A stretch of DNA of 63,609 nt, counting the filler, from Dimorphilus gyrociliatus (taxonomy: Eukaryota > Animalia > Annelida): the NCBI GenBank assembly GCA_904063045.1. It is 5 parts of 5 records of this genome, joined end to end, with 100 filler letters (N's around TTAATTAATTAA, not from the genome) between each part and the next. Parts side by side here need not be neighbours in the genome. Positions count along the whole stretch, not along the records: positions 8,064 to 23,158 come from CAJFCJ010000234.1; 4 more parts are not named here. One strand, 5' to 3'. A program made the position numbers and the translations under genes. The stretch's first letter is position 1; every line of letters starts with the position of its first letter. The notes under the pieces were generated by a model. The model was given only the letters and a program-made list of their open reading frames with translations. It was not told the origin of the DNA and did not search any database. Shown piece after piece: positions 1-63,609 of this stretch.

Positions 1-94
1 TCAACAACAAAAGCAAATTTCTTTACAAAATTTAAAACTGCAAATGTTGATTGATTGATTGAAAAAAAAGAAAAATTTTAATATTTTTTTCTAC

Positions 95-1526
95 CTGTAA
101 GACAAATTGTCATAATGAATGTTGGAATAATTTGAATATAAAGTTTTTTCGAGTTGGATAATATTACATAGTCATTTGTTAAATATGAATTGTAAATATT
201 ATCAGTAAGAATTTTGGTTACATCATCACCATCCAAATTCTTAGTTATATTTTTAATTATGTCAATTTTACCTTGAAATTAAAAAAAAAACAACAAAAAT
301 TTATTTATAAATTTACTTTATCCCTCTTTTTTATTATTTACTCAGTAAGTTTCCATTATCTGTTTGCTTATCTTCTCCATAGATTCCCAATTCATAAATA
401 TTATACTTGTAAAGGTCCTTGTCGTATTGGTTATTAAGATTGATAAGAACATATCTTCCTTCCAGAGTGCTATTTGCAAAAAGTATGTTTGTTTCATGCT
501 CTCCTTTACTTTTTGAATCATAATATTTTGCAATATATTGAGTGGCATCATTGTTAAAGGAGGTTGCTGGCAAATTTCCAACCGTTACAGATACATTATT
601 GAAGTTCACAATGGATTCTGAAAAGAAAAATTAAAGAAAAATCTTTCTATCAAAATAATGAAAGGAGCTTCAAACTTTTATGTCCGGTTATAAAAATACC
701 CCAAATTTGGATTTTTTTACCAAAATCAAATCTAAAATGTATTCCTCTATCAGCTATTCTTTCCCAGCAAGTAGCAATAGAAAGATCTGTAATAATGCCT
801 ATTGTTTCAACATTATTAAACTTTTCATAATTGTTCAAGTTGAGCCTTTGGATGTCTGAAAGAAAAAATTAACAAAGTTTGATATTTTTAATAAATAAAT
901 TAAGAAAAAATCTTCATTATTTGTTTACATCTCTTCTTGATGAATTCACCATAAACTCTTATATCACATAGGGCACTTAGGTATTTATTCAATACAGTTA
1001 GCTGAAGCACTAAGAATGATCCATTTGAATTTGGTTGACAGGTTATGCATTGAAAATCATTAATGTCATTAGATTTTGGAATAGGAGTATTATCAATAGT
1101 TGCACATAAATTTCCAAACTGATCAATTGGACTTTCTTTGAGTATTATTTTGAAGTTTTTAAATAAATTGCCTAAAAATGTATGTTGAAAGTTGTTAAGA
1201 ATATTAATGACGTGACACTTTCTCTCTCTCTCGCTCTCTTCCTTACCTCCACCACTTTCAGTTTGTATAATACATACTTCTTTTATCATGAAGAAATCTT
1301 TCAAATCCAACATCCACCAACTAAATATTTCTCTGTCTCTAGGTAAACGGGAGCATTCAGACACCAAAAGTACTCTGTTATCATCAACAGCTTTATGGGC
1401 CAATGCATTACCCAATTGTGAACTCTGAAAAGCTGGATTGTTTCTTATAGGAATTTCTTGCCCATTGGAGATTATCTTAAATGTTTGAAATACTATGAAA
1501 TTTCGAATGATGTTTAAAATTATCAT
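95..1526 (-). CDS. Multi-exon secreted protein with fucolectin (FTP)/F5-8C galactose-binding-fold domains; 3' end runs off the window
   Basis: ORF 900..1526 has FTP motifs (AFQSS...AHKAVD, WWMLDL, LCDIRVYG). In-frame 75-nt GT-AG intron at 1172-1246. Phase-1 splice RVY-g/ac joins the exon at about 856. Further GT-AG exons correspond to ORFs 650..838 and 334..609 and to about 95-270. Confidence 0.7.
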
Positions 1527-3844
1527 ATTGTAGGCAACTTAAAGCTTCCCCCCTGTCTCTTTGCCCGATAAATTACAAAACTAACAAGAAAACATCTCCT
1601 CTTAAAGCAGAAAATGTCACATTGACTTGTTATCTATTCCACTTTATATTTTCAATATTATAAAAGGGCAAGTAGGTTGTCAAAAAAAATTCTGTTTAAT
1701 GTCAATTATCAACAGACTACAATTGCTTTTTTAAACTTTAGATATGATTAGTTCTATTAAAAAGAGTTTATATATGTTTTTATGCCTTTTTTTCGAAATC
1801 AATCAAAAGTATTTCACATTTACCTTTAAAAAATGATTGTTGTAGGTCATTTTGTCTTACTCAACATATAATTCCAATATTAATATTCTGCAATTAGCTT
1901 ACCCTATATGTAGTGTAGATATTATCATTTTAGCGTTTGTTACATTTACCCTATCATGTAGATAAGGAGTACTACATTCTGCTAAAATTTTCCCATCTTA
2001 TGCAACTTTCTGACATTCTAAAAATATTCAACAACCATAAAAACAACAACAGTAGGTAAGAAGAAAGAAAACTAAAAAACCTACAACCATTTAATCAATA
2101 AATATCCTCACAATGAAATACTGGTGTTTTATTAATTAATTCCCAACTAAATTTCATTTATTGCGACTATTTTTGGATGAACTTTAAAGGTTGTATACGG
2201 TGCGAGTACTTTGGTAAATTGGTAAATGATTAGAAATTATGAATTCAATTGTGACAAGCTAGAAAATCCCTACAATTACAATATAACAAACTACAAAAAT
2301 CAATATTTTTTGTAATTATTTTGATTTATACATATAAATTCATATGGAAATATTCTATGATATTTTGGATATGAAAAAACGTATGAAAAACAAAATATTT
2401 CATCACTTCCATATTTACAATCAAACATTTCATTGCATAGCTGATTAGGGGAAAGTAACTTTGTTTATTTATACATTTGAAGTATCTGTGTGGAAAGAAA
2501 TTTTCTTTAAAAGAAAGTACATTAAAAAGAAAAAGAGACTCTTTCTCTCTCTTTCTCTTTTATTACCACACTACAAGATTTAATATTTAACAGACAATTT
2601 AAAATATTCTCCAACTTTTCTGTTAACTTGAACAAAGTTGCTCTGAGTAGATTATGAGTTTTACCCTAACTCTTAGTTGAAACCAATCTAACAACAAAAC
2701 AACAGTTCATTTATTTTTCCTAAGCCTAATTTCAAGGTAAACTTTAACCCAAAGTTTCCCAGGAATGGATGTTTTTAGCAAAATTTTAAGATTAGAAAAA
2801 TTGAACTCATCAAAATTGGAAGCTACAAATTCCAACAATTACAATACAGCATAGTACATCAATAATTCTTCATTTGGATAATAAACCTTATGATTTTACA
2901 TCATTTAAAGTATCATATTATTTGTAAATAATTCATATTTTTGAAAGACATTTTCTTTTAGATAGCAAACTTTCACTCAAGATAATGTTCATGTTTTTTG
3001 TCTTTCTTCTTATTCTTACTTTTGCATTTAGAAATTACCTATCTCAGAAAATGCATACAATTACCCTATTTACAGACTTAACTGTGCTAATCACTCTTGG
3101 AGGTGATGATAACTTAGAATGATACTCTACGCCCTTTTAGCCAGTGCTTCATAATAGAATATCCATCTTTCCGAAATCAATCAAGGTTATAAGGAATCTA
3201 TCTCAAGTCGAGACATTTAATTAGATTTCCAACAGCCTCATGTCCTAGACCTAATATGTCATTTAGGTCAATGTCAAATATGTTTGCTCTTCCTTTTTTA
3301 AATTCTCAAACAAACTTCATTACTGAACCCTTAAGGTTGAATTTCCAAAAACATCTTTCAATTCTCTACAAAAATTAATAGCAATAGCTTGCTTTGCATA
3401 AAATAAGTGAGTATGCCATTGTCCACAGTGGGCCTCCACTAAATCATCTATAACTTTTTGATTCAGAGATCATAAGTCAGTAAATGGATAGTTAAATAAT
3501 TAATGTACTTTCTACTAATGATGATAATATAGGCCTAAAGTACGCCATTTTAAAATTATAGCAAAATGGTTAATATTAAAACTATAACAAACCCTACAAT
3601 GAACAGTACGGTTCATTAATGTTGATTTTCTGAATTAATTTTGAATGTATGTTATCAGATACACACTGTGCGTGCTAGCGACCATATATATATGTTATGT
3701 TATCATCATTAAGAGTGATTGTATAATTTTGTTTTAAAAACAAAGCATTTGAAGCATGTGGACAGAAATATTGGTAAATTTTTAAAATTAGTCACAAAAT
3801 GTTAAAATATACTGCTCAATACAATCAATTAAACTACTTTTAAG

Positions 3845-6800
3845 GACTTGTCAAAATAAAAGATGCATTCATAAACGATATTTATGCGACTCATCCGATG
3901 ATTGCAGAGATGGTTCAGATGAGCAAAAATGCGAATTTCCAGGTTTGTTTCCAATACTATGAAACACTAAACCTGACAAACATTATTATAACTATGCTCT
4001 TTAATCAAAGGGGAGCTTGGATTCAAATGTCAAAGTAGATCTATTATTAAAAAATCATCAGTATGTGATTACAAGTTGGATTGTTTTTATGGAACGGATG
4101 AACATTCTCAGAAAATAGATTGTTTGTATATTGAATTTTTGGAGGTTGTTGAAAACGCCAAAAAATGTTTCTGTGCGCTATACCCTAACCCTAAATCAAC
4201 CCTAGCCATTGCCCTATATTTTTGTATTCCTGCTAACAATCAGTCACTACCTACCTAACTGACTGTAAATCATTTGTATTTTAATGTGTCCCAGCCCTCT
4301 TACAACCTGAAGTAATAATTTTTAAAAAATCTCAAAAAATGAGTGTTTTCAACGGCACCCTCCCATACTCTCTTTGTTCCTCCTTTTATACTTTTATTGA
4401 CAAGTTAATAAATAGGTTCTAAAGAAAGGATAAGACTCTCTCGTTGTCATTATCATTACTCGAAGAGATATTCAGGAAAAACTTTTTTATGGTCCAAGTT
4501 TTATGGTTTATATTTTTTAAATTTAAACAAAAACCACTGTGCTTACTACTTTCAATTATTAAAGATATATATGAAAATTATATTTTTCATACCACAACTG
4601 TGGATGGTAAGTGAAGCGAATACACTAAATTTAAATAAATTGATAAAAAACAAAAGGAATCTTTTCTAAAAGGGTCTGTTCGTTGTAATTATGTCTTTCG
4701 ATCTCAGCTATCGGCTGACACGTACACTCATCCACCATGGAATTTTTTAATCAATTGTAGGAGTTCTGGAGGCTGTAAACCTGGTTTTTATAGATGTATG
4801 ATATATAGATGTTGTATTTAATCTAGCAAAATTTGTGATGGAACTTATGATTGCTATCTGAAAGATGATGAACTTGGATGTGGTAATAATAATTTGATAA
4901 TTTAGTAAAGTTTCTTATTGACTTTATTCTCTTTTAGAATGGTCCAGACCAAAAGGTCTTTACCACTGCAGAAACAGTTCTAAATACATTTCAATATGGA
5001 AATTCATTTTGCAGAAACCATAGATGTCCTTCAGGAGACGACATAGATAGTAGAATTTGTCAACAAAATATTTTTTGTCCAACAGGATGTGTTTGTTCTT
5101 CGCCATTTGATATTAACTGCGCTTTCGTGATTAACACAACAAAAGCACACAATCAAATGATCAAAGGTTTATCGCTGATGTCAATGAAGCAATCGTTTGA
5201 TGTAATATTGAATTATTTTTTCAAAAATCATTATTCATTTTTAATCAAACTACTAATTAAAAATTCAAATATTTCAACACTGAATGTATTGAAGAAATTT
5301 TCCAATTTAAAAATTTTACGTATTGAGCATTGTAGTAACATTTACAGGTTAACATCTGAATCATTCGATCAATTAGTAAGCTTGTATTACTTAAATTTAA
5401 CAACAAATGGAATTGTTGATATTGAAGATGAAACTTTTCTAAATCTTAGACAATTACAAATTCTTGATTTATCAAATAATAATTTTAAAGTAATTAGTTC
5501 TAAATTATTTGCAAATCTCATTAAATTAAGAGTATTATCACTTGAAAGTTTAAAATTGACTAGTGTAGATAGATTTTCATTAGCAAATTTAACAAAACTG
5601 GTAAAGTTATCTTTGAAAAATACTACTATTTTCAACATTTTTGAGCTTAAAGCAGACTTTTATGAAAATAATATTAATATGAAAATATTAGTCAGTAAAT
5701 ATATTATTTTATGCTGTTTTGCTGAAAGGAAATGGAAGATGGAAATATGTCGACCGGAGAAAAAGATATTCTTTTAGTGTAGTCAACTGATTAATTCTCA
5801 AATTTTGAAAAGTTATAAAAATTACAGAAAGGAGAGGAAGGATGTAATGGAAAGCGTCTAAATTTTGGGTGAAAATGGTTATTAGCAATAATACGCCTAA
5901 GGGATAAGGGTCGGGGTAAAACCGTACTTGTGATGGACGTTTTCTGTTACACCTGTAGAAATTATTCTCAAAACTACTCAATTTTTCATGTCCTTTCTTT
6001 TTTTTCCATTTAACCTTAGAGATTGTATATACTTTAATAACTTTGGGTTGTTTCGGCAATGGTTTATCATTGTATTTTAAGATTAAAAATCATAAAAAAC
6101 CAACAAATCTACTTCGTATAAGTTTAACAATTGCAGATTTTGCATTTGTTATATATCTATTTATCATTGCTGTTTATGATTAGAAATTCAAAGATCAATA
6201 TATGGATTACGATTGGGACTGGAGGCATAGCAAAATGTGTACATTTTTAAATATTTTCAGTAGTTCATCATGCCTTCTCTCATCATTTAGTCTAGTTCTA
6301 TTGACACTGGCAAAAGTGGCTGCTGTTAAACAATACAGATATATTCTTTACATGAGTCATAAAGCTGTAGCAAGTTTATTAATAATATCTTTGTTGACAG
6401 TTGTATCATTGGCTTTATTTCCTTCTTTCTATTTTGAGGTTTAAATTAGACATTTTCTTATAATCTCTTAACTCTTTCTATCATAAAATCTATTAGAAAT
6501 ACTCAACAAGATATCCGTTATGCTTTTCACTTCATTTAACAAATCAGGGGATAGATGGACGGATTTATTCGTTTATAGTCTTTTCAATATTACACATATT
6601 GTTAATAATTTTAGTTTCCTATTATTACATGAAAATTTTAAAGGAAGTAGCGAGTTCTAGTAAAATCATATCAAAAGCTCAATATTTTTCAAGAATGATG
6701 AATGTATTATTAATTGGTTTCTTGGTTGTACTAACAAATATTATTACATGGTTGCCTGTTATTGTTATAAGTAAGGAAAAAAACAAACAAGATTTGGTGT

Positions 6801-7006
6801 TTGTTTGTTAATAAATTGACTTTAAATTATTTAATCTAGGTATTTTGGCTCTTTTTGAAAAAAGCCCTTTAACACAAGAAACTTATTTATGGATATTTGT
6901 GTGTATTTTGCCCGTTAATTCTGCTTTAAATCCTTTTATTTATAATAGCTTTGAAATAAGAGATATTTTCAGGAAGACGGATACAATTGCCAAGTATTTT
7001 AAGTAG
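3845..7006 (+). pseudogene. GRL101-like (LGR type C) GPCR: LDLa repeats + LRR + 7TM, disabled
   Basis: LDLa repeats ([28 protein letters not shown]; CDYKLDCFYGTDE; CDGTYDCYLKDDELGC), LRRs in ORF 5127..5777, TM1 GCFGNGL, TM3 WRHSKMC, TM7 LPVNSALNPFIY. In-frame stops at about 4818, 5775 and 6181 and a frameshift near 5000. Confidence 0.88.
5835..5960. repeat. Dispersed repeat fragment inside a 208-nt intron (5811-6018) of the LGR gene
   Basis: agggataagggtcggggtaaaaccgtacttgtgatggacgttttctg matches 36778-36820; atggaaagcgtc recurs at about 40908. Confidence 0.55.
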
Positions 7007-7199
7007 ATTAATCATAATCTTAAAATAATTCTATTCCTTCCATTTTCCACCAAAACAAAAACAAAATAAAATAAACAAGAGAAAAATTATGCAATGATTT
7101 TATTTCTATGAACACTGAAAAAAGTATGAATCTGTTGTATTTAACTCTATCTCTCTCTCTTTTTGAAAATTTAAATAGTAAAACAATGCAGATTTCCTT

Positions 7200-7610
7200 T
7201 TTTACTACCACTAAGGGCAACTGAGTGATGGTTAGGGGGCTTGTGGCGGTCACTCCATTCAGTTTCTTATATTTGGGTTTAGTTCTGGGAGTGTTGTAAC
7301 TGATCCCAGTTGCTGATGTAAGGTCCTCTTTTGAGGCATGCAGTAAGGTGTTATGATCCCCTTTGCACTTGTTACATCTGATGCCAGACTGACAGGCTAT
7401 AACCAGGCCTCATTTACTTCCAGGCTAAACTTTTCTAGAAACCTGCTTCGTAGCCCTTTAGGTAACAGAGATAGAATAGCTGAACAAAGAAAGGATAAAT
7501 CTTCCCAGGTAACTCTGATTTCTGGTTGTTCTACCATTAAATATCTTTGTATGATACAATTTACTGTATGTAACTGTATCAAACGGTTGCTGTATTCTAA
7601 AATTAACTAA
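7200..7610 (-). mobile_element. BEL/Pao LTR retrotransposon gag relic
   Basis: Minus-strand CQSGIRCNKCKGDHNTLLH (about 7337-7394) matches the BEL/Pao Gag Cys-His knuckle. Upstream frame AILSLLPKGLR is Gag-like. Confidence 0.6.
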
Positions 7611-7963
7611 TAAGCAATACCATATAATCATGTGTGGATACACGAGATTACGTAACTACAAGATTGCACCCTGTGGTGCACAATGCAAGATTTAATACTT
7701 AGTATACATAGAGATATACAGTATATATATCTCCCCCAACTGTAATAAAACCCTCGAGATCTGGGGAGTTCTCCAACAGGATGTGCCCTCTTTTCCAAGG
7801 CACATACAGTCCTGACAAATTTCTTTTATATTTTTCATATACCTTTGTTAATTAGTAATAACAAGGTCATTGCAATACTTAGTATAATATTTTGTTTATA
7901 CATATTCCATGATTGGAATGGTTTTAAATCTTTAAATGAAACTTGAATGGCTTTGAATTTGAA

Positions 7964-8063
7964 NNNNNNNNNNNNNNNNNNNNNNNNNNNNNNNNNNNNN
8001 NNNNNNNTTAATTAATTAANNNNNNNNNNNNNNNNNNNNNNNNNNNNNNNNNNNNNNNNNNNN
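7964..8063. other. Artificial contig linker (N44-TTAATTAATTAA-N44)
   Basis: Exactly 100 nt, palindromic core with stops in all six frames, identical at four sites. Confidence 0.98.
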
Positions 8064-8198
8064 GATATATTTTACCGATCTGAAACTTATAAATTTGAAG
8101 ACAGAATAAAGAACTTACTGGAAAAATGCTTCAAAATTAAAGAGGATCGTTCAAACTTTGATGAAATTGTTGATTTTTTTTGCTCCGTGACTATTTGA
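8064..8198 (+). CDS. C-terminal end of a probable protein kinase domain, truncated by the contig start
   Basis: Open frame to TGA: ...IKNLLEKCFKIKEDRSNFDEIVDFF resembles subdomain XI (C...RP.F.EI). Confidence 0.45.
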   Translation, partial: DIFYRSETYKFEDRIKNLLEKCFKIKEDRSNFDEIVDFFCSVTI

Positions 8199-8481
8199 AT
8201 ACACTTAAACGCAACTGACTAATTAAGATTAAGACAAAGGCCATTTTGGCTATTAGCAACCTCTAATTTGAAAAAATGGTATTGTGAAAATATTTCACTA
8301 ACCTAATTCATTTTAATATTTTTTACTTTTTATTGACAGCCTATAATTACTGTCTAATACATAAACAATCGTTTCGGAATAAGAACCATATTATATTGCA
8401 TAGGAATAAAGTGAATAAATCTGTTTTTTAGTTTTGAATAAACTGGTGTTTATTATGAAAGAATTAATTTCTTCAGCCCGA

Positions 8482-9762
8482 TTATAAACTTTTTCCTTTG
8501 TAGACACTTTCACTTACTTCTTTGAGCTCTAAACAGGAATAGATAACAGTAAAGAAACTAAAGTCATGGCAACAGAAATGACGACTGGAATAATGTATTG
8601 GTTCGACTAAGCAGAATTGTTTCCTGTTGCACATTAAAGATACATTTCTAGTTGATTTTAATGATTCGCATTGACTTATCTCGTTAGCTGATAAGATACT
8701 CTCTAAATGTTCCTTACTACAACTTATCCAATCATCTTCGCTGTTTCCATAAAATACATGTTCAATATGAATTATTGACGCGACTGGACATTTTAAACTA
8801 GCAACTTGATGTTTACAAACAATTAGTGGAATGTAATCTAGAAAGAGAGAAACGAAAAGTTAAAAAACCATTTTTTAGACAAAAAAAAACACTTACAATT
8901 CATAGAACTAGTTTGAAAAGGTGCTGTATAATTCATTGTCTTCATTGTTGCAGTTGTTGCAGTTGTTGCAGTTGTTGATTCTATTTGACCAAATTCACTA
9001 CAAATATATTTTACTTCCAAATATTTAAAAATTCCAATACATGGATCACCAAAGATATAATTTTTTGCTCTTATGCTACATTTCTCTCTACTATTACATA
9101 ATTGACCTACTTTTAAGTAGGAATATGATGAATTGCAATTATTAAAGGTAAGTCTTTTCCATAGTCCACGTTTACACGTCTGATAATCATTTGGATATCT
9201 TCCATACAAAACTGATCTAACCTCAATAAATTGTCCAATTGAACAAGCCAAATTAAGTGTTTTATGTTCGCAAACAATTTTCCTTTTTAGGCCTACCGGT
9301 TTCGTCTTGCATTCATAATTAACTGATAAATATTTATTTATGCCAAAACAAGGATCTCCGAAGACTTTATTCATAGCTCCAATTGAACAAAATCTTCTAC
9401 CATTGCATGACGCTGTAGCTATCTTATCAGAATTGTTTGCTTTACAATCTCCGCTTAAAACCCGTTTGTAAAGCGGAGAATTGGTTGAAAGTTTCTGATT
9501 ACAAGTCTTGAAATTTCCTTTCAATCTACCATAAAAGGCGGTTTGTATTGAAATTTCCTCATAAATAGGACATTGAATATTTAATGTACTATGTTCACAA
9601 ACTGTTTTTGAGTGTTTAGAAGCAGCTTTTATAGAAAAAAAAATGATGGAAAAAAAGTTATAAAACTTTTATAAAAATAACTAAAACAAATATAAAAATC
9701 ATCTTACCAGAAAGTTGAATTTCAAATGAAAGGAAGAAAAGAATTACAGACAAAAAGAACAT
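8482..9762 (-). CDS. Secreted rhamnose/galactose-binding (SUEL) lectin, three tandem domains with a Thr-rich linker, 3 exons
   Basis: Signal exon MFFLSVILFFLSFEIQLS; two canonical SUEL domains (YGR...C; FGDPC.G..KYL.V.Y.C); TTATTATTAT linker; GT-AG introns; divergent third domain; TAA at 8482-8484. Confidence 0.9.
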
Positions 9763-9895
9763 CTTTGTAAAAAATACCATAATTGAATAAAGAAAGAATG
9801 AATGCGGGCAGAGTATTAGCAGGATACTCTTACTGATTTTCTTCATTTATATACTTTTGGCTTCCATTCCTAATGACGAGATAATTGAATTGGGT

Positions 9896-9975
9896 TGAAA
9901 CCATACCCGAGTGAAACCAGACCAAAATGAAACCTTACCCAAGTGAAACTGTACCTAAGTGAAATCGTACCCATA
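9896..9975. repeat. 16-bp minisatellite, 5 units (tgaaacc.tacccaag)
   Basis: tgaaaccatacccgag / tgaaaccagaccaaaa / tgaaaccttacccaag / tgaaactgtacctaag / tgaaatcgtacccata. Confidence 0.8.
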
Positions 9976-10339
9976 ATATTCATTTTAAATGTAACATTTT
10001 AAACTTTTCTTTTACAATGAATGTTGTTCCCTCAAGTCTCTTGGCTGCTCTGGAAAGTTTATAGAGGGGAGGTGAGGACTGGAGAGATAGGAGAAATGCG
10101 ATGGTTTCACATTTTCTGCCAGCTGATATCATTTGCTCAAACATTTTACAGACAACAAAAGAAAAATTTGCAGATTTGCTGGAATATTTTCAGACTAGTT
10201 GAATTATGAACTCCATTTATGGTCAGATGGTTTACTTAAAAAGTCAAACTGAAGGTAGATACAATAATAACCTTAATAATATTGTATAAATGATAATTCG
10301 AGAACCGTTTCTTAATTATAAAAATGAAGATCTACTCAA

Positions 10340-10560
10340 TTGATAGCATAAAGATTTGAATTAGGGTATTGCATGGAAAATTTGGGTGCTTTTTACTAAT
10401 AAAGCAATAAAAAGTTTTAGAAAAAATGAGACTTTCTCCAACAAAAGAATGGGGAATGGTATGATTTCTTTCGTGGAAGGATCATATTCCCAATTCGTAA
10501 TGTCTCCTGTAAGGTAATAGCCTTTGGTGGACGTGCCTTGAAAAAAAGTAGCAAAACACT
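10340..10560 (+). pseudogene. dnaG: Bacterial DNA primase internal fragment, frameshifted
   Basis: Manual translation: FELGY...AFTNKAI...LEKM.L..QQKNGEWYDFFRGRIIFPIRNVSCKVIAFGGRALKK, the DnaG catalytic-core N-terminal motif (DRFRGRIIFPI...VIAFGGR). Confidence 0.85.
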
Positions 10561-10706
10561 TTATGTCACTGCAAACTACTGTTGTAAATCTCAGTTGTAA
10601 TTAACATAATTATTCGAATAATAGACCTGAAAGAACCTCAATACATCTCTTGGAAGGTTCTTCAAATATCGCCACAGGACATTCTATTTGAAATTAATAA
10701 TTAGCC

Positions 10707-11050
10707 GACATTGAAAACTTTTTAAAACGTTTAAAGAAAGTAGGAAATGTATTAGATATAAATGAATTAAACTAAAAATATCATCTAGAAAGTTGAACGA
10801 TAAGTGAAATTGTACAACACTGTGTCAATAGCCACATGAATTCCTTTATTCCACTTAAATTGCTTTTAATGTAATCCCAGCATTCATCCATATTATGAAA
10901 TATTGTTGGGTAGAATTAGCTGATTTTGTGGAAACCAAAATATAAGATCAAGACAATGCAAAAACAGCTTTTCATCCAGAGCAAGATTGGATGAATCAGT
11001 ATGCATTTGCTACCATTGTAACATATCATCTTGCACACACTTTAAACAAG
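10707..11050 (+). pseudogene. Bacterial YfiT/BstA-like (DinB superfamily) bacillithiol transferase relic
   Basis: DIENFLKRLKK...ELN*KYHLES*TISEIVQHCVNSHMNSFIPLKLLL...IHPYYE..WVELAD...KTAFHPE...HCN.HLAH matches WTI.QVVHHCADSHMNSFIRFKL and HC.HHLAH. Several stops and frameshifts. Confidence 0.8.
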
Positions 11051-11118
11051 CCAACAGAGTACAAAAGGTCCCTTTAATTAAATCTGTTATAAGACTTCTA
11101 TTCGTATTTAACAAGATC

Positions 11119-11759
11119 TTATTGATCTGCTAGTTCATTTATGGATCTTGATTGGAAAAACTTTAAATCATTCCCCTTTTCGGCTATGTTTAAGAAGGAC
11201 TTCCCAATATTTTCGGTGGTTGTTATATAATTTGGAGCGAGGCATTTTAACAGTGGGTAAAGTACTTTTACAACAGGTTCTGCAGCTCCATAAGTTCTAG
11301 AAGTAATATCTCCTATTGGCTTTATAACTGCTAAACGAAAAACATATCCATTTTCCCCAGATCGAAGAATGAAATTTTCAATTTTACCCCTCACATTTTT
11401 CCAATAAGATCACTACCCTCAGCCGAAATATATAAAAATCTCAGATCCGGATTCTGTTCCCATAGCAAATCAGCAAACAATTTGGTAAGATCAAATGTCA
11501 TTTTATGATAATAATCATCTGCCGCACCAAGAGCTGAAATACCAATTGAATAAAAGCAAGCATCATAGCCCTTCAACTGTTCTTTAATGGAATCCAATTG
11601 AAACATATCTTCCAATAAAATCTCCTTCACTTTGGGATGCTCAAAACCGATGCTTTTTCGGTTTATTATTAAAACTTCTCCTACTCTACTGTCTTTGACG
11701 CATTGCAACAATGCACCTTTTCCCATCAAGCCGGATGATCCTGTAATCACAACTTTCAT
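11119..11759 (-). pseudogene. Bacterial NAD(P)-binding epimerase/dehydratase-like (atypical SDR) gene split by one frameshifting deletion
   Basis: ORFs 11391..11759 and 11119..11394 are consecutive halves (VVITGSSGLMG, GYDACFYSIG, MTFDLT, GKIEN, GYVFR); intronless; the expected W-A-R-V-K segment is deleted at the junction. Confidence 0.88.
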
Positions 11760-11778
11760 ATCGTTTTTTTTTATTTAC

Positions 11779-11786
11779 CAAAGCTA
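11779..11786 (-). promoter_or_regulatory. Bacteroidota-type -7 promoter motif TAnnTTTG (TAGCTTTG) with an A-rich, SD-less leader
   Basis: Minus strand reads TAGCTTTG-gtaaataaaaaaaaacgat-ATG. No convincing -33 element. Confidence 0.4.
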
Positions 11787-13242
11787 AGTAGTAGACTTGA
11801 AGTAAATCTTTTGATTGTCAGAAAAGTTCTTGTGAGTACTATAACTTCTACAACTGTTGTGATAAAATAATAGCATAAATACCATTTCACATATATTCAT
11901 CACCTCTATTCTAATATAGATAGATAAGCGGTATTGACCTACTTTATCCTAGTGCAGTGAGTGTACAATCAGTGGCAAAATGGTTTATTGATTTATAAAC
12001 AAATATTGTTATTTTTTATCAGCAAATCTACAATATTGTAAAAAAAATGGAGAAAATCTGATAAGATATCAGGAAAAATGAATTTTTTTCACTATATTAA
12101 ATGCATAAAAATGTAAACATTTCAATTTTCACCTTCTAAGAAAATCAAAATGGCTGCCAATATGGAAATGGGTTTAAATATTTACTAATTGTATTAATAT
12201 ATTGATTATCTCGAAGGAGACGATCGATAAATATTTTATAAAAACTCAATACACAAATATCAAATGAATAACTTACGTTTTTGTAGGATTATTCAACAAA
12301 CGAAGATATTGTTGATCAAAATATAGCAGACGGGAATCGCTACGTTATATACTAGTGCCATCTATAGTCTTAGGGTTAGGGTTTCTCCAATCGAAGACAG
12401 ACTGACAAGGGTGAGTTAAAAAAAAAAGGAAAATGAGGCAAAGTTCAACTGTAGGGATAATTAAATTTTGTCAATAGATTTGAGATAGCTCTACCCAAAT
12501 ATGAAGAAAGTTAGCCCTTACATGACGAATGCTACATATAGGCCTATATCAAATGTAGAAAAAAAAGACTGGTAATAAAGTAATTGTCTTGAAAATTGTT
12601 GAGCAAAGAAGGTAACACATTTGGTAAAATATCCAAAGTTAAATAAATTTCCAAAAACCCCTAACTCTTCAGCCCTTTTTTATCATTCTACTTTCATTTT
12701 CTGATTTGTCAAATTTTTCGTGTTGTACTATCTCATTTGACTGGAAAAGACGAGTTAATTTGTTAATCTTTTACCAGGTTTTGTATTGTAAAATTATAGG
12801 CTAAATATAAGATTCTACATAACCAAATCGTGTTGACAACAACAGCGAGTTGTTTATTTACAAACAACACAATGTAACGCAGACTTGTTCTTGTTTACAC
12901 CACTGTTACATAACATGACAGCCCTTGATCCTGATAATGATACAATAGATTAGGGTAAGGCAAAGCTGCAGGTTTTGCTTGCTCTTCCATTCCAAAGACA
13001 CAGAGACGCATTCTACATTGCCAGAGTCATTTTTAAAGAAAGATAATATGATTCTCAAAGACAAGTGTCAATGTCTGATTTCTTGGTCCAACAGGATTCT
13101 AACTGTTTCTTTATATCTTTAAACCAAGGGGCGAAAAGGCTTTTATAGCATCTTTGATTTCATATGACATAAGAAATAAGATATAAGAAGAAGGAAGAAT
13201 GTTTTTTTATTAATTTTTTTATCCCATTTGTTTGTAAGACAT

Positions 13243-13872
13243 TTAATGTTTAGAATATGAAGATAATGTAGATTTATTTGCGAATGATGAATAAAATACT
13301 TGTCTGAATTTCTTGCCTTGATTACGAGGTTGACAAAGTACCATTGCGGACCATTTATCTTTAGGATTACTAATTATTATAATATCTTTATACATTATAG
13401 TGAAAATTGAATAGTAGGCGAACGTTACAAGAGCAGATAGGGAGAGGGCAACAACAGTCCGCCTCTTAGACGCCATAGTCTTTGCCCTTGTTGGGAAAAG
13501 GATGAATAAACTTCTATCAATAGTCATTGCGCAAAGGACAATTACCCAGAATTGATGAGTTGATTTTTCCATAAAATTCCTTCCAATACAAAGTAGATAG
13601 AAAATTATAGTTTTGTTTTGAATTACGGCTGGTTCAATTGTATAAAACATATTTAAAAAATACCAATTTAACAATGAAATTATATCAACAACTGCTAAAA
13701 CTCTCAAATATATTGAAGTTGTTGTCCTATTCATTGTAGTCTTGCTGAAAATCTTATAACTAATAACATTACCAAACATACCAATTATAAACACTATTGT
13801 TCCAATTACTTTGACTCCAATATACCAATTTAAAGTGCTTGGAGGCAATTGAAATGAGCTTGAGTTGTTCAT
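13243..13872 (-). pseudogene. Class A peptide-type GPCR, TM1-TM4 only
   Basis: GMFGN (TM1), YLRVLAVVD (TM2), TIDRS (DRY-like). No TM5-7 frame found downstream in this contig. Confidence 0.7.
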
Positions 13873-14351
13873 TCTATTCTGTCTGATTCTAGCATATACT
13901 TCATCATTATATTCTTGAGAATTCTATTTTTAGATTCAATAAGGGAGAAAAATAAAGATAAAAAGAAAATGCTTTATAGAATTAGGTTTCTTAACAGACA
14001 GTTGCCATGGTGAAATATACAGATCAGTTTCATTTATCCCTCATATTACAGTAACTAGTCAACTTGACAGATTGAAATATATACATAAAAAGCATAAAAG
14101 AAACACTCCCTATTTCGTTTTATCTCAATTCTAAATTTAATCAAAAACAACACAGTCTTTTCGCTAAGTAGATAGACAAACTGACAAAGAACGCATATAG
14201 GCTTAAAACTTTGTCTCTTAGTTAAAATTTAATTCTTGTTTCAAGCGTTCACATAAATTTTCTATAAAAGGTTATTGAATTTTTTGTCAATTACAAAACT
14301 ATAAAAAGGAATTCTTTAGCTTCTTGTTGATCATTAATAAAAAAGAAAATC

Positions 14352-15719
14352 ATGGATAAAGTGCAAATTTTTTTCTGTTTAAATCTTTTAATGCAATATT
14401 CTGTCGCGAAAAATTTAAATCACGTAAATATCGCTCTGAATCAGTCAACTTACCAATCAACTACAAGATCTAATAGATGTAGTTATTTGGCAGTTAATGG
14501 TAATTTTAATCCAGTCTTTTCCAGTGGTTCAAGATGTTCTCACACTGAAGAAGAAGATAGACCTTGGTTTATAATCCAATTCAAAAAAGCCTATATTATT
14601 CAAACAATACGGATTTTGAACAGATCTGGATGGACCTCTGCAAGATTGACTAAATTATTTATCGGAACTAAACTATCAAGAGATATTTCAGAAATAGACA
14701 CAAGAAACTATGAAATGTTTTCTGTAGTCAACTCACCAATAGCTGCTTCATCATCTGCAACATTAAGCTACTTAAATAGACCACACTACTCAACTACACT
14801 GTTAATTTATAAAAACGTTAAAGGTTTATTAACAATTTGCCAACTAGAGATATGGAATTTGAATAATATTGCTAAACATAAACCAGCAACAACAGTCGGC
14901 AATGATGATGGAATGCCTTTAAAAGCTGTTGATGGTCAGAGTAGTTCAAAATATTCTGTTGATGGGATTTTTTGTACACAATCTGATGCAGTTAATTTTC
15001 CATGGTGGCAAGTTGATTTAGAAAAGGATTCTGTTGTGTTTGCTGTTACAATCGTTGCACGATTTTCTTCTGATTTCCAAATAAAAAATCTTCGCATTGG
15101 TCTTTCACTTAACAACACTGACCCTGCAAGTGGAGTCCAAGCAGAATGTGGCTACCATGATGGAAACTTACCAATCTATTTTACTATGAGATGTCCACAA
15201 TGGACTATTGGTCGCTACTTGTCCACCGTAATGAATTCACCGTCGAGTACTCGAATACTAGCCCTGTGCGAAGTTGATGTTTTTGGTTATAATTTAGATA
15301 AAGAGTTTAAACTATATGCAATTTTTCAAAATGGAACCAATTATTCCTATAGCAATTTTTCAACAACAAAAGATTGCCATGGCAACACAAAATTTTCAAT
15401 TGATTTAGCAGATTATTCTATAAATCATCTCACATTTAGAATGAATGGAGTAGGGATTATAAGTGATTGTAATAAGAAAAATGTTTTTGTAGCATCATTA
15501 TTCCAGAGCAAAACTGGTAAAAGTCTAAATGAATGTAGACTGTCTAATAGTGTTGATGGCTATTTTACAGGTAGAGATATGTATGATACTTGTACATTTC
15601 ATTGTACTTGTGGTATGAATAATTGTCAATCAGCTATAGTATTCCTTTCATCAAACCAACAGATTATATATAGAGAACTGTTTACCTTTATTGACTTGGA
15701 CACAGTTCCACTTGTGTAG
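14352..15719 (+). CDS. Secreted protein with two tandem FTP domains plus a C-terminal Cys-rich domain, single exon
   Basis: 455-aa ORF, signal peptide, NIALNQSTYQS..LAVNGN..CSHT..PWF; second domain NIAKHKPA..AVDG..PWWQVDL..LALCEVDVFG. Confidence 0.9.
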   Translation: MDKVQIFFCLNLLMQYSVAKNLNHVNIALNQSTYQSTTRSNRCSYLAVNGNFNPVFSSGSRCSHTEEEDRPWFIIQFKKAYIIQTIRILNRSGWTSARLTKLFIGTKLSRDISEIDTRNYEMFSVVNSPIAASSSATLSYLNRPHYSTTLLIYKNVKGLLTICQLEIWNLNNIAKHKPATTVGNDDGMPLKAVDGQSSSKYSVDGIFCTQSDAVNFPWWQVDLEKDSVVFAVTIVARFSSDFQIKNLRIGLSLNNTDPASGVQAECGYHDGNLPIYFTMRCPQWTIGRYLSTVMNSPSSTRILALCEVDVFGYNLDKEFKLYAIFQNGTNYSYSNFSTTKDCHGNTKFSIDLADYSINHLTFRMNGVGIISDCNKKNVFVASLFQSKTGKSLNECRLSNSVDGYFTGRDMYDTCTFHCTCGMNNCQSAIVFLSSNQQIIYRELFTFIDLDTVPLV

Positions 15720-16578
15720 TTTGTTAAAACGAATTCAACTCTACAGCAGAATAAAATGATTTCAAAGATTAAAAATATTCAGAATACTTAAATATTTTCT
15801 ATAGATTTTATAGTTTCTATTTCTAATCAGCTATAAATAATGTAAACAAGGTATTATTTCTAGTTCAATTGATCAGTTTTTGCAAAATGTTTCTGTCTCT
15901 TTTATCCAAATAGAATTAATATTTTATTGTCTTTTACTCTTTCAATTTAATTTATAATTTTTATCTTTCATTTATCATAAAAGTAATTTATGAAAATGTT
16001 TCAATCATTCATATTTGTCCTTTCCAATCATTTACTAATTCATGAAAGTACTCACACAAAATGGAACCTTTAAAGTTCGTCCAGAGTCGTCTTAATAAAT
16101 GTAATTTTTGTAGAAATCAATTAATTTGAACACTAGTTGTAGTTGCAAATATTTAACTATCCTCTTTGGAAGAAACACATTTTCGTACTGATAAAATGAG
16201 GAAAAAACTGATGATTGCTTGCTTTTTTGTTTACTTTTTCCTTAATGTTTTTTCATTACCATTGACTGAAAATGGTTTAACATCAATTTTGAAACAAATG
16301 GAAAAGTGAGAGGAATTGGAAAATACATGCTAATTTTCATAACAACATTAAGGAAGTAGAACAAAATTTAACATTACAATCAAAAATCTAACTTTGAATT
16401 TTCTTAGTAATCTTAAATTCTCTGGCTGCTGGCCCTTTGTACCATATGCTCAATGATGGTAATACCTTCTTTTTGATTCTTTTCTCGCTATAAACATACT
16501 TTAAACTCATAACTGATCAACAAAATGCCTGTATTTGGTTTAAAGAATATGTATTGAGTAAATGAGTTTCTAGTTCCA

Positions 16579-16848
16579 AACAAGTAAGTTTAAACAACCA
16601 GTTAAGGGTTAAAGAACTGAACTGACAAGCTGGGGAAATGCATTTCCTTTTATACATTTCCCAAAGCTTGGGTTCAAATGGTCAACGGATTACAAAGTTG
16701 AAATCTGACAGTCTCATAATTCTTATGTAACAAAAATATGAAAGACTTGTTATATCACACGTATAAAATATAGTCCTAAGATTAGGGCCATATGTCAAAC
16801 ATGTGCCACAGTAAACAGGCCTCATCAGCATCTGGTGTTAGGGAAGCA
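16579..16848. repeat. About 265-bp repeat, left copy of an inverted pair
   Basis: Reverse complement of 20876-21141, about 90% identical by eye. Confidence 0.9.
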
Positions 16849-17683
16849 AGGCCAGATAAAAAAATATTGATTAAAATTATGAAAAATATTTTACTAATAA
16901 CTTTCCCAAATATCATCTTTTTCTCAATTTTTTAATATTGTGTGAATATTTCTCTTTATCTATAAAAAATTTAGACAAAAAAAACTATTTTTCTTGGAAA
17001 AAACATTTTTATTATTATTTTAAATTTGCCCTATCAAACTTCAGGGTTTACCAAAATTTACATAAAAGTGAAAAACACTTCCTTATTTTAAATATCCTTC
17101 TGTAAAGAAAAATGTAAGATATTATTGAGAACACTCTTTTTATAATTTCCTGGAAAAAATATTTAACAGTTTCCATAAACTTTCTACAGAGGTCAAGGTC
17201 ATAATAAAAGTTAATCAGGGCATTTTTAACTACAACTCCTCGCATAGTAAGCCTAACATTAAATGCCAAATCTGATTGGCTATTATTATATAATATCTTT
17301 TCTTTTTTTTTGTTTGTACTTTGATATTTAATATGTTGGTGTGAGAAATCTCTTCTTTTCAACACTTTTGTATATTTGGTTGAGTTATCCATTTGTTAGA
17401 GAATTTTGAATAAATCTTTAGAGAGAGAGTGTGTGTGTATGTAATGGATATTATCTGGCTATGCACATTTGTGACCAGGAAGATTGCGGTAGAAACAAAT
17501 CTCTTACTGATGATAATGTAATAAAATGAGTTTAATTAGAAAAATAAATTTGAAGCGAATGGTTAGTTGGTTGATTACAAATATTTTATTTATGATTTTT
17601 AGTCTAATGTAAGCCTAGTGGTCAATGCAGTTATGAGAAATTAAACTGCAACCGTCTATCAGAACTAAGGTATGAAGAACTTT

Positions 17684-18060
17684 TCTTCATTGTTGGACTT
17701 GATGTATTGTTACATCTTATACAACTATTCAAAAATTTAACTATTATTTTGAAAAGGAAAACAATAAAAACTCAGCAAAGAATTAGCCTGAAGGGGAAAT
17801 GCAAGCAGATGATCATTCAGTCTATTCTATTAATTTTTTTAATCTTGGATAAAATAGTACTTTTTTAATAGTTACTTGTTTTATGGTTATTTCTTTCAAT
17901 GATAGTCAAGAAATTCAATTGAAAATCAAATACAACTGGAATAATCAAGATAATCCAGCCATCTTAAAACACATTTACAGTAAATTACTCAAATTCTTCA
18001 TCGTGATTTACTTCAATGAAAACGTTTCCCTTAGCTTATGAGAAACGTCTATTTCTACTC
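17684..18060. repeat. Copy 1 of a local segmental duplication (copy 2 at 19561-20520)
   Basis: Colinear matches such as aaaaatttaactattattttgaaaaggaaaacaataaaaa and caatacaactggaataatcaagataatcca, with different internal deletions. Confidence 0.9.
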
Positions 18061-18695
18061 CATATATCCTGCAAGTGATGTAAATTTTTACGAGAACAAT
18101 ATCACAATTTCCCGACAGTATCAAAGATAATATCATATTTTTCACCATTTCCTTTAAAGTTTTTTTTGTATAATCTATTACACAATCAGCTCCCATCGAT
18201 TTAACCATTTCAAGGTTTGCAGTACTACAAACTCCTGTAACGGCAGCACCGTGATACTTGGCCATTTGGACAGTAGCAACACCAACACTTCAGATGCTCT
18301 ATAGACAAGGACTCTTTGATCTCTTTGAATTTTGGCTCTTTCTAAAAATTGAATAGCTGTCTCTGTACCAAAAAGACTTGCAACAGATTCTTTCTATGAC
18401 AAGTTGTTTAGTTTCTGAACAATGAAACCAGTTTCGGGTAAGCAAATTAATTGAGTGTATGTTCCAAAAGCTGATTCAGGTGAACCAAACACTTGATCAC
18501 CTTTCTTGAATAATTTAACTTTTTTTCCAACTATATCAACTTCTCCAGCAAAACACAAACCCCAAATAAGATTTTTTGGTCTAAACAACCCCAATGAAAG
18601 TCTTGCTGGTAACCATAATGAAGCTGGAATCTCTTTATAACCCCAAAGTTTACAATCTCCAGAAGTTGTCATTGTAGCATGTAATTTTTATATTC
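18010..18695 (-). pseudogene. Bacterial NAD(P)-dependent alcohol dehydrogenase/quinone oxidoreductase (MDR superfamily), copy 1 (N-terminal and middle)
   Basis: [104 protein letters not shown]; stops, frameshifts and deletions; intronless. Confidence 0.88.
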
Positions 18696-18789
18696 ATGAT
18701 TTATTTTTATTCAGAAATGTGTCATAAGTATGATTCTATATTTTATATGGCATTTATAAATATTCAGTTATTTCAATCAGATTCTAAGC

Positions 18790-19260
18790 TGTCAGTTTGC
18801 AGAATTTTTTTCTTTATACTGATCACCAAAATTGGTACAAACCTTTGTACAGATGAAACTAAATTCAAGTACTATCAAATGCTTTATGGCCCTTATGGAC
18901 ATGGATTTTGAAATAATTTTTATACCAGGAAGAACTAACAGAGGAGACTTGGTATCTAGAATTGGAGAAACTGATGAAGCAATTGATTTTTGTAATTACC
19001 TAAAAGACAGCTCCTCAGTTACTTGTAATCCCACTATCAACCTTAACCAAACTACTTGAACAAATTCATGAATATACCTATGCAAAGAATTGCTATGGAC
19101 ATAATGGGACCTTTGACAAGACATGGTTCTAACAAAAATATACTTGTCATTATAGACCACATGTCAAGATTCACCAATCTATTCCCTCTAAAAACACAAA
19201 CAGCTGAAGAAATTTCCAAACATTTGCTTTTCAACTATTTTCCAATAGTGTTCTTCTAAT
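18790..19260 (+). mobile_element. Ty3/Gypsy pol relic (RNase H end fused to integrase core start)
   Basis: FFLYTDHQ, MDFEIIFIPGRTN..DLVSR, then PMQRIAMDIMGPL..ILVIIDHMSRF..FPLKTQTAEEI. Confidence 0.8.
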
Positions 19261-20332
19261 GTTTTAATAAATACAATAATGTTATTCATATAATTAATAC
19301 AAAAATTTTCCAATCTTTGGATATGTAATCTTCTTCCAATGTAACAATTTTGACATACATCTTTTCCATGTTCTTTGTTCCTTTGTTAATTCTAAAATCA
19401 CAAGGGACTACAATTGTATACACAATACTACTCAACACAACAAGCATTAATCAGACATACTTCCTCTGCATATACTGATGCTAAATTTATTAACTAAAGC
19501 AATTAATTATAATTAATTGACTAGAATACAAAAATGATCAAATACACAATCTAGATGTTTTCTTCATTTTTGGACATGATGTATTGTTACCTCTTGTACA
19601 ACTCTCCAAAAATTTAACTATTATTTTGAAAAGGAAAACAATAAAAATCATATTTAGAACTTTTCTTTTTCTTAAAATGTTACTTTTGGTTTTGTGAACA
19701 TTGAAATCCATTGGAAGTTCTTCTCAAACATTGATAAATTCCAATACAAAATCTCAGCAAAGAATTAGTTTGAAGGGGAAATGGAAGTAGATGATCATTC
19801 AGTCCATTCTATTAATTTCTTAATGGATAAAATTTCAATAGTTACTTGTTTTATGGTTATTTCCTTCAGTGATAGTCAAGAAATTCAATTGAAAATTACA
19901 GAAATATACATCTAACTACTTTGCATTAAATTTTCCTTTTTTTGATAAAAGCAAGATAAAAGAAAGAACAATTTACAATTTCCTTAACTATAGAAATGAA
20001 TTAACTGACAATATTTATTTTGAAAATAACTTTAAAAATATATTAACTTATTGTTGTGAAGAGAAAATCATTTCTAGCTCAGTAAAAGTTGAATGCTTCA
20101 TTTCACAGATATTGGAAAACAGGAAATCACCATTATTTTTAATACAATAGAGATTGAATTGTTAATATTTTTCATCAGTTTAATACAATTTTCAACCTAC
20201 CATATACATGGAAATGATTATATTTTGTTCAACAACATAGAACTAACAGCTTGCGGTATTCAACATCAATACAACTGGAATAATCAAGATAATCCAACTG
20301 TCTTAAAATACATTTATAGTAAATTATTCAAA

Positions 20333-20660
20333 TTATTCATCATAATTTACTTCAATGACAATGTTTCCCTTTTTTCGACCTGTTTCCACGTAGATATGAG
20401 CATCAGGTATCTCCTCCAATAAATAAGTTCAGTCAATAACTGGTGTTATTGCTCCTGATTCAGCCAGTTCCCTTAGCTTGTGAAAACGTCTATTTCTACT
20501 CCACATATCCTGCAAATGTTGTTGTGACCACCAGTTATGGATGGCCATAATTGGTGAAGTATTCTTGTTAATGAGAATAGAGCTATTAGATAATAACCTG
20601 TTGGATTTTTACAAGAAGAATATAAAAATTTGCCAACAGTATCAAAGATAATATCATCAT
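20333..20660 (-). pseudogene. Bacterial MDR alcohol dehydrogenase, copy 2 (C-terminal third with native stop)
   Basis: [65 protein letters not shown]. Confidence 0.88.
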
Positions 20661-20815
20661 TTAGAAAGACTTCTAGTTCATAGGAATTAGAATGGTGCAA
20701 CTATAGAAATACTTCTATTTTGTAGCAATTGTACTGATGCAACTTTAGAAAGACTTCTATTTCGTAGAGTTAGCTTTTGGTATTTTTGAAAGAACTCTAT
20801 TTCGTTGGAAATAGA
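20661..20815. repeat. About 42-bp minisatellite, 3-4 degenerate units
   Basis: Recurring tagaaagacttcta / tagaaatacttcta / gaaagaactcta at about 42-nt spacing. Confidence 0.7.
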
Positions 20816-20875
20816 CTCTTTGACTGTAACAGATGGTGGCTACTTGGCAATTAACAAAGGAACAAAGAACATGTC

Positions 20876-21141
20876 AAACACCAGATGCTGATGAGGCAGG
20901 CCTGCTTGCTGTGGCACATGTTTGTCATGTGGCCTTAATCTCAGGATTATATTTTATATGTGTGATATAACAAGTCTTTCATATTTTTGTTACATAAGAA
21001 TTACGAGACTGTCAGATTTCAACTTTGTGATCCTTTGACCACTTGAACCCAAGCTTTGGGAAATGTATAAAAGGAAATGCATTTCCCCAGCTTGTCAGCT
21101 CAGCTTTTTAACTGTTAACTGGTTGATTGAACTTACTTGTT
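20876..21141. repeat. About 265-bp repeat, right copy of the inverted pair
   Basis: Reverse complement of 16579-16848. Confidence 0.9.
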
Positions 21142-21230
21142 GTACACTTATGAACTATAGTTTATAGATATTTTATAAATGATACATACTATATGGTAGA
21201 AGTGTTGAAGTAGATGTTGCCTCTAGGAAT
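21141..21230. repeat. Dispersed repeat module shared with 33449-33540
   Basis: tgtacacttatgaactatagt(t)tatagatatt.tataaatgatac occurs at both sites, in different contigs. Confidence 0.8.
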
Positions 21231-22090
21231 GATTGGAAAGGACTAATACTCTTCTGAAGAATCAGAAATTCCTACAATTACAATACAATAAAGTACAATT
21301 GCCATTGCAAAAATTTTCTGCACAATAATAGCAAATTCCCACTGCTTTAATATACGCAAGTCATGTGACTTTAGTGAAAATTCTTTTCTATTACTCTCAA
21401 TAGGTTTGTCTACAACCTTCTGTCCCCCTTTTTTTGATTCTATGTATTGAACAGGATTCGAATGCAGAATGGTGTCCATAATTAGAAATTTGCAAAACTA
21501 TTTTGTTTAATTTGTTTTCCATTTGTTTTTGATTAAATGTTGGTAATTTTTTCTTCTTTCCAAAATTTACCTTTACAAATATAAACCTTAGCGAATAGTT
21601 TTGAAGAAATTTTAATTGAACAAACTGAAATTTTCTACAAATGTTCACAAAAAGATTGTAAAGTACAATCTTTTTTGAAGATGGTAGAAATACGATGAGC
21701 CAGTCAGAAAATATTTGCAATGCTGATTAGACTTAGAAGTTTTTCAATTATGCTTATGTGTTAAAAGATTCTTTCATAGTCAAATTTAAAAGAAGGATGA
21801 ATAAATACAGCTATTTCAAGATACTATTGCAATTCAGCAGCCTACTGCAAAAAAAATACAAAAACTGAGTACTAAAGAAATGTAGAGATGATGTAATTCC
21901 TGACATTTTTAAAAAAATGTTAAAACAATGGAGAAAAAACAACTCAGGGAATCTAGAACTAAATAATTGATTTGTTTCTTTAAATTGTAATTGTTTTAGA
22001 GTGGATTCATTTTAGTTAGTGCTGGAGATAATAAGTTTATTTTAAAAGAGACAAAAACAAGATTGATTCAGAGAAATAGAGAAAACTAAT

Positions 22091-22880
22091 TTACTGCTTA
22101 ACATACGAATAACGTAGTTCTGAAAAGACCATTTTCTTAATTTTGCTGAACAATCTACAACCATTTGTTTGCAAAGAAACACCAAGGCTTCCACTAGTTC
22201 TACGGCAAAGACCTACACAGCTTTCATGATCGTCATTAAATAAAAATCTCAGGGTGGTACCCTCAATGTTATCATTGAGCATAAGTTACAAAATTGAATA
22301 TTTTTCTTACTGAAATTTGTAATTAAATTGTTAAAAAATAGCACAAAAAAACAGTTAATACCTTTTGTATCTTTTATGTAGAAAAGATTGTCTGATCTTG
22401 TTCTATATTGATGATGAGGCAGCAACTTGTCTTTCAACCAGCACATCTTTCTTCTAAAGTTAATGGAGAAGGCTATACATTTTTGGTTGCTTTTACACCA
22501 ATCATGACATTTGGATATTGTAGCATCAGTGAAAATCTTTATATCATTTCCAGCTGATGCTTTTTGTTGCGTCACAAAATATTGTGGAAGAATATCTGAA
22601 ATTATTCAATTTTTAAATAATGTTTTAATTTTTTTTAATTTAAAAAAACATCAAAAATACTTACATTCCTTCTTTCTAATGTACAATGTTGATCCAATTG
22701 CTGGTGTGATACATGATTCTGGAATCGTTTCATAAAGATAGCATCTTTTATTATGATAGGCATAGCCAGCAAGTATATAGGATTTTGAATATAAAACCAT
22801 ACATTGAGGAATCTACTGACAATAACGTGTTGTAATTGAGTTTGAACAAATCTTATTTTTCATAATAGTCATATCAAAGT
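22091..22880 (-). pseudogene. Multi-exon PAN/apple-domain protein, at least 3 domains, at least one in-frame stop
   Basis: GNDI..ISKCHDWCKSNQKCIAFS..CWLK; NIEG..ESCVGLC..CRLFS; upstream exon RYCQ*IPQC..CYLYE with GT-AG junctions. Confidence 0.6.
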
Positions 22881-23158
22881 GAATATCAAGCAGAATGGAT
22901 GCTAGTAAATTGGTATGAGTTTGTCTCTACTATATATGTTTAAGAACTTAAGGTCTGATTCAATCTGACACACTCAGAAATTATCTATTTTTTTTCATAT
23001 ATGGATTTAATGTAATTAAATTTTCGTCCTTTATTCATATTTCTGCATATTGTACAACTTTCGTTATATTTGATGCTTATACTATGCTACTATAGTGTAT
23101 AAAAATGAGCTATCAATCTATTCTTCAAGGTTTATAGAATGCCATACATAAATATACA

Positions 23159-23258
23159 NNNNNNNNNNNNNNNNNNNNNNNNNNNNNNNNNNNNNNNNNN
23201 NNTTAATTAATTAANNNNNNNNNNNNNNNNNNNNNNNNNNNNNNNNNNNNNNNNNNNN
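23159..23258. other. Artificial contig linker
   Basis: N44-TTAATTAATTAA-N44. Confidence 0.98.
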
Positions 23259-23701
23259 AGTTTATGCGTATTTTTGTGTGTAGGTATGAGTATGAAAGAG
23301 AGAGAGAGAGAAAGAAAGAAAAAAAGAAAGAGGACGGATATGAATTTCATTAAATTTTGTTGCATATTCTATTTTATTATTGCCGTTTCTATTATCTTAG
23401 TCATTAACTGTGTACAAATATGAACATATTGTGTAGGGCGATAGACTAGGGGAAGTTTTACACTGTATGATCATTTGAAAGCGTACAGTTACTGTTTCAG
23501 AGTAAATATGAACACATAAAAAAGAAAGAATAAACACTCTTTCGCGGGTTTTTTTTAATTCGCTCATTCCTTTACGAACTGGCTAATTCCGCTACTAACT
23601 TCAAACGCCCGAGCCGGTCTCAAGCAGCACCTTTTAATATGACCCCGCCTAACCCTGCTGTTCAATCTCCAATTCGTTCCTATTATTGAGAACGTATGCG
23701 G

Positions 23702-23718
23702 AGGTCAAGAGAAGGTCG
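23702..23718 (+). promoter_or_regulatory. DR5-like nuclear receptor response element candidate
   Basis: AGGTCA-agaga-AGGTCG about 550 bp upstream of the predicted NR start, in a locally GC-richer region. Confidence 0.25.
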
Positions 23719-24261
23719 GTTATGGTAGAAAGAAAGGAGCTACTGAAAAAAACTGTTATCTATTTGTCGAATCGCCGGGAATTGATCTCCCGACAGGACA
23801 CACGAGTATACAGACGTCGATAAAGATCTCATGTTCCGTAAAGGGGTAAAGAGAGAAAAGAGACGTTTTTCGCGTCATATATTTCCCCCTCGGGGTTAGG
23901 CGGAGAGTCGGCGAGAAAACGTGTCTAACGCCAATTCGAATTCGGTCTGTTAATCGGAGCGTGCGTTTCGCCTATGTCGTCTAGTTGGCAGTTTAATAGC
24001 CGAAATAATAACTGTGTATGTATATGATTTTTTTCCAGCCGTTCGCGTGTGTGGGTTTGTATCCTCCCATATACCTCCTCTTTTCGTTTTTTCTTTATCC
24101 TTTTCCTCTTCAGTAATTAGATAGGCTTTAGTGCAACTTTTTCAGAACTACTGCAGGTTTTTAACTTCTTATTAGGATAGGGGATTTAAGGGGTCGAATG
24201 AGAGAGAGTTAATTAAAGTTGTGCCAAAAAAAGGCGGGTAGAGCCTGCGCACCTGGATAGT

Positions 24262-25332
24262 ATGTCCACGGGTTATGAGCAAGGTATGAAAGGAGGTTGT
24301 CGGCACCCGGAAGATGGACAAAGGTCAGGGAAGAGATGAAAATGGTGTAAAATCAGCGGGAGTTGACGAAAGCATTTCGTAATTTGACAGTAATGACAAT
24401 GCGCTCCTCATTCCTTTCTTTTTCCCGTTCCTTCTTTTTTCTATTTACGCTTTCTTGCTTTTGTATTTTTCGGTCTGCGCGTGCGCAAACGAAACGGCTT
24501 GTTTATTCTGTAAGACGTAATCGGCGAAATGAACTCTCTTCAACGCGGCGTCGTGTAATTACCGTTCAAACGGCTCGGGAAAACAAGCGCTAAACCGGTA
24601 GCGACTGTTCAAACAGTGTCATCGGGCGGTTCATTAATGAGTTTTACTTGTTTATTTCTTACGTAAACGACGACTATAACGTTCTTTATTCTTTTCATTT
24701 AATAGATAAATCCACTCAAAACATCTTCGCTTCTGCCAAACCTTTAGTTGGCAACGATTCATCTGATCAATCACCAAGATCTACACCATCCCCAACAACT
24801 CCCCCACCATCCTCATCTATCTCATCGACACCCGTCGTCACTCCACCTCCGAGCAACGTCTACATGCATTTCACGGACGAAGGTCTTCTACAGTCTCATA
24901 GAAAACCGGAAGCACTCTGCCTGGTATGCGAGGATAGAGCTTCGGGAAGGCACTACGAGGTCCAATCGAGCGATGGTTGTCGCGGCTTCTTCAAACGGTC
25001 GATTAGGAGGGAGATGGACGTCAAGTATGTTTGCAAAGAGAATGGTCAGTGCATCGTAGACGTAGCCAGGCGGAATCAATGTCAAGCGTGCAGATTTAGA
25101 AAGTGTAACGAAGTCGGTATAAAGAAAGAAGGTATGTACCCTGACTACTAAACACAATAAATAAGAAACTAATTAGTTATGTTTGGTCGTATAATTCTTT
25201 CTAATCCAACCATCTATCCATTCAGCTGTTCAGCACGAACGCGCTCCAAGATGCTATCAATACAAGAGGGAAAGTCCGGATTATTCCGGAGAGAAGACAT
25301 TCTACCAAATTGAAATGTCTTCCAATTCTTAA
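24262..25332 (+). pseudogene. NR2E6/PNR-like nuclear receptor: DBD with a lost zinc ligand, stop before any LBD
   Basis: Exons 24262-24283, 24706-25131 and 25226- (phase-consistent GT-AG). CLVCEDRASGRHYEVQSSDGCRGFFKRSIRR..YVCKENGQCIVDVARRNQCQACRFRKC..KKE/AVQHERAPR; TAA at 25330. Confidence 0.8.
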
Positions 25333-26739
25333 CAATTCAAAATTTCTCCAAAAGTATAAATAAACCTTTCTACTATTGATTGATATATTTCTATTGATAA
25401 TAAACTCGGCGTAATGGCAATTGTCAATGTTTTCTTTCATCATCAAATAGTCTGCAAATATTCGTTTTAGGTGAAAGAACTCTGTCAGAACTTTACAGCT
25501 TTCTCTAATCCAACATTTCATGCATAAAATATATATTTTCATTTCGCTAGTTTCATTGATCTTCTCTTTTAACTCATATTTTCCATTTTTATTTTCGTGT
25601 AATTGATCTCTATTGACTGTTGGGAGAATTGAAAATTCTTTTGGCAGTTAATACAAGACAGTAAGATATTCAAACTGTTGGTAGGTAGGGGGCATGGTTC
25701 CATTTCCGCCTACGAATTATCGTATCCATTCGAATGACATATACTGGTTAAATTGAGTTTTGTAGTACAGAGTTGATTTGTTATCATAAATCTTTGGAAT
25801 ACCACTAATAATCGAATAAGAATGCGAATCATCATCTTCAATTTTGAATATTTTGATTTTAAGGCAATAGCTTGAAATTGGAAGGAAAGAGATGAGCAAC
25901 TTTGTTGATGATTGCATAAACATGATAAAGCTCCTAATCTTTCTTCTTCTTCTTCTCTCTCTCTCTTTAACAGCAATAAAAAGAAGAGAATTAAAAATAT
26001 AAAACAGTTTTGAATAGAAGGTCCACAACTCCCAGTTCAAACTCTTTTACTCCAAAAATCAACCAACAAATGAATTTTAGAGTACGTTCTGCTTATTGGT
26101 TGGTTGGAGATTGTCATGAATAAATGTCGACAAAACTATGCTTCAACCCTAACCCTAAGTAAAAATGAATGGCTATCTCTTTTTTGTCCTATCCATTCTT
26201 CAATCCAAAATCTAAATCTCACAAATCTAGGTTGTGGACGTTTTCCCTCAACTCCATTAATTTCTTCATCATTCCTATTTACAATACTTAATTTTGTGCA
26301 ACCCAGCCCTGCACCTCTCTCTCTCTTCTCTGCACTGCTCAACTTGAATCTCTTAGTGCAAACTTTGTTCTAATGTTTACTGACGTTGTGCTATGTATTG
26401 ATTGCACAAAATATCTTTAATTATGATCAAAGAGGCGTTTCTTGTACATTTATTCTCTCCATTTTGTGTAGGGTTTGTTTTCAAATATAAAAAGAAATGT
26501 ATATTGAGTAATTGCTTAAATTATAATTTATCCAGTAAAAACCTGTTAATTGATGATTGAAGCAAATATAAAGGTATTCTTCCTCAGTTTAACTTTAATA
26601 ATATATGTGTCTATACAATTGCAGTGTTACCAGTTTATGTAAATATTTATTTCTTATTTGTTAAAGAAAAAAACATGTCTATAAAGCTAGTAAGAACATT
26701 TTCTTTCTCCACATGATCAAGATTAAAGTTTATTCAAGC

Positions 26740-27673
26740 ATGGCTTTCTATTTTAAACTGTTTCTCCCTTGTTCAATATTTCTGATAGTACTCTTAATAA
26801 AGAATGTAAATTGTGGTATGAAAAAGAAACAAAAAAAAATTTTCTTTGCTGAACAGAAATCTGTTGAAATTGATTTTTCTTTTAATTTTAGCTTGCAACT
26901 ATACAACCTACATAGACCAGAAACCTTCAAGTGGTGAAAGAATGATGAAATTTAAACCAATCAGTCAACCAAAGTGTAAAATATATTGTGATCTTCATCC
27001 TATGTGCAAGTAAGAGATTGAGATATGTTCCTACTGTTTAAAAATTCTAAATGACTATTTCTTTTGCCTTTTTAATTTAGGTCATATACTTATGATGAAG
27101 GAGAATTGAAATGTAAATTATATTCGAAAAATAAGGAACTTACAGATGACATTGGAACTAAATATTTTGAAAAAAATACTTTATGCCGTAATGAAATCTT
27201 TTTTGTATAGTTTTTTTAAATTTTTAAAAACAAAAAAAAAATTATTTAAAAATGTCTTTTTTTTTAAAAAAAAAATTATTTTAGCAAATCCTCCACAAGG
27301 TAAGAAAAACATTGTTTTTTTCTTTTTTTCAATGTTCAAAATAGTAAATTTGTTGTTGTTGTTGTTGTTTTTAAAATATAGTAAAACAATTTGAAAAGAT
27401 TGAGTATAAAATATACGAAAATCCTGACATTGAAGAATTTGTGGGAGATTTAAATATGTGTAAAGAGTATTGTAGTGTTTTGGACAACTGTCAGTAAGTA
27501 TTTAAATATATTATACAACAATTCTGTTTTTTATAGCATAATTGTTTTATTGTTTTAAAGGGGCTTTTCTCGAATCGATTCAGAGAATGAATGCATATTC
27601 AGAATAGAATCCTACTCTTCAGACCTTAATTTGAATGCTGACCTTGAGTCCAATTATTATAGGCTGAAAACAA
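26740..27673 (+). CDS. Secreted protein with two PAN/apple domains, at least 6 exons including a 15-nt micro-exon; 3' end unresolved
   Basis: Signal MAFYFKLFLPCSIFLIVLLIKNVNC; spliced frame CKIYCDLHPMCKSYTY..CKLY; micro-exon 27285-27299; CKEYCSVLDNCQGFS..CIF. Splice phases stay in frame. Confidence 0.8.
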
Positions 27674-29447
27674 GTAAGTGATGTTATTAAATTGATGTGA
27701 CCTATTTTTCATTTGGTGAATAGAAATCACTATCATTAAATTCAATATGCATACCATCATACAAAAGATATTCATATAAAATCAAATGAGTGTTTATCAA
27801 ACATTTTCGCAGCTATGCGAAAGAATTAATTCAAAATAAACAAACAAAACTTTTCAAGCATTTGTTCAACAACAAATTTAGAAAGAAATTTTTACATTGA
27901 TTACGTAACGTTTGTTTGTTTTATAAATGAGATATTTCAAGATTAGATAAGACAAACGATAGGAAGGGAATGGAAAATGTTAGGAAGAAGATAATCGATG
28001 AATTGATTGCGCTTTGTAGGAAAAAAAGGCCTTCATTTGTGGAGATTTTCTGCTACATGTAAACATCATTACTAATGATCAAAGATAACTTTAAGTATCA
28101 ATTGTGTCTTTCAATCAATGATTGCATGAATTGTTTGTACCTTCTTTCTCTCTTCTTCTTCTGCTAATTAAAATTTTGTCAATAAGAAAGATTTCTAGCG
28201 CTAATCATTGATTTTTTGTACTTGAAGTAAAAACACTTTACGTATTACATCATCACTCGTTCAAATAAACTCTCTGTTCACAAATCCATCGAACTGTTCT
28301 ATTCTCCATACTTGTCCTCTCATAATCAATTTTATAGATAATCCCAAAGGTTGACCTATTTTCCGAGTCAACCACATAGACCAAAAAATCTCAAAATATT
28401 CCAGTTAACCGAAAGAGTTTCCTCTTCTCTTTCCTACCTGAAGACAATATCTGGTAGAAGTTTAGAAGAAGTGATATTTACAGTTTTTCTACATTGCTCC
28501 ATTCAATATATATTGAAATTTTAGACTCTGATTTCTTGCACTGCAAAAGGAGTTGACTTCCATTCAGTATCTTCAATAACTGTTACGGTACATGTAGCCA
28601 TTTTGAAATTTTCCTCATTTTCAAAAGAGTAAACTGAAACAATTACTATTACTTCATCTTCATCTTCTCCATTAAACTCTCTGAACCAGACAGACACCTG
28701 CTTTCAAAGCTATTACTCTTAAAGCCTAGCTGTGATGGTCTAACAGTTGTTCTATATATGACTGGAGCTCCTATAATATCAGGTTCACAGCAATTCAGTA
28801 TTTCATAGCTTTAAATGTTACAATCTATATGCAAAATCTTAATCGTTTAAGAACCTGAGTATATATGAAATCAACGTCAGCTTGCCAGGTGGGAGACGCC
28901 AACTGACCGACCTTTATTTCCTCTGCAATACCAAATGAAAAATCATTATATATTGAAATACCATCACAAATTGATGCAAATTCGAGGTGAACTGAATTGC
29001 AGTAAGTGTAAAAAAAGCAATTTTGCAGTCACAATAGTGATAAATATAATGGGATAAAATATTTACAACAATGAAGTCAATTGCTTCGACAATGGTGACG
29101 AAACATGCAATGAAAAAAAGAACAAGAACAGGACAACACTTCATCTTCCAGAATGCAATGGAAGAGAGAAATTTTCTTGTCATGGCGACTGTAAACCAAA
29201 ACTATTTATATTAAGATATGTTATTTTGGTATAAATTTCAAAAGAACTCTGAAAGAGAAAGTCAATTGGATTTTGTTTGTTTTGTAGTTTGTTCTTTTTG
29301 TTTTCAACATATCATATTTCATAAATAAAAATTACATATTTATTCTCTCTGGACATTTTTTCTTGTCAACATTTTCTGTATTGAATAATTTTTTTCTATA
29401 AAAATTAAACATATAACTGCACAAAACTTGTCAAATTTTAAATGTTC

Positions 29448-29800
29448 TTACACTTCATCATGTTTACATTTTGTAAAATCTATAATTTTTTTTGACAAGA
29501 AAAAAGTTAACACTAAAGTTCGAAATTTTAAATAGACATTACTGCAAAATTTTTCATCTGATCCATTGGAACAATCATTGTTGTTGTTACAAACTAGGAG
29601 ATAACTTATTTGTTTATCCTCAGAAAAACATTTAAAGAAATTTTGATAATCATTCAAACAACTTCTCTCATCATCTCCTAAACTACAATCTTCAATTCCA
29701 TCACAGTAATAGGCTAAATGTATAAATTGTTTATCAGTTTTGCAAAAAAACCAGGCATTACTATCAAAATTTGCAATTTTATTTTTTGGGAATTGAGGAA
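29448..29800 (-). pseudogene. Two LDLa repeats of a decayed extracellular/receptor gene
   Basis: CKTDKQFIHLAYYCDGIEDCSLGDDERSC; CFSEDKQISYLLVCNNNNDCSNGSDEKFC; the next exon contains a stop. Confidence 0.75.
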
Positions 29801-30439
29801 AAAGAAATTTGGTTATTTCTTTGGAGGCAAACAAAAATATTTCATTTTCAGTTTTATCTTAGTAATATTTACTATTTACTGAATTCTTTTTGACAAATTA
29901 TCATATTACTCAAACTTTTTGTGCAGCTTACTCTTGAATACCTGGATTTATATTTTCTTCCTAAAATATTGCAAAGACCAGAGATTGATCTTAAACTATT
30001 TCCTCCATTTTCCAGTTAATGTCTGTTCAAATTAGAATGTATATCAGCATCAGTCTAGAAAAAAGAGCAAATATTGTAAACAATTGTTTTCATGGTGTTG
30101 AAAACACCCAGTTTTCCTTGTCGTAACCTTCGGTCTAGATAACCTTCCTAACTACAGATCATCTACCTCAACTCACATTTAACTGAAACTGGATGTTAAA
30201 CAACAGATACAGCCCCTTTTTTCTACCTTTAACAGCTTTAATTTTGGTAAATTCATACTGAAGTTATTTGATGTGGTTAAAATGGATATAGTTCTTCTAT
30301 TCTTTATTGACTTGAAAACTTGAAAATAAAAAAAGATAAAATAAAACAACATATGAATAAATGTAAAAATAAATAAAAAAATATCAAAGAACACCACAGA
30401 ATGCTTTGTTCAGATTTTTGACAAAGTCACACCACTAGC

Positions 30440-33021
30440 TTAATTACAATCTATTTCCAGTTGTATTTTGAATATAGACCTTCAGAAGTGGAAGAAAAGT
30501 AGAAAGAAAATAATTACACATATGTTTTAATGTAGCATCGGCTGGAGATAATTGTAAAATGTAATTCATAAATTCTATTATAAAATTATATTCATAAGTT
30601 GGAAAATCAGCTAGAGTTAAATTTTTTTCAAGACAATAATTCATCATATGGATTAGATTTTGATTTGACGAAGTATTAAAAATATAATAGCAAGTATATA
30701 AAACAGATATAGAATTCTTTCCAAGACATTTAGTTCCATCTTCTCTTGTGCATTTAATTCCATATATTTTCCTGTGGCTTTTTCTACAAAAATCTCTTGT
30801 ATATATATACATATTAGTATATATATGTATCTTAGTTCTTTTTACAGTTTCCACTCGGGAGTACAACCAGTAAAACTGTATGGATTTCTCAACAAAGCAA
30901 TTAATCAAAGTCATAGATAGATCATTGCAAATAAAACTACATAAGTGATTTAATTGAAAAGGAGAATGAGATGAAGATTTGAAGTTTGTCTACAATTTTA
31001 ACCCTAACATTGTTCTGTTTTACTGAAACATTTCATTTGTAAAACACCTTTGGATAATGAACTATTTTTCTTTACTCTGAAAAATATTGCTGTAATATTA
31101 CATATGAAATGTATCATGTGTTAAAATTTCCAAAAGAAAGAACATTAGGTGTTTCTTCCTCTAAAATCTTACAATATTAATTTGATATAATCATGAATTT
31201 CAGCTGTTGATCTACTCTCTGAAATTCTTGAGTACTTTACAAGAGAGAATAGATTGTCATAGCCCATCATTTCACATATTAAATTGCTGATAGATAACGG
31301 AATTTTTGAAAATTCAACAGTATAACTTGTATTTTCCTCATCTGGTAAAGTGACTTTTAAATTTCCAATAACTCTTTTTTCCGTCTCTTCAATCACTTGG
31401 AGAAGAAATTTTGATTCATTAAAATAATAAAACTTTACTACAAGTTTAAAAAAACAAAGGTTATTCAAAAATCATTGAGAGAATAGGAAAAGTTTATTTC
31501 AAAGTACTCTCATGAAATTCTGAACCACACGTAGAATAAACTGATCTAAAGTTCATTGACGATATGTCAGCGATTTGATCATAATGACATTCTTTTAAGT
31601 TTCCACTTTTCAAATGACATCCTACAATTGCAAAATAATTTAAGAAGAACGTTTTCTAAACAACAACAAAAGACACAATTTTGAATTATGTGTAAAATAA
31701 TGTGTAAAAAACCAACTATAATATTTTCCATTTCCTTGCACTGTTTAACCACTGAACTTTGATTTTTAATTTGACAAATAAACAAACAAGCAGCATGTAA
31801 TGTAATATCTACAGAAAATAAAAATGGAATTGATAACAAAGATTTAGTTAAGAAATAAGAATCTGTATAAGCTTTAAACAATTTATCAAATTCTTCATAT
31901 TGTATATTGAGATCTATAAAAAAACAATAGAAATAATTAGAATTATTCCATGATTTTGGAAGATTTTTTTTTTAAATATTTCATCATCAATCAACATTTT
32001 TCTTTGAGAAAATGTAAGAAATAATATAAAAAATTAACTATATTTTTTAATGCTCGAGTCTATTATAGGCCTATACAAATGGCTACTTAAAAATGATTAG
32101 TTAATCAGCTTCCATAAGACCAAAGTATTTTCATTGCTGGATTGTAGGAAACCTAAAACCCTAATTTTTTATAGTTGATAAAATATTTAGGACAAAATCT
32201 CCAAAATGAACAAACCATCTAATTCGTCATTGACAGGTCAAGTAATTTGTTTTATTATGAATTTTATAATAATTTTTCATTTCAAATGAATAATAGAACG
32301 TTTCATTAATTATTTTTTCATTCTTGTTAAAGTAAAAACTTTCAGTTCTTTTTAATAAAAATTCACTCTTTTTACACAATTCACTATTATATCATCGTCT
32401 TGTATATTCAATTTTGTATATTGATCTATTTCTTTTAAAATAAAGCCTATAGATATTATATATTTCGTGAATTGCGAAATAATCTAAAAATGGAATGAAA
32501 AAAATTATTTTCAAAATAAAAGAAAAAGAATTAACAATTTAAATAAAATGCTCACAATTAATGTTCTTTCTAAAGCATTTTATTGAAGTTTTTTACCCAT
32601 AAAGCAGTTGTTGAAAAATAATCTATAAAAGAATGATTTATGGCAAAACTGTCTAGTTTTGTATTGTTTTAAGAATGTTTTACAATTTGACAGAGAATTT
32701 TTCAATGTTAGACACTTCTTTTTCATACACAACTTTATAACATGATTGAAATTTTAACATCCCACCCAAAGTTCCACTAAAGCCAATATCTGATTCAAAA
32801 CCCATTGTTTTACATAGTTGTAAAAGAGTTTTCTTATCACTTTGATCAAAAAACAATGGGAGAGATTTATGTTTAGTAATTCCATATAGATAATGATTGG
32901 TGTTCTTCAACTCTTGAATAGAAAAGTCCAATGCATTAAATTTGTTTGGAGTTCCAATTAATAATTTGACACTATAAAGTAATATAATATCTAATTTTAC
33001 AAAACTCTTCAGCAAAACCAT
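30440..33021 (-). pseudogene. Probable upstream exons of the same gene (SRCR-like and C-type-lectin-like segments)
   Basis: LCKTMGF (32680..33021), LICEMMGY (31169..31468), CYYIF..YCLEKNLTLADF (30444..30914). Weak motif matches only. Confidence 0.35.
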
Positions 33022-33448
33022 AATAAATTTTAACCCAAAAGAAATACTGAGATATAAAAGCTAGTTTTTTTCTTCGTTAACTATTGTATTGCATTTGCCT
33101 ATTATTCATTTCAAAATTTAATATGTCATTCATTATTATTTTTTCAAAAGTTAAAGAAATTACTTTAATGATTTCTGTTCAAATGTAAATTATTTTACAT
33201 TTATATATTTTTTATAAAGGAGTTGAATATATCATTATTCTAATCTCAAATTAACTATTTACTGCTTCTGATATATTAAGAAAATAATTCAGAGCCGGCC
33301 CAACCTTTTTAAAAAGACATGCCAAATGGAAAAAAAAACACTGATTAGTTAATCAAGTAAAAAGTAAAGCCTACCTTGTTTTAGAGAGATTAATTGGTAT
33401 AAAAAATTACAACTGTAGGACTTAAAAAGCCTGATAGAAAATGGTCTC

Positions 33449-33645
33449 TGTACACTTATGAACTATAGTTATAGATATTATATAAATGATACTTACCATA
33501 TAATGTAAGTACTGGAGTAGATATTTCTCATCTATGATAGGTGGTACCGAGTCAAACCCTTTTGTAGGCAAAAGATAAATTGTTACATAACCAAACATGT
33601 TGGCAGCAACAGCAAGTGTTTATTTACAAAAACATCATGTAACAA
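33449..33645. repeat. Composite dispersed repeat (matches 21141-21230 and 12823-12880)
   Basis: ccaaacatgttggcagcaacagcaagtgtttatttacaaa is similar to ccaaatcgtgttgacaacaacagcgagttgtttatttacaaa at 12823. Confidence 0.7.
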
Positions 33646-35069
33646 TTGACCCTAAGGATTTACCTACACAAACCTGTTGTGTGAACAATCACTATCTGAG
33701 AGTTAGACCCTTGTTGTCGACACCTAATGCATAAAAAGCTGATAAGGAACTGTATAAAAGCCACGGCATCATTACTAAATAATTTCCAATTGTAGTGTTT
33801 ATATGTCAAATATATTGAGTATGTTTTCATAACAAAAAGCCAACAATTTTTACTTTGTTTTGGCCTATTATATCATATTTAAGTTACATTTGGCCAGTGC
33901 TCATTGTCACCAGTTATTATATTTATCTGTTTTATTATTAGGCAAAAACTCCCCTTCAAATTAGAGGCTGTATCCATATTGGTGGACTTTGTTATTCAAC
34001 AGAATAAAGACTGATATTTGCTGGAAAAAAAAACATTGTGCTATAGAATTTATTGAAGAAAGATAATGTTATCCACTTTATATTTCCATTTCAGGGAATT
34101 GATTCAATGACTTTCTTCTGTAGAATCCACGCGAAATAATTTTCTCATTTTTATTTAATCATCTAAAACTGTGGAGGAAATTTTATTTGTTTATTGAAAT
34201 ATGTTGAATATTTACAAATAATCAGAATTATCCCATAAAAGATATAATATAGATTTACTACTAAAAGTAGATGATTTTTTGAAAAGTGTAAGTATAAACA
34301 AATATTGTGCTATTAAAAAATGGTAAATTATATGTTCATGTAAGAGTTTTCATATTCATAAACTCTAACCTATTTCTTCCATTATTCTTCCATTACTATA
34401 GTTGCATAATAAAGTTCCATGATTGAAATACAACGCTCATCTTATGTTCATATATTACGTAAATAATAAAATTAAAATTTGTGTTTTTCATTAAAAATGC
34501 TTTTAAAAACATGGATTACAGATTGAAAACATTAAATATAGTTTTATGAGAGCAGATAGAACTGTTTTTAAGTATTCAATTGTATAGAGATAAAGAAACA
34601 TAATCAATTAGTGCGTGATTAAAAAAACAATACGTTTTGTTTTTTTAGACCACAAAATGTATGTCACTCGTAGTGTCAAGGTCACTTGGTAAAAACATTT
34701 CTAGAAATAGACTATGGTAGTAATAGCAATATTCAAAATTTCTCTCCTATTAGTAGGTACAAAATACTGACCAGAAATCCTTTGCTGGATCTGAACTGTT
34801 ACTCTCAACAGACATTTTGTCTGAATCCTAATAATTCTATATAGGAGAGAGATGCATTTAATGAATGAATTGTCAAACAATTATGAAAATGTCCATTATC
34901 CTGTGATTTACTATGTCATAAAAAAACGGGAACGGGAAAATTCGTCCTCTTATTTAGTAAGAGAATTTGAAAAGAATGTTATGATATATTTATCTATATG
35001 AATATATATTTAATAAATGGAGAAATAAGTAAAGTATTTAAAGGGAAATAGATAAAAATTGAGAGAATT

Positions 35070-35560
35070 GAAAAGAATTCTATTGACAATAAATATTGGC
35101 AGTTTTCTCCAATAGATTCAATGCATTTATTTTTGCTTGTTTATATTCATCCCATATGCTGAAAATATTTCTCTGCCTCTTAATGCTTAATTTGTTTTCA
35201 TATTTTTTCAATTTCTTTTCTGATAAGAGCTTTTGAAAGACTGCAATTAAACATGCTTCATGTTTCAAAAAATCAACTACTAAATAGAAACAAGTATTTG
35301 GAATAGCTTTTATATTAAGTCTTCTGTGCCATCCCTCAACATCATTGTATGAATGCTCATTCCAAATACAGACCAACTAGCTACAGTCCAAATTGAATTT
35401 GTAATCCAAGTCTTTTCAACATATTCATATAAATCTGTATATACATTTTTCTCCAAAACTTCTCTTTTTAAGGTGGAAAAAGTAGGTGGAATCACTTGAG
35501 ATGGAAGGAAAGGCAGGGCTAATCATTTTCTCATCACATTTTTTACATCTTTGCTAGTTT
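35070..35560 (-). mobile_element. MULE (Mutator-like) transposase C-terminal relic
   Basis: RK*LALPFLP..YVEKTWI..WSVFG..NDVEGWHRRLN..EA..IFSIWDEY. Confidence 0.85.
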
Positions 35561-36720
35561 TATAGTCAGTTGCATATCCCAAATTCTAAAAAATAGAAAC
35601 AATTTTATTTCTCTTTTTCCAAAAAAAAGAGTTTTCCCAAAATAAGGACGAGTTTTCCCATACTCTAAAAATCAAGCTATTCGGAAATTGAACTGGAATT
35701 TTGCAGATTGCAAAAAGTGTTTCAATTTAAATTGTTATCTTTGGTTTTCTACACTTCTATTCTTTCATATCAAAAAAAGCATTCTAATAGATACGATGTT
35801 CGTCAGACTTATTTTTGAAAGACACTTCAAAGAATCCTACAGACCCTGTACCCATTGCTGAGTATTTCACAATAAAACTTGATTTTTTACTGCCTTTTAA
35901 CATTTGTATACTTTTGTTTTAATATTTTTATGAGCGGGAGTGTTTTGAGCATGGTATACTCAAAAACCTTTTGATATTCAGTATTGATTATGATTTTGAT
36001 TACTATTCATGGTAAAGAGTTATTCTATTACTTAGAATATTACTCATATTTTTGAGATTGTTTGTCAACTTTAATATCTTTATTGAAATAATACTTTATA
36101 TAAATTATAGAATTTGTCTTCTATCCTCCTTAGGTGTATTATAACCTTAGTCAGAGTTAATTTCTTTCATATTTGATGAAGATTAATTGTTTGTAAAAAC
36201 AATTGAGATTTGTTTCTTAGAACTTACTCTGTAGGAAAATTAAATGATGTGGGAATATCTTCAACTTTCAGGTTGACAAAAAACAAAACCATTACGATTG
36301 GCACTAGATGAATAATAGGAACAGCTGAACATTTCCGGATAGTAAAGCATTTACATTTATTTTTTACGTTTGGTGGCATGTTGCTCTTTCTTTACTCGGT
36401 TATGCCAAGAGTAATGCTAAAGTAAATGTTGTAAGCCTAATGTTCTTAGTGAAAGAACAATAATAGTTGCCTATAGCTAAAAATACTGCAAAAACATCAC
36501 AGTGTTTTTATTTCTCTATAATATAGCTCTGAATATGTTAATTTCTTTCATCGTTATTTCACAATATCTACCAGCTCTTCGCCAATATTTTTCTTAAATG
36601 ACCCACAACATTATTAAGTATACCAGTCGAAAACGGCCATAAATGAAATATTTGAAAGTTAGATTTCAGGGAAAAGGAAAAAGGTTAATATGAATAAGAT
36701 AACTGTTGATATGCTCTTAG

Positions 36721-37000
36721 AGGGGTCCCATCTAAGGGTTAAGGGCATTCAAAAAGGTTGGGCAGAAACAAAGGCTAGGTTAGGGTTAGGGTAAAACCAT
36801 ACATTTATGGCCGTTTTCTGCCACATCCAGTAAATCAAGAAAGCGTCTATTCTTTTAAAATCCTTGGATATAAGATCAACTCTTGGTTTCTTATTATACT
36901 TTAAATTTTGTCTTTTTAGCTGCCTCTGAATTGTTTTAAGGGGGTTCCCTAACTTTAACCCCACCTTTTCCCTTACCTTTAACCTTTAGATGAGACCCCT
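36721..37000. mobile_element. MITE-like element, 280 bp, 21-bp TIRs, internal telomere-like motifs
   Basis: aggggtcccatctaagggtta (36721-36741) is an inverted match to taacctttagatgagacccct (36980-37000), 2 mismatches; internal ggttagggttaggg. No clean TSD. Confidence 0.6.
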
Positions 37001-37039
37001 ACCCCTGAGTACGAACCAGTTGTTGTTTTCCTCTTCCTA

Positions 37040-37260
37040 AACATTTTTCAATCCAAAATTCAGCCTTAAAATTTCTCATTTGTGAATATTTTCTGTTGAC
37101 CCCATTTTAAGGCTCACATCTACGTCTAATTCCTTTAAAATCTTTGTTGCTGTCAACCGTTCCTTGTTACTTTTCAGTCTTTTCATAACCCTTTTTCTCT
37201 TGTTTATGCCTCTTTCTATAGGTTCCTTTGAATGACAACTATTCTCTTGTTCTGGTGGCT
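37040..37260 (-). mobile_element. Tc1-like DNA-binding (HTH) relic
   Basis: KRVMKRLKSNKERLTATKILKELDVDVS resembles the second Tc1 HTH. Confidence 0.35.
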
Positions 37261-37414
37261 AATATTTTAGAATATTGCTAAATGTAGATAATGATCAATG
37301 AAACATCATTACATTCCTCGTTCATAAGATTCATTCATGAATTAAAAAATTAAAAACTTTGAATTTTTAAAAAACTAATTTATAGAAAAATATTGCAATT
37401 CTAATATTTAAGTC

Positions 37415-37780
37415 TAAGCTTTACATTATATCCTTCATCATTATTAGTTCTGACAGCCAAATCAAACACAGACCAAGAATCACATGCCCAAGTAGTATAG
37501 ATTATTCAAGTTCTTTCCTTAAATATACATATCTGTATATTAAATTAGATAATTTTCCAATACTTTTTAAATGAGTTTTTATTCTAATAAACTCCTGTGG
37601 AATATTAGCAGGCGAAAATGGTAAAGCCGTGAGAAGCTTCATTTCAGTTCACTTCTACTTTGGTTTTTGTAGTCAGCTGAATGTTCCAATGCCGACATAA
37701 AGTTCGATGTAATAGAAAAAACAAAGTTCTTGGTTCCTCCGATTAATCTTTTCTTCAGTGATAATTCATCACTTGTTTAC
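37415..37780 (-). mobile_element. Second MULE transposase relic
   Basis: CFFYY..KLLTALPFSP..DSWSVFDLAVRTNND-EGY. Confidence 0.75.
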
Positions 37781-38456
37781 AGATTCTCTTATTTGTTATT
37801 AAAATGACTCTTCTAAATATTAATGCTCTTGAAGTTGAGTTGCTATTTAAGATTTTTTCCTTTCAAATATCTTCATAAAAATACTTGTAAAAATCTTGTG
37901 AATGTTTTTCCAGATTTTCATCACTGAAACTTCACAGTTTGACTATCTCCAATAACCCAATAACCCAATAAAAAAATACTAACATTACTTGCTCCCCTCT
38001 AATAATTTTTGCTAATAAGAGCAACACATAGAATTAACTTTGTTCAAAATTAAGCACTTGACCTTGACAAAGGGACGGTGTTCATATGTATATATGTGTT
38101 GATAAAAAAGAAAAAAATAATGGTATAATAATAGTAATGGTATACTCATCATTTTGCAAACACAAACTATGCTAGATAGGCTTATTTATAGTGTATGAAA
38201 TATCATATATAGCATATCTATAAATATATTATTACGCATTATAGCTTTAGATTACAACATTAACATAGTCTAACTAAACAACAACTTTGCTATTCTAGTT
38301 AAAAGCTTTAGCCATTGAATTATTAGATGTTTGGTTACTTCTCATTTACACAGCAAATGTTGATTCTATATCTATAGAATATACTTAAACTATAAACATA
38401 TTGTGTTCAGTTCACACTGGAAATCCTTCTTTTATGTCTACACTTTGTGTTTTACA

Positions 38457-39187
38457 ATGAACTACTTAAATGAAACTTTTAGGTTATCGACAACATCATC
38501 ATTACCACCATCTACTGATAAACAAATCAATTGGGATAATAATCTTCTTAGAGCAATAATTTCTTTTTTGTTTATTATAGCAATATTTTTAAATTGTATT
38601 GTAGTTTTTACATAAATAAAATATGAAATTGTAAAAGAGACTGTTGCAATATTCATACCTGCATTAGCAGTGTGCGATTCGATATCAATAATATGGTTTT
38701 TTATACTTAAAATTTTGGGAAAATCTGCCTATCCTAAAAATTTCACACCTATTATTTGTATCTTAATAAGTTTAAGCAATGCAATCCTGTATGCTGACGC
38801 TCAGTTTCTGTTATTATTTGTATTTATATATAGAAATATCCATTTCAATTTCAAAAATATTTTGCTCCAAAGAGATTATTATTAATATTTTTATGTATCA
38901 TTACAACTTCCTTTGCGATTTGTATGTTCCCATCTTATATTGCACTTTTGGGATATGGAAACAGAAATTCTTGTAGAGGATATTTTAGCTTTCCTCCTGA
39001 ATATTTTCTCATTTATGGTGGAGTTTTTCTACCCCTAATTTTTGGAGCTGTAATCTTGCATATTAAAACTTTAAAAATTGCTAAATTACATGCTGGTAAT
39101 ATGAAAATCCAATCTCAAAAAGTTAAAAATCTCAAAAAAAAGAACTTGATGAAATTGAAAAGGCATATTTCACCTGTCATAGCATAG
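38457..39187 (+). pseudogene. Class A GPCR pseudogene (TM1-TM5)
   Basis: N-terminal glycosylation sequon, IAIFLNCIVV (TM1), ALAVCD (TM2), further TM segments; in-frame stops at about 38613 and 38883. Confidence 0.7.
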
Positions 39188-40599
39188 ATAATTAATTTAC
39201 GTTGACTCTGCTCTAAAATTGTATTCAACATTCATTGACATTTTGGAATTTAAATTGTAAATAGTATTAAAAATTGGTAATAAAATTGAACTTAAAAGAA
39301 TATATAGTATATGTTAAGATTGGTGTAAAACTAAATTATTAAAGTTCCTTTTTAAAAGAATTTTGTATAGAAAATTTCCATTTTGCTTTGAAATCTGATC
39401 ATTATTATTTTTTGAGTGAATTTTAATTGTTTTTAAAAATATACTATATAAAAAATATACTGTACAAGAGTGTCTAAGCCTGTGTGACCTGGACAGACAG
39501 GTACTTATATTGTTTTATATGTCGAAACGAACATGGTAAATTTGGATACGGATTAGTGAGATTAAAGAAAGAAGGTAATTTTTAATCCACGATATCTATT
39601 ATCAGCATTTAAAGTTGACAATACTTGTTCTACAGAATTTTTAAACGCTTGAATAAGCATCTGTTAAAATTTAATAATTAAACATTTTCCAATATTCTTT
39701 CACTACAAACTTGAATAGTAAAAATCGTTTGAATGTCAGTTTGAAAATTTATGCAGTAATTATTGTTTTTAATTGTTGTTTGAACAGTTGACGTTTCAAT
39801 TAATTAACGCATTATGCGTAAATAAAGATGGTGAATTGGTATTATTTGTGCCCTTCAGTTCATTATGTATGCTCTTAGAAAACTGTAGACTTAACTCAAT
39901 ACCATTTAATACGAATGCTTAACAATATCATGGTGCACTAAGTACGCACAATACTATTTTATGCATACCAAAGTGCGTGCGCATGTTAAATTCTTACAAT
40001 TTAACATCACAAATTTAGTATTAATTATAGAATTGTATTTGTGATAATTTAACTACTTATGAACATTTATAGAAGAATTTAAAGTTTTCTCTACCCCTTA
40101 TTGAATAATGATCCATCTTTAGCCATAATTTAAAAAATTTCAATACAAAAAATGTTAATTGATTTTCATGAAATTTAAACACTTCAGATTTTGAATCATG
40201 TATTAAAAAAGAAAATTGTTGATCGAGTTTTATTTCCATATAAATTATAGCTGTAGAAAAAAATTCAAGTTCAAGTTTTTGAGTGGAAGATGATGATAAT
40301 TGTTTAGTTTATGAAATATTTTTCCAGTAACTCTTTTCCCGAATGTGGATATCTTCAATAGTAGTTTGTGAAAAGGGGAAGGAATTGAATTAAAACTAAA
40401 TTGTATCTAAACTAACAAGAATTTATAATAAATGCAAAAATTAAGAAAAGAAAAAAATAATTCTCATTTGAATTATACCACTGTAATAATAATATTGTCC
40501 AACTTTCGTTACATTTTATGCTTAAACCATATGATTATATGCAACTTGCAAGTGCCCTTAAAACCTATGCAAGAAAGTGCAATAGCATTTGGCCAAACA

Positions 40600-40840
40600 T
40601 AGATCTTGATTGGTCATATTTTCTAATCTAGCCTACAGCCCAGATCGTGCTCTCTCAGAAGATTTAAAAGTTCATTGATCTATTCTGCGAATTAAAAGAC
40701 TATTTTTGTCGGCAAAACTATGAGAATAATGATGAATTGAAAAAGGCAATAACAACATTTTTTAAAATTCAAACCGCTTGAATACCTCCCCAAAAGAGAT
40801 TAATCAATTCCCACAAAATGGCAAAGCGTAACAATATTTC
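40600..40840 (+). mobile_element. mariner transposase C-terminal relic
   Basis: AYSPDRALSED..LFCELKDYF..YENNDELKKAITTFF resembles PYSPDLAPSD..LF..LK..F....EL. Confidence 0.55.
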
Positions 40841-42278
40841 AGAATACACAGTTAAAAAGACATTCAATATTTAAGAAAAAACATATTATGTATATTTTTA
40901 GGGCTGTCATGGAAAGCGTCCACAAAATTGTGGGAAAAATAAACAAATGTGCATATGAAGTAATCAATAGAAATCCCAACTTGATACCAAATCTCTATGC
41001 TGGGAAGGGAAGTAGGATAAGCAAGTGTATTGAAAGAGAGGGCAATCAAATTCAGAAATGACAAAAATATTCAGTAGAAATACTAAATTTTGTGAACATT
41101 TTAATATAACATATTATGCAATGGATTGAAATCTAAGCGCCTTTGATAGGATTGCAGACAGTGCAGTAGAAGATGGAAGTGAGCTCACTTAAAAAGGGGA
41201 AGTAAAACGAGATGATTCATTTGATAATGGAAGAGAAGAATGGTGGAGGGAGAAGAAATCACGGCTGAATTAGGCTATGGTGATTGTGAAATATATCTTT
41301 ATTCTACTTTGGAACAAGATCCAACATCAAATGTCAAATATTCTTTAATACGTTCAAGTTGACATCTTTTGTCTTGTTCCTATGGTAGAATGATAGAAGA
41401 TAAACTTTGTTTTCAATCCCAGTAGTATCAGTGAAGGAAGATAATTGCTTTGTAGTTTTCTTCAGGGTCTCTTGTTTAACATTGATTTGAAGTGCATGAA
41501 GTTGACTTTCCTTCTTTCTTCTACTTGAGGAGACTGGATGAGTTTCATTCCCAAAATAGCTTTTTAACTGTGTATTATTTTTCCTTGAAGAGGTTTTCTC
41601 ATGCACTGAAAATGTAATAATTTTCATTGACTGGAACATGATTAGCCAAGTAGAAGCAGCAGTACAACACTATAAATCCTTATTTTTGCTGAAAATTGAA
41701 AATTTTAAGATTTGTATTCCAAACATCCTTCGAATTGTTTGGAAAAAGCTATATCAGGATTATTATATTTAATAATTTTTAATTTTTAATTTTTTAAAAA
41801 AAACAAAATGTAGTAATCCTATTTCTAATTTACATTTAAAAAAATGACAAAATTAGTGGACAATATATATCAAAAAGGCTTGTAATTTTTATAGTGCCAT
41901 TTTCAATTATTGGAACATTTTCAAATATATTAAATTGCTCTGTTTCCCGGGTAAAAGTAAAAAGAGTATATTGAAGAATTTTTTTGAAAGAATTTTTCTG
42001 CAGGATTTTTTTAAATGTACATAAAACTTACTGTCTCAATACTGGACAAAACATCCCCTATTTTGCATTTTCACATTAACCCTAACCCAACTATGGGTAA
42101 AGCTATTTCTGCCTTTTTGTCCCTAACGTTCAGTTTGACTTTTTAGTCAAAATTTGAATGAAATGAAAGACTAAAATGAATGAAATTGAATTTTTCCTAA
42201 CCATGAAAAGACCCTAAGCCTAACTCTAAAGTCAGGGGACGTTTTGTCTCGACCCCTTAAGGTACTAAGTACAACATT

Positions 42279-42780
42279 TTAGCTTTTAGATATTACAATT
42301 GTAAATGTGATATTTGGTTAATTTTCCACACAACATGCATAATGTTTTACATTACGTCTACCAGTAGTTTTAATAATTCTCTATTTTCCATGGTAGTTAC
42401 TAAAGTCAATATTTTCCATATTATTATAAAGATTTATATCTATCTGATTTCCATGATAAGTCCACGAAGCGTATTTAAAATAACAATGATATTTTCCTCT
42501 TATGCTATCCAACGAACATCTTACCTTTGAAAAATAGATAGACTGTAAATGATAAAAGATAATAACCAAGTTATAAGATCTCTATTAATTTCAACAACAT
42601 CAGTTAAACCTAATCCTAAAGAAACATTACCATTCTGAAAAGAGAATACATCTTTCTGATATTCTCGCAATAAATCAGTAAATAATCTAGCATTATCTTC
42701 ATATTTCCTAGAATTAATATTCTTCAATTGAAGCAGAAGAAAGAAGAAAAAGAAGAGAAACTCAGAGTGAATAGGAAATC
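42279..42780 (-). pseudogene. Cys-loop receptor ligand-binding domain ending without TM segments (AChBP-like), disabled
   Basis: EDNARLFTDLLREY..VSLGLGL; CSLDSIRGKYHCYFKYASWTYHG..IDFSNY; K*RII..RRNVKHYACCVEN*PNITFTIVISKS* (vicinal CC in loop C); two nonsense codons and an internal deletion. Confidence 0.8.
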
Positions 42781-43300
42781 TGTAGAAGCAGAGAAATATA
42801 TATTGATAAGAATGGCACTCGTATTTTGAAAATATTATCGGTTCTAAATTTTTGTATAAGGAGAAATTTTGTTTATATATTTGTGTGTAGAAGATAATTA
42901 AAGCAATGATTGGGATAATTAGTTCATCATTATAAATCATCAATTATTAGTGTTATTGTATTAAAATCCAACAATAAAAGACATTATGCCATATTTAATA
43001 TAAATAAATATAATTTATATATTAATTTAATATTGTTTGTTGCTTTAAGTAATCATTCTGTAAACTAGTTCTGATCTCCTGCAAATCTTTAAATCGGCGT
43101 TTTGTTACAAGTCGACAGTTGTCTTGTTTTTTCAATATTAATTTTCTTTTATCAATTTGGATCGTATTTTCCAAAACCTAATTTAAGGATATTGGGATTA
43201 TTCATGTTCATTTTCGATCAATTTTAAGCATAAACACTTGGTGATAATCAAAGAAAATATAAAATTATTCTTCTACCTTTTGGATTTAAAAAATGTTAAT

Positions 43301-43495
43301 TTAAACGTCGACTTCGTTCCATAATTCTGGTTTCTTTTCAATAAAATATTTCATCAATGTAACGCCTTCTTCCATGTTTAACTTTATAACTTTAACGCCT
43401 CTACTTTCAAGAAGTTTCTCTTCCGCATAAAGTTTATATTTTCGGGTAAAATCACACTCAGAATTCTATAAAATAGAATATCGCCTGTACATAAA
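43301..43495 (-). pseudogene. Microbial cytosine/nucleoside deaminase (FCY1-like) C-terminal half
   Basis: LCTGDILFYRILSVILPENINFM-fs-EEKLLESRGVKVIKLNMEEGVTLMKYFIEKKPELWNE matches MC.GAIL.Y.I..V..GEN..F.GEE.LL.SRGV.V..L....C..LM..FI...PELWNEDIG. Confidence 0.8.
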
Positions 43496-46400
43496 GAGGT
43501 TGTGCTAAAATGAGATTGCTAATTTTGCTGTCATTGTTTGAGAATTCCGTTAAATAACCTTTGGTAATAAATCTAGAACTGTGACTAAATATCCAAACAA
43601 TACTATTGATTTAGAAGTATAAATCTAATCACACGAAAATAAATGATCGCCATTATGTCAAAAGGGTTTCTTCTCTAAAATAACTACCTACAAAAAATCT
43701 GTTTAAAAACAATATTATTAAAAAATTTTTCTTTGTTGTCTTAGACAACTTAGATGGCTTTGTGTAATTATAAATAAGAGGATTGACAAGAAAATTTGTA
43801 AAAAACAAGTTAATAGAATCCATAAAAAAACTCCTAAATATTTATAGAGTGGTTAGAGAGAGCTCTTATGGTCCTTCCTTCGATTTTGAATTGATTCATT
43901 CTAAAAATTACTTTTCTGTCTTTACATATTGGAATATATAATAAGATGCTAACTACAGCATTTGGTGAAACACTAATAAATGTCCAAAAGTACAGGCATG
44001 AAACGGGAAGAATATCTAAAATATAGCATACATACGTAACATTTTCCTTATAAACAGTCTCATAAAGAGAGCAGGGACAATACAAATGTTGAATAACCAT
44101 ATGGTCTTAAGCAAGTAAGATAAACTTTTCAAATGTAATTAAAGTTAATGTAAAAGATTATACTGCAATAATTAAAAAAACGGATTGAGTCAGAAAAAAG
44201 GCAATTGAAAAAACTTAAAAAGAAAAATTTACCTTTTTCTTTTTCTCTCTTCTCTTTTGCCAAAAAAAGAAGAAACATCAAGTTTACTTATTTTCTCAAT
44301 GTATTAGGTTTTTTATTTTTTATTTAGTTTTTTTTTGACAGGAGAAAAGCCAGGGAACAGTGTGAAGCATTAAACATGCTTTTCAATAATCAAGCCAATC
44401 AGATTTGTTTTTAGCTACAACATTTGAAGCAGTTATTTTCGGTAATTATTACCAGGATGAAATATGAATTATCTTAAGAGTGAAATTTGCTCATGAAATA
44501 TTGTTACTTCAGATAAAAAGAAAATTGATCAAATATTACTTGTTGCTGTTAATATGTAAAAGTTGCAAGTTAGATAGGTCAATTTGATTTCCCTCTTTTT
44601 TTCTAATTCTAAATTTCTCTTTAATTCTACTACAAAAGAAGATTTTGTCCTTTAGAAGATACTGGAGTGCTTTTCAAGAACAAGGTGAACGGTCATCGTG
44701 AATAAAAGGACAGATCACAAACCACTCATTTTGTTGCACTGATAAGTTCTCACTTCATATGTAAACCATTAGCTGAAATGGTCGCGTCAAAAAGTCGTTT
44801 TTATGTGATTGTTTTAAATTGGAATGCCTCTCCAAAAAAATTACTTCAATTTTTTCTTTAAAAAAATTTTGTTATCTCTTACATATGACCTACATTCTAT
44901 TCACTCACCTTCGACCTCTGTTCAATCATCTTTTTTAATTCCACTGTCCTTAACGAATTCAAAATGCTATAAAAAGTTTCTTTTATTAAATAGATATGTT
45001 AATGTTAGTTAATTGAACAAGACTATAAAATTTTGATATTGTTTTGAAAGAAATTCTTTATAAAAAAATTTTTCTTTAAAAAGCATTTAGAAAAATAATT
45101 AACTTCATTCTGTGTTTTTCGATAAAATTACTACCTAAAGTAAAATGACTAGTTTAGTTACAAAATCAGAAAAAGCCTTTTTTATTCTTCTGTCAACATC
45201 GTTAACAAATTTATGGAAATTTCATGGATAATAAAAATTTTGTAGTATGAAGGATTTTCAATTTGCGATATTTTTACCATCTAAGTTAGACCATACGAAT
45301 GTTATGAAAAATCCTCTTGTTCTCTGTCAATTTTTCTAGAAGTATAAGAAAATAGACATTTACTAAATATCAATCTTTAATTTCATTTCATTCTATTGAG
45401 TCTTATTGAGAATAAATTTACATTCAAGTTTGACAGAGTATATTCCATGAGAGGTATACGAAAATTTCAGGAGTAGAGTTCTAGAAAAGTTTTCATACAT
45501 GAATAATAATGTAGATTTCGAAATAATTAGTTTATTATAATATTATAAAACATATTTTCCAACAAAAATTATTATTAAACTAGTAAAAATAATGTCATTA
45601 GATATTTTTTTCAAAATTCGTCTACGTCTAACCAATATTAAAACATACTCTTTTCATTACTTAGTATTTTTCTAGAATGCACATATGTAAATTTCTGTAC
45701 ACCCAAAAATATTCTTCAGCAGTTAAGCACCATTTAGCGTATTTTAATGTAAATTATTATAATAGATAACTTTTTTAATTGAACTGTTTGGATTACTCTG
45801 GAAATATTTTTGCGTTTTAAAAAATACATTGTTCTTAATTTCTCTTAAGTGAGAGAAAAAAAGAAAGCCTTCAGAAACTCTTGCCTCTTATATTTAAATT
45901 AAAAAATATCGTTACAAAAAATCTGGAGTTTTCGGTTTAAGAAAATTGATAGTCACAACTTTTATTGACTGAAATACAACAAATCGTCAATTTTATAGAC
46001 AATATTAACGAAATCACTGTCTATTACTGATCATTTGGAGTCTATCTAAATACTAAACCAATTTTTGATATATCTTCCCATCATACACGAAAAAGTTAAT
46101 TTTTTCAAGAAAGTGTTATTCTTAACACGTTTAATAAAGCTTTTCTTTTTAATTTGATCGTTCATTATTTTTAAATGAATGCTATATTTATATATCAATC
46201 GTTATCGAATATTAAATGCTCTAATTTTCATTAAATTAAAAGCTTTTATCGAAAATATCATTCATGTAATTAACTGTAATCATTAAAAAATATAAATCTT
46301 TTACTAGTCCTATTATCATTTTCTATTAAAAGATTCTTTTTCGGTTTTAGGTTTGAAAAATTTCAAGGTTAAAATATAAACAATTTTTCTATATTTCTTC

Positions 46401-46807
46401 TTTTGATAGTGTGGGTATTTGTCCAAGGATTTTAAGTTTTAAACAGATTTTCAGAAAATTTTGCAATGTTTTTTTGGTTTTTTTTTCTTAAGATTGAAAT
46501 TTTAATGCATATTTTTAATAAATTTTTTGTATTGAGTGAAAAATTGATTGTTAATTACTGTAATGGATAAACACATACTTCAACGCAATTTTTGTTGATT
46601 TTTGCGCAGATTTTTATCTGATTCAATACAAACAACTGCGTTGAGGCGATAGATGCTAAATTCAAAATCTGAGCATTTCTATTAAGGTAGGAAAAATTTT
46701 TTATATATTTTGCCCACACTTTCATGTATTTCCTAGTAATTTTCTTAAATGTTGTGTACACTATGCACTCTCCTTTTATTTAAAACTTTTTTATATTTTT
46801 AAAAATA

Positions 46808-48460
46808 CAGTCCGCGACAGAAGTTTTCATACATAGAAAAAAAACTTTTTTTTTTTTCAAAAAATTGTTTTTCTCTATTTTTAAGGAATAGAATTATTTT
46901 CTCTTAAATAGAATTATGTTGTTTAAAGGTTATTTTATATAATTTCATACAATATTTCTTTTTTTCACCTTTCTAGAACATATTTTTTTTTTATTTTAGA
47001 CAACATGTATTTTTTTGCAATAATCCTATATAATTTAAAATGCGCCATAAGTATCCGTATAGGGATGTTTTTTGTCTAAAAAACTTATAAAACATTCGAA
47101 TTTCGAACAATTACATTTTAGAAGACAAATCCTTAAAATTATTTTTTAAGATGAAGTATCATCCACAAATTAGAGAGCTGGCAAGACGAAAAAAAACAGA
47201 GATGACCTATGACAGGCTTTCAGTTGACCTGAATATCCCTAGGTCATCTCTGCAATACATTTGCAGGGAGAGAAGGGAAGAACAACCTAAAAGAATGGGT
47301 AGACCTTCAAAGGTAAGTGAAAGAGTGAAAAATCTTATAAAAAGAGAATGCTGAAGACTACGAGAAAAAAAAGAGCTTGCAACCTCCAGCAAAATAAAGA
47401 GAAATTTAGGGCTGGAAATCTCAAAAAGGACCATTCAAAGGATCCTGAAAGAGAATGGAGCAAGCTACATGCCTATCCCCAAAATTTGCCCTTTAACAGC
47501 AAGGGCCAAAAGAACTAGGTTCGAAGTTGTAGGTAGATGGGTTCAAGAACAAAATCAATTTTAACAAAGTGATATTTACTGATGAGTCCAGATTTTCTCT
47601 GGATGGCCCAGACCATATGCTAACCTGGCAATTGGATGATCATCCAAGACTGTATAGGGATAAGCTCCCTGTTGGTGGAGGAGTGATGGTGTGGGGGTGT
47701 ATATCCTCAGATGGTGAAGTTTTCATCCAAAGACTTCCCTCTAACATCAATGGAGAAATTTACTCTGAATTTATTCAGGGGACAGTTTTTCCAATGTTAA
47801 GGGAAAAATTTGGTGAAGACTTCATCTGGCAGCAGGACAATGCACCCCTGCACACTGCCAGAGTAACAAGAGATACACTGGAGGAAAACAGAATACAAGT
47901 CCTTCCTTGGCCTCCATATTCACCAGATCTAAACCCCATTGAAAATTTATGGGGCTATTTAAAACAAAACATTTATGAAATTGACAGATGTCAATCACTC
48001 AATGATTTGTGGGACAAAATTCTATTAGAGGTGGAAAAATTAAATAGAGATAATAGACAATATGTTAAACATTTATACAAAAGAATGGGAGAAAGAGTTT
48101 GGCAAGTTGTTGCCAACAAAGGTGACAGGATTGGAAAATAACTTAAATACCTTGACAAAAAATAGAAATTTAGCAAAAAAAACGATGTCAAGCTAATTAA
48201 TTAAGCTTATATTAAAACTTATGGTGCATTTTTTTCCTCTTAATTTTAAAGATAAATAAACATTAGATTTAAAAACATATTTTTTTTAGTAAAAAAATAT
48301 TTTTTTCAGCAAACCAAATCCAAAGTTTCATTTCAAACATATTCTTCAACAAATATTTACAAAAAAACCCGAAAAATTCCTAATAGAAATAAAAAAAGAG
48401 CTCTTTTATCAAAAGAAAATTTAATTTTTTTCCATATATGAAAACTTCTGTCGCGGACTG
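46808..48460 (+). mobile_element. Full-length Tc1 element (1653 bp), DD34E, TA TSD; transposase 47151-48141 with one nonsense codon and one frameshift
   Basis: Perfect 24-bp TIR cagtccgcgacagaagttttcata at both ends flanked by TA; FTDESRF, QQDNAPLH, SPDLNPIENLW with 34 residues between the second D and E; TGA at 47352; frameshift near 47555. Confidence 0.96.
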
Positions 48461-49720
48461 TATATTCAAGTTTTTTTTAGATTATTTTTATTAAAAGCAT
48501 TAACCAAAAAGTGTTAAATAAGTTACGTTTGTAATAGCCAGCAAAGGGCCCATGTATCTTTTAAAAACGTAACATTGTAAAAATCCCACCAGGTGGCCCT
48601 TGGTGTACGTTCAGTAGCTGAATTGTCTTTACCGTTGCAATATATGTCGTTAAGATATATGTTTCACGGTAACTATTAAAATAAAGTCCTTTTTCCTACT
48701 TTATTCAAAAAAAAGTATTGTCAGTTTTTGTCAAGAAAGTTTACTTCATAAAATTACTTCTTAGAGTAACCATTCTCCACTATGACGTTTTATTGATACA
48801 ACAAAGACTAACTCTGTAAATTTTTTGCAAAAAAATATATGTATAAGTTTATAAGTATGTAAATACTTGTGTAAAGGTGTTTCCTTTTTTTTATAAGATA
48901 ATCAATCTATTTGTAAATTCATAAAAATGAATTTTACAACTAAATATATATAATTATATGTTTAATTGATGAAGTATAAATTTATGTGGTAGAAAACGGC
49001 CATTAGTCTAACGTCTTTGTGTATATCAATTGAAATCTTATTCTTTCTAGTGAAAAAGCTAAAATGCTTGTGTTTTGTTTATGGCCGCTTCAACCAGTCA
49101 AAACACTGTTAATATGATAGTAATTATAGTTCTGGTTTGATTGAACATTTTCTATTGAATGAGATAAAAAAATGCAATTGCTGCTGAGTGGACGATAATT
49201 ATATAAAATGTATATAAATGTACAGATTATCAGATCTGTGTTTACGTTATATAGTGCCAGCATACTTTTAAAACCTACCTGCATGTTGCATGTCTTTTGC
49301 ATATATTCTGGCATTCATTTAGAGAAATTTCTTTAATTGAAGTAATTACTCCCGAATTTGATTTTTTCTCAGAAATTTTGACAAGGGTATCTGTTTATTT
49401 AAATGTATTAATATGCTGTATATTTTCACTCACTTATATAACATACAAGTAGTTTCTTGAGCTTTCTCTGCTGAAAAGTAAAAAAATACATTTTTCATTG
49501 TTTAAGCATTAACAGATAATTAATTTCTTACTTTCTTTTTAAAAAATAATTTTCTTTTTTTTTTAAAATATTTTATATCGTACTCACAACAATTTTGTTT
49601 CCAACTGTTTTGAGGAAAGGCAGTTGTATTTAATTCACATGAATCCCATTTGTCATTTATGTAACATAGGCCTTCAGATAGCATATACGATCTATTGCAA
49701 ATTAAAATGTTAAAAAAGAT

Positions 49721-49820
49721 NNNNNNNNNNNNNNNNNNNNNNNNNNNNNNNNNNNNNNNNNNNNTTAATTAATTAANNNNNNNNNNNNNNNNNNNNNNNN
49801 NNNNNNNNNNNNNNNNNNNN
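49721..49820. other. Artificial contig linker
   Basis: N44-TTAATTAATTAA-N44. Confidence 0.98.
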
Positions 49821-50400
49821 GAGACATATATTTTCCACGGCTTGCAAGTTGGTAAAGAAAACAGTCAGTATTGACTTCACGGTAGCCATGTGAGTTAGAG
49901 GTATGCAATTTTAATCCTGACTCATCACAAAATAAGATTTCCCTATTATTGAATAAGGCAAAATTTGATGCATATTCGATAACGTTCTCATTGTAGGGAT
50001 CAGTTAGTACCGCTTTGGATCTCTTCTTGATCCTCTTTCGAGTTAACCCTGTTGATTTCACCGTTCGACAAGCTGTTGAGCTCGAGGCATTGATCCCTTT
50101 TTCTGCCAATATTTCACGAGCGCCTTTCTGAGTTGTGAATTGTCACTGCGAAATACGGCACTTACACTGTCTTGAACAGAAGTGGAATTTTTCTTCTTAC
50201 CCCTCTTAGGATAGGCTTCGTCGAATTTAATTTCACGTTCCTCATCTACACTCCACAGTTTCCCAATTACCTTGTAAGCGTCATTTAATCCGAGACCTGT
50301 GATTTCCGAAACTTGGGATACTTTCATCCCATTTGATTTGAGCCTCCTGCTCTGCTCGGACAGTTTATTTGTTAATGTTTTCCTTAGGTTTTCATTTGCT
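49821..50400 (-). mobile_element. IS630/Tc1-family transposase N-terminal fragment, frameshifted, cut by the contig end
   Basis: HTH-like region, then ..SSSTACRTVK..LTRKRIK..ILFCDESG..SRGK. Confidence 0.75.
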
Positions 50401-50789
50401 ATTAAGGGGTATGTATAAATTTATTCATTGATAATACTCTTCTATACAATGCTAATTAATATTTTGTGTCTCTCCTATTTTAAAAAATCTTAATTTATTC
50501 TTTACCTGTTTTTCCTCTTAATTTCTAAAATACCCTGTAATAAAAAATTTTGCCAACTTTGAATTTTGAATCCCCCTTCGATCAAAATAATATTTTTGTG
50601 AAAAACGAAGAAATTAATGAGAAAGGTTTATAATCCTTAGAAAAACAAATTTTTTTTATAATCTTTTAAAATAAAAGTATAATTCATTTTAATTGAATAT
50701 TATATATAATAGTTTAATAAAAGCTTCATTTCCATATTTTTTTTAAATAAAAATCTTGCAACTATAAAATTAAAATTTGCATTATTTAC

Positions 50790-53700
50790 TGCTGCATATC
50801 ATTGAGATTCCTGATTCATTAGGATTCCTACCAAATTACCATAAAATTTTCAAAAGTTTATTATTTTAACCCCTATTTTACGGGTTTCTACATATACCAT
50901 TAGGATTCCTACCAATTTACCATGATATTTTTTTCAATAAATAGGAATTTTTAGTTAAATTTTTTTTCTTCAACACTGATTCATTAGGATTCTACTAATT
51001 TAATAGGAATTTTCAAAAATCCATTTTAATATAAAAATAACAGTTTTAGATAAATAAAACATGATTATACTATAGAAATAGTATTGATATCCGTTTTATA
51101 AAAATCAAAAGCAGTAAAATATTATTATAAATAAAAGTTTTAATTTTGGTTGTTTCGAGAAATATACCTTTTTAACCTATTAACATGAACAAATTTCTCT
51201 AAATCACCCCCACATTATTGAAGCAATGTTGTCTCTCAATGTTACTATAGTACATATTTCTCTATAATATAATGAATCCAACATGTTTCTTCGTGTTTCA
51301 ATATTCATGTCAAAATATTTAGATAATAATATTATTTCCCTACAACCACTCGTCTCTGATTAATTCTATTATTATGTTCATAAACAAATTTATGATATTG
51401 TTTCTAATGTTACTTTTTTCCAAGTTAGCCTCTATTATTGAAGTATTAGGTGTGTTTATCGCTCCTTTATAAATAAAAAAGGGTGTGTATTTAGTAGCTC
51501 TGTGTTGTGAGTTATTATATTCAAATAATTTTTTTTAATCTACCTATATATCTATTGTTGTTATTTGATAATGAACTTCGTATTTTTTCTTTCAAAGTTT
51601 TATTAAAACGCTCAATCTGTCCTTGTGATTGAGGATGCGTAGGTCTTCTATGAACTATCTCAATCCTCCATTTACTATATATCAATACCACTTCCTGGTT
51701 TACAAACTCTCCTTCGTTATCTGAATGTAAAATATCAAATTTACCTTCACTATGGAGAAAATCATTTAATTTTTTTTGAAGGTTGTTGCACTTTTATCTT
51801 TTCAGGGAAAGAAAATTCAAATTTGCTAAATGTTTCTATGAAATCAAGCAGGTATCTATAACTATCATTGTCTGATTTATACCTTGACAAATCAACTAAA
51901 TCCACCATTATTTCCTATCTAAAATACTCTGGGACGATACAAGTTATTGTATTTACTTCATTCTTTCTTTTGTTCTGCTGACATTTTTCACAATATGAAA
52001 CAAAATTTCGTATTTAATCACTCTTTATACCAAGATAAGATTGACTCAGGTTATTTCTAATAGATATGCCCCAGAATGACCATCGCCATACTCTCTGTAT
52101 TATTTCGGGTATTTTTAGAAGTTCATAAGAAGGAACTACCTCTCTATTTAAACCACCATTAGTATAAAATATTTTACCATTAACATATCTTAAATATTTA
52201 ACTTTCTTCAAAAAAAATTATTTTTTGGTTTCTTTAGTTAAATTAGGGACTGTATTATTAGTTAATTATCCTACTAACTGGTCTTGTTCTTCAATAGAGT
52301 AAATTTTAATTTGTTTTACCATTATGGATAAATATTTTTTAAGTTTGATATAATAAAGAAATAAAAATGTTATTACTTTTAATTTTAATAACATACATAG
52401 TAATACTATTTTTATAGTATAATCTTGCTTTATGTGTCGAAAATTGTTATTTTTATATTAAGATAGATTTTTTAAAATTTATAGGGGTTTCCGATCTCCT
52501 TTCACATTTTGCAGCCAAGTTTCATATTGCTTCAACCAACTTTCCTTAATTTTTAATAAATTGAAAATTGACCCCTAAAAAACTTCTATTTGCATCCACT
52601 TTCACATTCTGGCAATCAATTTTCATATTCTTTCAACCAACTTTCCACATTTTCTAATTAATAAAAAATTTAAATATAAAAAAAATTTAATTAATTTATT
52701 CAAAAATTTGTTCTTTACGCTCAGCCTTTATTATGTAATTTAACATCTTCCTATAATAACTATTACAGTCTAAATCAGTAATTTTACTAAAACCTGTGGT
52801 TATCAAATGATTTAACTCTACTTCGTTATTGGCAGATCCTCTTATAACGAAATTTTTCCACTTAGAAAAACAGTTTTCAATTGGGTTTAAAGTTGGTGAA
52901 TACGGTGGTAATACTGGACATTTAAATTATTTTCTATTATAACGTCTTTTACACCAGAGAAATGATGTATTCTTGCATTGTCCATTATTAAAAGCGGAGT
53001 CATAATGCCCATTTCGTTGCATTTTCAACTAAATCCACTAAAAGAGCTTTGAAGTCAGATCCCAGTGATCGGTCTATCGAAAATTTTATTCATGACCATT
53101 CCATTTTTGGTCATTGCAGCAAAAACGGAAATGTTCCTTGTCCTTGCTGCTGGAACACTAATGAATGCTGAATCGCCTGATCTAGACCTTCCTTTTTTAG
53201 GTCTTGACGAAACAGAAAAGTCCACTTCATCCATGAAAACAATATGTTCAGAACCAAATGCGGCTTCGTGCTCCCTGAAAACACTGAATAATCATATCTC
53301 TTCGTGATCGTCGAAGGATTATTCCAGCTAGCTGGACAGGTACTGCCCTTTTCATTGTGTAATGAAAAGATCTAATTACTCGGTCAATAGTACTAGTTGA
53401 AATACTTATTGACCAAGTATCTTGTACCTTTCGCCTTAGTTCTTTTAGTGAGATTAGACAGTTTTGGTCTATCCAACTCAAAATTTGGCTTTTTTGGGCT
53501 GGTGAGAATTTGGACCTTCGATCACCTCCACGGGATTTTAAAAGAATATTCCCGGTTTTCTGATAATTGTTGACTATTTTAGAACCGCACTATAGTTCAA
53601 CTCTAATGCATCTGAAATGTCTTTAGTCGACAATCCAGCGAGAAATTTATTTTTTATTTTCTCTCTCTGTTCATTAGAAATTTTTTTGTACTCCCTTGCC

Positions 53701-54479
53701 ATTTTAAAATGTAAATTCTCCGAGCTTATATACTTTTTTTTTCCAAAAAGGAGAAGGGCGGGATTGTACTCCTTTATTTTGAGTAATTTGTATGGATAGA
53801 TAGACTCCCCTTTTTAAAAGTTTCACACCCATTAATGGTTAATTGCAGATGTATCCACAAGTAAAACATTGCATAATTTTTTAAATACTATTGTAGATAT
53901 GAAGGTACGGGTAATATGGTAATGCAATACTTATGAGCGATACGGCTTACACTTTCGCCTAACATAGAAGAAATGTTAAAATTGTTAAAAAAAAAACTAA
54001 TTTGTCCTTTTTGATATATGATTTTTACAAAAAAAATGGAAGTGGTTTCATAATACAAGAATATAAATTAAATTTTTTATTAATTAGAAAATGTGGAAAG
54101 TTGGTTGAAAGAATATGAAAATTGATTGCCAGAATGTGAAAGTGGATGCAAATAGAAGTTTTTTTAGGGGTCAATTTTCAATTTATTAAAAATTAAGGAA
54201 AGTTGGTTGAAACAATATGAAACTTGGCTGCAAAAATGTGAAAGGAGATCGGAACCCCCTATATATTGAATTAGTGGAATCCTAACAAGTCAATGTTGCA
54301 GAAAAAAAATTTAACTAAAAAATCCTATTTATTGAAAAAAATATAATGGTAAATTGGTAGAAACCTTAATGGTATACGTAGAAAAACGCAAAATAAGGAG
54401 TAAAATAATAAATTTTCGGAAATGTTATGGTAATTTGGTAGGAATCCTAATGAATCAGGTACCTCGATGATATTCAACA
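50790..54479 (-). mobile_element. Ginger-like DNA transposon: Gypsy-type integrase with long TIRs and no RT
   Basis: Termini TGCTG../..CAACA, flanks TTAC/TTAT (4-bp TSD-like), about 300-bp TIRs; relic at about 51400-52300: YCEKCQQ..IMVDLVD..TFSKF..LHSDNEGEF..PQSQGQIERFNKTLK. Confidence 0.82.
52484..54259 (-). mobile_element. IS630/Tc1-family element (about 1.78 kb, about 195-bp TIRs, TA TSD) inside the Ginger right TIR
   Basis: ggggtttccgatctcc / ggagatcggaaccccc flanked by TA; MAREYKK..RGGDRRSK..FMDEVDF..IMDNARIHH..PPYSPTLNPIEN with frameshifts. Confidence 0.9.
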
Positions 54480-55399
54480 TTATTATTATACCGTTTCATC
54501 TGATATATCTTTTCATTACACGTCAAGTGTTTTCGATTGCTGTATATTTGCTCTTGTATATGGATCTATAAAATCATATCATGATTTACTGTATCATGTA
54601 TATATCCTAAGTTGGTTAAGTCTATGTAACCAGACCATTTATAAGCATAGATGATTGATTATCTATGCACATACCTTGTAATTATATTATTGATGTATTT
54701 TTTTCTATCTGTAGCCTCAACAAAAAAGCATTTTTTGTATAGATATCTATGCCACTTATTTCGGAGCATTCTGCCTACATTATATTTTCTCTTTGAAAAA
54801 AAGACTCTCATCAATTTGTACTATACTTCCTGGCCTCCTATTACATCGTTCATCTCTGTGAGCATATATTCATATATTTTTTCGTCTAATATCTTACTCC
54901 AGGCAATTACTGATTTAGGTGAAATTTCTCTCTTATTAATTTATTTTTTATTTCGTAATAGATAAGATCGAAAATAGATTTAATTTTATATTTTTATTTT
55001 GAAAATAGTATTTTCGAGTAGGATGATTCTTTTTTCCATTTACTACATTTATACCTATGGGGTTTTATATATTTTATAAACATGCTTTATAACCACAATT
55101 AGGACACTGTTTGGCAAGATATAAGTCTTTTTTTAAATAAAAAATCAACTGTTCTTTCGCTGAAATTGTAGCAATTACTAATTCTCTATGATTCATTCCC
55201 TAGTAAAATGAATTATACTTTATTTTGCAAGATTACAAAAAAAACTTTTTCTAGAGATTTTAACTCCTTTTCTTTAATTACTTCATTTTCAAAAAAATAT
55301 TACCTTTGATCGAAGAGGATCCGAAGTTCAAAGTTACCGAAAGTTGAGAGTTTATGTTAATCTCAAAATTCTATCTGGAAAGGGATTACACTTCATATA

Positions 55400-55961
55400 C
55401 AGTGTGATAACAAAAAAAATGGACACCCTATTTTTTATTAAAAGTCCTGCTTATAGGAGATATAAAAGTAGATTGTTATATTACTAAAGACTGTATTTTA
55501 ATAAAATTAGCATTTTAATGATTATTTGAATTTGATATTGACTAAAATTGTAAGTTGATCAATTTTTTTTGAGACTGTTAAGAAAAAAACTGACAACTTT
55601 TTATTTATCAATATGGCCACCTTTTGCTTTATAACCAATATACTCTTTTTTTTAAAAAAACCTAACGCCCCTGACACACACTATTTCAATCTTTGATTCT
55701 TCTTTTGATTTGAATATCTTTTTTCCGATTTTTCTTTTTATCAGCCCTAAATATTCTCTATTGGATTGCAATCTACAGATTGAGCAGGCCAATCTTTTAC
55801 TCTAATATTATTTTTTATGAAAAACTCTTCAGCCAACTTGCTAATGTTTTTGGGATCATTATCCTGAACAAAAATATAGCTGGATAGTCCCATTTTGGTA
55901 GCTGAATCAAATAAACAAGAGCTTAGCATATTTAATAATAGTCAGTATCCATTTTTACATA
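55400..55961 (-). mobile_element. 3' end of a Tc1 element, interrupted by a related copy
   Basis: TA-cagtgtgataacaaaaaaaatggacaccc terminus; QDNDPKN..WPAQSVDCNPIENI on the minus strand. Confidence 0.8.
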
Positions 55962-57368
55962 CAGTGTTTAAAAAAATGGGATACCCTATTTTTTGAATAA
56001 ATGTTTCTAAATTTAAGCTCAAAAAAATTAACCTTTCATATAAATATTATTTTAATACATTTTAAACTCTGCATATTCTTGAAATTTTTCAAAATTGATA
56101 AAGTTATGTTTTACTGATATCTAAAAAAAAGTGTTAAAAAAAATGGGAACCTTGCCTATACATTTCCCCTCCACTCTCAACTAAATATTATAAAGTTTTA
56201 TACCCTTCCATGGGTGTACATTATACAATCGAGTGAAAAGGAGAGGTATTAGAATTAAAAAGCAGGTTACTCAATTAGGAAATATCTGATATCTTACCTA
56301 TACCTCGATCTTGCATACATAATATAATAAAAAACAGGGAAACAGGTAATACAAAACATTAATGCAACAATAGCAAGCCTAGTAATCAAAATGGAGATAG
56401 CAGCCCATTTGATATAAAAGGTGAAAAGATAACAAAGTTTCGTGTAGAAAGATCGTTGATACAGTAAAAACGAAGTAATATGTTCACATGTTTCTATTGA
56501 AATTATTCAAAAATTTAACTACTTTCTGTAAACCCACTAAAAAAGCCTCTATTAAGCCCACGACACATCTCAGCTAGATATGAAGCTAGTAAGAGATGGA
56601 TAAAATTGCCCATATCGAAATAAAAAGGATGGTTTTTAGTGATGAATCAAAGTTAACCTACAAATCCCGATGTAAAGTAAAATATTGGGAAACCTAGTGC
56701 TAGTTATGAAGTTCGAATATAAAAAAAAATTTAAAATTTGGAGATGGTTCAGTAATGGTGTGGGTGTTTTTGATATTATGAGTGGGTGAATAGTATTTAT
56801 AGATGTAAAATGGATGCTCTTTATTATGTAACATGCTTAGCTCAAGTTTATTCAATTCCGTAGAGAAAATGAAGCTGATCAACTTTAGATTTATCCAGAT
56901 AACGACCTAAAGCATACGAGTAAACTGGCTAAAGAGTTTTTTACTGAAAATAACATTTTAGTAGAGTCATGGCCTGCTCATCCCCCTATTGCGAACCTTT
57001 GGGGATTATTAAGTCAAGTATCGGGAATAAAATCTTTAAAAACAAAAAAGATTTGAAGTTAGCAATAAGAAGGGAATGGGAGAGTATACTAATAGAAAGT
57101 GTCAAAAACTAGCATTATCATTTAAAAAAGAGCTTTATCTCTTTATAGAGCAAAAGTGGCTATATAGAAAAATAAATTACTGTGTCCAATTTTTTTTAAA
57201 CACTTTTTTTTTATATTAGTAAAAATATAAGCTTTATCAGATTTTAAAAAATTTAAAGCGTATCAAAGTGTTTACAAGTGTATCAAAATAACATTTATAT
57301 GAAAGGTTTATTTTTAAAGTTTAAATTTAGATATATTTATTCAAAAAATAGGGTGTCCCATGTTTTTT
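55962..57368 (+). mobile_element. Tc1 element, decayed; right TIR truncated by the contig end
   Basis: TA-cagtgtttaaaaaaatgggataccc; FSDESK, GDGSVMVW, DNDLKHTSKLAKEFF..WPA..NLWG; inverted terminus tagggtgtcccatg at 57349-57362. Confidence 0.85.
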
Positions 57369-57468
57369 NNNNNNNNNNNNNNNNNNNNNNNNNNNNNNNN
57401 NNNNNNNNNNNNTTAATTAATTAANNNNNNNNNNNNNNNNNNNNNNNNNNNNNNNNNNNNNNNNNNNN
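57369..57468. other. Artificial contig linker
   Basis: N44-TTAATTAATTAA-N44. Confidence 0.98.
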
Positions 57469-58279
57469 AAAATAGTGAATGGGTTTTGATGCTAGTCTCT
57501 TTAAAAATTGAAAATTATCTATAGTTTTCTGCCATTTCTACCCTTTAAGAATCTATTGAATAAAAAAGTAACAAACTATAGGCTTACAAAAAAATCAATA
57601 GTTTAAAAACTCTCCAATAGCCATAAGAAATAGATGGATAAAGCAAGCAGCGATGTGTATCTTTACAAGCAGGATAATTTCAATATATATAAAATACATT
57701 CAGAAACCACAGTTTCCCCAATAGATAACAATAAGATATTGAAACTATAATGGTTGCTATGAACAATTGAGAAACTACTAGAATTAGATTTCCTATGTTA
57801 CCAGTTGAAAGCTGTTGTATAACTTTATAGTTCAATGTTCAAAATCTAGAGATAATTAATTAGAAAACTGCATGGAATTTTTGTAAAAATGGTACTGTTT
57901 CATATGAGATACATCCATATGCTGCTTTGAGACTAATGGCAAGCGTTAGATACATTGTCAATAAAAATTTGATATTCTCAATCATTTCAAGAAGAAGGAA
58001 TGTTTTTGTGAACATTGAAATTTGTGAACTATCAACCCTTGAAAGAGTTTTTAAACCCTACGAAATTAATAGTTGATAATTCAGTTCTCTGAATATTATT
58101 GCTTTATTTTTAAAACGTTACACTGTAGGCCTATATTTTTATCATTAATAGAAAGTACATTGATTAATGTACTGTCACTAAAAATTTTCTCGACTTACAA
58201 GCCCTGGTTGAAAAGTTATTGAGACTTAAGTTGTGGCATGGTATGGATGACGGTATAAATCAGAGAGTAATTATTCTGG

Positions 58280-58600
58280 ACTTTCTAAATGAATGTTGGA
58301 AAGAGAGAAATAAAAATAATATTTACAATTAAGGGATAATAGATTCCTCCAATCCATTCATTAGCCAAAATCAACTGAACATACTTGGATTAACTAAATG
58401 AATGTTGGAGATTAGCTATAAGGTATAAATGTGCAATTTACTTTATCAAATATTTTCCTTTCAATTTTCTTATCTATACTTATTAAAATATAGCTTATTG
58501 GTTTAGGGTACCCTTAACAAATTCATTATAAGCCATACTTCCAATCCATTCATTAACCAAAAGCAAACTTTCTGGTATCAACTAAATGAATGTTAGAAAA
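58280..58600. repeat. Degenerate local direct repeats
   Basis: ctaaatgaatgtt occurs three times; tccaatccattcatta occurs twice. Confidence 0.6.
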
Positions 58601-59148
58601 AGATTTAACAAATATAGATTCCTTCCATTCTACCACGTACAATTCTATTATACATATATGTAGCAATGCAGGTATGCACATGGGCATATAAAATTCTTGC
58701 AAACAAATGCAACGAATTTAGCATTATCTATAGAACTATATTAGTCTTACTTTAATCACTTTAGAACATTTATTTAGCCACCAGCTAAAGAGTATCAAAA
58801 GGTCAAACTCAACTATTGTTGACTTTTGGACCAGTTCCAATTTATCACTTTCAATGGTTAAATTGAATGTTACCAAAATTGTTACATCTTACAAAAGAAG
58901 CTGACCATCTAAATTTATCTGACCTAATTACTCAGGATGAATGAAATCAATTAAAGGTGGAACCATTTTTAGAACTTTCAATTGTGTTAAAATGTTACTT
59001 TTTTTTACTTTTCTACTTCCAAAAGGTAAAATTTTTTTATACACTAACACATAAGAATCTCTATCAATAAATAAAACATTTTTTATCTGAAGAGAATTTT
59101 TTTCAGTAAAATTCTCAAACCTCTCACAATTTGTATGTTAATTGTAAT

Positions 59149-59207
59149 AGACCCTGAAGAGTCCCAGATTTCAAAATACAGAGAGGGGGACGAAACCATG
59201 GTAGGTT
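59149..59207 (+). ncRNA. Type I hammerhead ribozyme with palindromic helix III (Penelope-like/retrozyme type)
   Basis: gacc-CTGAAGA(59154-60)-GTCCC-21 nt-GGGAC-GAA-ACCATGGT-A^-ggtt: all core nucleotides present, 5-bp helix II with G10.1-C11.1, GUA cleavage triplet, 4-bp helix I. Confidence 0.85.
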
Positions 59208-59740
59208 GAGTGGGTAGGAAATCATAAAAAATTTCAGAAAAAAATTTTTCTTTTGGAAATTGTTTTAAATGTCGATTTTGGTGTATTTTTTCTTTGACCA
59301 CTTACCAAAATCATTTGGGACTCTTGATGTGTGAGAATTCTGTTTCTCTTTTTTGATTTAATCAAAAACAAACCTTTTGCAAACCTTTCCTAAGCCTGTA
59401 CATAGATAAGTGGTATATATTAGTATAGTATGAGCATCAAATATAAAAAAAAATTGTACAATACAACTGAAACTATTTTATTTTAATAATTAAACCAATA
59501 AAATATTTGTTAGGATATTAAAGTTTTAAAGATTATCAGTCATCTAGATATTATTCTTTTGGATTTATAGTGCCAATGAGGTTTTATCTACTGCATTAAT
59601 TTTCCATTCCTTTTTTCCCTTTCATCATTTAAACATTGTATAATTCTAAGTAACTGTGCATGTTAATTGTTAGATAAATTATAAAGTGATACTGATGTTC
59701 TCTTTATGTCTACAAACAGTATCAGTATCAACTGTATCTT

Positions 59741-60684
59741 TTAAATAACTTTAAATACAAGTAGCAATACTTGTTTATCATCATCCAAGTAATCTATAAT
59801 TTGACGCTCTTTTTCTTCAATAAAACCATCCTTTGCCAATTGTTTCAACTTTTCTTGAATTCCATCCCAATATTCAGGTGAATTTTCTAGGTAAAAGTAA
59901 GTATTTGCTATCACAGCAAAACCACCTTCATCAAAAAAGCAATATGTATTTTTTTTATCTACTATTATATAAAAAATATTGAATATTGTTAGATTAACCT
60001 TTTTTAACGATCCTTACAATCTCATCAAACCCATTAGGTGGAAAATGACCATAAGCCAGTCCTCCAAGCATTGTACATAGATCATAAGTGTCTAAAGAAA
60101 AAAAATTATTAAAAGTCATTTTTCTTAAAAGAGATCAAATAAAATTTCTAAACTGTCTTTAATTTCATTGATGGGCTCTTCTGTTATAAATTTTTGAAAG
60201 ATATTTCTATAGCCTTTAAATCCATTTTCAATCATACTTTTTGAAGGTTCAATAGCATCAACATTCTTATAATTTTGGTTAAGCAACTTCAAAAAGATAC
60301 AATAATTAAAGTAAATAAAATATTGTACACTGTATTACTACATTATTACAGATCAATAATTTACCTCTCTGCCAACTCGACCAGTTCCAGAACAAGCATC
60401 AACTATAACACAGTTCCTGTCACTATTATATTTAATGGCTGTCTTTACACAAACTTCAACAGGAAAGAACAGGGTTTCTGTCAACTGGAATAAAAGATTT
60501 TATATTTGTTAAAGTAATTGATATGGACAGCAAAACAAATACAAAATATAACATTTCTACATTTAATATTACTTACATTTTCATAAATACCAGCACATGA
60601 TTCATAAAAACTTGAAACTTCTTGAACAGAATTTTTTGGATTTATTAAGAATCCCATAGCCTTTTTAAGGTCTAATTCATCCAT
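59741..60684 (-). CDS. Class I SAM-dependent methyltransferase, METTL27/WBSCR27-like, 5 exons, apparently intact
   Basis: FYESCAGIYEN / VIVDACSGTGRVGRE / VDAIEPSKSM / TYDLC..GHFPP..EIVRIVKK / GGFAVI; GT-AG introns in phase; TAA at 59741. Confidence 0.85.
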
Positions 60685-61137
60685 CTTAGGTTTTATGACA
60701 ATTTACTGCAAAAAAACATGAAAAAAGATAACAATTACAAATATGCTTTATTTTATTACAAACATTAGATATAGAAAGTTTTATAATCTACCTCAACTTA
60801 GATTGACAAATAGAGGTGTCGACAAATATTTCAGCACTGTATACCCAAAAAACTGGTTTTATCTGCTAAAAATAGTCTATTAAATGGGTTCTATTATATG
60901 ATTTTAGTTCAATCCACAGTATTAAAGAATGATACATTTCGAAATAGAAATAGGCTGACTGGTAACTGGTTTTTATAAATAGTCCTTTGAATTGTGAGAA
61001 TTTGAAAGGTTCATGGTTAATAGTTTAGGTGCTCTATATAAAAAGCCTGTCTTTAAAATATATTTCACTTAAAAATTTTCAGTGATACAGTATTTAAGTT
61101 GAGTTTTACCACGTATCTTAATTTTCCCTGTGAAAAA

Positions 61138-63258
61138 ATGAAATTCAACTTAGAAAAATATTTTAGGAATGGTGATTTTTGGAATCTTGATATTCCAGAT
61201 ACATCAGTTAGTATTGAAAATTCACAACAAAACTTTTGATGACCACTTTTTTTAGTTTAGCCTTTCAGCATATTTTGAACCTTGGGAAAAACTTGCATCA
61301 AATTTGTCCAAATTATTGACTTCAAAATTCTTGAGGAAGGAAGTTGAAAATGTAGGATTTTTTTTCTCATTATTTACAATCAAAATTACTGTCATAATTT
61401 TAAAGTTATCTAAAAGTTACAATATTTTTAGTTGGAAAAACTAGATTATAAAAGATTGAAATCAAAATCAGAAAAAATGAGAGCACATTTACAGCTTACT
61501 ATGATAAGTCATGGATATGTGTGGCAGGATGGAGAAGATTCTCCAGCGAAAATTCTACCAGCCCAATTAGCTATCCCTTGGCATTGGTTGTGCAAGGAGC
61601 TAGGAATGAAACCTGTTCTATCTTTTCCATTCTATGTTCAATCTAATTGGGTTAAAATTGACAAGAATGGGTAAAAATAATTTTTTCTTACATAATCTTT
61701 TAATGAAAATTATATATTTCAGGCCTTTGGAATACAGGTAGTGCAATAAAATTTATTAAATATTAATATTTATTTTTTGTGAGTTTGTTTTCAGCAATTT
61801 AAAATCAATTTATAACTTTACAAGTACAAAAGATGAAGAAGCATTCATTTTGTTAACAGTAATTATCGAAAATCGATTACAAAAAGCTATTAGAGTTAGT
61901 GAAAATAAATATTAAATAGGTTTTGTATTACAAACTCTATTTCTCTTAGTTTCTGATTGATGCAATGAACTCGGAATCTGAACCAATGATTATTGATGCT
62001 TTAGATATTACAATAGAAGAAATTGAAAAATGTATTGAAGATTTCAAGATGCTGAATAGTATAATTAATTTTAAATCCATTAACTAATAGATTAAATTCT
62101 TTGTTTCTGCAGAGGATTGCAGTCCTGATTTCTTTTTTCTAAGTTTAAGGCCATATCTACTTGGGTAAATTATTAAATAATTTCTCTTTAAAAAAAAAAG
62201 GTTTTTTCTTCAGTTGGGGATTTAATGACTCACTTAAAGAAGGTCTCATCTTTGAAGAAGTACAAGAAGCACCAATAAAAGCTAAAGGTGGAAGTGGTGC
62301 CCAATCACCTGAATTGCAAATAATTGATATTCTGTTGTCAATTGAACATGAACCTCGTAGATGAGAAGCAATTGTTATTTAGAAACAATTAAAAAATTAA
62401 ACATCTCTTTTTTATAGGTCAGAAAGCTTTTTGTGATGATTCAAGAAGTCATATGTTACCAGTACAAAGAAACTTCATAAATGAACTAGAGAAAACCAAT
62501 GGTATAAGAAGCTTTGGTAAATGTTAAATAGTTTTGACTAAGATACATAAAATTTCTCCAGAATTAAAAAGTTTTACATATTTTTCATTAGTGACAAATT
62601 CAGAATCAAAAGACCTTAAAGAAAAGTACAATGCTGCTTTAGATAAACTTGCTGCTTTGAGGAGCTACCACTTAAGAATTTGTGCAAGGTAATATACAGT
62701 GCAAGAAGGACAATTTTGTACATCGATTTAATACAAATATTACTTTTTTAGTAAATTCATAAATCTTTTACTTGTGATATAGATTTATTTTTAGATAGAT
62801 AAATCTATTTATTTTAATGATCTGTAATCGAATTTTACATTTCTTTAATAAGTAATGTAAAAAAAAACTCATTGTTCTTAAAATACCTTATTTTTTGTTC
62901 AAAAGTTATGAATGAAATAATGAGCCAAAAAAAATGATGTACAAAATTTTGCTTCATGCACTTATCAAATTCCATTGAATTTACTATATATATTATTATA
63001 TTCAAAAGATACGTCATTCAAATGCATCATAAACATAAGAAATCTTCAACATATACTGGAACAGTTGGAACAGATGGAAAAGGTGAAGTATTCAAAATTT
63101 TTAAGTATTTTCTAAAGATTTATAATTTTTTATGTAGACATTGTGCCTTTCTTAAAAGTTATGAGAAATTCTACACAAGGAAAAAAAATATAAATAATTT
63201 AATAAATGGATGTTTTCTGTCCATCTGTGGACATTTTTTTTGTCAGCCCCAGCTTTGA
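61138..63258 (+). CDS. IDO: Indoleamine 2,3-dioxygenase family protein, about 11 exons; exact 3' end uncertain
   Basis: YFEPWEKLA, RAHLQL..HGYVW, LAIPW..LGMKPVL..NW, FF..LRPYL.GW, GGSGAQS, RSYHL (proximal His); short GT-AG introns. Confidence 0.9.
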
Positions 63259-63609
63259 CTACTCTACAAGACCTTTCAAACCCATCCTCCATTTGAAAAT
63301 TTCTAGACAAGTCAACACTCTCCAAATAAGAACAATAATAGAATGTGTTTGCCAAGTCTGTTGTTTTTTTTCTATTTAAATTGCAATGTGAAATATATCA
63401 ACTTTTTGAATGCCTTAAAAGAAGATGTGAGTCCAGTACAAGTACTTTCAAATCCACCATTTCCCATTTTATATTTTGAAGATAAATCAACAGTTTCCAA
63501 TTTAGAACATTGTTTAAAAACTTGTCCTAGTTGATTAGCTTGTTCACTATTTAAATTACACTGCTTGATAAGTAAACATTTTAGAGTTTGTGAACAAGTT
63601 TTCAGTCCT
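63152..63609 (-). pseudogene. Ribonuclease-inhibitor-type LRR (NLR-like) 3' portion, frameshifted
   Basis: About 56-aa repeat: CNLNSEQANQLGQVFKQCSKLETVDLS..MGNGGFESTCTGL / CNLN..DLANTFYYCSYLESVDLSRNFQMEDGFERSC. Confidence 0.7.

Follow-up and report, generated by a model that had tools for sequence, protein, structure and literature searches.

How do three pieces of bacterial coding sequence come to lie side by side among the genes of an annelid, and has any of them become a gene of the animal? This question is raised by a block of about 1.45 kb in the genome of Dimorphilus gyrociliatus (assembly GCA_904063045.1), located within the window, by which we mean the whole 63,609-nt stretch of DNA that was analyzed. 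The initial annotation described a mosaic of decayed bacterial genes consisting of an internal dnaG fragment, a near full-length YfiT-like gene and a convergent NAD(P)-binding epimerase-like gene, which was integrated into the animal genome and decayed there. In our reading it is likely that one bacterial fragment entered the germ line of the D. gyrociliatus lineage, where the epimerase-like gene was domesticated and its neighbors dnaG and yfiT decayed. In Table 1, we summarized the features of the block and its surroundings.

Table 1. Features of the bacterial-derived block and flanking genes (positions in the window).
Feature	Position	Strand	Evidence
SUEL-type lectin, signal-peptide exon	8838-9846	-	Pfam SUEL_Lectin, E 1.8e-28 (8838-9524)
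DnaG primase internal remnant	10352-10597	+	Pfam DNAG_N, TIGR01391, tblastn
YfiT-family (DinB-fold bacillithiol transferase) pseudogene	10701-11074	+	NF009807, 1rxq, tblastn
NAD(P)-binding epimerase-like gene, frameshifted, 220 aa bacterial-type	11119-11759	-	Bacterial homologues and paralogue comparison
5′UTR part of exon 2	11760-11853	-	Spliced contig in X4
Spliceosomal 5′UTR intron	11854-12276	-	Donor AAAAAC/GTAAGT, acceptor ACAG/TTG
Non-coding first exon and upstream region, host type	12277-12379	-	76% homologous to L083 9633-9882
Rhodopsin-family receptor fragment	13243-13872	-	7tm_1, E 6.7e-7
F5/8 type C protein, flanking animal gene	14352-15719

Dead Remnants of dnaG and yfiT

The dnaG remnant corresponds to about residues 154-240 of a primase of ~650-700 residues. 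Its open piece of 56 codons (10430-10597, plus strand) is preceded by four in-frame stops and matches Pfam DNAG_N (PF08275) with E 2.2e-12 and 47.6 bits (cut-off 26), spanning only positions 65-107 of the 128 in the model; it also matches positions 187-229 of TIGR01391 with 45.5 bits, below the cut-off of 283.6. By tblastn, 10352-10558 aligns with residues 154-228 of the Parabacteroides distasonis DnaG at 43% identity (E 2.6e-11), and these 75 residues are interrupted by four in-frame stops and by a gap of 7 residues. The same search of the window with the 705-aa DnaG returned nothing beyond residues 154-228. The internal fragment and its lesions are thus as first described: the piece has neither the zinc-binding part, the Toprim domain, the helicase-binding C-terminus nor an open frame, and is a dead remnant.

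The yfiT copy is a dead remnant as well. The stretch 10701-10868 matches residues 28-83 of a Chondrinema YfiT (tblastn, E 4e-9) across two in-frame stops (10773-10775 and 10794-10796), and there is at least one frameshift near 10870. The piece 10797-10871 matches the YfiT family bacillithiol transferase model NF009807 with E 0.0036 and 17.1 bits, where the cut-off of 160 is out of reach for a fragment of 25 aa, and YfiT (1rxq) is its sole match in the PDB. A Pfam search of the YfiT pieces gave no match. Further bits, weak but colinear, are found at 10873-10917 (in another frame), 10907-10924 and 10946-10981, and because the last of these resumes at residues 131-142, residues ~104-130 are deleted; the C-terminal part of the remnant occupies 10946-11074. 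Judged from these alignments, the homology to YfiT is clear despite the sub-threshold family score. Two stops, a frameshift and a deletion leave no open full-length frame (~175 aa). The gene and its lesions therefore stand as initially annotated, although “near full-length” was generous, since about two thirds of the protein can be traced. Differences between haplotypes in this remnant comprise ~2 synonymous and 13 non-synonymous changes plus one new stop. By eye only, the first 27 residues may continue upstream in another frame, at ~10620-10700.

Integration Among Animal Genes

The block is integrated in the animal genome. On one side lies the lectin gene, whose intron at 9626-9707 is of the GT-AG type on the minus strand and is seen spliced (joint 9625/9708) in the contig sets X2 and X3; on the other side are the receptor and F5/8 type C genes, in agreement with the spliced or secreted animal genes noted earlier on both sides. 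Contigs of X1 tile 9095-14000 at a depth of 108-129 over the block and its flanks without a step, so that coverage is even, and a 2.8-kb contig (X1 record 7, 11592-14000) joins the epimerase-like gene to the receptor gene. This linkage is given by assembled contigs rather than raw long reads. The block sequence was also found in a second study, X2. An alternative branch occurs at 10359/11039. A Pfam search of ten open pieces in the immediate flanks (9873-10206 and 11787-13119) found no further bacterial remnants.

The Epimerase-Like Gene and Its Probable Transcript

The epimerase-like gene is convergent to yfiT, as the initial annotation had it, and carries a single lesion. Translation from the ATG at 11759 yields residues 1-117 in one frame (11759 to 11409), including ITGSSGLMGKG at residues 5-15, the N-terminal TGxxGxxG motif, and residues ~124-220 follow in a second frame (11409-11122; stop 11119-11121). 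Compared with an intact paralogue, one 19-nt deletion (~11405-11409) breaks the gene, and the open reading frame now terminates after 122 aa (11391-11393). Contigs of X1, X3 and X4 show the same letters. An intron in place of the frameshift was considered and rejected, as the would-be intron encodes residues homologous to bacterial proteins and the paralogue differs by a plain 19 nt.

Upstream, a contig of X4 (record 28) joins 11853 to 12277, where the ends read CT..AC on the plus strand and GT-AG on the gene strand, and it shows 12277-12335 of the first-exon region; no ATG precedes 11759 in this putative transcript. The first-exon region is homologous to L083 9633-9882, the region upstream of an intact paralogue at the locus L083. 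X2 and X3 show the homologous 5′UTR intron of this paralogue in spliced form, the 28 letters at the joint being equal to exon 1 followed by exon 2 of L083. The runs that hold spliced contigs (X2-X4) are labelled “DNA?” or “?”, which are guesses and not a record of RNA; given their patchy, gene-only coverage and the GT-AG joints, the spliced contigs probably derive from RNA. With this reading of the contigs, the window copy is a young pseudogene that is still transcribed. It broke recently, given that dN/dS downstream of the frameshift is still 0.29.

Intact Paralogues Under Purifying Selection

Two intact paralogues, 84-87% identical, are annotated in the same assembly, namely P0008 (CAD5126801.1, 219 aa) at L083 and P0158 (235 aa) at L084/L085. 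Besides the window, three loci of the assembly are 81-85% alike, with dS 0.5-0.7. The window and the D. gyrociliatus genome are further connected by shared repeats and by a neighboring protein with 42% identity. In X1, the window copy and the paralogue occur at like depth, and the apparently “variant” contigs at 11594-11762 carry 13 differences that are all exactly those of L083. Second inverted copies in L084 and L085 were not counted, as six one-base deletions, without any mismatch, are all that sets them apart from the first; they resemble a long-read palindrome artefact.

Between the window copy and L083, dS is 0.48 and dN 0.087 (omega 0.18), while omega is 0.14 for window/L084 and 0.09 for L083/L084, with dS between copies ranging from 0.48 to 0.70. 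These ratios of 0.09-0.18 indicate that the family has been under purifying selection in the host. The view that the whole block is decaying does not hold for this gene, which has the intact paralogues P0008 and P0158, low dN/dS and a spliced 5′UTR intron; integration followed by decay still describes dnaG and yfiT, both dead, but simple decay fails to account for the retained epimerase-like family.

At L083, too, a YfiT remnant lies convergent to the gene, matching YfiT residues 68-103 and 125-167 with E 3e-11, and therefore the transfer predates the duplications. At L083 dnaG is absent; the window alone keeps it and may thus be the original insertion site.

The structure model of P0008 (pLDDT 94) finds SDR structures at probability 1.0, the best matches being CC3/TIP30 (2bka, TM 0.78) and PA4017 (2a35, TM 0.66), so that the protein is predicted to be an atypical SDR with a Rossmann fold of the TIP30/PA4017 type. 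Pfam, including PF01370 and PF13460, assigns no family to the window pieces nor to P0008, and even the bacterial relatives barely reach PF01370 with 21-22.5 bits against a threshold of 20.9. Membership among the atypical SDRs rests on homology to proteins annotated as “NAD-dependent epimerase/dehydratase” or “YbjT DUF2867”, and the enzyme is a putative NAD(P)H-dependent oxidoreductase.

Bacterial Relatives and Probable Donor

The epimerase-like gene matches 78 bacterial loci in GTDB, with E down to 9e-42 and a best identity of 53-55%. When 1.84 billion representatives were searched exhaustively with HMMER, 1650 relatives were obtained, only one of which exceeds 54% identity, and this is D. gyrociliatus P0008 itself; the next long matches are at ~50%. 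Above ~55% identity, all relatives are D. gyrociliatus proteins, and below it the named ones are all bacterial and many others are unnamed metagenome proteins. The annelid copies group in the tree as a single clade (support 100) among bacterial sequences. Protein matches and phylogeny thus agree with the bacterial origin first proposed, and sequence comparison, with matches far above chance level for each, indicates a bacterial ancestry for all three genes of the block.

For the donor, 59 of the 72 bacterial loci placed on the tree belong to Bacteroidota, the group suggested from sequence style at the outset. Bacteroidota is the most likely donor, with the phylum read from the placement of a long branch and the dnaG and YfiT comparisons made within a plasmid collection. 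Within 6-10 kb of the homologue, neither DnaG nor YfiT is encoded at any of 109 bacterial loci (78 from GTDB and 31 from metagenomes), and none of these loci shows the order dnaG-yfiT-epimerase. The relatives at the metagenome loci are at most 42% identical.

Origin of the Block and Alternative Explanations

A fragment most likely from Bacteroidota, bearing a portion of dnaG, a gene of the yfiT family and, convergent to it, a gene for an epimerase-like protein of 220 aa, would have entered the germ line, presumably in a single transfer event. The epimerase-like gene, the sole one to be domesticated, would then have acquired a promoter of the host, together with a first exon that is non-coding and a spliceosomal 5′UTR intron, and duplication would have carried it to at least two further loci, at which it remains intact under purifying selection. 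Having never been useful, dnaG and yfiT would have decayed through stops, frameshifts and deletions. The window copy has recently lost 19 nt, which shifts the frame after residue 117 and would deprive the Rossmann-fold enzyme of its C-terminal half. Since the window keeps most of the fragment (dnaG, yfiT and the gene), its locus is probably where the insertion first took place, or the nearest to that site, with dnaG retention as the one basis of this assignment. More doubtful, and in our estimate somewhat on the unlikely side, is that the window is itself the site at which a multi-gene Bacteroidota fragment first entered the dinophilid germ line, with the fossils still legible and a founder copy that has just died, yet is transcribed, while its daughters are selected. 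If true, the locus would give a dated stepwise record that leads from promoter and intron capture through duplication to the loss of the founder.

Two other accounts of the block need to be weighed. DNA of a worm-associated bacterium could have been misjoined to animal DNA, and it is true that the assembly was decontaminated at the contig level only (PMC7854359) and that X1, the best DNA holder, may be the source sample of the window. However, the contigs that tile and bridge the region were obtained by re-assembling the reads independently, the depth is even, and a second study has the block too; an essential primase is cut to 75 residues with stops, the 5′UTR carries a GT-AG intron, the assembly holds three further loci related to the window, and a GC3 of 0.29-0.36 is near the overall host GC of ~0.30. 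Chimera or contamination thus has hardly any probability left, in line with the initial preference for integration. Somewhat less remote, though still improbable, is a true mosaic in which the three genes came by separate transfers or from separate donors and were gathered at one permissive site, as no sampled bacterial genome has them as neighbors and L083 is without dnaG. Against this, only 20-60 nt separate the three pieces, with no host sequence there; yfiT and the epimerase-like gene face each other tail to tail across ~60 nt, like convergent genes in bacteria; Bacteroidota is the group indicated by the best matches of each of the three; and the yfiT/epimerase-like pair is common to two paralogous loci. 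The term “mosaic” is not supported, and the shared pair fits one contiguous fragment that deletions later trimmed.

Whether the copy in the window is a pseudogene can also be disputed, because its 122-aa N-terminal product or its transcript might act in the cell. The transcript is spliced with a depth in X4 similar to or above that of the intact paralogue (the RNA origin being likely rather than recorded), no upstream ATG stands in the way, and the N-terminal part has an omega of 0.115. Yet a low omega is expected anyway after a recent break, the 19-nt deletion removes a conserved stretch after GSD as it shifts the frame, from residue 118 onward the modeled product would be without its helices and strands, and the intact paralogues make the copy dispensable. 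We give a functional window copy little chance and regard it as the recently broken member of a domesticated family.

Relation to Known Transfers

The present case adds to a known kind of event, gene transfer from bacterium to animal with domestication, and leaves the understanding of such transfers unchanged. Foreign genes in bdelloid rotifer genomes were reportedly described by Gladyshev, Meselson and Arkhipova in 2008. The nuclear DNA of these animals contains bacterial genes next to genes of the host and transposons, some of the bacterial genes being intact and expressed with gained introns, and others having stops and frameshifts. D. gyrociliatus likewise has bacterial genes beside host genes, in both intact, intron-bearing and broken copies; however, rotifers show massive subtelomeric accumulation, whereas here one small block is found in a compact annelid genome, and fossils of the donor neighbors persist beside the domesticated gene. 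Wolbachia insertions into the nuclear genomes of insects and nematodes are multi-gene germ-line fragments that mostly decay to pseudogenes. Here, too, a multi-gene bacterial fragment entered the germ line and most of its genes decayed, but one was domesticated, duplicated and placed under selection, and the donor is not a known endosymbiont, its relatives being free-living or host-associated Bacteroidota with at most 55% identity.

When bacterial genes are reported from an animal genome, the finding is often contested as contamination. In the present case the proof is internal, consisting of the fossils of donor neighbors, host-type splicing, selected paralogues and even coverage. It is a clean case for annelids, a phylum with few documented ones, and comes from a genome known for its conservative compaction. 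In the paper on the D. gyrociliatus genome, horizontal gene transfer appears in a reference only (PMC7854359). A compendium of horizontal gene transfers in Metazoa, which covers the same class of event, in that an animal acquired the gene for a bacterial enzyme, excludes pseudogenes by design, and Dimorphilus was not found in its main text (PMC13342648).

As for the protein, the paralogue model superposes on CC3/TIP30 (HTATIP2) and PA4017, with which it has in common the TGxxGxxG motif and a length of ~210-230 aa, although sequence identity is only ~20%. In contrast to the animal TIP30 lineage, the relatives of the annelid gene are bacterial proteins of the “NAD-dependent epimerase/dehydratase family / YbjT (DUF2867)” type. 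Both D. gyrociliatus paralogue proteins are listed in NCBI as “unnamed protein product”, and these two entries can now be flagged as a bacterial-derived family of putative TIP30-like NAD(P)-binding enzymes.

Integration into the animal nuclear genome

Bacterial-type DNA at 10340-11790, on the piece at 8064-23158 (CAJFCJ010000234.1), comprises three elements, as the initial annotation had proposed: remnants of dnaG and of a YfiT gene, and a convergent NAD(P)-binding epimerase-like gene with bacterial relatives, hereafter the window copy. Integration had also been proposed, with uniform coverage as a check, and the assembled contigs bear it out. In the genomic run X1, Logan contigs tile 9095-14000 with k-1 overlaps at depths of 128 (lectin), 128, 108 (dnaG and YfiT) and 129 (gene to receptor), thus without a coverage step across block and flanks, and one 2.8-kb contig leads from inside the bacterial-type gene (11592) to beyond the receptor gene. 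The same run, which covers 95% of the stretch, also contains a D. gyrociliatus paralogue at similar depth. The block recurs in other material, as X2, a run from a separate study, carries 9766-10360 and 10331-10733, the latter with zero differences.

Features of the block and its lectin flank
Feature	Position	Strand	Remarks
dnaG remnant, open 56-codon piece	10430-10597	+	Pfam DNAG_N, E 2.2e-12; TIGR01391 (DnaG) positions 187-229
YfiT remnant, piece	10797-10871	+	NF009807, E 0.0036; remnant directly 3' of dnaG remnant, same strand
Epimerase-like gene (~220 aa), residues 1-117	11759-11409	-	convergent to YfiT
Epimerase-like gene, residues ~124-220	11409-11122	-	different frame
5' intron of window copy	11854-12276	-	423 nt; GT-AG on gene's strand; X4 joint
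Lectin intron	9626-9707		spliced out in X2 and X3 contigs

The piece is AT-rich, with ~30% G+C throughout and no compositional step at the block. Its flanks hold, according to Pfam, a SUEL lectin, a rhodopsin-type receptor, an F5/8 type C protein, a zinc-type dehydrogenase in pieces, an integrase fragment and a PAN domain. The 455-aa F5/8C ORF is 42% identical to a Dimorphilus gyrociliatus protein, the next named match being a fish protein at 27%, and repeats of the window match those on a D. gyrociliatus contig at 80-95% identity. Taken with the depth of the paralogue in X1, these similarities suggest that the window derives from D. gyrociliatus or from a very closely related worm.

X2 and two further runs, X3 and X4, cover genic parts only, with joints whose ends read GT-AG in the orientation of the respective gene, and from these two features we infer that they behave like RNA libraries. 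In X4, the 5' intron of the window copy separates a non-coding exon (12277-12335) from the one in which the bacterial-type gene begins. Since bacteria lack spliceosomal introns, the GT-AG joints, if these are RNA libraries, argue strongly that the block resides and is transcribed in an animal nucleus. The three runs are listed as 'DNA?' or '?', which is a guess, and their recorded library type seems missing or wrong.

Elsewhere on the piece, dispersed repeats (16012-16839, 19339-19389 and 20661-21298) are common to 3801-6605 of the paralogue-bearing contig L083 at 75-95% identity, and 19056-19259 holds an integrase (rve) fragment; both are probably decayed retroelements. Two ORF pieces at 18008-18672 (-) match ADH_N and ADH_zinc_N (zinc-type alcohol dehydrogenase / quinone oxidoreductase) with non-coding stretches between them, and are either a host gene with introns or one more gene in decay.

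Decay of dnaG and YfiT

When the full 705-aa DnaG of Parabacteroides distasonis is aligned to the window, residues 154-228 alone match, at 10352-10558 (43% identity, E 2.6e-11), across four stops and a 7-residue gap, and nothing is left of the zinc finger, Toprim or C-terminal domain. The sole PDB match of the YfiT piece is YfiT (1rxq), and within the plasmid collection it matches genes annotated as YfiT family bacillithiol transferase, two of them in Cytophagales. Aligned back, YfiT proteins place residues 28-83 at 10701-10868 (E 4e-9) with two in-frame stops inside, and past 10868 the match continues in short colinear pieces of a different frame; residues ~104-130 are missing, since these pieces resume with residues 131-142 at 10946-10981. 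The gene had been described as near full-length; its YfiT-like identity holds, but only about two thirds of it is traceable.

Both YfiT stops are common to the two haplotypes, between which the remnant shows ~2 synonymous versus 13 non-synonymous changes and a new stop. In X2 and X4, 10736-10942 occurs in a version 92% alike, which departs at 16 places, almost always non-synonymously for the YfiT frame, and gains a new stop at 10878; this version is absent from X1, and the fossil region is therefore polymorphic between cultures or strains. X1 and X2 also contain an alternative branch between the same anchor words, in the form of a contig that opens with 10331-10359 and resumes at 11039; in X1 its depth is 41, versus 108 for the main form. 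Either this branch is a deletion allele that lacks both remnants, dnaG and YfiT, or it is a haplotype that diverges too far to be aligned; the ends of 10360-11038 are AT..AC, not splice-like, and the branch is present in the genomic run. At 9900-9975, ~400 nt upstream of dnaG, GTGAAAC..TACC-like units form a repeat boundary where several X1 and X3 contigs diverge into other sequence, possibly the left-hand limit of the foreign DNA.

The epimerase-like gene and its intact paralogues

The third gene is of the kind annotated 'NAD-dependent epimerase/dehydratase family / YbjT (DUF2867)'. An exhaustive protein search returned one protein 87% identical to the window copy over residues 1-117, namely P0008 (CAD5126801.1, 'unnamed protein product [Dimorphilus gyrociliatus]', 219 aa), encoded in an uninterrupted frame on the 62-kb contig L083. 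The window copy shares 83.5% DNA identity with the L083 gene, and their one structural difference is a 19-nt deletion causing a frameshift, which is not an assembly error because contigs of three runs carry the same letters. Lesions had been ascribed to all three genes; dnaG and YfiT are indeed decayed, but this deletion is the only lesion of the third, whose product as it stands would end after 122 residues without the C-terminal half. X4 contigs of both haplotypes stop at 10755 and an X3 contig at 10749; 10755 is possibly the 3' end of a minus-strand transcript, ~360 nt past the gene's stop in antisense of the YfiT remnant, and no AATAAA was seen near it.

A 'variant' at 11594-11762 in all runs has 13 differences that are exactly those of L083, and its upstream joint carries 28 extra letters corresponding to the end of L083 exon 1 fused to the start of exon 2 across a GTAATT...TTTGTAG intron. 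Intact and broken copies thus both appear to be spliced, as the L083 exon junction and the window 5' intron junction each occur as joined contigs. L083 also holds a YfiT remnant, interrupted by stops and convergent to the gene (residues 68-103 and 125-167, E 3e-11), and upstream non-coding sequence 76% identical to that of the window; dnaG was not found there. A further paralogue, P0158 (235 aa, 87% identical to P0008), is encoded on contigs L084 and L085, where neither remnant was found. These contigs, 99.4% alike, are possibly haplotigs. The gene is present twice in each (L084 4195-11110, L085 1776-8673), in inverted 3.25-kb arms; the second copies show six one-base deletions and zero mismatches against the first, which suggests an artefact of assembling palindromic long reads rather than a real duplication, and they are not counted here.

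Selection and order of events

Nei-Gojobori estimates gave dS 0.48, dN 0.087 and omega 0.18 between window copy and L083 (0.115 upstream and 0.29 downstream of the break), dS 0.70 and omega 0.09 between L083 and L084, and omega 0.14 between window copy and L084. Through old duplications the gene has remained under purifying selection in the host, and the break in the window copy came late. Both the transfer and the acquisition of a host 5' exon predate the duplications, because the YfiT remnant and the upstream non-coding sequence are common to the window and L083. No other locus retains as much of the original fragment as the window.

Rotifers, insects and nematodes offer well-known cases of bacterium-to-animal transfer, to which this block adds one that its own fossils document unusually well. 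The D. gyrociliatus genome paper, in which contaminant contigs were filtered out, is silent on transfers in the species (PMC7854359), and a 2026 compendium of metazoan transfers, which leaves out pseudogenes, does not name the species in its main text (PMC13342648).

Donor and predicted function

In the prokaryote genome collection, relatives of the epimerase-like gene on the tree are Bacteroidota at 59 of 72 loci, including Cyclobacteriaceae, Flavobacteriaceae, Saprospiraceae and Chitinophagaceae, with identities at best 53-55% in the first half and 30-39% in the second. The annelid copies group as a single clade (support 100) that sits on a long branch among mostly Bacteroidota sequences, and within the plasmid collection the best YfiT matches lie in Cytophagales and the best DnaG match in Parabacteroides. 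None of 109 bacterial loci with a homologue of the gene has DnaG or YfiT close to it, and a single contiguous donor fragment is thus the economical reading rather than a demonstrated one.

The structure model of P0008 (pLDDT 94, pTM 0.91) is a Rossmann-fold atypical short-chain dehydrogenase, closest to CC3/TIP30 (2bka, TM 0.78) and also close to PA4017 (2a35), a 'possible epimerase'. Our best guess for the gene, in which the TGxxGxxG motif is retained, is an NAD(P)H-dependent oxidoreductase.
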